A stretch of 38,194 nt of DNA from a virus (taxonomy: Duplodnaviria > Caudoviricetes): positions 1-38,194 of IMG/VR virus record IMGVR_UViG_3300048901_000032, one strand, 5' to 3'. Below the pieces are notes generated by a model, which saw only the letters and a list, made by a program, of their open reading frames with translations, had not been told where the DNA came from and searched no databases. Shown piece after piece: positions 1 through 38,194 of the stretch. The translations under genes and the position numbers were made by a program. Numbering within the stretch: position 1 is the stretch's first letter; every line of letters starts with the position of its first letter.

Positions 1-23
1 AATTCGTTTGGCCGAGCTAACCA

Positions 24-218
24 TTATTTTCGCTCCCAAGTAAGTAGCAACGGCTGGCGCACCAGTCGGACAAATAGCCGCGCGTTCTTCATCGGCGGCA
101 GCGGGGCGACTTGGCCGCATTTCGTTTGCTTCGATTGCTCTATGTATCTCGCTCTGTTGTCACTGAGCAGCTTTTCCAGCGACGGGTCTTGCGGGTGAAA
201 GAGGCGGATGGCGATCAT
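24..218 (-). CDS. Hypothetical protein (64 aa)
   Basis: ATGA overlap with the upstream 48-aa ORF and AGGA RBS; its TAA overlaps a further ATG at 24 (coupled operon). Confidence 0.5.
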   Translation of the reverse strand: MIAIRLFHPQDPSLEKLLSDNRARYIEQSKQTKCGQVAPLPPMKNARLFVRLVRQPLLLTWERK

Positions 219-361
219 GACTTCCTCGCTAGTTTCTTGAACGCGGCCTGGGCTTTGATGCCGGTGCAGTGCGGCTCGCGTGACCAGGGGCTGGCGCGTT
301 TGGCGCGCAGTCTAGCCGCATGCCGCTCGGCGTCCGTTAGGTTTTTGGGCTTGGTGGCCAT
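215..361 (-). CDS. Small basic hypothetical protein (48 aa, MATKPKNLTDAERHAARLRAKRASPWSREPHC...)
   Basis: Translated by hand. TAATG overlap with the gene ending at 361 and ATGA overlap with the next gene. Confidence 0.55.
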   Translation of the reverse strand: MATKPKNLTDAERHAARLRAKRASPWSREPHCTGIKAQAAFKKLARKS

Positions 362-1263
362 TACTGCAGGTCGGCCGGCAGGATTTCGCCCGTGTCCGGG
401 TCTTTCTGCGGTTCCTTGCTCGCCGGCTTCTCGGCCTTCTTGCCGGTCGCGGCGGCCACACGCGCGGCCAGGTCGCTGACACTGGCCTTGCTATCCGGCG
501 CCGGCTCGGCAAAGGCGGAGTCCACGGTGTAGTCACCGCGGCGGATCGCGGTCTTGATGCCGACCAGCGTTTCCAGTTGCTCGATGCCGATGTCCTCGAT
601 GCCCTCGACCCCCAGTTTGGCAAACAATGCCTCCGGGGTGATGCCGGCCTTGCCGAACCAGGCGATGGCGTTGGCGCGACGGACGCTCAGGGTGGTGACG
701 TCGCCGACCGCGCACATCTTCGCGGCCTCGTACACTGGCGCCCAGAAGGCTTGCGGCACGCCGGCGAGCACGGCGTTGCGGTGGGCGATGGAAATGGCCG
801 CGTTGCCGGTGACCATGATCATGTCGGCGTTGTAGCGTTTGCCGTACTTGTCTATGATCCGACGGCTGGCTTCCTTGGTGACCTGGGTGTTCTTCTCGAG
901 GTCGTGGTACACGCCTTGCGCGGTGATGGTGTCCTTGTCGGTGGCGATGATCCGGGCGCCGGCGCGGTTGTTGCCGAAGGTCTGTTGAATGATCTCGGCA
1001 AAGCGCACGCTCGGGCCGGTGACAAACTTCGGCTTGCCGTTTTCCTTGCCGCGCGGCAGCGAGTAGATGCAGGCTTCGGCCATGTCCTCGTCGATCGTGA
1101 CCAGCTCGCGGGCCTCCTTGATGAACTTGGCGACGGAGCGGGGGAAGGCGCGGGCGGTGGCGATCTGGATGTCGATCTCGGCGCGCATGAGCGCGGGCAG
1201 CATTTCGGCGTTGACGGCCGTGGCTTCGACGGGTTCCTGGGTGTCGTTGTCGTAGGTTTGCAT
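361..1263 (-). CDS. Putative phage single-strand annealing/recombination protein
   Basis: 300 aa with GGAGAG RBS; directly downstream of a RecE-like exonuclease; acidic C-terminal DPDTGEIL tail typical of phage recombinases. Confidence 0.6.
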   Translation of the reverse strand: MQTYDNDTQEPVEATAVNAEMLPALMRAEIDIQIATARAFPRSVAKFIKEARELVTIDEDMAEACIYSLPRGKENGKPKFVTGPSVRFAEIIQQTFGNNRAGARIIATDKDTITAQGVYHDLEKNTQVTKEASRRIIDKYGKRYNADMIMVTGNAAISIAHRNAVLAGVPQAFWAPVYEAAKMCAVGDVTTLSVRRANAIAWFGKAGITPEALFAKLGVEGIEDIGIEQLETLVGIKTAIRRGDYTVDSAFAEPAPDSKASVSDLAARVAAATGKKAEKPASKEPQKDPDTGEILPADLQ

Positions 1264-1315
1264 GAATCTCTCCGCTCAATAAGTGGGGTCACAATGCACC
1301 CGTTTCAGGGTGCCG

Positions 1316-2242
1316 TCAAGCGTTGGCGTCGTCGGCGTCGTAGTACGCAAAAGCCGGCAGTACGAGCTCCGTGATCGTGTCGGTGTAGCCCGGCCAGGTG
1401 CCGGTGTCGAGGCTGCGCTTGAGCCGGTCGAGCGCCTTGTCGCGCAGGAACCGGCCACGTTCCTCGGCGATGGCCGGGACGTAGTACACCGCGGGCACGT
1501 AGGGCTTGACCTTCTCGCAGGCGAAGAACAGAAAGTTCGTCCACGCCGTGCCGGTGGCCTGGGCGCCGTCGGTGTAGTGGACGTGTTGCTGGTGGTACCG
1601 GTAGCGGTGTACGGCACGCGCGAAACCGTCCGGGCTGGCGTCGATCGCGGATTTCAGGTCACCGCCGAACGCCAGTTCGTTGCAATGCAGATCAGTCCGG
1701 GCCTTGCAGCGGATGCCGGTACGGGGATCGGTCCAGCGCAGCGTCACTTCGCGCTGGCACAGGTCGAACAACTCACCGCCCTGGATTCGAATCAGCTTGC
1801 CGTCGCTGTCGGGAATTTGCAGGACGTGGTTGCGCATCGCGGTCGCCATGCCGGTGATCTGCTGCATGTCCTTGTCCGACAGGCACTGCATGCCGGCGTG
1901 GTCGCTGGTCCAGCGGAACCACCAGTCGACGCGCGCCAAGGATTCCGGGCTGGGCTTCTTGGCATTGATCATCGCTTGGGTCGGGCGGGCCGGTGCATCG
2001 CTGGGCAGCACGCAGTAGGTGGCTGCGAACTTGGCCGGCTCAAGCGTCGCCATGTGGAAGGCGTGGCCGAAGTCCAAGGCGGCGGTGGATTCGTCGTCCT
2101 CGGGGTGCGTGCACCACCAGTGGTAATGGGCCGGCGACTGCTCACCGATGATCTTGAGGCCGCTGTTGCTGGCGACGTCGAGCTCGCGCTGGAAATACAC
2201 CGACGGTGGCTCGTCGTAGAGGATGCGGTTGTCGTAACTCAT
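1316..2242 (-). CDS. PD-(D/E)XK exonuclease, RecE/ExoVIII C-terminal (DUF3799)-like
   Basis: Motifs SNSGLK, SPAHY, ALDFGHAFH..TLEP, E..L.W.D..TG..CKARTD, DLKS, Y.YH.Q...Y.DG, FLFFACEK..PY. Confidence 0.88.
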   Translation of the reverse strand: MSYDNRILYDEPPSVYFQRELDVASNSGLKIIGEQSPAHYHWWCTHPEDDESTAALDFGHAFHMATLEPAKFAATYCVLPSDAPARPTQAMINAKKPSPESLARVDWWFRWTSDHAGMQCLSDKDMQQITGMATAMRNHVLQIPDSDGKLIRIQGGELFDLCQREVTLRWTDPRTGIRCKARTDLHCNELAFGGDLKSAIDASPDGFARAVHRYRYHQQHVHYTDGAQATGTAWTNFLFFACEKVKPYVPAVYYVPAIAEERGRFLRDKALDRLKRSLDTGTWPGYTDTITELVLPAFAYYDADDANA

Positions 2243-3570
2243 GGCGTCACCTTCGCGCGCCTAGGCGTGACGACCGGCGGCTGGTCGACGTTGAACCGTT
2301 CCAGAGCTGCCTGCAGCTTGCGCGTGGTCAGGTGCTCGCCAAACCCGGCGACGGTCAGCAGTTTGATGGCTTCGGCGGCGGCGGTTTGCAGGTCGGTGTT
2401 GGCGATCGCGTCGGCGTCGGCCTTTTCCTGGGCCTTGCGTTTTTGTTCGGCGACGACCTTCTCGCGTTCCGCAGCTTCGCGGGCGGCCTGTGCGTCGGCT
2501 TCGGCTTGGCGGGCTTGGGCTTCCTGCAGGTCCTTGCGTTCTTCTGCGGCAGCGCGTTCGTTGGCTTCCTTCGCCAGCGCAGCGTCGTGCATCTGCATCA
2601 GCTTGGCGAGCATGACGGTGTTGGCTTCCACGAAACGATCGCGCCACGCGGCGGGCACGCCGGGGAAGGTGTCGTCGAGGGCCGACAGTTCGGTCAGGGC
2701 CGCGGCGAGCTCGGCGCTGGTCTTGCCGATGCAGGCGATCGGTATCTGGCGGATGTCGTCGAGCGCGGCTTGTTGGGCGGCGTCGGCTTCGCGCTGGGCT
2801 TTGGCCGCTTCCTCAGCCTGCCGGCGTTCTTCGGCCGCCCGCTCCTGGGCTTCCTTGAGCTCGGCATCGTGCGCGGCCTGAATCTGGCGAGCCCGCTCGG
2901 CGGCCTCGTTGCGGATGCGCTCGTTCTCGGCGCGTTCCTCGGCCAGTTTCTTGACCTCGACTTCGGCTTGTTCGGCGCGCTGGCGCATCGCCATCAGTTG
3001 GCCGAGGGTGTCGCGCTTGGCCGCTTGCAGGCGGGCTTCGAAGTCCGGCGACGGCGGGTCGCAGGCGATCGGTGTCTGTTGCAGGGCGTTGATCGCGGCG
3101 TCCAGGTCGGCGCTGGTGGCCGATAGCAGGGTCAGCGGCAGGGTGACGATGGACGCCAGGGCCGCATCACGGGCCTTGAGGATCGCGGCTTCCTTGGCTT
3201 CCCGTTCCTTGCGGATGGCCTCGCGTCGGGCTTCCTCGGCGCGGATGACGGCATCGATCGGGTTCTCGATCTTGAGGATTTCGTCCTCGATGCGCTTGGC
3301 CTCGACGTCGATCAGGCGGCACCGCTCTAGCGCCGGGGCCTTGATCTCCTTGCGCTTGGCGTCGAGCGCGGTGCGCAGGCGAACGCAGACCAGCCGGGAC
3401 TGGCGGGCCTCGGTATCGCCGGCCGTGGTGGTGCAGTCGAAGGTGTGACCGGCGACGCGGGCGCGCATCTCGGTGAGGGCGGCGGCGGTCGGGCTGTACT
3501 CGGCGATCTCGGTGGTGATCGGCGGCAGCACATCGGGCGCGGGTTGTGGGTCGGGCTTCTTCTTAGCCAT
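2239..3570 (-). CDS. Phage coiled-coil protein with an internally duplicated helical domain
   Basis: 443 aa, Ala/Glu/Arg-rich; N-terminal IAEYSPTAAAL...RKEIKAPALERCRLID segment of a type seen beside phage recombination genes; ATGA-coupled to the exonuclease. Confidence 0.8.
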   Translation of the reverse strand: MAKKKPDPQPAPDVLPPITTEIAEYSPTAAALTEMRARVAGHTFDCTTTAGDTEARQSRLVCVRLRTALDAKRKEIKAPALERCRLIDVEAKRIEDEILKIENPIDAVIRAEEARREAIRKEREAKEAAILKARDAALASIVTLPLTLLSATSADLDAAINALQQTPIACDPPSPDFEARLQAAKRDTLGQLMAMRQRAEQAEVEVKKLAEERAENERIRNEAAERARQIQAAHDAELKEAQERAAEERRQAEEAAKAQREADAAQQAALDDIRQIPIACIGKTSAELAAALTELSALDDTFPGVPAAWRDRFVEANTVMLAKLMQMHDAALAKEANERAAAEERKDLQEAQARQAEADAQAAREAAEREKVVAEQKRKAQEKADADAIANTDLQTAAAEAIKLLTVAGFGEHLTTRKLQAALERFNVDQPPVVTPRRAKVTP

Positions 3571-3580
3571 GAGCGGTCCT

Positions 3581-3820
3581 TCAGTGGGGTTTGGGTTGTT
3601 GGGATTGGGCGTAGGCCAGCAGTTCCTCGCGCAGGTTGTCCATCATGTCCTTGGCCTGCCCGTCGCTGATCGAATCGTCGCCGGCCTCGAGGTAACGCTG
3701 AAAGGCGGCAGCGGCGCCGGCATAGAACGCTTGCCGCATCGCGCTGCGCTGGGCGGCACCGGCGGTGGTCGGGATGACCTTGTCGGCGTAGTAGGCCCAC
3801 TGGTTGGCGAGGGTTTTCAT
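3581..3820 (-). CDS. Hypothetical phage protein (79 aa)
   Basis: AAGGA RBS; first gene after the leftward promoter; MRQAFYAGA motif. Confidence 0.75.
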   Translation of the reverse strand: MKTLANQWAYYADKVIPTTAGAAQRSAMRQAFYAGAAAAFQRYLEAGDDSISDGQAKDMMDNLREELLAYAQSQQPKPH

Positions 3821-3849
3821 GCGGTTCCTTGAGGTACGTGGTGACCCCG

Positions 3850-3877
3850 ATTATCGGCCTTCTGTCGGCGTTGTCAA
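3850..3877 (-). promoter_or_regulatory. Leftward sigma70-like early promoter
   Basis: Minus strand TTGACA-N16-GATAAT, about 30 nt upstream of the 3820 start. Confidence 0.7.
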
Positions 3878-3892
3878 TCAATTTCTAGGGTC

Positions 3893-3921
3893 TTGCAGAA
3901 CCTTGGGCGCGGGTGTAGGCT
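3893..3921 (+). promoter_or_regulatory. Rightward sigma70-like early promoter
   Basis: TTGCAG-N17-TAGGCT, back-to-back with the leftward promoter, upstream of the Cro-like gene. Confidence 0.6.
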
Positions 3922-3951
3922 CGCGCCAAGTTATCCACCGGAGCGGGCCGC

Positions 3952-4191
3952 ATGGCAGCGCCACGCAGCAAATTCCACGAACACCTGGCCTCGGCCGGGT
4001 CGATCTCGCGCAAGAATCCGGAGCTGCTGCGGCTGCATCGGGCGACGGGGTTCTCGGTCGAGCACCTGTTTAAGGTGGCGATTGGACTCCGACCGGCGAG
4101 CCTGGCGTGCGTGAAGTCTCTGGTCAAGAACATCGGTCCCCGGAACAAGGAAATCACCGAGTCGTCCTTTACCGTCGCGGGTCAGCAATGA
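3952..4191 (+). CDS. Cro-like small HTH transcriptional regulator
   Basis: 79 aa; HTH-like LHRATGFSVEHLFKVAIGLRPAS; GGAG RBS; first gene of the rightward operon. Confidence 0.6.
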   Translation: MAAPRSKFHEHLASAGSISRKNPELLRLHRATGFSVEHLFKVAIGLRPASLACVKSLVKNIGPRNKEITESSFTVAGQQ

Positions 4192-4198
4192 GGAGTGT

Positions 4199-4405
4199 AT
4201 GGTCGCTGTCGTCGTCCCGCTGTTCGTTCCGGATCCGGACCTCCTTGAGGGTGTCCGGCGCACGGTCGTCGGCGGCTGGGACGCGGACGTCGAGATGTTC
4301 GAGGACGACCTGACCCCCGTCGACCGGCTGGCGGTGGCGCTCGAGCGCGCCGAGCTGCGCTATATCCCGGTGCTCCGGGCTTTGGCCGAGGAAGTGGACG
4401 CATGA
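4199..4405 (+). CDS. Hypothetical protein (68 aa)
   Basis: GAGGAG RBS; GC3-rich codons; ATGA overlap with the next gene. Confidence 0.65.
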   Translation: MVAVVVPLFVPDPDLLEGVRRTVVGGWDADVEMFEDDLTPVDRLAVALERAELRYIPVLRALAEEVDA

Positions 4406-4620
4406 ACCTGATTCAGCTGGCGCATGATCATCCCGCCCTGGCGCTGCGCGTCCTGGCCGTCGTGTTCTGGACCGCCGTGCTGGTGCCGGTGACCTTCCTG
4501 ATCTGGGGCGTCTGGCACTACCTGCTGACCGGACGGCTGCTGATGGCGGTGGCCGTGGCGGCTGTTCTAGTGGTGTGCGGCGCCTGCGTGTTTGCCCTGC
4601 TCGACGCTGATCCGAAATAA
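4402..4620 (+). CDS. Small two-TM membrane protein
   Basis: 72 aa with two long hydrophobic stretches; GAGGA RBS. Confidence 0.65.
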   Translation: MNLIQLAHDHPALALRVLAVVFWTAVLVPVTFLIWGVWHYLLTGRLLMAVAVAAVLVVCGACVFALLDADPK

Positions 4621-4623
4621 TCC

Positions 4624-4652
4624 TTGCAGTCCGTTTTCCCCCGGCGTAATGT
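4624..4652 (+). promoter_or_regulatory. Promoter for the replication gene
   Basis: TTGCAG-N17-TAATGT; shares GGCGTAATGT with the promoter at 6184. Confidence 0.6.
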
Positions 4653-4657
4653 CGGGC

Positions 4658-4801
4658 TGTCGAAAGACACCGCTTGTGACAGGGCGGATTCAACCAAGGC
4701 TGACCCGATGAGTTTTCAAACCCCAACCCCTTCTCGCAAGCGCCTTCCTCCGGGAGCCTGGGCACTGTCAACTTGCGGGCGGGGGTTGGGCTTTGGGGGT
4801 T
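4658..4801 (+). promoter_or_regulatory. Structured 5' leader RNA of the replication gene
   Basis: TGTC-GAAA-GACA hairpin; CCGCTT/GGGCGG hairpin; long stem CCCAACCCC (4722-30)/GGGGTTGGG (4782-90) with CTCGCAAG/CTTGCGGG; loop-loop match TGACAG (4677-82)/CTGTCA (4765-70). Confidence 0.55.
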
Positions 4802-4805
4802 CGCC

Positions 4806-5663
4806 GTGAATTATTTCGAGCTCCATATTGGCGATTACGAAAGCGCGACCGCGCACCTGTCGATTCTCGAGGACGGTGTCTATAACCGGCTGATGCGGGT
4901 CTATTACCGCACCCAGGCGCCCTTGCCGCTGGACGTGAAACAGATTTGCCGGCTGATCCGGGCGGTGTCGAAAGCCGAGCGCGATACGGTTGCGCTGATC
5001 CTGTCGGAGTTCTTCATCGAAGGTGTCGACGGCTGGCACAACGACCGTTGTGACGAGGAAATCACCCGCTTCAAGGATAAGCAAGCGAAGGCTCGGCGCA
5101 GTGCGAACGCACGCTGGGATAATAGCGAAGGCAATGCAGACGCAATGCGAACGCATAGCGAAGGCAATGCACCGCGCGCCCGTCCCCAAGCACCAGACAC
5201 CAGTAACCAGTCTTTTACCCAACCTTCCATACCAGACCCGCCTCCGGCGACTGCCTCGGATCGTGTAGGGCAGTTCGAAGGCCATGCCACACCGGTGACC
5301 ACGCCCAACCCGGCAGCTGGCTTTGCCATCGCGCTGACCCGCGCTGGCTTCGCCTGCACGGCCCTGAACCCCGACCTGGTCGAGTACGTGCGGGAGGGCG
5401 GCACGATCGAGCATGTCCTGCAGTGCGCGGCCCTGCCGGATTGTGTGGGCAAGAAGGCGACCTACCCGATCCGGATTGCCCGGCGGGAACTTGCCGATCC
5501 GGCGCGCGCCATGAGTCCGGCGACACCTGGGCGACCACCCGAGCCGGCGCGCAACACGGACGGTCCGTCGCCGCGTCTGGATCCAGCCGTTGAAGCCGAA
5601 CGAAAAAAGGACGCGCTCGCGGCGATGAATGCGCAACTGAAAGAATTGGGTATTCAGCCATGA
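4806..5663 (+). CDS. YdaU/DUF1376-family phage replication initiator
   Basis: N-terminus NYFELHIGDYESATAHLSILEDGVYNRLMRVYY...EFF...GWHNDRCDEEI is characteristic; GTG start after a G-rich RBS. Confidence 0.85.
   Translation: MNYFELHIGDYESATAHLSILEDGVYNRLMRVYYRTQAPLPLDVKQICRLIRAVSKAERDTVALILSEFFIEGVDGWHNDRCDEEITRFKDKQAKARRSANARWDNSEGNADAMRTHSEGNAPRARPQAPDTSNQSFTQPSIPDPPPATASDRVGQFEGHATPVTTPNPAAGFAIALTRAGFACTALNPDLVEYVREGGTIEHVLQCAALPDCVGKKATYPIRIARRELADPARAMSPATPGRPPEPARNTDGPSPRLDPAVEAERKKDALAAMNAQLKELGIQP
5085..5171 (+). repeat. Iteron-like direct repeats inside the initiator gene (putative origin)
   Basis: ATAGCGAAGGCAATGCA at 5122 and 5155; TGCGAACGCA at 5102 and 5146; GCGAAGGC at 5085. 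Analogous to the iterons within lambda O. Confidence 0.6.
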
Positions 5664-5806
5664 AAACTACCGCGGTGTCGCGCAGCTGGTATCGGGCCAA
5701 GATTCGGCGCTGGCTGCTGGAGTGCACGCGAGCTATCCATCAGGAAATGCACGCGCGCGGTTCGGTTCCTGGCTGGTTCAAGCTCACGTATAAGGGGATC
5801 CGATGA
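5660..5806 (+). CDS. Hypothetical protein (48 aa, MKTTAVSRSWYRAKIRRWLLEC...)
   Basis: Translated by hand; ATGA overlaps at both ends. Confidence 0.5.
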   Translation: MKTTAVSRSWYRAKIRRWLLECTRAIHQEMHARGSVPGWFKLTYKGIR

Positions 5807-6180
5807 AGCACAAGCCGCTGTCCTTCACCCGCAGTCCGATGACATCCTTGCGCGCGCTCGGTCGGCTGAAAACCGGGGCGATGAATCAAACCGAGGCGAC
5901 CTATTCCGAATACCTGGAGAGTCGTCGCCAGGCCGGGGAAGTGATGTGGTTCGCGTTCGAAGGCATCAAGCTACGGCTCGCGGACAACACGTTCTACACC
6001 CCGGACTTCGCGGTGATGCTGGTGTCTGGACGGCTGCAATGCCACGAGGTTAAGGGCTTCTGGCTCGACGACGCACGCGCCAAGATCAAAATTGCGGCTG
6101 CGCTGTTCCCGCTCGAGTTCATTGCGGTGACGAAGGCAAACAAGCGCGACGGTGGGGGCTGGGCGTTCGAGATGTTTTAG
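5803..6180 (+). CDS. DUF1064-like PD-(D/E)XK endonuclease (possible resolvase)
   Basis: MNQTE..Y...L, FEGIKLRLADNTFYTPDF and HEVKGFW motifs. Confidence 0.8.
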   Translation: MKHKPLSFTRSPMTSLRALGRLKTGAMNQTEATYSEYLESRRQAGEVMWFAFEGIKLRLADNTFYTPDFAVMLVSGRLQCHEVKGFWLDDARAKIKIAAALFPLEFIAVTKANKRDGGGWAFEMF

Positions 6181-6183
6181 GAC

Positions 6184-6211
6184 TTGACACGGCCATTCTA
6201 AGGCGTAATGT
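6184..6211 (+). promoter_or_regulatory. Sigma70-like promoter for the accessory operon
   Basis: TTGACA-N16-TAATGT, followed by AGGAG RBS before the ATG at 6249. Confidence 0.7.
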
Positions 6212-6248
6212 AGGGGCCGCAAAGACCCCAACCAATCAGGAGAACCGT

Positions 6249-7010
6249 ATGCTCAGTTTCCACAACGACCCGGCCGTCAAGGCGCGCTATGTGTCTCGGG
6301 TTCACGCGCACGCACTAGCCGATAACATCATCCAAGGAACCGGCTGGGAGAACGGTAAGGGCTGTGCGATCGGATGCACGCTCGAGAACTACGATCATGA
6401 GCGGTATCCGGTTGAACTCGGTCTGCCGGTCTGGTTGGCACGCCTGGAAGATTCGATCTTCGAACACCTAAGCAACGGTGAGGCGAAAGCTTGGCCTGAG
6501 CGGTTCCTGCAGGCTGTTCCGGTGGGCGTCGATGTCGAGATCGTCCGCCACAAGCTGGCGATTCGGCGCATGGATCGGCTGATTGCTTTGCAGCGGACCA
6601 GCCTCGGGAAACACGGGGCCGAGATTGACGCGGTCATCGAACAAGTTGTTGCTGCCATTGAGCAGGTGCGGAAATGTCATGAAGCCGACGCGGGCGGAAC
6701 GGTTTGCGCTGTTTCGGCGGACTCGGCGTACTCGGCGGCGTACTCGGCGTACTCGGCGGCGTACTCGGCGCACTCGGCGGCGTACTCGGCGGCGTACTCG
6801 GCGTACTCGGCGGCGTACTCGGCGGCGTACTCGGCGGACTCGGCGGCGTACTCGGCGGACTCGGCGGCGTACTCGGCGGACTCGGCGGCGCACTCGGCGG
6901 CGTACTCGGCGGCGTACTCGGCGTACTCGGCGGCGTACTCGGCGTACTCGGCGGCGTGGCAACAAGAAGCCAACGACCTAGTCGAACTTCTCGCGAACTG
7001 TCAGCCATGA
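6249..7010 (+). CDS. Hypothetical phage protein with a Ser-Ala-(Ala)-Tyr repeat tract
   Basis: Strong AGGAG RBS; globular N-terminus (GKGCAIGC, LEDSIFE, WPERFLQAVPVGVD), then an 81-aa repeat and a short C-terminal helix. Confidence 0.85.
   Translation: MLSFHNDPAVKARYVSRVHAHALADNIIQGTGWENGKGCAIGCTLENYDHERYPVELGLPVWLARLEDSIFEHLSNGEAKAWPERFLQAVPVGVDVEIVRHKLAIRRMDRLIALQRTSLGKHGAEIDAVIEQVVAAIEQVRKCHEADAGGTVCAVSADSAYSAAYSAYSAAYSAHSAAYSAAYSAYSAAYSAAYSADSAAYSADSAAYSADSAAHSAAYSAAYSAYSAAYSAYSAAWQQEANDLVELLANCQP
6714..6956 (+). repeat. In-frame tandem repeat of 9- and 12-bp units TCG GCG (GCG) NAC
   Basis: 23 units over 243 bp; Ser is always TCG and Ala always GCG; the last codon is TAC, GAC or CAC. 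Confidence 0.95.
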
Positions 7011-7099
7011 CCCGCTCCCGCATCGACGCCTTCGACTGGCGCGTGATCGGAAGCGTGGCGATCGGCTGGGTCGCGTTCTACGTGTGGAGCGTGCACTGA
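7007..7099 (+). CDS. Small single-TM peptide (30 aa)
   Basis: MTRSRIDAFDWRVIGSVAIGWVAFYVWSVH; ATGA and TGATG overlaps with its neighbours. Confidence 0.5.
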   Translation: MTRSRIDAFDWRVIGSVAIGWVAFYVWSVH

Positions 7100-7389
7100 T
7101 GTGCCGCTCTTACGACACCTGCCGCACCTGCCAAGGCGCCGGCGTCGTGCCGGGCGTGCACCAGTTCGACCCGCAGGATTACCACGACGACCCGTGCCCG
7201 GCGTGCCTGGGCGATGGCCGCCACTACTTCCGTCCCGCCGATCCGATCCTGCGGCTCAAGGCTGACCGCCTGGCGATCGTGCGTTTCCGTGATTCTTCGT
7301 TCTTCGCGCCGATGGTGCGCCGGCAGTACGCGGCCCTCAAAGCGCGCGTCTATGGCCTGAAGGAGACTACCCATGTCCAAGCTACGTGA
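7099..7389 (+). CDS. DnaJ-type zinc-finger-like protein
   Basis: Two CxxCxGxG motifs (CRTCQGAG, CPACLGDG); GGAG RBS. Confidence 0.7.
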   Translation: MCRSYDTCRTCQGAGVVPGVHQFDPQDYHDDPCPACLGDGRHYFRPADPILRLKADRLAIVRFRDSSFFAPMVRRQYAALKARVYGLKETTHVQAT

Positions 7390-7630
7390 TCAGCCGCCGG
7401 TGGTGCCGACCACCCTGCCGTTCAAGCGCGACCCGTCCTCGGGATTTCACGTCACCGGCGCGCAGGAACAGAGGCCCCACCCGCTCGTCAAGCCGCGCAG
7501 TGTGCGCGAGTTCGAGCGCCTGGAAGCCTTCCGGCGTTGGCTGTGGATCAGCGCGTGGATCGGTGGCCTGCTCTTGGGCTATGCCTTGGGGGCGACCTTT
7601 GGCCTGCCGGCCGGGTTGTTGGTGCCATGA
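7373..7630 (+). CDS. Hypothetical membrane protein
   Basis: AAGGAG RBS; C-terminal hydrophobic helix. Confidence 0.65.
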   Translation: MSKLRDQPPVVPTTLPFKRDPSSGFHVTGAQEQRPHPLVKPRSVREFERLEAFRRWLWISAWIGGLLLGYALGATFGLPAGLLVP

Positions 7631-8034
7631 GCGAGCAGACTGATCTGTTCAACAAGCCCGTCGACCTGTCGAAATACGGGGTGGGCTTGCGTCGGGTCGT
7701 CGTTGAGCCGCACTGCGTGTCGGTGCAAGCGGAATTTTACAACACCACGCACCTTGCGGGGATGGACCTGGCTCTCGCCAAGGACGCCGCGCGCCGGCAA
7801 GCCGATGCGGTGCTCTACATCTTCGCCACGAAACCCGGCGCGATGTTCTCGCCCAGCCAGGTCTGGAAGAAGGGCGAAACCGCGGGCCTGTCGTGGCTGC
7901 TGACCTCGGTGCGCCGGACGATGTCGGATCTGACCAAGACCGGGAAGCTGCGCAGGACCAGCCTGCAGGTGCTTGGTCCATACGGTCGCGTAGAGTATTT
8001 GTGGAAAGGTGTAGACGATGCCCACGTCGGGTAA
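7627..8034 (+). CDS. Putative winged-helix DNA-binding protein
   Basis: FSPSQVW...LTSVRRTMSDLTKTGKLRRT...GPYGRVEYLW pattern; ATGA overlap. Confidence 0.6.
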   Translation: MSEQTDLFNKPVDLSKYGVGLRRVVVEPHCVSVQAEFYNTTHLAGMDLALAKDAARRQADAVLYIFATKPGAMFSPSQVWKKGETAGLSWLLTSVRRTMSDLTKTGKLRRTSLQVLGPYGRVEYLWKGVDDAHVG

Positions 8035-8227
8035 GTGCCCCGAGTCCGGCAAGCACCGGCACGCATCGGCCGAAGCCGCGAAGCGCGAACTGCGCAAGGT
8101 ATCGGACAAAGGGCTGCAGCAGATTTACCGCTGCCCGCATTGTGCGTCGTGGCATATCAGCCACGGCCGGGTCACGCAGAAGGCCAAGGCGCTCAAGCGT
8201 CGGCGCCTGCTGCCGAAGGAGGATTGA
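8018..8227 (+). CDS. Small basic zinc-binding protein
   Basis: CPESGK...H...YRCPHCASWHI motif; AAAGGT RBS. Confidence 0.7.
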   Translation: MPTSGKCPESGKHRHASAEAAKRELRKVSDKGLQQIYRCPHCASWHISHGRVTQKAKALKRRRLLPKED

Positions 8228-8526
8228 TGCCTTTGCAACCTCGCTGCATCGTGCCGACCAAACAGCAGCGCAATCGTAAGCGCCTGGCTGAACGTGGCGG
8301 CCGTCAGAGCAGCTTCGCGCTGTGCTGGACCACGAACGAAGCCCTGGACCTGATCTGCGAGCGCCTGCTGATCACTCGGCGGGATGCGCTCGAGCTCGCG
8401 GTGCTGGCCGCGGCGATCCGCATTGATACGATCGACCACTCGTTAGTGGAACTGCTAAAAACAGCGCGGGACTACCGCTGCAGCGTCGTGGAGCTCCGGC
8501 ATCTGGACGGGCTGGGGTTGAAGTGA
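8227..8526 (+). CDS. Hypothetical protein, possibly ribbon-helix-helix DNA-binding
   Basis: GGAGG RBS; TGATG overlap; basic N-terminus KQQRNRKRLAERGG followed by strand-helix-helix. Confidence 0.55.
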   Translation: MPLQPRCIVPTKQQRNRKRLAERGGRQSSFALCWTTNEALDLICERLLITRRDALELAVLAAAIRIDTIDHSLVELLKTARDYRCSVVELRHLDGLGLK

Positions 8527-8696
8527 CCGCCCATAAACTGCCCGGCGCCAAGCTGCTGCACCGCTTCCGCACGCCAGTGCTCGCCATGACCATCTACGAG
8601 GGCCGACTGATCGTGCTCACCGAGGCGGGCGCGTACCGCTTTTCCAAGTCGATGAAGTCGGTACGCAAGATCAAACCACTGCCCTTGTCCTCCTGA
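8523..8696 (+). CDS. Hypothetical protein (57 aa, MTAHKLPGAKLLHRFRTPVLAMTIYEGRLIVLTEAGAY...)
   Basis: Translated by hand; GTGA overlap; GC3-rich codons. Confidence 0.5.
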   Translation: MTAHKLPGAKLLHRFRTPVLAMTIYEGRLIVLTEAGAYRFSKSMKSVRKIKPLPLSS

Positions 8697-8714
8697 CCCT
8701 TGCGGGTGTAGTGT
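8685..8714 (+). promoter_or_regulatory. Putative late-region promoter
   Basis: TTGTCC-N18-TAGTGT; shares GCGGGTGTAG with the 3893 promoter; precedes the packaging operon. Confidence 0.4.
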
Positions 8715-8746
8715 GCGAGCCATCGCTCGCCGGGGGACTGTTCGCC

Positions 8747-8986
8747 ATGTGCCTACCCAGTGGTTTCTTCAACCCCAACCCGCTGAAGAACATGAAGGCC
8801 ACGACCCAGCTCGCGGTCAAGGCGACCAAGTGGGGCCAGGATGCGGGTACCAAGGCCACGCAGGCCAGCCTGGACATGACCCGCAAGGGCGCGGCGATGG
8901 GCGTGCAAGCCGCCCAGCAGGGGACCAACCTCGGGCTCAATGCCGGCGCCAAGCCGTTCAACACGTTCCTGGGCGGCGGCGGTTAA
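8747..8986 (+). CDS. Small Met-Cys-initiated amphipathic protein (possible minor virion protein)
   Basis: GGGGGA RBS; strong codon bias; 11-residue periodicity in a Lys/Ala/Thr/Gly/Gln-rich sequence. Confidence 0.7.
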   Translation: MCLPSGFFNPNPLKNMKATTQLAVKATKWGQDAGTKATQASLDMTRKGAAMGVQAAQQGTNLGLNAGAKPFNTFLGGGG

Positions 8987-9007
8987 TCCTTTCCTTTGAG
9001 TGTCGCC

Positions 9008-10348
9008 ATGCCCCCCGCTGACGGTTCAATGCTCCACGTATACAAAAGCTCGCCGGTCGACGCCTTGACCCCGTATCCGGGCAATGCACGTACCCATTCC
9101 GAGGCGCAGGTCGAGCAGATTGCGACGTCCATCTGCGAGTTCGGCTTCACCAATCCGGTGCTCATCGATCCGTCCGGGCATGTCATTGCTGGGCACGGAC
9201 GCTTGCTCGCGGCCAAGCTGCTCAAGATGCCCACCGTGCCCACGCTCACCCTGCCGCCCATGACGGAAACCCAGCGGCGGGCGTTGATCCTGGCCGACAA
9301 CAAGCTGGCGATGAATGCCGGCTGGGACAACGACAAGCTGCGCTTTGAACTGTCGGCGCTGGAGGTGGAAGGCTTCGACCTGGAGATTCTGGGCTGGTCG
9401 CCGGAGGAACTGGCCGACCTGTACACGGTGTCGAGCGGTGGCGGCGATCCAAACGACTGCCCGTCCTTGCGTCCGGTGTCCCGTTCGCAGCTGGGGGACT
9501 GCTGGGTGCTGGGGCCGCACCGCGTCGTGGTTGGCGACTGCCGGGAGCAGCCGGCATGGGACTTGCTGATGGGCAAGGAACGGGCGGACATCTGCTGGAC
9601 CGATCTGCCCTACAACGTCGACTACGAGTCGGCGGCCGGCAAAATCCAGAACGACAAGATGTCGGCGTCGGACTTCGTCGAGTTCCTGCGCCTAGCTTTC
9701 GTGGGCATCTACCATGTGCTCAAGGCGGGCGGGGCCTGCTATGTCTGCCATGCCGACACCGAAGGGCTGGGCGTGCGGACGGCATTCGGGGCCGCGGGCT
9801 TCAAGCTCTCGGGCTGCCTGATCTGGAAGAAGGACGCGCTGGTGTTGGGGCGTTCGGACTACCAGTGGATCCACGAACCGATCCTGTATGGCTGGAAGCC
9901 GGGCGCAAAGCATCGCTGGCATGGCGGTCGCAAGAACACGACCATCACCGAGCTCGGCGCCGGCTCCCCGTTCACCGCGCTGCCGGATGGCCGCTGGCAG
10001 GTGACGATCGGGAACCAGATGTTCATCGTCGATGCGCTGGCCACAGTCGAGCAGCTGGTGCCGTCGTTGCTCGAAGAGCCCCGGCCCAAGCGCAGCACCG
10101 AGCATCCGACGATGAAACCGGTGGAGCTGGTCGAGCGGATGCTGATCAACAGCTCGCGCGCCGGCGACATCGTGGTGGACCCGTTCGGCGGCGCCGGCTC
10201 GACGCTGGTCGCGGCCGAGCGCCTGAATATGTCCGCGCGGCTGATGGAACTGGACCCGCACTACGCCGATGTCATCATCCGGCGCTGGCAAGCCTTGTCC
10301 GGCCGGTCCGCCGTGCGGGCGGGCTCGGACGAGACGTTCGGAGACTGA
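9008..10348 (+). CDS. ParB-like N-terminal domain fused to an N4/N6 DNA methyltransferase
   Basis: PYPGNARTHS...EFGFTNPVLID...IAGHGRLLAA (ParB); TDLPYN, HPTMKPVEL, DPFGGAGST, ELDPHY (beta-class MTase). The start may be 9029. Confidence 0.92.
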   Translation: MPPADGSMLHVYKSSPVDALTPYPGNARTHSEAQVEQIATSICEFGFTNPVLIDPSGHVIAGHGRLLAAKLLKMPTVPTLTLPPMTETQRRALILADNKLAMNAGWDNDKLRFELSALEVEGFDLEILGWSPEELADLYTVSSGGGDPNDCPSLRPVSRSQLGDCWVLGPHRVVVGDCREQPAWDLLMGKERADICWTDLPYNVDYESAAGKIQNDKMSASDFVEFLRLAFVGIYHVLKAGGACYVCHADTEGLGVRTAFGAAGFKLSGCLIWKKDALVLGRSDYQWIHEPILYGWKPGAKHRWHGGRKNTTITELGAGSPFTALPDGRWQVTIGNQMFIVDALATVEQLVPSLLEEPRPKRSTEHPTMKPVELVERMLINSSRAGDIVVDPFGGAGSTLVAAERLNMSARLMELDPHYADVIIRRWQALSGRSAVRAGSDETFGD

Positions 10349-10350
10349 CC

Positions 10351-10761
10351 GTGGCGCAGGAGCCGCATGTACCGACACCGGCCTCGATCTCTCTGGTCGA
10401 AACAGCCGCGGGCCTGGGCTTGCCGCAGGACATGATCTGTCTGCTGGTGGGCGTCAGCAAGAAAACGCTCTATGTCCACTACCGGGACGACCCGGTGATC
10501 GGCAACGTGCTGGACAAGGGCAAGGCCAAGGCCGTGTTCGAAGTTGCTAAGACGCTGTTCCAGCGGGCGACGACCGGGAAAGACCTGGGCGCGGCGATCT
10601 TCTACCTCAAAGCCCAGGCCGGCTGGCGCGAAAAGCACGTGCTCGATGATCCGGAAACCCGCAAGGGCCTGGCCGAGCTGATTGCCTTGTCGGGCCTGTC
10701 GTCGACGCCGCCCCCGCCAGACGCTTACGTGGAACCGGATAAACCGGCAACGCGGCAATGA
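10351..10761 (+). CDS. terS: Terminase small subunit
   Basis: HTH GLPQDMICLLVGVSKKTLYVHY; LFQRA..G.D..AAIFYLKAQAGWRE; GGAG RBS with GTG start; ATGA overlap with terL. Confidence 0.8.
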   Translation: MAQEPHVPTPASISLVETAAGLGLPQDMICLLVGVSKKTLYVHYRDDPVIGNVLDKGKAKAVFEVAKTLFQRATTGKDLGAAIFYLKAQAGWREKHVLDDPETRKGLAELIALSGLSSTPPPPDAYVEPDKPATRQ

Positions 10762-12224
10762 TCGACGACGTGCCGGACACGGACAAGGTCGCCGGCGACA
10801 AGCTGAAACTGTGGCGGGAAAAGCCCCAGGTGATGGTGCGGGAACTGTTCGGCGCGACGCCGGACCCGTGGCAGGACGAGGACTTGGACGCCTTCCCGCA
10901 TACCCAGCGGTACGCGGCCAAGGCATGCAAGGGGCCGGGCAAGTCGACGCTGCTGTCGTGGATGGGCTGGAACTTCCTGCTGTGCTACCCGTTTCCAAAC
11001 TGCGCGGCGATCTCGATCTCCGGGGATAACCTCAAGGATGGCCTGTGGAAGGAGATGGCGAAGTGGTACCAGCGGTCGCCGTTGCTGCAGGACATCTTTG
11101 CCGTCAACTCCGAGCGCATCTACTGCCGGGAACACAAGGACACCTGGTTCATGTCGGCGCGCACCTGGTCGCAGACCGCGAACAAGGAGCAGCAAGCTAA
11201 CGCGCTGGCCGGCTTCCATGCCGACTACCTGCTGTACCTGATCGACGAGGCGGGCGGCATTCCGGATGGCGTGGTGTCGGCGGCCGAGGCGGCCCTAGCG
11301 ACCGGCATCGTCACGAAGATGGCAATGGCCGGCAACCCGACCCATCTGTCCGGTCCGCTGTACCGGGCCTCGACCCGCGATGCCGGGCTGTGGCGCCTGC
11401 GTGAAATCACCGGCGATCCAGACGATCCGTTGCGCACGCCGCGCGTGTCGATCGAGTGGGCACGGCAGATGATTGCGAAGGACGGGCGCGATAACCCGTG
11501 GGTGATGGTGAACGTGCTCGGGAAGTTCCCGCCGTTCTCCTTCAATGCCTTGCTCGGTCCGGACGACGTGTCGGCGGCAATGGGCCGGCATATCCCGCTG
11601 GCGCAGTACATCAAGGCGGCGAAGGTGCTGGGCGTGGACGTGGCGCGGTACGGCTCGGACTCGTCGGTCATCTTTCCCCGGCAGGGCATTGCCTTCCTGG
11701 AACCGAAGCAGTTACGCAACGTCGACAGCCTGCAGGGTGCCGGCCAGGTCGCGCGCAAGTGGAGCGATTGGGAGGCTGATGCCTGCTTCGTCGACAACAC
11801 CGGCGGCTACGGGGCGGGCTGGATCGACCAGTTGGTGGCGCTCGGGCGTAACCCGATCGGGATCGGCTTCGCCACGCAAGCCGCGGACGGGCGCTTCTTC
11901 AACAAGCGCGCGGAGATGGCGTGGGCGCTGGCCGAGGCGATCAAGTCCGGCACGGCGCTACCCGACATTCCAGAAATGCGCGGCGAGCTGGTCGCGCTGA
12001 CTTACACCTTCAAGGGCGACAAGATCATCCTGGCGGACAAGGAGCAGATTCGCGCCGAGATCGGGCGCTCGCCGGACTTCACCGACGCGGCGATGCTGAC
12101 CTATGCCCAGCCGGTGCAGGCGGCATGGACGCTGGAACGCCAGCAGTTGCAGTCGCAATTGGATGGCAGCACGTTCTTGCGTGCAGTCGTTGAGCGTTCG
12201 GACGAGGACCGCTACTCGCGCTGA
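10758..12224 (+). CDS. terL: Terminase large subunit
   Basis: PDPWQ, Walker A CKGPGKS, Walker B YLIDEA, GNPT coupling motif, nuclease GVDVARYGSD and SPDFTDA. Confidence 0.95.
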   Translation: MIDDVPDTDKVAGDKLKLWREKPQVMVRELFGATPDPWQDEDLDAFPHTQRYAAKACKGPGKSTLLSWMGWNFLLCYPFPNCAAISISGDNLKDGLWKEMAKWYQRSPLLQDIFAVNSERIYCREHKDTWFMSARTWSQTANKEQQANALAGFHADYLLYLIDEAGGIPDGVVSAAEAALATGIVTKMAMAGNPTHLSGPLYRASTRDAGLWRLREITGDPDDPLRTPRVSIEWARQMIAKDGRDNPWVMVNVLGKFPPFSFNALLGPDDVSAAMGRHIPLAQYIKAAKVLGVDVARYGSDSSVIFPRQGIAFLEPKQLRNVDSLQGAGQVARKWSDWEADACFVDNTGGYGAGWIDQLVALGRNPIGIGFATQAADGRFFNKRAEMAWALAEAIKSGTALPDIPEMRGELVALTYTFKGDKIILADKEQIRAEIGRSPDFTDAAMLTYAQPVQAAWTLERQQLQSQLDGSTFLRAVVERSDEDRYSR

Positions 12225-12427
12225 TGTGCGGGCTTCTGCCTTCGGGCACCGTCCTCGCTGTCCGACGGGATACCGGAACCATGCCGGTATCGTGATGCGC
12301 GTAGGCAGGGGAGTGCCTGATCGCGACGCGCGGCTGTCAGTCTGGGGAGAACGACGGGCCGCAACGAAACACTACACGTTGTGTGGCGGGGTTGCAATGA
12401 CCCCAGATGTGCGGATAGCCTCGCGCA
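12225..12427 (+). ncRNA. Candidate structured non-coding RNA (multi-way junction)
   Basis: Nearly the whole intergenic region pairs into five abutting hairpin arms, including a cUUCGg tetraloop, closed by a terminal helix. I do not recognise a family, and strand is assumed from the operon. Confidence 0.5.
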
Positions 12428-12455
12428 AACCTGCAGGGGGGATGCCGTCATCTGT

Positions 12456-12671
12456 ATGAGTAAACCCAAGCTCCCGCCGGCACCGACCATGCCGACGGTG
12501 ATTTCCCCGCAGATCATCGATCAAGCGGCCCTCGATACCCGTAACCGTGAACGTCGTCGCCAGGCCAGCAAGTACGGCCTGAACGCGACGATCCTCGCCG
12601 GTTCCCTGGGCGGGGCGAGTGGCGGCACCGAGCCGCCGACCACGCCGACCAAGTCGCTGCTCGGATCCTGA
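12456..12671 (+). CDS. Small virion-associated protein preceding the portal (T7 gp6.7/7.3-like position)
   Basis: MSKPKLPPAP...RRRQASKYGLNATILAG...KSLLGS; TGATG overlap with the portal. The start could be ATC at 12450. Confidence 0.8.
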   Translation: MSKPKLPPAPTMPTVISPQIIDQAALDTRNRERRRQASKYGLNATILAGSLGGASGGTEPPTTPTKSLLGS

Positions 12672-14470
12672 TGGCCGCGGTCCTCAAAACAGCCCCGCCC
12701 GATTCGATCACGCCGATCCGGCCGGAAACCGAACGCGCGCGGATGCTCGCGCGGCTGGCCGAGATCAACAAGGCCAAGCAGGCGCCAGAGCCGGTGCTGC
12801 GCGATATCCAGCAGCACATTGCTCCCTACCGGGGACGCTTCCAGTCGGAAACCCAAGGCCAGCGCGGTCAGCGCAAGGGCCTGAAGGTGATCAACAACAC
12901 CGCCGGCCGGTCGATGAAAATTCTGTCGTCGGGCCTGATGGCGGGCCTGACGTCACCGGGCCGGCCGTGGTTCAAGCTGATGACGCATGATCCGGACCTG
13001 TCGGAGTTCACCCCGGTCCGGGCCTGGCTGGACGATGTCGCGCGGGTCATGCGCACGTCGTTTGCCCACTCCAACCTCTACAACGTGCTGCCGTCGGTCT
13101 ATGGCGAGCTCGGCCCGTTCGGCACCACGGCCCTGCTGCAGATCGAGGACGCGCAGTCGATCTTCCGGTTCTACCCGTTCACGATCGGTTCGTTTGCCAT
13201 TGCCCAGGACGACCGCCTGGTCGTCGATACCTTCGCCCGCGAGTACACCGCCACGGTCCGGCAATTGGCCGCGCGCTTCGGCACCGACAACCTGTCCAAT
13301 TCCGCGCTCAACAGCTGGCGGCAGGGCAAGCTCGAGGCCGAGGTCACGTGCGTGCACATGATCCAGCCCAACCTCGAGCAGAACACGCGCGGCTTCGGCT
13401 ACGTGAAGATGCCGATCCTTGAGCAGTATTGGGAGAAGTCCAGCGACAAGCCCGGCCCGCTGATGCGCTCGGGCTACCAGGAGCGGGCGCTGTATGTCCC
13501 GCGCTGGGACGTGACCGGCGACGACTTGTGGGGCACGGGCATCGGCCACGATATCCTGGGCGACGTCAAGCAGCTGCAGTTCTTGGAACGGCGCAAGGAG
13601 GATGTGCTCGACAAGCACACGGCGCCCCCGCTCGAGGCCGGCGTGGAGTTGCGCGGCAAGCGTCTGTCGCTGCTTTCGGGCGATGTGACCTACACCAACC
13701 CGTCGCTCACCGGTGGCGCGACCATTCGCCCGATCGTGGAAACCTCGCCGCAGGCGTACCAATACGCCGCCGAGGATATCCGCGAGCTGATGACCCGCAT
13801 CCGGTCGGCTTGCTACGAGGACTTGTTCCTCATGCTGGCGAACGACACCCGCTCGGGCATCACCGCCCGCGAGGTCGAGGAACGGCACCAGGAGAAGATG
13901 CTGGTGCTGGGTCCGGTGCTGGAACGACTCAACGAGGAGCTGTTCGATCCGATGATCGACCGCACCTTCGCGATCCTGCAGCGGCAGTCAAAGCCGATCT
14001 GGGAGGGTAAGCTGGCCGGCGTGGCGCTGTTGCCACCCCCGCCCAAGGATATCCAAGACCAGGACTTGCGGGTCGAGTACACGTCGATCCTGGCGCAGGC
14101 GGCCAAGGCCACCAGCACGACGTCGCTGGTCGCGTTCGGGCAATTCGTCGGCGGCATGGGTCAGGCCAAGCTGGCCGCGCAGCAGGCGGGTCTGGACGAC
14201 AAGGTCAATTGGGACCAGCTGATCGACGAGTACGCCGATTCGCAGGGCATTCCGAGCCGGGTCATTGTCTCGGACGATGTCGTGGCGCAGTCGCGCGACG
14301 CCAAGGACAAGCAGGCCAAGCTGATGCAACTGGCGCAGATGGCGCCGGTGGCGAAGGACTTGGCCGGGGCCGCGAAGGACGCCGCCGGCGCGGTTCCGCA
14401 GGACGGTAGCGTGCTGTCGAACATTGCCAGTGCCATGCCGACCGGCGCACTTGGGTTGCCTGGCACATGA
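12671..14470 (+). CDS. Portal (head-to-tail connector; T7 gp8/Bbp21 family)
   Basis: LSSGLMAGLTSPGRPWF, HSNLY, FGT, PRW...GDDLWGTG, ITAREVEERHQEKMLVLGPVLERL. Confidence 0.95.
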   Translation: MAAVLKTAPPDSITPIRPETERARMLARLAEINKAKQAPEPVLRDIQQHIAPYRGRFQSETQGQRGQRKGLKVINNTAGRSMKILSSGLMAGLTSPGRPWFKLMTHDPDLSEFTPVRAWLDDVARVMRTSFAHSNLYNVLPSVYGELGPFGTTALLQIEDAQSIFRFYPFTIGSFAIAQDDRLVVDTFAREYTATVRQLAARFGTDNLSNSALNSWRQGKLEAEVTCVHMIQPNLEQNTRGFGYVKMPILEQYWEKSSDKPGPLMRSGYQERALYVPRWDVTGDDLWGTGIGHDILGDVKQLQFLERRKEDVLDKHTAPPLEAGVELRGKRLSLLSGDVTYTNPSLTGGATIRPIVETSPQAYQYAAEDIRELMTRIRSACYEDLFLMLANDTRSGITAREVEERHQEKMLVLGPVLERLNEELFDPMIDRTFAILQRQSKPIWEGKLAGVALLPPPPKDIQDQDLRVEYTSILAQAAKATSTTSLVAFGQFVGGMGQAKLAAQQAGLDDKVNWDQLIDEYADSQGIPSRVIVSDDVVAQSRDAKDKQAKLMQLAQMAPVAKDLAGAAKDAAGAVPQDGSVLSNIASAMPTGALGLPGT

Positions 14471-14811
14471 GCAACGCCAACGACCGCCGGCAAGTGGAAG
14501 CCGCGACCCGACGCGAGAAGGGTCTGCGCACCACCGAGCTCGACGAAGTTCGGTGGTTGATGTCGGAACCGCTGGGACGGGCGCTGGCCTACCGCGTGCT
14601 CGAACGTACCGGCGCCGAGGCCGTGGTGCCGTTCACCGCCAACGCGATGAATCTGGCACGCGATGTCGGCGTGCAGAGTGTGGGCTTCTGGCTGCTGGGC
14701 GAGATTCGCGCCGGCTGTCCGGAGAAGGAAACCATCATGCGGCTCGAAGCCGCCGACCGGGCGCGACGCGCCGATCTTCAAGACGAGGTAGATAATGAAC
14801 ATGGCAACTGA
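14467..14811 (+). CDS. Bbp19-like head-associated protein
   Basis: Lies between portal and scaffold; VRWLMSEPLGR...F.....A...GVQSVGFWL pattern. Confidence 0.75.
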   Translation: MSNANDRRQVEAATRREKGLRTTELDEVRWLMSEPLGRALAYRVLERTGAEAVVPFTANAMNLARDVGVQSVGFWLLGEIRAGCPEKETIMRLEAADRARRADLQDEVDNEHGN

Positions 14812-15556
14812 TCAAGCCGGCGCCACCGCCAATGTGGACGCCAGTGGCACTCAGGGCAGTGTGGCTGCACCTGCGAGCGTGGACGGGAAAGGGGCCGAGG
14901 GCCTGGCTTCCGGAAGCGACGGGGCGGCAGCGAGCGGTACGGAACAGCAGGCCGATCTGGCCGGGAAAGAGGGCGCTAGCACTGAGGGTGCGGCGGCCAA
15001 GACTCCCGAGCAGATCGCGGCGGAAGCGGATGCGGCGAAAGCCGCCGAAGCCAATGCCGGGGCCCCGGAGGTCTATGCGGATTTCGTCATGCCCGAAGGC
15101 TTGACGCTGGATCCGGAGCTGACGACTGACTTCAAGGAGATCGCGAAAGCGGACAACTTGTCGCAGGAGAAGGCTCAGAAATACGTCGATGCCGCCAGCA
15201 AGCTGGTGCAAAAGACGATCAAGACCTTCCAGGACCAGCACGCCGAACGTATCGCGCAATGGGCAGAGCAGGTGAAGGCCGACCCCGTGGTGGGCGGCCG
15301 GAATTACGAATCGAATATCAAAGATGCCTTGGCGGTCGTCGGTGAGTATGGCGACGCGGAACTCAAGGAGACATTCGACACGTATGGCTTGGGCAACAAC
15401 CCGGCGATCATCCGTTTCGTTCATCGGATCGCACAATCGATGAAAGAGGGCGGGTTCGTACACGGGAAGGGCCGCGAGCAGCCGGGGGCTCCTGTCAATA
15501 AAGAGCAGGCGTTGGCCAAGCGTATCGAAGCCGAGCAGGCTCGCAACAAAGCCTAA
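14795..15556 (+). CDS. Capsid scaffolding protein
   Basis: Acidic, Ala-rich N-terminus; APEVYADFVMPEG, LSQEKAQK, W...KADPVVGG, GLGNNPAIIRF. The start may be 14801. Confidence 0.85.
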   Translation: MNMATDQAGATANVDASGTQGSVAAPASVDGKGAEGLASGSDGAAASGTEQQADLAGKEGASTEGAAAKTPEQIAAEADAAKAAEANAGAPEVYADFVMPEGLTLDPELTTDFKEIAKADNLSQEKAQKYVDAASKLVQKTIKTFQDQHAERIAQWAEQVKADPVVGGRNYESNIKDALAVVGEYGDAELKETFDTYGLGNNPAIIRFVHRIAQSMKEGGFVHGKGREQPGAPVNKEQALAKRIEAEQARNKA

Positions 15557-15585
15557 AACCCCATTCCCTTTAGAGAGAACCGATC

Positions 15586-16593
15586 ATGTCTACCCTCGGC
15601 GCAAATTATCCGACCCTCCTGGAAGTCTCCAAGGAGTTCGGCGTCAACGGCGAACCGTTGGCGATCGCGGAAATGCTGTCCCAAAACAACGAGGCCCTCG
15701 ACGACATTCCGTGGATCGAGGCCAATTCCACCGCGGGTCACCGCTTGGCGATCGAGTCCGGTCTGCCTGAAGCCGTGTACCGCAAGCTCAACGCCGGCAT
15801 CCTGCCGTCGAAGGGCACCACCACCGACGTCACCGAGGGCATGGGTTCGCTGACCAGCCTCGGCAAGGTCGACAAGCTGCTCGCCGACATTTCCGGCAAC
15901 GCCGCCATTTATCGCCTGCGCAAGAACAAGCGGCACATGGAAGCGATGAACCAGAAGTTCATGCAGACCCTGTTCTACGGCGACACCAATTCGCTGCCGG
16001 AGTCCTTTCTCGGCCTGGCGCCGCGGTATTCCGACATCGGCTCGGGCTCGCCGGAAAACTCCCGCCAGATCATCGATGCCAGCGGTACCGGCTCGGACAA
16101 CATGAGCATCTGGCTCGTCAAGTGGGGCCCGGGCGGCGTGCAGGGCATCTACCCGAAGGGCTCGCAGGCTGGCCTGGTCCATCGTGACTACGGCGAAGAG
16201 CTATGCGTGGCGCCCGATGGCACCGGCGAGCTGCCGATGTACCGCGACTGGTTCGAGTGGAACGGCGGCATCGCGGTCGAGGACTGGCGCAACATCGTGC
16301 GCATCTGCAACATCGATGCGTCCGACCTGACCAAGAACGCCGCGACCGGCGCCGATCTGGTGGACCTGATGATCCAGGCCGCCGAACTGATCGGTGGCGA
16401 CAGCGACGACGACAGCCGCCTGGTGTGGTACGTCCCGCGTCGCGTGCGCTCGTTCCTGCGTCGGCAGATGCTCAACAAGTCGAACGTCTGGATCACCGAC
16501 GGCGAGATCAGTGGTCGGCGCGTGACCATGTTCGACCGCAAGCCGCTGCGCGCGGTCGACCGGTTGCTCAAGACCGAAGCCCGCATCGTTTAA
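15586..16593 (+). CDS. Major capsid protein (Bbp17-like)
   Basis: IAEMLSQNNEALDDIPWIEAN, LFYGD....PESFLGLAPRY, SIWLVKWG, GIAVEDWRNIVRICNID, LLKTEARIV. Confidence 0.93.
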   Translation: MSTLGANYPTLLEVSKEFGVNGEPLAIAEMLSQNNEALDDIPWIEANSTAGHRLAIESGLPEAVYRKLNAGILPSKGTTTDVTEGMGSLTSLGKVDKLLADISGNAAIYRLRKNKRHMEAMNQKFMQTLFYGDTNSLPESFLGLAPRYSDIGSGSPENSRQIIDASGTGSDNMSIWLVKWGPGGVQGIYPKGSQAGLVHRDYGEELCVAPDGTGELPMYRDWFEWNGGIAVEDWRNIVRICNIDASDLTKNAATGADLVDLMIQAAELIGGDSDDDSRLVWYVPRRVRSFLRRQMLNKSNVWITDGEISGRRVTMFDRKPLRAVDRLLKTEARIV

Positions 16594-16606
16594 TCCGCCT
16601 GACACT

Positions 16607-16625
16607 GCGCTCCTAACCCGAGCGC
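16607..16625 (+). terminator. Hairpin after the capsid gene (weak terminator or stabiliser)
   Basis: GCGCTC-N7-GAGCGC followed by a pyrimidine tract. Confidence 0.35.
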
Positions 16626-16654
16626 GGTTCCCTTCCTTACCGAGAGATACGACC

Positions 16655-17098
16655 ATGTTGTTCGACAAGCAAAACCAGTTCTCGGACGCGCAGGCGGTCA
16701 CCGTCGACGCGATTTCCTCCAACGTCATCGACACCCTGCCGATGACCTCCAACCCCAACACCGTCCAGAACCTGGGCGGGTTGGCCGCGATGTTCCTGTG
16801 CATCCAGGTCACCGAAACCTTCGCCACCACGGTGTCGGTCACGATCACCTTGGAGTCGGACTCGACCGCGGACCTGGCCACCTCGGCCACGGTGCACATC
16901 AATACCGGCGCGATTCCGGTCGCCACGCTGGTGGCCGGCTACACGCTGTTCATCCCGCTGCCGATCGGCAACTACGAGCGGTATCTGGGCGTGCGTTATG
17001 ACGTCAGCACCTCGGCAACGGCCGGCAAGTTCAACGCCTTCCTGACCCGCGAAGTGCAGAACTGGAAGCCGTACGCTTCCGGCTCGGCGAGCATCTGA
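16655..17098 (+). CDS. Capsid cement protein (Bbp16-like)
   Basis: MLFDKQNQFSDAQAVT...SSNVID, VTETF, LVAG, ERYLGVRY, TAGKFNAFL; directly after the capsid gene. Confidence 0.9.
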   Translation: MLFDKQNQFSDAQAVTVDAISSNVIDTLPMTSNPNTVQNLGGLAAMFLCIQVTETFATTVSVTITLESDSTADLATSATVHINTGAIPVATLVAGYTLFIPLPIGNYERYLGVRYDVSTSATAGKFNAFLTREVQNWKPYASGSASI

Positions 17099-17112
17099 TC
17101 CAAGCAGTGACG

Positions 17113-17136
17113 GCTGGGCGCCTTCGGGCGCCCGGT
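17113..17136 (+). terminator. Stem-loop terminator after capsid and cement genes
   Basis: GCTGGGCGCC-TTCG-GGCGCCCGGT (cUUCGg loop) followed by a pyrimidine-rich tract. Confidence 0.6.
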
Positions 17137-17167
17137 CCGTTCCCCTTCTCCTGACGAGGTTTTCCCG

Positions 17168-17584
17168 ATGGCTACCAAAGCTGAAAAATCCCCGACCGGT
17201 GCGCCGCTGGCGAAGGCGCCCGATGCGGTCAAACCCGCCGAAACCACGCGCAGCCGCCGGGTGATCGAGATGATCCCGACTGGCCCGCGCTATGAATTGC
17301 TCGAGGACAGCTACCTCGACAACGTCTACCGCAAGAAAGGCGACACCGTCGTGTACCTGGGCGAGCCCGGTTCGGCGCTGAAGCCGATCAACGACGAGGC
17401 CAAGAAGCGCAAGCAGGCCGTGCGCAATATCCGACTTGACCCGAAACTCGACCCGGCGGCCAAGAAGGCGGCCCTGCGCGAGCTGTCGGACGAGTGGAAC
17501 GGCGTGGAAGTCGAGGACCGCCTGCGCGACAGCGAGGCCGATCTCGACGACGACCTGCCGGACACCGACGCCACCGACGAGTAA
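17168..17584 (+). CDS. Hypothetical morphogenesis protein
   Basis: GAGGT RBS; 138 aa with a very acidic C-terminus. Confidence 0.8.
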   Translation: MATKAEKSPTGAPLAKAPDAVKPAETTRSRRVIEMIPTGPRYELLEDSYLDNVYRKKGDTVVYLGEPGSALKPINDEAKKRKQAVRNIRLDPKLDPAAKKAALRELSDEWNGVEVEDRLRDSEADLDDDLPDTDATDE

Positions 17585-17617
17585 TCGTCCCACCCTCTTA
17601 CCGCAAGGAAACGTGTC

Positions 17618-18838
17618 ATGGGCCGGGAAACCTGGAACGACGCAAGCCAAGACCATTTTTTGATCGATTACGACATCGACGACAAGGCGTCCGGGTCCGG
17701 CTCCGGGTTCATCCGGATCAAGATCAACGGGGTGCCGCTGTTCGTCGTCGACAAGACTGGCGCACTGGTGACCGGTTCGGCCTCTGTCGCCGGCGCGGTG
17801 CGCTACAAGGGCGTGATCAACTGTTCGGCCAATCCGAACTTCCCGGCCGCCACGTCGGGCGACCTGTACGTCGTCAGTGTCGCCGGCAAGATCGGCGGGG
17901 CGTCGGGCGTCACGATGGAAGCGGGCGACCTGGCGTTGTGCAAGACCACCAGCGCCGCCGGTACGCAAGCGGCGGTCGGTGCGAATTGGGACGAGATCCA
18001 GTCGAATATCACGGCCGCGCTCGCCGATGCCAACAACGGCCTGACCAATTCGAGCGGGACGGCGAAGCTGGGCGGCACGTTGCTCGCGGACACGACCATC
18101 GACATTGGCGCGTTCGGCATCAAGAAAACCTTCAGCACGGTCGACGCCACCGTCACGAACACGGGCTCCGACTGGTTCAACAATTCCGGCACGTTCGACT
18201 CGGGCTACCTCGAGCGCAACACGACGTTCCGCTCGGAAAAGGCGAACGGCGACTACACCGAGGTGACGGTCGATTTCTACACGCCGAACACGGGCGAGCC
18301 GGGTGCCGTCGTCGGCTATACCGTCACGGAGAAGGTCGGCACGGTGACCAAGGTCATCTACGGCGGCTACAACAACTCCAACGCGTTCATGCAGTACGAC
18401 TACGCCGACTCGGGTACGCCGGCGAATGACTCGTCTGCCGCGCTGATGCTGGTCGCCGATCCAGGCGACGGCGCGTTGAACATGACCGGCCGCACGACCA
18501 CAACGCGAGGTACGCAGTCGGGCCTGGTCGCGTTGACCAGTTCGGCCGGTGCGCTCGCACTCGACGCGAAGGCCGGCGATTACTTCACGCATACGATGAC
18601 CGAGAACACGACGCTCGCGGTGTCGAACGCGCCCGGCGCGGGCCTCGCGCAAACCATCGCGATCCGCATCCTGCAGCACGCCAGTGCGGCCAAGACACTG
18701 ACCTTGCCGGCATCGTTCAAGCCGATGGACGGCAGCGACACCGCGATCCAGACGGGCCTTGGCTCGTACACGATCCTCACCGCGACCACTTTCGACGGTG
18801 GCACGCGTTGGGAATACGTGATGAAGGCGGGCGGCTAA
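17618..18838 (+). CDS. Fibre-like virion protein (possible head fibre) with a C-terminal beta-sandwich
   Basis: Gly/Thr/Ala-rich; YKGVINCSANPNFP..GDLYVVSVAG fibre module; C-terminal LD...GDYF...T...SNAP...Q.....TLTLPASFK...TILT..TFDGGTRW domain; AAGGA RBS. Confidence 0.7.
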   Translation: MGRETWNDASQDHFLIDYDIDDKASGSGSGFIRIKINGVPLFVVDKTGALVTGSASVAGAVRYKGVINCSANPNFPAATSGDLYVVSVAGKIGGASGVTMEAGDLALCKTTSAAGTQAAVGANWDEIQSNITAALADANNGLTNSSGTAKLGGTLLADTTIDIGAFGIKKTFSTVDATVTNTGSDWFNNSGTFDSGYLERNTTFRSEKANGDYTEVTVDFYTPNTGEPGAVVGYTVTEKVGTVTKVIYGGYNNSNAFMQYDYADSGTPANDSSAALMLVADPGDGALNMTGRTTTTRGTQSGLVALTSSAGALALDAKAGDYFTHTMTENTTLAVSNAPGAGLAQTIAIRILQHASAAKTLTLPASFKPMDGSDTAIQTGLGSYTILTATTFDGGTRWEYVMKAGG

Positions 18839-19479
18839 TGAGCGCCCTGGCGTTGTTGCAAGGTATGGCGGCGAGCGCCGTACCGGTCGTGCCGGTCACA
18901 CTCAGCACGACCGACACGGCTGCGAATCTCACGCGGTCGAACGGCGACCTGACGCTGACCCGCGACGCGGCGGCGGCACCGGCGTGGCGCATCGACCGTG
19001 TCACGCTCTCGAAAAATTCCGGCAAGCGGTGGGCGGAATGGAGCCCGACCGTTTACGGCGGCAATGGTGGCCAGATGCTCGGCCTGATCGGCGGCTCGGA
19101 CACGCTGACCAATTACACCGGCTCGACCACGCCCAGCGCCGGCTATGCGCTCGACGAGTCGCCGACCACGCACGTCTACTACAACGGCGGCACCACCGTC
19201 GGCGGCGGCCCGCAGGGCGATGTCGTGGGTGACCACTACATGATGTGCATGTTCTGGACGGGCGGCACGGTCCGGATCTGGTGCAAGGCATTGTCCGTCG
19301 CGGGTTGGATTGGCGGCGGCGATCCGGCGGCCAACACGTCGCCGACCTGCATCATCACGGCGACCGATATGTTCCTGGCCGTCGGCCTGAACTTCTCGGG
19401 CGATGCCGGGACGCTCAACGTGGGCGGCAGCACGCCGAGCAATACGGTGCCGACCGGGTTCATCGGATACCAGGATTAG
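18838..19479 (+). CDS. SPRY/B30.2 (ConA-like) domain protein, putative fibre tip
   Basis: LTRSNGDLTLT...SKNSGKRWAEW...MLGL...VGDHYMM...GTLNVG...PTGF; TAATG-coupled to the fibre gene. Confidence 0.65.
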   Translation: MSALALLQGMAASAVPVVPVTLSTTDTAANLTRSNGDLTLTRDAAAAPAWRIDRVTLSKNSGKRWAEWSPTVYGGNGGQMLGLIGGSDTLTNYTGSTTPSAGYALDESPTTHVYYNGGTTVGGGPQGDVVGDHYMMCMFWTGGTVRIWCKALSVAGWIGGGDPAANTSPTCIITATDMFLAVGLNFSGDAGTLNVGGSTPSNTVPTGFIGYQD

Positions 19480-19480
19480 C

Positions 19481-20137
19481 ATGACCGCCTTCGTCGATGT
19501 CGACATCTGCAACTTCGCGCTGGGTCGGATTGGCGTCGATCGGACGATCCTGGCCTTGTCGGAGAACAGCAAGGAAGCCCGTAACTGCCGGCGCTTCTAT
19601 CCGCTGTGTCGCGACGAAGTGCTCGAGCGCGTGCCCTGGCCGTTTGCCGTGCGCGTGCAGGCCCTGGCGCAATTGCCGGCGGCGACGCTGCTGCCGGGCT
19701 GGTCGTACCAGTACGCGACACCTACCGACTGCCTGACCATGCTCGAGGTCGTGCCGTCCGGCGAGGTGGCGTCGGTGTCCGGCTACTACCAGAACTGCGA
19801 CGGGCCGTGGGCGGCGCCCCGTAAACCCGCCTATGCCTTCCGGCGCGCGCTGTCGGTCGATGGCACGTTGCCGATCGTCCTGTCGAGCCTGCCGGATGCT
19901 TACGGCATCTACGTCTCGCGGGTCGACAACACGGCCGCCTACTCCACCCTGCTGGTGTCGTGCATTGCCGACCGCCTGGGCATGGAGCTCGCCATGCCGA
20001 TGACGGGCGATCCGCGCTGGTTTCAGGTCTGCCAGCAACGCTACCAGGCCGCGTTCATCGATTCGGCCAGTCGCCAGTTCGAACAGAAAACCGACGGCCC
20101 GGCCGCAGATGCGCCGGCCATTCGGGCGCGGGGGTGA
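19481..20137 (+). CDS. Tail tubular protein A/adaptor (T7 gp11-like)
   Basis: DVDICNFALGRIG...SKEARNCRRFY...RDEVL...PWPFA...WSYQYATPTDCL...ELAMPMTG. Confidence 0.9.
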   Translation: MTAFVDVDICNFALGRIGVDRTILALSENSKEARNCRRFYPLCRDEVLERVPWPFAVRVQALAQLPAATLLPGWSYQYATPTDCLTMLEVVPSGEVASVSGYYQNCDGPWAAPRKPAYAFRRALSVDGTLPIVLSSLPDAYGIYVSRVDNTAAYSTLLVSCIADRLGMELAMPMTGDPRWFQVCQQRYQAAFIDSASRQFEQKTDGPAADAPAIRARG

Positions 20138-20140
20138 TCC

Positions 20141-21430
20141 GTGGCGGGTCCGATCTCCCAGGGACAGCTGAAACCTAAACTGCTGCAGGCGACGCTGACC
20201 GCGGGCGAAATGGCGCCGTCCCTGTGGGGGCGGGTCGACATCGCGCGGTATCAGTCGGCCCTGCGTCGCTGCCGCAACTTCCTGGTCCGGCCCTACGGCG
20301 GTGTCGAGAACCGGCCCGGGTTGCGCTTTGCGCAGGGCTGGTCGGGTATCAGCCACAATCGCCTGGTCCCGTTCACCTTCTCGGCGACGACGTCCTACGT
20401 CCTGTTCTTCGGCGATGGCTACGTCCGCTTCTTCTACGCCGGGGCCGAGGTCGCACCGACCGCGCCGGCCTATGCCGCGGGCACGACCTACGCGCTCGAC
20501 GCCTATGTCACGTCCGCGGGCATCGTCTACCGCTCCCTGCAGGCGGGCAATATCGGGCACACGCCGGCCAGTTCGCCGACCTATTGGGTCGCCGATGCCG
20601 GTCTGCAGGTCACGGTGCCGTACACGGCGGCGCAGCTCGCCAAGGTCCGCTACACGCAATCCGCCGACGTGCTGTATCTGGTGCATCCGGATGTGCCGCC
20701 CCGGGAATTGCGGCGCCTGTCGAGCAACAGCTTCGAGGTCCGCCTGTTCGAGAACAAGGAGGGTCCGTTCCTCGATCTCAACAACGACGAGGCGATCAAG
20801 GTCGCAGCGAACGGGACGCAGGGCACGGTCACGATCTCGGCGTCGAAAAACATCTTTACCGCGGACATGGTCGGCGGCCTGTTCTACCTCGAGGTCAAGA
20901 ACCTGGGGCAGGTCAAGCCGTGGGTCGTGGGCGATCGCAGCGTCGTGGTCGGCGATCTGCGGCGATCGGACGGCAAGACCTATCGGGCGGTGACGGTGCC
21001 GGCGGGTGCTTCGCCGATCTGGCACGAAACCGGCCCGCTGGAACCGCTGCATGAGTCGGGTCGCGCCTGGGACGGTCCCGGTGATGCCCGCACCGATGGC
21101 ACGCATATCTGGACGGTTGGCATCGAGTGGGAGTTCCTTGATACCGGCTTCGGCTGCGTGAAGCTGACCACGTTCACCGATGGCGCGCACATGATCGGCA
21201 CCGTCACCAAGCGATTGCCCGAGCAGGTCGTGGGCGGCGTCGGCTCGCCGGCGAACACCTGGAACCTGACCGGCGACGGCTCGACCAAGACGTTCGCGAT
21301 CGCGGGCGCCGGCTACGGCATCTACGCGGTCACGATCGACGGCGTCGGCATTCCGTCGGATCCCAACTATGTCCAGCCCGACCCGATCGGTGGCGGCTTC
21401 GGCGATCACGGCGGCCGGAGGCAGCTATGA
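20141..21430 (+). CDS. Tail tubular protein B/nozzle (T7 gp12-like), N-terminal part
   Basis: Q....AGEMAPSLWGRVDIARY...CRNFLVRPYGGVENRPG, RLVPFTFS, YTQSADVLYLVHP. Confidence 0.88.
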   Translation: MAGPISQGQLKPKLLQATLTAGEMAPSLWGRVDIARYQSALRRCRNFLVRPYGGVENRPGLRFAQGWSGISHNRLVPFTFSATTSYVLFFGDGYVRFFYAGAEVAPTAPAYAAGTTYALDAYVTSAGIVYRSLQAGNIGHTPASSPTYWVADAGLQVTVPYTAAQLAKVRYTQSADVLYLVHPDVPPRELRRLSSNSFEVRLFENKEGPFLDLNNDEAIKVAANGTQGTVTISASKNIFTADMVGGLFYLEVKNLGQVKPWVVGDRSVVVGDLRRSDGKTYRAVTVPAGASPIWHETGPLEPLHESGRAWDGPGDARTDGTHIWTVGIEWEFLDTGFGCVKLTTFTDGAHMIGTVTKRLPEQVVGGVGSPANTWNLTGDGSTKTFAIAGAGYGIYAVTIDGVGIPSDPNYVQPDPIGGGFGDHGGRRQL

Positions 21431-23118
21431 GCCAGGGCTGGATCATTGATCGTGTCGGCGACACCATCACCTTCAACGAGGCGCCGGCCAATGGCGCGGC
21501 GATCGTCGTCACCGAAACCGCGGGCGCGACCTACAACGCGACCGACGTCTGGGCGTTCGGCGCCTGGAATCCGGGCTTTGGCTATCCCGCTGAGGTGGAG
21601 TTCTTCTCGGACCGACTGATCTACGCCAACAATTACCGGCAACCGCAGACGCTGTGGATGTCGCAGTCGGGCAGCTACGTCGACTTCGGCCGGCATGTGC
21701 CGATCGAGGACACCGACGCCATCACCCAGACGATCAACGCGCGCGCGGTCAACGCGATCCGCGAGCTGGTGCCGCTGTCCGAACTGATCATCATGACGTC
21801 GTCGATGGAGTGGAAGCTCACGACCGGCGCCGACGAGGTCGTGGCGCCGGGCAAGACCGGGTTCAAGCCGCAGACCTATTGGGGCAACGAGGGCCTGCCG
21901 GCGCAGATTGTCGGCGACACCGCGATCTTCGTGCAGGGCTGCGGGAACGTCGTGCGCGACATCGGTTTCACCTTCACCGCGGACAAGTACACCGGCAACG
22001 ACCTGACCATCTACGCCAACCATCTGCTCGAGGGTTTCCAGGTGGTCGACCTGGCCTTCCAGAAGGCGCCCTATTCGACGGTCTGGATCGTGCGCAGCGA
22101 TGGCGCGCTGATCTCGATTGCCTATATCCGCGAGCAGGAAGTGGTTGGCTTTGCCCTGCACCACACTGATGGCGCGTTCGAGTCGGTCTGCTGCGTGCCC
22201 GATGGCGACCAGGACGCGGTGTATTTCACGGTCCGGCGCACGGTCAACAACGTGGAGCGGGTCAGCGTCGAGTATCTGGCGCGGCGTGACCTGGTTGATC
22301 CGCGTGACGCCTTCTTCGTCGATTCGGGCCTGACGTTCAATGGCCGGGCGATCTCGGGGACGCAGACGCTGTCGACGGGGGCCGGCTGGACCGAGAACGA
22401 TACGCTGACCTTGACCGGCTCAGTCGCGCGCTGGGTCGGCGCGAGCGACATCGGCGACATGGTGCGGCTGATCATTCCGACGACGACCATCGTCAACGGC
22501 GACATCGTGCACGGCGAAACGTCCTTGCGCCTGGTGATCATCGGCTACACCGATTCGACGCACGTGTCGGTGCATTCGATCGGCGATGTGCCGGCGGCGT
22601 TCCGGTCCGTGGCGTTCAGCCGTTGGGAACTGCTGCGCGACACCGTCGGCGGGCTCGATCATCTGGCGCACAAGACCGTATCGGTCCTGGCCGATGGTGA
22701 AGTGCAGGGGCAGAAGGAAGTCGTGCAGGTCGGCGGCGTGTGGCAGATATCGCTCGACCAGCCGGCGGCGGTCGTGCAGGTCGGCCTGCCCTACCAGTCG
22801 CTGATTGAGTCTTTGGACATCAACCTGGCCGGGGCGGAAACCGTGCGCGATCGGTCGAAGCTGATCACCCGGACGGCGCTGCTGGTCAAGGATACCCGCG
22901 GCCTCAAGTCGGGGCCGACGGCGGACCAGCTCGACGACTTCAAGATTCGCGAGTTCGAGAACTACACCGATCCGATCGCGCTGCTGTCGGGCATCCTCGA
23001 CGTCAATACCTCGGCGACGTGGGACCGCAATGGCCGGTTCGTGGTCGTGCAGGATGATCCGTTGCCGGCGACGATCCTGTCGCTGATTCCGGAAGTCGCC
23101 ATCGCGGGGACCGGCTGA
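21427..23118 (+). CDS. Tail tubular protein B/nozzle, C-terminal part
   Basis: GGAGG RBS; WAFGAW...GYP..V.FF.DRL, W.SQSG.Y.DF, EQEVVGFA.H.TDG, GLDHL, VGLPY, QDDPLPATILS. Confidence 0.88.
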   Translation: MSQGWIIDRVGDTITFNEAPANGAAIVVTETAGATYNATDVWAFGAWNPGFGYPAEVEFFSDRLIYANNYRQPQTLWMSQSGSYVDFGRHVPIEDTDAITQTINARAVNAIRELVPLSELIIMTSSMEWKLTTGADEVVAPGKTGFKPQTYWGNEGLPAQIVGDTAIFVQGCGNVVRDIGFTFTADKYTGNDLTIYANHLLEGFQVVDLAFQKAPYSTVWIVRSDGALISIAYIREQEVVGFALHHTDGAFESVCCVPDGDQDAVYFTVRRTVNNVERVSVEYLARRDLVDPRDAFFVDSGLTFNGRAISGTQTLSTGAGWTENDTLTLTGSVARWVGASDIGDMVRLIIPTTTIVNGDIVHGETSLRLVIIGYTDSTHVSVHSIGDVPAAFRSVAFSRWELLRDTVGGLDHLAHKTVSVLADGEVQGQKEVVQVGGVWQISLDQPAAVVQVGLPYQSLIESLDINLAGAETVRDRSKLITRTALLVKDTRGLKSGPTADQLDDFKIREFENYTDPIALLSGILDVNTSATWDRNGRFVVVQDDPLPATILSLIPEVAIAGTG

Positions 23119-23582
23119 TGCGCCGGCACTGCGAGCTCGTTCCGGTGATGCCGCAGCACGTCGACTACGTGGCGGCGTTCATGCGTCCGCGCGATGTCGC
23201 CGAGGTCTGGGCCTCGCACCATGCGGCACCGGCCGAGGCCCTGCAGCGCGGCGTGTCGAGCGCGATCGTGGCCTGGACGGGCCTGGTCAATGGGGAGCCG
23301 GTGTGCATCTTCGGGGCGTCGCCTAACTCGTTGCTGACCGGCGATGGTTCGCCGTGGATGCTGGCGACGCCGACCCTGCAGGTCGTCGAGCGTCCCTTCC
23401 TGCGGGTATCGCGCGCGGCGGTGGAGGCGATGCAGGATATTTTCCCGAGGCTGGTCAACTACGTGGATAATCGCAACGTCTGCGCGCAGCGGTGGTTGGC
23501 CTGGCTCGGCTTCACGTTGGAACCGCCCGCGCCGTATGGTGCCGAGCAGTTGTTGTTTCGCCGCTTTTGGAGGGAACGCTAA
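23118..23582 (+). CDS. GNAT-fold protein (T7 gp13/DUF2833-like)
   Basis: MRPRDVAEV, PVCIFG, PWMLAT, LVNYVDNRN..AQRWLAWLGF. Confidence 0.8.
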   Translation: MRRHCELVPVMPQHVDYVAAFMRPRDVAEVWASHHAAPAEALQRGVSSAIVAWTGLVNGEPVCIFGASPNSLLTGDGSPWMLATPTLQVVERPFLRVSRAAVEAMQDIFPRLVNYVDNRNVCAQRWLAWLGFTLEPPAPYGAEQLLFRRFWRER

Positions 23583-24175
23583 TGTGCGGTCCTTTGGTCG
23601 TACCTATCATCATGATCGCGACCGCCGTCATTGGCGGCGCGGTCGCGTACACCAGTTCGAAGAACCAGTCCGAGTACCAGGAAAAGCTGGCGGACCAGAA
23701 CCAGAAGGTCGCCGAGGCGCAGGCGGTCGACGCCGAGCGGCTCGGGCAGATCGAAGCGGGCGAGGCGCGGCTACGAACGCGCCTGCAGCTGGCGTCACAG
23801 ACCGTGGGTTTTGCCGCCCAGAACGTCGCGGCCTCGGGCACCGCGCTGGATATCCTCGGCGATACCGCCATGTTCGGCGAGATCGACCAGCAACGCATCC
23901 GGGCCAATGCTGCCCGTCGGGCCTGGGGCTTTCGGACGCAGGGCTATGACATCGGCGCCCAGAACACGCTCAACCAGTACGCGGGCCGCATGGACCGGGT
24001 CGGCACGATCCTGTCGACGGTCGGCAAGGTGGCGGGCTCGTTCGGCAGTTTCGGCGGCAGCAGCCCAGCGCCTTTGGGCGGGGGCGCGGCGCCGAGTTTC
24101 GTCGGGACCGGCTACGGGTCGACGTGGGGGACCGGTGCCGGATTGGGTGCCGCAGGTTACGGACCGGGACACTGA
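23582..24175 (+). CDS. Internal virion/ejection protein (gp14-like)
   Basis: MC start, hydrophobic N-terminal helix, SGTALDILGDT...NAARRAWGF motif, Gly-rich tail. Confidence 0.85.
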   Translation: MCGPLVVPIIMIATAVIGGAVAYTSSKNQSEYQEKLADQNQKVAEAQAVDAERLGQIEAGEARLRTRLQLASQTVGFAAQNVAASGTALDILGDTAMFGEIDQQRIRANAARRAWGFRTQGYDIGAQNTLNQYAGRMDRVGTILSTVGKVAGSFGSFGGSSPAPLGGGAAPSFVGTGYGSTWGTGAGLGAAGYGPGH

Positions 24176-24178
24176 CGC

Positions 24179-26428
24179 ATGGCGACCGTTACGCGGGTAG
24201 AGGGACCGAGCGTCGCGCCGGACGCATTGCCGGGCGTGCGCCTGACCGCGCATCTGGATCCGAACGCGAGCGCGGGTCTGGAGCGCGGCATCGCCGATCT
24301 GGGCGCCGGCTTCGGGCATTTCGCCCAGGTCGAGCAGGACAAGGCCGATTCCGCGGCGGTGCTCGAGGCCCAGCGCAAGCTCGGCGATTGGGAGCGCAGC
24401 TGGTTCGACCCGAATAACCCGACCGGCGTCTACGCCAGCAAGGGCCGGGACGCGCGCGGTCTGGCCGATGCGGTGGCACCGGACTTCGAGCGGGTGTCGT
24501 CGGAGCTGGCGGGCTCGCTGAAGTCCGAACGTGCGCGCCAGGCGTTCACCGAGCATGCGTACAACGTGCGCGAGTCGGTGCTGAACCGGGTCAACAATTA
24601 CGCGGTCAATGAAAACGACCAGTACGTCGCGGCCGAGTTCAAGGCGTCGCTGGTCAACAACGCCGAGGGCGCGGCGCAGGCGGCGCTTGATGGCCGCTGG
24701 GACGATCAGGCCCGGCTGGTGCGCGATGGCCTGCGCACGATCAACGCGCAGGCGGTGGTGGCCGGGCAATCGCCGGAAGTGACACATACCCAGACCGACG
24801 CGTTCCTGTCGAGCGTGCACGCGACCGCGATCAATGGCTTGCTGGCCCGTGGCGAAACCGACCGGGCGATGGCGTATTTCAATGCCAACGCCGAGGACAT
24901 CTCGGCGAGCGCGGCCGGCGACCTGATGGCGAAGATGAAGCCGCTCCTGGAAGCCAAGGCGGCCTACGACTTCGTCGACGGCGTGCAGTCGGGCAACGTC
25001 ACCGCCGAAAGCACGGGCGCGCACCTGACGCTCGACCAGCTGTGGCCGGCGCAGACGCACCAGGAGTCGCCGACCGGCCAGTACAAGGATGGCCGGCTCG
25101 TCGTGTCGCCGAAGGGGGCCGTGGGTGGTGCCCAGGTCATGCCGGACACCGGGCCGGTGGCGGCCAAGATGGCGGGCGTGCCGTGGGATGCGGAGCTGTT
25201 CAATTACCAGCCGAGCAAGGCCAACCCGGACCCGGTGATGGAAGCCAAGGCCGCGGCCTACAACGACCTGCTGGGCAAGAGCTACATGCAGGCGCAGCTG
25301 ATCACCTTCGGCTCGGCGCCGTTGGCGCTGGCCGCGTACAACGCCGGTCCGGGCCGGGTCTTTGCCTGGCTCAAGCAGTACGGCGATCCCCGCAAGGGCG
25401 AGATCACGACGGCCGAGTGGGTGGCGAAAATCCCGGTGTCGGAAACCCGGAACTATGTGCAGACGATCAGCGCGCGCGCCGGTGCGCCGGTCGACACCGC
25501 CGTGACGGCGGGTCCGGGGCCGAATGCTTCGCTGTCCGACCAGTTGGCCGCGACCAAGGGCTTTCCCGTGGAGATGCGGTCGAAGATTGACGGCCTGATC
25601 ATCCAGCGCCATAGCGTGCAGGAGCAGGACCGGCAGGATGCCGACCGCCAGGCGCAGCAGGCGATCTTCGCGGCGGTCAACACGATGGACCCGCGCGGCA
25701 ACCTGATCAGCGCGCTGTCGCCGGACCAGTACGCGTTCGCGGCCCAGCACAATCAGCTGCTCGACCTGCAGGAAATCCTCAACAAGCGCGCCGGCGGCCA
25801 GCCGATCGTGTCGGACTTCGATACGCTGTCGTCGTTCCAGCAGGTGATTGATCGCGCGGCGGTGAGTCCGGCGGCGCGAGCGGGCTTGGCCACGCTCAAT
25901 CCCTACGATCCGAAGCTGACCCTGGCGCCGGAGGATCGGGCCAAGCTGCAGCAGCAGATCAACGTCCTGCAGTCCAAGGACGAGAAGAAGCTGGCGGTCG
26001 CAGCCTCCGAGGCGGAAGTGTCGCGGGTGATCACGCAATACCGCGTGCAGCAGCTCAAGCTGACCGACGATGCGATCAAGTCCAGCAACGACGCGCCGGA
26101 CAGCCCGCGTGCGCAGGCGATCGCGTTCGATCAAAGCATGCGGACCTGGGTCAGCCAGTTCGCGTCCGCCAATGGTCGGCAACCGACCTACACCGAGGTC
26201 ACCAAGCAGGCCGATGCGCTGACCTTCTCGGTGCCGGTCGTCAAGAAGGGCTGGGTCTGGGATAGCGAAACCACGAAGCCGGCGCTGGCGGTGAAGTCGA
26301 TCGACGACATTCCGCCCCGCTTCCGGACCGACATCACGCAGCGCCTGGCCGCCGGGGGCTATCCGCCCACCGAGGCTAATGTCCTGCGCTACTACAAGGA
26401 CGGCGTCGCACAGGGCCTGTTCAAATGA
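24179..26428 (+). CDS. Ejection protein with a lytic transglycosylase (SLT) domain
   Basis: QES...SPKGAVGGAQVMPDT...ALAAYNAGPGRV...IPVSETRNYV within a long helical protein. Confidence 0.9.
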   Translation: MATVTRVEGPSVAPDALPGVRLTAHLDPNASAGLERGIADLGAGFGHFAQVEQDKADSAAVLEAQRKLGDWERSWFDPNNPTGVYASKGRDARGLADAVAPDFERVSSELAGSLKSERARQAFTEHAYNVRESVLNRVNNYAVNENDQYVAAEFKASLVNNAEGAAQAALDGRWDDQARLVRDGLRTINAQAVVAGQSPEVTHTQTDAFLSSVHATAINGLLARGETDRAMAYFNANAEDISASAAGDLMAKMKPLLEAKAAYDFVDGVQSGNVTAESTGAHLTLDQLWPAQTHQESPTGQYKDGRLVVSPKGAVGGAQVMPDTGPVAAKMAGVPWDAELFNYQPSKANPDPVMEAKAAAYNDLLGKSYMQAQLITFGSAPLALAAYNAGPGRVFAWLKQYGDPRKGEITTAEWVAKIPVSETRNYVQTISARAGAPVDTAVTAGPGPNASLSDQLAATKGFPVEMRSKIDGLIIQRHSVQEQDRQDADRQAQQAIFAAVNTMDPRGNLISALSPDQYAFAAQHNQLLDLQEILNKRAGGQPIVSDFDTLSSFQQVIDRAAVSPAARAGLATLNPYDPKLTLAPEDRAKLQQQINVLQSKDEKKLAVAASEAEVSRVITQYRVQQLKLTDDAIKSSNDAPDSPRAQAIAFDQSMRTWVSQFASANGRQPTYTEVTKQADALTFSVPVVKKGWVWDSETTKPALAVKSIDDIPPRFRTDITQRLAAGGYPPTEANVLRYYKDGVAQGLFK

Positions 26429-29400
26429 GCGGACCCGATCCGATCCTCGACAGCTGGGAAGCGACGCCGCTGGCGAAAACCGCGGCGAATGACGACCCGG
26501 TGCTGTCGCAATGGAACAACGACACCCAGCGGGCGCTGGGCACGGGCCTGGTGCACGCCGAGCAGTTCACGCCGGACGAGTACGCGACCGCGCGCAAGGT
26601 CGCGCCGGCGGCAGCGGTGCCGGTCGATGTCGCGGCACGTAATCCCGACATCGCCAACCGGCGCGCGACCACGGCCCGGCTCGATGATCTGGCGACGCAG
26701 GATCCGCGCATTGCCTCCTGGCTCGCGGCCGATCCGGCCCACGTCACGCTCGGACAAAACTCGATCGAGCACCTGTCCTTGCTCGACAAGGTCATGGGCT
26801 GGGGCGGCGATGTCCTGCAGGCCAGTGCGACGGCGATGGCGAACCAGGCCGAGGCGATGGTCAACGACACGCCGAGTGACTACAACACGCCGGCGGTGGA
26901 TCGGGCGGGCGAGTTGTTTGCGACCCGCGGCGCCGAGATTGCGGCCAACACGCAATACAAGGCGGCGGACCGGGTCATCGGCGCCGTCGGTGAAAATAAC
27001 CTCAAGAATGGCATTGCGCAATACCAGCAGGTCGCCAACACGCTGCGCACGCAAGGCCACACCACGCTGGCGGATATCGCGCAGCGGCAGGCCGACTTCT
27101 GGCAGGGCTTCCTGGAACTGCGCAACGTCGCCGATGGTGCCGAGGCCGAGATCAATGCACGCCGGCAGGAACTGGCGGCCGGGCTCACCCGCACCGATCC
27201 CGAGTACTACACGCAGATGGCGGCGACGTCGGCGTTCGATTCGGTGGCGGCCTTGGCGACCGGCGGCGCGGCGCTCGAGGCGGGCGCGTCCACCAAGGCG
27301 GCCACGTGGCTGGCGTCCGGAACCGCGGGGGTGTCGACCTACCTGCAGGCGTACCAGCAGGCGCGCGATGAAGGGCACGACCCGGATATCGCCGATTACA
27401 CGGCGACCGCGCAGGGCGCGATTGAAATCCTGGGCGAGAAGTTCGGGCTGGGCAAAGTGTTCGGCGAAGCCGGCACGGTCGGTCGGCGTGCGCTGTCGAC
27501 GATTGGTCGCGAGGCCGGCAGCGAAGCCGCGACGCAATTCGGGCAAACGGTGTCGGATGCGCTGATCACCGGCAAGCCGATCGATGTCGGCGACCTGGCG
27601 GGTCAGACGCTGGACGCGGCGGTCGTGGGCGGGTTGCTGGGCGGACCGGAAGCGGTGCTCGGTACGCATCCCCCGTCGGTGGCGGATAGGGAACGGGCGC
27701 GCGCGGAGCTGGACCGTATCCTGCGTTCGGCCAATGGGCACGCGCAACTGTCGGGCCTGCAGGGCATCGTGGCCGATATGGACATGGCGAACCATTCGCC
27801 GGAAGCCACGGCCGCGGCGCTGCAACACCTGGCCGACAATGGCGGCCCGACGCATGTTTACGTCGACGCGGCGCAGTTCCGCGAGCTCTACCAAACCGAC
27901 CAGGTCAACCCGGCCACGGTGGCGACGCAGCTGACCGGTGACCCGGCGGCGTACCCGATGGCGCTGGCCACGGGCGGGGATATCGCGATCCCGATCGCGC
28001 AGTACCTGCAGGTCGTGTCCCGCTCCAAGCAGGGCGAGGCGATGGCGCAGCACGCGCGCTTGGCCGCGGACCAGCTCTCGCCGGCGGAACTGGCGAAATT
28101 CGAGCCGCAGCATTTCATCGATGCCGTGTTCGGCGCCGGCGCGGCGGACCGGGCGAAAGCCTCAACCGAGCAGCAGGCGGACGAGTCGGCGATCCGCGAC
28201 GATGTCCAGGGGCAGCTGCAGGCGGCGGGCATCGAGCCGGGGGCTGCATCGCGCTACGCGGCTCTGTACGGGGCCGTGTTCCGGACCCTGTCCCAACGCT
28301 CAGGCCAGAGTGCGATGTCGCTGTGGCAACGCTACGGTTTGACGGTAAAGCGCACTACGGCGGGCACGCAGCTGCTGTCGAAGAACACCGGCGTCGACCT
28401 GGTGCTGGACCCGTACATCGACGATGTCCTCCAGCGCGGCCTCGAAAACACGGCACCCCCGCCAAAAAGTCAGACGCTGATCGATGCGGTGATCCAGGCC
28501 GGCGGCATTACTCCCGACTCCGTCGGGGCTGGCGATATCCGGTCGCAGGGGGGGCAGAATCACATCGGCCTGTTCAACAAGGCCGGCATGACCGCCGAAC
28601 GGATGGGCGAGCATTTGGCGTCCACTGATTCGCCGTGGTCGCACCATTTCACGACGAAGGACGAATACGGCCGGCCCGATCTCAACGAGTTCCTCGCCAA
28701 ACTGACCGACGCGCTGCAGGGCACCGGGCCCGTGTTGGTCGATCCCGCGCTCGCCGAGTTCGCCGACCGACGTGATCAGGTGCAGGCCGTCCTGCGCGAT
28801 TATTCCATCGCCCACGGCGTCGACCCGCAGTTGCTGTCCCGTCCCGAGCTGCGTCGAATTGTCGAGGCCGGGCTCGGTTCGGAGTTCTTGCAATCGACCC
28901 GTGATGGGTCTAAGGTGACCCCAAATGTACAAGCCGAACGCCAACGTTTCGACGCAGCCTCCCTCGAAAACCTGGGAGCAGTTGGTGGCCGAGTACCCGC
29001 GGCTGGCTGGGTGGCGGGAACCACCGTCCGAGACGCCAGCGGAAACCCCGGCGTTGTCCACCGCGGCTCCCGCGCCGGCACCACGTCCGTCGAAGCCTTC
29101 GGCCAGGCAGGCACGGCGACCGGTCATCCATCTGCAGCGTTAGGCGTCTGGTTTTCCGACGCATCCGGTGACGCCGCGCGCTATGGCGTGGTCGGTGATT
29201 ATCATCTTGACCTGCGCAATCCGAAAATCTACGACGCTAACGAAGAGTTGCCGCTGCTCGACACGCCGGAGGAAGCCCTGGCGCTGCGCAAGACGTTGGA
29301 GGCGCAAGGCCACGACGGCATCGTGCTCGACTTCTCCGATGTCGGCGGCCCGAAGCAGTACGTGGCGTTCCGGCCCGAGCAGGTCATTCCGCGACCGCGT

Positions 29401-32400
29401 GAGCTGTTTCAGGGCGCATCGCCGACCTTCAAGTCCGCCCTGGTCGCCACGGTCGAAGCGGCATTGCGTGACGCGGCACTCGGTGGCCTGCCACTGTTCC
29501 AAGGCAAAGGCGAGGTTCCACGTGGATCGATCCAGATCGGCCACGACCGGACGATGCGGATTAACCTGTTCGAGAAGGCCAACCTGTCGACCTTCCTGCA
29601 TGAGTCCGGGCACTTCTTCCTGGAGGTGCTGGGCGACTTGGCGGAATCGGCAGATGCGCCGGCGGGCATTCGCGAGGACTACCAGCGGGTGCTGACCTGG
29701 TTCGGTGTCGCCGATCGCAGTCAGATCGGGACCGAGCAACACGAACAATTCGCGCGCGGCTTCGAGGCGTACCTGCGCGAGGGCAAGGCGCCGAGTCCGG
29801 AGCTGACCTCGATCTTCGGGCGCTTCCGCGCCTGGCTGACTTCGGTCTACCGGCAGCTGTCGCAGTTGAACGTGCACCTGACCGACGAGGTGCGCGGCGT
29901 GTTTGATCGGCTGATTGCCACCGACGAGGAGATCGAGGCGGCGCAGGTGCGGCAAGGCTACGCCGGGCTTGATGGTGCGGCGCTGGGCCTGAGTCCGGAG
30001 CAGATGGCGACCTACGGCGACATGCTGTCGGCGGCGACGGAAGCGGCGCGGGCGGACGTGCTCGGGAAACTGCTCCGGGCGCAGCAGCGCGAGTCGCAGG
30101 CGTTCTGGCGGGAGGAAGTCGCGGCGGCCAAGGTCGGCATCCTGGCCGAGCTCGATGCCATGCCCGTGTACCGCGCGCTGTCGATCCTGCGTCGGGGCGT
30201 CTTGCCGGACGGTTCGGCCTCGCCAGTCGGGGACGCCAAGCTCGACCGCGATTCGCTGGTTGCCATTTACGGCAAGGCATTTGTGCAGAAGCGATTGGTC
30301 GGACTGTACCGGGTCACCGGCGGCGTCGACGCCGAGGTGCTGGCGCTGCAGCTCGGCTTTGCCAATGGCAACGCGCTGGTGCAGGCGCTGGCCTCGGCGA
30401 AACCGAAGGCGGCGCTGGCGGAGGCGATGGCGCGGCAGCAGGTCGGCGAGCGGCATCCGGATCCGATGACCGACGGTTCGCTGGGCGAGGAAGCGATGGC
30501 GGCGGTGCATGGCCGGCAGCGTATGGCGGTGCTGGACTTCGAGCTCAAAGCGTTGGCCGCGAAGGCGAATCAGGGCACCCCCAAGGCCCGTATCCTGCAG
30601 GCGGTTGCGGCATTCCAGATCGGTAACCAGGTCGTGTCGGCGATCAAGGCCAACGAGTATCTGATTGCCGAACGCAAGGCGGCGCGCACGGCAGCGGTCG
30701 CACTGGCTGGCGGCAAGTACGCCGAGGCATTCGTGGCGAAACGGGCGCAGGCGTTGAATGCGGCGCTGTACCGGGCCGCGCTCGAGGCCAAGGCCGATGC
30801 CGCGAAGGTGCAAGCCTACGCGCTGAAGCTGTCGAAGCCGAAAGCGCGCGCGGCGATCGGCAAGGCCGGCGGCACCTGGCTCGAACAGATCGACGCCATC
30901 CTCGGCCAGTATTCCTTTGCCCGCCTGTCCAACCTCGAGGCAACGCGACGGGCGGCGGTGGCCACGGCCCTGCAGGCGCAGGTCGATGCCGGCACGCTGT
31001 CCCTGCCGGCCCACGTCCTGGCCGCGATCTCCGGGGATATCCGGACCCGCTGGAATGCCCTCACGGTCGACCAGTTGCGCGGGGTAAGCGATACCTTGAA
31101 GCAGCTGGCCTATCAGGCGCGCGAGGCCAACAAGCTGCGCCTGGGCGAACTGGCCGAGGATCGGGCCGAGGTCGATGCCGCGGTAGCGGGCTCGATCCTG
31201 GGCGCCAACCGGACCCTGCCGGCCAATACTGGCGACCGGACCCGCGGCGAGAAGTTGCGGGAAATCTGGGGCCAAGGCCGGGCGATCCAGGGCACGGCGT
31301 CGGACCTGGCGCGCGAGCTCGACGGTTTCGTCGACGGTGGTCCGGTCTGGACGCACACGGTCGGCATCATCCGGACGGCGATGAACGAGCACGTCACGCC
31401 GGCCATGAATGCGGCCCAGCAGGCGCTGGCGGACATCTACGGGCGGCACTACACCAAGGACGAGATTCGCGCCTTCGACCAGGCGCAGGCGTTCGACGGC
31501 ATCGTCGGCCTGTGGAGCAAGCAGCGGCGCTTGTCGCTGGCGCTCAATTGGGGCAATGCCGGCAACCGCGAGGCGCTACTGACGCAGGCCAAGAACCGGC
31601 TGTCTCCGGAGCAGGTCGCGCTGCTGCTCAATACGTTGGACGCGCGGGATTGGGCGTTCGTGCAGGACATCGCGGCGCACATCGATTCGTACTGGCCGGC
31701 GGCGCGGGACGTGGCGAAGCGCAAGAACGGCCTGGCGCCGGAGAAGGTGGTCGGCGAACCGTTCACCATCACCACGGTCGACGGGCAAACCCTGACGCTG
31801 CCGGGCTGGTACTACCCGCTGAAGTATTCCGATTCGGTCAAGTCGATGCGCGACGAGGCCGAGGACTATTACAACGCGATCCGGACCGGGCGCACGGGCG
31901 CGGCCAAGGTCAAGGCTGGGAGCCTGATCGAGCGCGTCGGTTCCGGCGGTCGCTCGGTGCGCCTGGACCTAGGCGTGATGCAGACGCATATCCGCGACAC
32001 GATCCGGATCATTCACCTGTCGGAACCGATCAACTACGTGCACGGCGTCCTGCAGGGCTCGGCGTTCTCCGCGGCGGCGGACGACACGGGCCTGGGCGAG
32101 CATGTCCGGGCGCTGGAGCTGTGGCTGAAGGACGTGGCGGCCGGCGAGATTGCCCCACGGGTGTTCCACGAACGCTTCGCGCGCGCGGTCCGGCAGAACT
32201 TCACGGCGTCGGTGCTGACCTATAAAGTCTCGTCGGCGGCGCTGCAGGTCACCGGCATTGCCCAGACCGGTGTCGTGCTGGGCTGGAAAAACACCTTTGC
32301 GGGCGTCGCGCAGTACCTGCGCCGGCCGCTGGCGATGACCCGCTACGTGCACGCGGCGAGCCCGTACATGACCCAGCGCGCGGTGCAACTGGTCGAGCAG

Positions 32401-33219
32401 GTCCAGCAGATTCACGACGCACAGGCCGGTCGCTGGAAGGCGGGGCATGCGGCGATGATCCGCTGGGGCTATTTCATGATGGGCCGGGTGCAGATGACGG
32501 TCGACGTCGCGACCTGGTTGGGCGCGGAACAGAAGGGCATGGCCCTGTTCGACAACGACGTCGTGAAGGCCCGCGCTTATGCCGACGACATCGTGACCCG
32601 CGCGCAGGGTTCGGGCGAGTTCTGGGACAAGACGCCGCTGCAACGGGGCACCTTGTCCGAGGGCGTGCGCCAGAACGAGTACATCAAGGCCGCGACCATG
32701 CTCGGCGGCTACATGCTCGCGAAGGGCAACGCCGCCTATGAGCTGACCCGGCAGACCAATTTCCGCAGCCTGAGTCAGGCGTTGCGGTGGTCCGGCAACA
32801 TGACGTCGCTGTTCGTCATCGAGGGCCTGATTGCCGCGGCGTTGCGTGGCGCCCTGCCCGACGACAAGGACGACGATGGCTGGTTCGACGATGTCGCGCT
32901 GTGGTCGGTCAAGGACGCGGCGACGTCGCTGTTCGGCACCTTGCCGGGCCTGGGCTCAATGTCGGGCAACCTGCGCGGCTACGACTCGAGCGGCCCGATC
33001 GGCGGCTCGCTGACCTTGCTCTACAAGCTGGTCGAGCAGATTCGCCAGGGCGACGCCGACAAGGCGCTGCGCCAGCAGGCGGTGAACCTGACCGGCGTGG
33101 CCACCGGCATTCCCGCCGGACAGATCAACAAGACCCTGGACGCCGTGTCGGCCGAACGCGCGGGCCAGGACGTATCCTTGTACGAGTACGCCACCGGTCC
33201 GCGCCGGCGTCGTCGCTGA
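26425..33219 (+). CDS. Giant polyvalent ejection protein (2264 aa) with ART-like and HExxH zincin-like modules
   Basis: gp16-like position and size; ART-PolyVal-like segment at about 29011-29390 (RDASGNPGVVHRGS...GVWFS...HLDLRNP...GHDGIV...YVAFRPEQV); NLSTFLHESGHF...HEQFARGFEAYLREGKAPS at about 29580-29800. Confidence 0.85.
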   Translation: MSGPDPILDSWEATPLAKTAANDDPVLSQWNNDTQRALGTGLVHAEQFTPDEYATARKVAPAAAVPVDVAARNPDIANRRATTARLDDLATQDPRIASWLAADPAHVTLGQNSIEHLSLLDKVMGWGGDVLQASATAMANQAEAMVNDTPSDYNTPAVDRAGELFATRGAEIAANTQYKAADRVIGAVGENNLKNGIAQYQQVANTLRTQGHTTLADIAQRQADFWQGFLELRNVADGAEAEINARRQELAAGLTRTDPEYYTQMAATSAFDSVAALATGGAALEAGASTKAATWLASGTAGVSTYLQAYQQARDEGHDPDIADYTATAQGAIEILGEKFGLGKVFGEAGTVGRRALSTIGREAGSEAATQFGQTVSDALITGKPIDVGDLAGQTLDAAVVGGLLGGPEAVLGTHPPSVADRERARAELDRILRSANGHAQLSGLQGIVADMDMANHSPEATAAALQHLADNGGPTHVYVDAAQFRELYQTDQVNPATVATQLTGDPAAYPMALATGGDIAIPIAQYLQVVSRSKQGEAMAQHARLAADQLSPAELAKFEPQHFIDAVFGAGAADRAKASTEQQADESAIRDDVQGQLQAAGIEPGAASRYAALYGAVFRTLSQRSGQSAMSLWQRYGLTVKRTTAGTQLLSKNTGVDLVLDPYIDDVLQRGLENTAPPPKSQTLIDAVIQAGGITPDSVGAGDIRSQGGQNHIGLFNKAGMTAERMGEHLASTDSPWSHHFTTKDEYGRPDLNEFLAKLTDALQGTGPVLVDPALAEFADRRDQVQAVLRDYSIAHGVDPQLLSRPELRRIVEAGLGSEFLQSTRDGSKVTPNVQAERQRFDAASLENLGAVGGRVPAAGWVAGTTVRDASGNPGVVHRGSRAGTTSVEAFGQAGTATGHPSAALGVWFSDASGDAARYGVVGDYHLDLRNPKIYDANEELPLLDTPEEALALRKTLEAQGHDGIVLDFSDVGGPKQYVAFRPEQVIPRPRELFQGASPTFKSALVATVEAALRDAALGGLPLFQGKGEVPRGSIQIGHDRTMRINLFEKANLSTFLHESGHFFLEVLGDLAESADAPAGIREDYQRVLTWFGVADRSQIGTEQHEQFARGFEAYLREGKAPSPELTSIFGRFRAWLTSVYRQLSQLNVHLTDEVRGVFDRLIATDEEIEAAQVRQGYAGLDGAALGLSPEQMATYGDMLSAATEAARADVLGKLLRAQQRESQAFWREEVAAAKVGILAELDAMPVYRALSILRRGVLPDGSASPVGDAKLDRDSLVAIYGKAFVQKRLVGLYRVTGGVDAEVLALQLGFANGNALVQALASAKPKAALAEAMARQQVGERHPDPMTDGSLGEEAMAAVHGRQRMAVLDFELKALAAKANQGTPKARILQAVAAFQIGNQVVSAIKANEYLIAERKAARTAAVALAGGKYAEAFVAKRAQALNAALYRAALEAKADAAKVQAYALKLSKPKARAAIGKAGGTWLEQIDAILGQYSFARLSNLEATRRAAVATALQAQVDAGTLSLPAHVLAAISGDIRTRWNALTVDQLRGVSDTLKQLAYQAREANKLRLGELAEDRAEVDAAVAGSILGANRTLPANTGDRTRGEKLREIWGQGRAIQGTASDLARELDGFVDGGPVWTHTVGIIRTAMNEHVTPAMNAAQQALADIYGRHYTKDEIRAFDQAQAFDGIVGLWSKQRRLSLALNWGNAGNREALLTQAKNRLSPEQVALLLNTLDARDWAFVQDIAAHIDSYWPAARDVAKRKNGLAPEKVVGEPFTITTVDGQTLTLPGWYYPLKYSDSVKSMRDEAEDYYNAIRTGRTGAAKVKAGSLIERVGSGGRSVRLDLGVMQTHIRDTIRIIHLSEPINYVHGVLQGSAFSAAADDTGLGEHVRALELWLKDVAAGEIAPRVFHERFARAVRQNFTASVLTYKVSSAALQVTGIAQTGVVLGWKNTFAGVAQYLRRPLAMTRYVHAASPYMTQRAVQLVEQVQQIHDAQAGRWKAGHAAMIRWGYFMMGRVQMTVDVATWLGAEQKGMALFDNDVVKARAYADDIVTRAQGSGEFWDKTPLQRGTLSEGVRQNEYIKAATMLGGYMLAKGNAAYELTRQTNFRSLSQALRWSGNMTSLFVIEGLIAAALRGALPDDKDDDGWFDDVALWSVKDAATSLFGTLPGLGSMSGNLRGYDSSGPIGGSLTLLYKLVEQIRQGDADKALRQQAVNLTGVATGIPAGQINKTLDAVSAERAGQDVSLYEYATGPRRRRR
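28888..28916 (+). promoter_or_regulatory. Candidate intragenic promoter with a palindromic spacer
   Basis: TTGCAA-N17-TAAGGT; spacer contains GACCC-N5-GGGTC; same style as the phage's intergenic promoters. Confidence 0.5.
28925..29143 (+). CDS. Candidate overprinted small protein (72 aa, +1 frame, nested in the ejection gene)
   Basis: ATG lies 8 nt after TAAGGT; the first ~26 codons are G/C-ending in this frame while the host frame locally shifts to A/T-ending codons. Confidence 0.5.
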   Translation: MYKPNANVSTQPPSKTWEQLVAEYPRLAGWREPPSETPAETPALSTAAPAPAPRPSKPSARQARRPVIHLQR

Positions 33220-33237
33220 TGTAGGAGAATTGCCGCC

Positions 33238-34080
33238 ATGACGATTTCCGTGTTCGACCGCCGACTCCTGTATCCGGGCAACGACACCGCGACGGTGTTC
33301 CCCGGCCCCAAGGTGTTCGAGGCCAATACCCTGTTCGCCTACCTCGTCGACCAGGTGTCGTTCGATGTCGAGACGTTGTCGCAACCCAGCGACTATGTCG
33401 TGACGGGGCTCGGGTTGCCGCAGTCGACGGTGACGCTGGGCACGGCCCCGCCCACTGGCAAGACGCTGCTGCTGCTGCGCACGGTGCCCTACACGCAGCT
33501 GACGCGGTTCAAGAACCAGGGCGCGTTCTTTCCGGAGATGCATGAGGACCGGTTCGACCGGACCGAGATGCAGATTCAGCAACTGGTCGATCTGCTCGAG
33601 CGGGTGATTCACCTGTCCGACACCGACATCGACAGCGGCAACCTGGAACTGCCCCCGTTCATTCGCGACTACTTCCTGCACGTCAACGCGATCACGCGCC
33701 GGCTGGAGTGGTTCCCGGTTTCCTACAGTGCACTGCGCCGGTATCGTTCGGTGCCGGTGGTCGACAACGTGTTGACGCTCGATTGCAGCCTGGGTGATCG
33801 GCTGCTCGTTTCCTCCGGCGGTAACCCGTACCTGTCGGAGGACATCGACGACGTGGTGCTTACGAACCTGCCGCCGGACGGCAGCGTTGTGGAGTTCACG
33901 CTTGAGTTCCACATTGACCCCGACACCGGCGGCTGGGCGATTACTTGGCCGGGGTTCGTCAAGTCGGCCGGCGGCTTGCCGTCCCTGCCCACGGCCGCAG
34001 CGGCCATCCTTCACGTCGGGTGCGTCGTGTACTCCGACGGCCAAATGTTCCTGTATCCGACCCCGGTCTTTAGCACATGA
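33238..34080 (+). CDS. Short tail fibre/adaptor (T7 gp17-like N-terminal anchor plus C-terminal beta-sandwich)
   Basis: AGGAG RBS; YPGND.ATVF...DYVVTG...APPTG.TL...RTVPYTQ...NQG.FFPEMHE..FDR..MQIQQL. Confidence 0.85.
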   Translation: MTISVFDRRLLYPGNDTATVFPGPKVFEANTLFAYLVDQVSFDVETLSQPSDYVVTGLGLPQSTVTLGTAPPTGKTLLLLRTVPYTQLTRFKNQGAFFPEMHEDRFDRTEMQIQQLVDLLERVIHLSDTDIDSGNLELPPFIRDYFLHVNAITRRLEWFPVSYSALRRYRSVPVVDNVLTLDCSLGDRLLVSSGGNPYLSEDIDDVVLTNLPPDGSVVEFTLEFHIDPDTGGWAITWPGFVKSAGGLPSLPTAAAAILHVGCVVYSDGQMFLYPTPVFST

Positions 34081-35018
34081 CCACCGTCAACCTCTGCCAA
34101 TATCCCCGGCGCGAGCTGGCGTCGATCTACGTCGCCAACAATGGCGCGGGCGCGAAGTTCTACAAACTCAACGGCGCCGGCGAGTACGTGGCAAGCGGCC
34201 CGACGGGTGCCCCGGCGAACTACCCGGTGCTCAACAGCGCGCGCGACAAGCTGTTCCTCGGCCAGGTGACCTCGACGCGCTGCGGCTATGTCGACCTCGG
34301 CACCAATGCGATCACTTCCTTTGCCGGCAGTGATCCGGGCCTGGGCATCCTGATCGACGACGAGACGGAGTTTTTCTGCGCGCCGGTCAACGGCGGCTAC
34401 ATTTTGCGACTGCTCGTCTTAGACGGGTCGCTGATTAGCGCGCAATCGTGGCCCGACAGCGGTGCGCTCGGCTACATGGTCAAGTCGGCCGACGGCCTGT
34501 TCATCTATGCAGGCATGTACGGCGGCCCCGCCGTCTTTGTTGTTTACGACCTGACGCTGCACACGATCACCACGTACGCGATCACCAACTTCGGCCTGGC
34601 GCGCGGCATCGCGCAAACGCACGACGGCACGAAAGCCTACATTCCCTGCGTCAAGAGCGGCGTCCCGGTGTTGCTGATCGTCGACGTGCTGACCGGCCTG
34701 CGCGTGCACGACTTCAATCTGCCCGACGTCGGCTCGACGGTCGCGGTCAAACCCGACAACGGCGCGCACTACGCGGTCAACCATTTCAGCAACAGCGTCG
34801 GCGAGATCTGGATCTACCGCAGTTCCGACAATGTTCTGCTGTTCACCGTGCCGTGCGGCGCGAGCGCGAACTACAACCGGGGCCTGCGGTACAGCCCCGA
34901 TGGCGCCTACTTGTATTCGGCGGCGGGCACGTCGCTCGAGGTGTTCGAGACGGAAACCTACACCCTGGTGCACACCGAGCCGCTCGCTGGCGACGTGTAT
35001 GGCATCGACATCGGCTGA
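34077..35018 (+). CDS. Beta-propeller protein (YncE/YVTN-like), putative receptor-binding tip
   Basis: Blade repeats SADGLFIYA, THDGTKAYI, KPDNGAHYA, SPDGAYLYS; ATGA-coupled to the fibre gene. Confidence 0.7.
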   Translation: MTTVNLCQYPRRELASIYVANNGAGAKFYKLNGAGEYVASGPTGAPANYPVLNSARDKLFLGQVTSTRCGYVDLGTNAITSFAGSDPGLGILIDDETEFFCAPVNGGYILRLLVLDGSLISAQSWPDSGALGYMVKSADGLFIYAGMYGGPAVFVVYDLTLHTITTYAITNFGLARGIAQTHDGTKAYIPCVKSGVPVLLIVDVLTGLRVHDFNLPDVGSTVAVKPDNGAHYAVNHFSNSVGEIWIYRSSDNVLLFTVPCGASANYNRGLRYSPDGAYLYSAAGTSLEVFETETYTLVHTEPLAGDVYGIDIG

Positions 35019-35449
35019 TGAAAGGACGCGCCCTTATGAAGCTGATCGATCAATCGCGCTTGTGCTGGCCCTGCATTGCCGTGGGCGTGATCTCGTTCGC
35101 GTACGGCGCGGCAGCGTTGGCGCAATCGGGCATCACCGCGTCGCCCGATTATTCCGCCTGGTTCAGTCTGTTCGCGGGTTTGCTCGCGGCGATGGTCGGC
35201 GCCTATGCGAAGGGCATGGACACGCGGATCAAGGACAACCGCGACGACATCGGTAAATTGCGCGGAGAGTTCACCGAACACAAGTTGACGCTCGCACGTG
35301 ACCACCACACGAAAGGCGAGCTGCGCATCTTGCTCGACGCGGCCGTGACCACGCTCACCGAGAAGATATCCGAGAACCGCGCGACCACGCGTGCGGTACA
35401 TCGCCGACTGGACAAGTTGAACGTCCCGTCCGCCTTTCCCGAAGACTAA
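35018..35449 (+). CDS. Putative holin-like membrane protein (two possible starts, 35018 and 35036)
   Basis: Two hydrophobic segments followed by a charged coiled tail; directly upstream of the endolysin. Confidence 0.55.
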   Translation: MKGRALMKLIDQSRLCWPCIAVGVISFAYGAAALAQSGITASPDYSAWFSLFAGLLAAMVGAYAKGMDTRIKDNRDDIGKLRGEFTEHKLTLARDHHTKGELRILLDAAVTTLTEKISENRATTRAVHRRLDKLNVPSAFPED

Positions 35450-35459
35450 GGATCTGATC

Positions 35460-35993
35460 ATGGCCGATTTGCCAGAAGCGTACGCGTGGCTCAACGACAT
35501 CGCGTTGCCGCACACCATCGTCGAGGCGTTGAAACTCTACGGCATCAAGGAACAGCCCGGCTCGCAGAACGCGCCGGCGATCATGGCCTGGGCGCGTGAG
35601 CTCGACCTGACGCACGATTACGTCGCCGACGCCGTACCGTGGTGCGGCCTGTTCGTCGCCTACGTCTGTTTCAAGGCGGGTTGGGAGCCGGTGCGCTCGC
35701 CGTTGTGGGCGCGCAATTGGGCGAAATTCGGCGACCCTTCCCCGGAACCGGGCCTCGGTGACGTGCTGGTATTCCAGCGGCCGGGCGGCGGCCATGTTGG
35801 TTTCTACGTCGCTGAGGACAAGGTCGCCTTCCATGTGCTCGGCGGCAATCAGGGCGATCAGGTCAGCATCGTGCGTGTGCCTAAGAATCGCCTGGTCGCG
35901 TCCCGTCGCCCGCACTGGAAAGTTGCCCAGCCGGCCTCGGTCAAACCCTTTCGGGTCGCCAGCACCGGCACCCTGTCCGCCAACGAGGAGTAA
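35460..35993 (+). CDS. Endolysin, TIGR02594/NlpC-P60 (CHAP-like) peptidase
   Basis: GIKEQPG..N.P.I..W, PWCGLFV, ARNW, GDVLVF.R.GGGHVGF, VLGGNQGDQVS. Confidence 0.9.
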   Translation: MADLPEAYAWLNDIALPHTIVEALKLYGIKEQPGSQNAPAIMAWARELDLTHDYVADAVPWCGLFVAYVCFKAGWEPVRSPLWARNWAKFGDPSPEPGLGDVLVFQRPGGGHVGFYVAEDKVAFHVLGGNQGDQVSIVRVPKNRLVASRRPHWKVAQPASVKPFRVASTGTLSANEE

Positions 35994-35997
35994 CACC

Positions 35998-36411
35998 ATG
36001 ACGCTGCGCACCTTCCTGATCCTGCTCGTCGGCTGCTCGTTGGCGGGCATTGTTTACGCCGCGACCGGCCCGGCGAATCACGACGCCGACGCGATCAATC
36101 GCTGGTTCGATGACCTGCTGCTAATCGTCAGCCGCGCCAGGGGCTTGATTGAGCCGATCGTTGGCCTGGCCGTCGCGGTCATGCTGGCCATGCAATACCT
36201 GAGCCTGCGCCGGCAGAAAGAAACGACGGCCACGGTCAAGGAGGTGCATGTGGCCCAGGTGGCTGCTACAGCGGAGCGTAAGGAACAGGCGAGTACGCTG
36301 GCGGCGCAAAACGACGTTCTGGCGGACGTCAAGCAAACGGTCGAAACCGTCAAGGCGGCCGTGGCACCGTCCGAACCGATTACCGAGCAACCCAAGGACT
36401 ATCCGACATGA
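35998..36411 (+). CDS. Lysis-module membrane protein (holin or spanin-like)
   Basis: GAGGAG RBS; N-terminal signal/TM, a second TM, and a coiled-coil C-terminus. Confidence 0.65.
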   Translation: MTLRTFLILLVGCSLAGIVYAATGPANHDADAINRWFDDLLLIVSRARGLIEPIVGLAVAVMLAMQYLSLRRQKETTATVKEVHVAQVAATAERKEQASTLAAQNDVLADVKQTVETVKAAVAPSEPITEQPKDYPT

Positions 36412-36560
36412 CCATTTCCCTACAACTCATTTTGTTGTTGATTCCATTCGTTGTTTTCCTCGTTCTGGCTCTCATTGCCGGCGAGCCTAAATCCTCGGAT
36501 TTTTGGTTCAAATTGCTTGTCGCTGGAGCTATAGTGATTACCTTCGGCGTGGTTCACTAG
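36408..36560 (+). CDS. AT-rich 50-aa two-TM peptide (MTISLQLILLLIPFVVFLVLALIAGEPKSSDFWFKLLVAGAIVITFGVVH)
   Basis: Translated by hand; AAGGA RBS; ATGA overlap. Confidence 0.6.
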   Translation: MTISLQLILLLIPFVVFLVLALIAGEPKSSDFWFKLLVAGAIVITFGVVH

Positions 36561-36567
36561 GACAAGT

Positions 36568-37055
36568 ATGAAAGTCTTCCCTGTTGAAATACTTCATGAG
36601 CTTTTTGTTTACGATCATGAGACTGGCAAGATATTCAACAGGATTAGTCGGCGCGGCGCGAAGCGAGGAAAAGAGGCCGGCGAAGTTAAGCGGGATGGGT
36701 ATAGACGCATCCTTATCGGCGGCGAATACTACTATTCGCATCGCGTTGCTTATGCCATGCACAACGGCAAATGGCCTGACGTGTTTTTAGACCATGCCGT
36801 TGGAGCTTTCGCTGGGAATGCGATAGGGAATCTGAGGCCATCAACGCATACCCAGAACATGCAAAACGCCAAGCTGAGCAAAGCCAACACTAGTGGCGTG
36901 AAAGGCGTTTATTGGCTAGAGGAAAATGGACGGCCAGAATAGATGAGTTTGGACGCCAGCATTATCTTGGCCGTTACGACGATTTAGAGCTTGCGGAACT
37001 CGTCGTTTCAGAGGCTCGTCGCAAGTATCACGGCGAGTTCGCTCGCCATTCTTAA
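36568..37055 (+). pseudogene. Frameshifted HNH-AP2 homing endonuclease
   Basis: YDHETG, GY..I, HRVAY...G.WP..LDH...N...NL, NTSGVKGVYW to a stop at 36942; AP2 part (KWTARI...HYLGRYDDLELA...EARRKYHGEFAR) continues in the -1 frame to TAA at 37055. Confidence 0.85.
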
Positions 37056-37064
37056 GGAGCCGCC

Positions 37065-37367
37065 ATGCGAACCCTATGCCGAATTATCGCCATGATCCTG
37101 ACCATGCTGCTCGTCGCCTGCGCGGGCCTCAGCGAGCATCAACGCATCGCCGTGGCCTGTGACGCCGAGGCGTCGTCGCTGCAAGCCCTGACGGCCGCCG
37201 AACGCGCCGGACGCATCAGCAAAGCCCAGCTCGGGCAGGCCATCGACATCTACAAGCGCACGGTTCCGGTCTGCGAGCCGCCCGCGCAATCCCTGGACGC
37301 CGTGCAGAAAGCGGCGCTTGACCTGGCCGTGGCTGAATTGGCCGCCCGTGTGGAGAAGTCGAAATGA
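37065..37367 (+). CDS. Lipoprotein of the lysis module
   Basis: TAAGGAG RBS; signal peptide with lipobox LVA-C; two further Cys. Confidence 0.75.
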   Translation: MRTLCRIIAMILTMLLVACAGLSEHQRIAVACDAEASSLQALTAAERAGRISKAQLGQAIDIYKRTVPVCEPPAQSLDAVQKAALDLAVAELAARVEKSK

Positions 37368-37531
37368 TCCCCGAAGCCGATGTCCAGTTGATCCTGTTCC
37401 TGTTCAATCTCGCCAAAGACACGGCGGCGCAGATTCAGTCGATCCGCGCAGATAGGCCCGAAGCCTACGAGGAAGCCTCGAAACGGCATGCGGCGGCTTT
37501 GATGGATGCAGAGGCGGCGCTGAGGGAATGA
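37364..37531 (+). CDS. Small amphipathic-helix protein (55 aa, MIPEADVQLILFLFNLAKDTAAQIQ...)
   Basis: Translated by hand; GGAG RBS; ATGA-coupled to the lipoprotein. Confidence 0.6.
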   Translation: MIPEADVQLILFLFNLAKDTAAQIQSIRADRPEAYEEASKRHAAALMDAEAALRE

Positions 37532-37543
37532 CTGGCGGGATAT

Positions 37544-37573
37544 GCTGGGGCCGCCCTTGCGAGGCGCCCCAGC
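37544..37573. terminator. Hairpin between convergent operons
   Basis: GCTGGGG-C-CGCC...GGCG-CCCCAGC stem just after the last late gene. Confidence 0.5.
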
Positions 37574-37650
37574 TTGCGCCGTATGCCCGTCGGGAGACGC
37601 ACTGATTCCTGCCAGAATCGGGCGCAGCCTAGACCGTATTGTCTACTAAG

Positions 37651-37941
37651 TCAATCACGAAGCTGAATAAGCCGATACTCAAACTCGCGCAGAGACCATG
37701 ATGCGCGTATCTCTGGCATTTCGCTCCGATACTTTATCCGTCGCTCAACAAACATCAGCCATGCCGATTTGTCGTATCCGACATCGACTGGAAACCATAC
37801 GAAGTGCCGGTGCCATTGACACTCACGTTCCCATTGCGGACGTAGTTGTTCCCGACGTTTGGCCCAAGCCTTTCGCCACTTTTCAACCTGGGCCGAATTG
37901 CGTTTGTGCCATTCATCGCTAGACATTCGGTGAATAATCAT
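37651..37941 (-). CDS. Hypothetical protein (96 aa, lower GC)
   Basis: TAATG-coupled to the upstream ORF; WHRHFVWFPV...WL..VERR pattern. Confidence 0.65.
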   Translation of the reverse strand: MIIHRMSSDEWHKRNSAQVEKWRKAWAKRREQLRPQWERECQWHRHFVWFPVDVGYDKSAWLMFVERRIKYRSEMPEIRASWSLREFEYRLIQLRD

Positions 37942-38194
37942 TATCGGGTCTGCTCATGCGCCAGCGGATTAAACGGTTCGGGCTTGTCCTCACTCCCCGC
38001 CACAGGCTTTTTCCCATTCCATATCATCATCTGACACGGGCAGGCCGGAGCACCGTCTTGCGGGCCTCGGCAACAACATGGCCCCATAACATCGGCAAGG
38101 ACTTTCCGGAGGCGTTCAATTTCCCGGTCGCGATCTGCAAGCTGGGATTTTACTTCGGCTAATTGATATTCGGTCGGAGTCCTGCGCGGCAACC
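37941..38194 (-). CDS. Hypothetical protein, 5'-truncated by the window edge
   Basis: Open to the end of the window; coiled coil followed by Cys-rich PCCCRGPQDGAPACPCQM. Confidence 0.55.
   Translation of the reverse strand, partial: LPRRTPTEYQLAEVKSQLADRDREIERLRKVLADVMGPCCCRGPQDGAPACPCQMMIWNGKKPVAGSEDKPEPFNPLAHEQTR

Follow-up and report, generated by a model that had tools for sequence, protein, structure and literature searches.

The giant virion-protein gene of the phage studied here very likely holds a second, real gene within it, a 72-aa reading frame in the +1 register at the start of an ADP-ribosyltransferase (ART)-like module. Comparison with homologous loci indicates that this nested gene is overprinted, with a start and a stop kept beyond the constraint of the giant protein, selection on the amino acids of the +1 frame and predicted expression signals of its own. 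An overprinted peptide gene with its own signals, travelling with the ART cassette, had been proposed in an earlier sequence-only reading of this DNA, and the comparison of homologues strongly supports that proposal.

The giant ejection-protein gene and its nested reading frame

The window, meaning the whole 38,194-nt stretch of DNA that was analysed, is a 38 kb phage record with a GC content of 65%. Its structural module is of the podophage type and resembles those of BPP-1 and Xanthomonas CP2, with a portal, a GP7 capsid protein, Bbp16 and an SLT-bearing ejection protein. No integrase was identified among the ORFs scanned in the window. Pfam places an LPD22 domain at the N-terminus of the giant protein (aa 44–125), and comparison with cultured relatives matches its N- and C-terminal parts and leaves the middle mostly unmatched. 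The features discussed below are as follows.

26425..33219, + strand: giant gene for a 2264-aa polyvalent ejection (internal virion) protein, with homology to Bbp10 of BPP-1 and ORF24 of Xanthomonas CP2
28888..28893, + strand: −35-like hexamer TTGCAA, read as Leu-Gln codons in the giant gene; promoter-like sites lie at the same place in homologues
28896..28910, no strand: GACCC-N5-GGGTC palindrome inside the promoter spacer; chance level, unconserved
28911..28917, + strand: −10-like hexamer TAAGGT (28911–28916) with an overlapping SD-like AGGTG, from the sequence
28925..29143, + strand: predicted nested gene, 72 aa, in the +1 frame of 26425–33219, from the ORF and its homologues
28951..29031, + strand: N-terminal extension of the ART domain in the giant-gene frame, about aa 843–869, from pLDDT of 88–96 in 10-residue blocks over model residues 21–50
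28967..29011, + strand: conserved peptide core KTWEQLVAEYPRLAG (K15–G29), from motif conservation, with an amphipathic helix predicted at residues 17–23
29032..29385, + strand: ART-PolyVal-like domain of an Arg-type clade, from Pfam, an AlphaFold model and structural matches

Motifs of the form [LF][FLY]Q[SGT] lie at module borders of the giant gene, at aa 488, 821, 994 and 1024 (about nt 27886, 28885, 29404 and 29494), and in homologues too, and could serve in processing or recombination. The −35 box is spelled by the motif at aa 821.

Signals and codon usage at the nested start

The order at the site is TTGCAA, a 17-nt spacer, TAAGGT, 8 nt and the ATG at 28925. The promoter-like hexamers, spacer and ATG lie exactly where the sequence-only reading had put them (TTGCAA 28888–28893, TAAGGT 28911–28916), the 72-aa +1-frame ORF it described is present at 28925–29143, and the two intergenic promoters to which it likened the site are found as TTGCAG-17-TAGGCT at 3893 and TTGCAG-17-TAATGT at 4624. 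It had also described the ORF as overlapping the start of an ART-like domain, as is the case for an ORF that runs to 29143 and a sub-threshold Pfam ART-PolyVal match at aa 870–987. Translation of the nested gene is predicted to start either leaderless, from the internal promoter, or SD-led on a long late mRNA.

Two further proposals of that reading survived in part. A switch in codon bias had been described, from the giant-gene frame to the +1 frame, and the loss in the giant-gene frame is real, with GC3 falling to 20 of 40 codons at aa 822–861 against 0.85 gene-wide (binomial P 2e-7); the lowest 40-codon window of the whole gene (0.50) starts at aa 818. The supposed GC3 gain of the +1 frame was rejected, as it equals the GC1 of the giant gene, which at 0.76 against a gene mean of 0.70 is reached by 14% of equal windows. 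The GACCC-N5-GGGTC palindrome is likewise present, and its interpretation as an operator was dropped: 32% of random 60-mers from the giant gene contain such a palindrome, and those in 12 of the 28 upstream regions compared differ in sequence. A conserved operator, as expected of type II TA-style autoregulation, was thus not found in these 28 regions, where palindromes (12/28) stand against a background of 32%. A second, milder GC3 dip occurs in the giant gene at aa 1006–1035.

Taken alone the nested promoter is unremarkable; it fails a strict scan and ranks 25th of the 53 sites above 5 bits in the window, on an approximate matrix, and the case for the nested gene therefore rests on homologues. 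The pattern TTGCAR-17-TARKBT, picked after the sites were seen, occurs four times in the window with 0.02 expected. The TAG that ends the nested ORF derives from the only TTA codon of the giant gene (aa 906), one of 216 Leu codons. The N-terminal extension of the ART domain is predicted to be folded, so that 28951..29031 is likely coding in both frames. DNA contigs from other sequencing runs are identical across the site, with no variation, and no RNA dataset containing it was listed among the sequencing runs.

Several observations concern the surrounding regulation. The sequence TTGCAAT(C)GACCCnnGATG is common to 28888–28906 and to 12392–12409, a promoter-like site in the gap preceding the head genes, and this post hoc pattern has two matches with 0.01 expected; the nested promoter may thus be regulated together with the structural operon. 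On the minus strand, a divergent TTGCAA-17-TAGTGT sequence overlaps the site at 12392. Between the terminase and portal genes, at about 12457–12671, there is a short gene-like stretch that has an SD. The cassette itself holds two antisense, minus-strand promoter-like sites, near 28952 and 29227 (7.4 and 6.9 bits).

The peptide family is without annotation in the resources searched. Pfam, PHROGs, PADLOC, NCBIfam and the PDB sequences returned blank or chance-level matches, with no Pfam antitoxin or DNA-binding family among them, and in the ESM Atlas the window peptide had no usable match and the homologue P0027 matched unnamed clusters only. An AF2 model of the 72-aa peptide gave a single short helix with a pTM of 0.25. 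Co-folding of peptide residues 1–45 with the ART domain scored 0.41 against 0.34 for the control and was counted neither for nor against binding.

Conservation of the nested gene in an Arg-type clade of ART modules

In protein searches, many proteins of giant or medium size proved to carry related ART modules; one search gave 18 matches, and a wider one was taken to the best 150 of 367 matches at E<=0.001. Locus DNA was retained for 80 of 118 loci. From these, 76 distinct domains were anchored on the Arg or His of strand 1, 14 anchorless matches having been dropped, and were divided into 32 of an Arg-type clade and 44 canonical ones; removal of the truncated L013 and of near-duplicates left 28 clade loci and 42 control domains, a few of the control anchors being visibly misplaced (e.g. 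L075, L082). The giant-gene frames of the clade span about 700 to over 3,400 codons at a GC of 0.40–0.70. The first direct scans revealed no close relatives of the cassette and, among cultured phages, just two distant ARTs. Expected values come from synonymous shuffles that hold the giant protein and its codon usage fixed, and the counts treat loci as independent of shared descent.

Over the start of the module, 26 of 28 clade loci have an uninterrupted +1 frame (18.9 expected), as do 16 of 42 canonical His-type ones (19.0 expected). An ATG-started +1 ORF was found in 25 of the 28, against 10.0 expected, with canonical modules at 8/42 against 6.4; the +1 ORF of L020 starts with GTG. The stop is TAA or TAG in 25/28 clade loci (8.2 expected) and is built from xTA codons of the giant gene. 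Within the clade, GC3 of the giant gene drops by about 0.26, confined to codons −60 to −15, and the corresponding drop in canonical loci is 0.02–0.06.

Expression signals follow the same division. Two loci too close to a contig end (L036, L076) were skipped in the signal test, leaving 27 clade and 41 control loci. An SD of at least 5 nt precedes the start in 18/27 clade loci (2.1 expected) and in 1/41 controls, and a promoter of at least 6 bits occurs in 10/27 (0.6 expected) and 1/41, under a matrix of approximate frequencies. Three homologues look leaderless like the window, with the −10 box 7 nt ahead of the start (L034, L028, L015), and four have a promoter, a 20–23-nt gap and an SD (L019, L038, L039, L047).

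The peptide motif in the +1 frame is under selection. In a leave-one-out profile test, from which L032 and L044 were omitted, 22 of 26 loci scored at p<=0.05 against shuffles, compared with 1 of 26 when a stretch farther downstream served as the control, and the window peptide reached 17.0 bits against −5.7 ± 7.9 in its shuffles. The four loci that failed (L040, L043, L045, L047) each have an SD-ATG ORF. The motif reads K(29/30)-[TS]-[FLWY]-x-[QE]-L-[LAV]-x-E(25/30)-x-P...G, or K[TS]xxQLxxExP in short form, with Ala at the Glu column in 3 of 30 sequences. Six such peptides had already been called independently by gene callers. A profile of the core peptide, run over 97 loci (18,311 six-frame segments, E<0.02), matched ART-clade loci and one unrelated ORF, in L016; this match and those in L104–L106 were rejected as family members, being chance matches inside unrelated long ORFs.

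No such ORF lies at the module start of the canonical ART-PolyVal modules (42 control domains), nor is the nested ORF present in the giant genes of five cultured phages, CP2, JUN5, SR18, Carin1 and Bolivar; in four of these five, Pfam gave at most a canonical ART-PolyVal, in SR18. Loss of the ATG, stops in the +1 frame and loss of the motif, the sequence patterns that would speak against the gene, were not what the homologues contained.

The ART-like module

The window module matches the Pfam ART-PolyVal profile at aa 870–987 with an E value of 1e-4 and 23.6 bits, below the cut-off of 31.2, and another module of the Arg-type clade, that of L044, scores 31.4 bits. The AlphaFold model of the domain has a pLDDT of 88. 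Its best structural matches are mostly PARP-type and other ART folds and are middling (Foldseek E about 1e-3), the top one having a Z of 7.2 and an rmsd of 5.3 over 135 aligned residues. By these models, the module is an ART fold within a polyvalent phage protein, alongside LPD22.

Its residues set the clade apart. The window module has R880 in strand 1, W909, Y920 and D964, with Q978 where canonical members often carry Glu. Strand 1 carries Arg in all 28 clade loci and in 117 of 118 protein matches, and His in 37 of 42 controls. The Glu of strand 5, before the last-strand aromatic, is found in none of 27 clade loci (His in 15, Gln in 3, Asp in 3) and in 16 of 32 parsed canonical members. ART-PolyVal (PF18760) of phage polyvalent proteins is described as H-Y-D in the main text of Iyer et al. 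2017 (PMC5512222). The clade has Arg for the strand-1 His of that signature, and the window has Trp909 for the strand-2 Tyr; the Asp of a G[HYF]D motif, which may or may not be the strand-5 Asp of PMC5512222, is invariant in the clade, and the last-strand position is His, Gln, Asp or Asn. The Arg-type clade thus resembles ART-PolyVal in fold and setting and falls outside its H-Y-D definition. With no strand-5 Glu and with Arg instead of His in strand 1, the clade may not be toxic.

A solved structure gave a further match to the ART model: residues 1276–1601 of PDB 9k3a chain B, from the cyanophage A4 pre-ejectosome (Z 7.0). In this solved ejectosome, the segment may represent an ART-like module that has gone unrecognised; a word search of the available text of the ejectosome paper found no mention of ADP-ribosylation or NAD.

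Displaced nested genes and further homologues

In L032 and L044 the overlap segment is missing; the nested +1 gene lies farther upstream, 176 and 215 codons ahead of the ART, and has a TATACT −10 box in both loci. Profile comparison identifies these displaced genes as homologues of the family (hhalign E 6e-4 and 5e-5; E 4.5e-7 with a wider displaced-type profile), and in a locus-wide HMM scan the gene of L044 passed and that of L032 failed. Read in the giant-gene frame, they resemble the segment directly ahead of the ART in other proteins. A nested small ORF is therefore present in 28/28 clade loci, significantly similar to the family in 24 of them. All loci were gathered via the ART, so the co-occurrence of ART and partner ORF in 28/28 is biased by sampling. 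By inspection, L108 and L109 have the same pattern. The cassette also occurs in L107, a 133-kb bacterial genome contig (Hahella ganghwensis DSM 17046 per its record) with an integrase 51 kb off, and thus in a likely prophage. In L032 (4974) and L044, and in no other loci, an in-frame ATG preceded by an SD (MTPEEEKLF) also lies 25 codons ahead of the ART Arg and could yield a free ART-bearing protein.

Searches with displaced-type peptides found 33 small proteins, about 25 of them displaced-type, which look like complete 49–62-aa proteins or, in several cases, have hydrophobic and probably membrane segments attached (P0181, P0187/P0211, P0192, P0194, P0195); these fusions suggest a membrane-tethered form of the peptide. 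Scans of viral contigs with the same peptides led back to the same two ART-bearing contigs and three near-identical weak matches in an unrelated ORF. Stand-alone-looking homologues were found in 0 of 401 and 0 of 400 sampled genomes, and in no phage or plasmid record or degenerate DNA motif match, results that are uninformative on absence.

Across 81 long genes (123,404 codons), an unbiased search for nested reading frames that combine a GC3 dip with an SD or promoter gave 39 matches against 0–2 in codon permutations, a null that ignores regional codon bias; the displaced genes of L032 and L044 were among these matches. Nineteen more +1 candidates in giant virion genes (SD or promoter, GC3 dip) are unrelated to the family, among them L052:907-1116, L079:6402-6587, L090:4057-4263, L017:1648-1857, L008:3127-3303 and L068:3376-3561, and several of the 19 read as helical proteins. 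Six of these further candidates had no PADLOC matches and two weak NCBIfam matches only.

Possible roles of the peptide

The preferred reading is that the nested peptide acts as a cognate inhibitor of the virion-delivered ART and protects the producer or lysogen, which we consider to have not quite an even chance of being right. It is the most economical account of a partner that is small and helical, comes with a host-type promoter of its own, lies upstream of the enzyme and is kept after displacement. The nested gene would encode a two-helix peptide that binds the ART module and keeps it off in the phage-making cell. The internal promoter would be read by host sigma-70 polymerase, in the lysogen or in early infection, and the SD on the long late mRNA may give peptide too. 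The giant protein would be packaged and then ejected into the next cell minus the peptide, so that, as proposed, the ART acts there on a host target, and in the producer or lysogen the peptide would neutralise newly made or kin-delivered ART. Such a cassette would resemble a promoter-antitoxin-toxin unit that the virion gene reads through in frame, and it is proposed that effector and inhibitor are thereby shuffled together.

A wider proposal, which we hold more tentatively, is that effector modules of giant virion proteins are self-contained cassettes with a hidden out-of-frame regulator and a private promoter, in which the peptide of the Arg-type ART would bind and control the enzyme, whether to provide immunity or, in the manner of HPF1, to complete a Glu-less active site as a cofactor.

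The peptide might instead be an independent early phage protein, such as an anti-defence or exclusion factor, carried along in the same recombining cassette, with its own host target and no binding to the ART. Complete-looking or membrane-fused homologues of the displaced type, sigma-70-like signals suited to an early gene and the unrelated nested +1 ORFs before other modules (from a scan total of 39 matches) all fit such a passenger. Nested genes elsewhere in giant genes mean that nesting by itself is no sign of immunity and, together with the sampling by ART, they keep this alternative plausible. However, a nested ORF accompanies the ART in every clade locus and was retained after displacement in L032 and L044, and the viral-contig scans with displaced-type peptides led to ART-bearing contigs or to weak matches in one unrelated ORF. 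On balance we regard a passenger as unlikely.

HPF1 acts on PARP1 as an activator and adaptor, and a comparable role would have the peptide supply a catalytic acid or recruit substrate, so that the ART, after injection, would become active only when transcription of the phage DNA has begun. Suggestive of this are the missing strand-5 Glu of the clade, which 16 of 32 parsed canonical members have, the Glu and Lys that the peptide retains at single columns (25/30 and 29/30) and the PARP-type fold matches at Z of about 7. Against it, the peptide Glu is replaced by Ala in 3 of 30 sequences, the strand-5 Glu is likewise missing from half of the canonical members, and the fold matches are middling (Z <8). 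An activator thus appears rather improbable.

It is very improbable that the internal transcript serves to make free ART, through a frameshift from the +1 ORF or an internal in-frame start, with the peptide as a mere leader. The SD-led in-frame ATG 25 codons ahead of the strand-1 Arg in L032 and L044 is what such a route would use, but it occurs in only 2/28 loci, the peptide sequence is itself selected, and in these same two loci the peptide ends over 100 codons before the ART. Programmed frameshifting and a general in-frame restart were rejected on these counts, slippery heptamers being present in 5/28 clade loci and 10/42 controls.

That there is no second gene, the +1 ORF being a by-product of giant-protein conservation or of a foreign low-GC insert, can practically be set aside: chance alone often leaves the +1 frame of a high-GC gene open (null p_open 0.89 for the window) and the window promoter is weak alone, but shuffles with the giant protein fixed fail to reproduce the motif, SD, promoter and stop bias, the downstream control is flat, and gene callers called homologous peptides independently.

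Relation to known systems and significance

Nested phage genes are already known, and embedded out-of-frame genes include lambda Rz1 in Rz and phiX174 E in D. The nested gene described here is like these in being a same-strand, shifted-frame gene within a longer gene, under dual coding constraint. Unlike them, it has a promoter-like site and moves with an exchangeable module among different genes.

Virion toxin-immunity pairs are also known. The MuF protein Apk2 and its protein inhibitor IapK provide a precedent, and in the available text of PMC12226406 they consist of a phage protein that is associated with the virion and bears a toxic domain, together with its small cognate inhibitor, in temperate phages, a likeness in which inhibition is, for the present pair, a proposal. 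There, the immunity genes are separate and 3′ of the toxin gene, whereas the present partner lies out of frame within the larger gene, upstream of or over an internal module. ART-PolyVal offers a similar setting: an ART-like module in a giant multi-domain virion protein with LPD22, predicted in the main text of PMC5512222 to be injected with DNA. It differs from the present clade, in which strand 1 carries Arg in 28/28 loci and the window module is sub-cut-off in Pfam. That main text contains none of the terms ‘promoter’, ‘overlap’ and ‘immunity protein’ (0 occurrences of each).

An ART fold is also common to the phage anti-CRISPR AcrIF11 and the RES-type TA toxins MbcT, NatT and ParT (6kyf, Z 6.1; 6fkg, 6.1; 8qnl, 6.9; 6d0h, 5.8), although their identity to the window module is 6–10% (AcrIF11 10%) and the Z scores are middling; among PDB chains, AcrIF11 gave no sequence match. 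The available text on AcrIF11 describes it as target-specific and reliant on the acidic residue D115 (bioRxiv 10.1101/2024.08.26.609590), and such phage ARTs therefore need not have an inhibitor. Within literature titles and abstract openings, no promoter-bearing out-of-frame partner on an exchangeable internal module was found; the supplements of PMC5512222 may list the clade.

Two groups emerge from the analysis, a peptide family so far without annotation and an Arg-type ART clade not previously described, and the cassette has a cultured carrier in the likely prophage of Hahella ganghwensis DSM 17046 (L107). Standard gene callers usually overlook such a nested partner. Polyvalent virion proteins swap enzyme modules that have to be made within the phage's own host, which raises the question of how the phage protects itself from them. 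A nested partner solves the problem of co-inheritance, since it travels with the effector on a single in-frame stretch of DNA. If the proposal is true, a virion weapon would be switched by a gene written inside the weapon's own gene.
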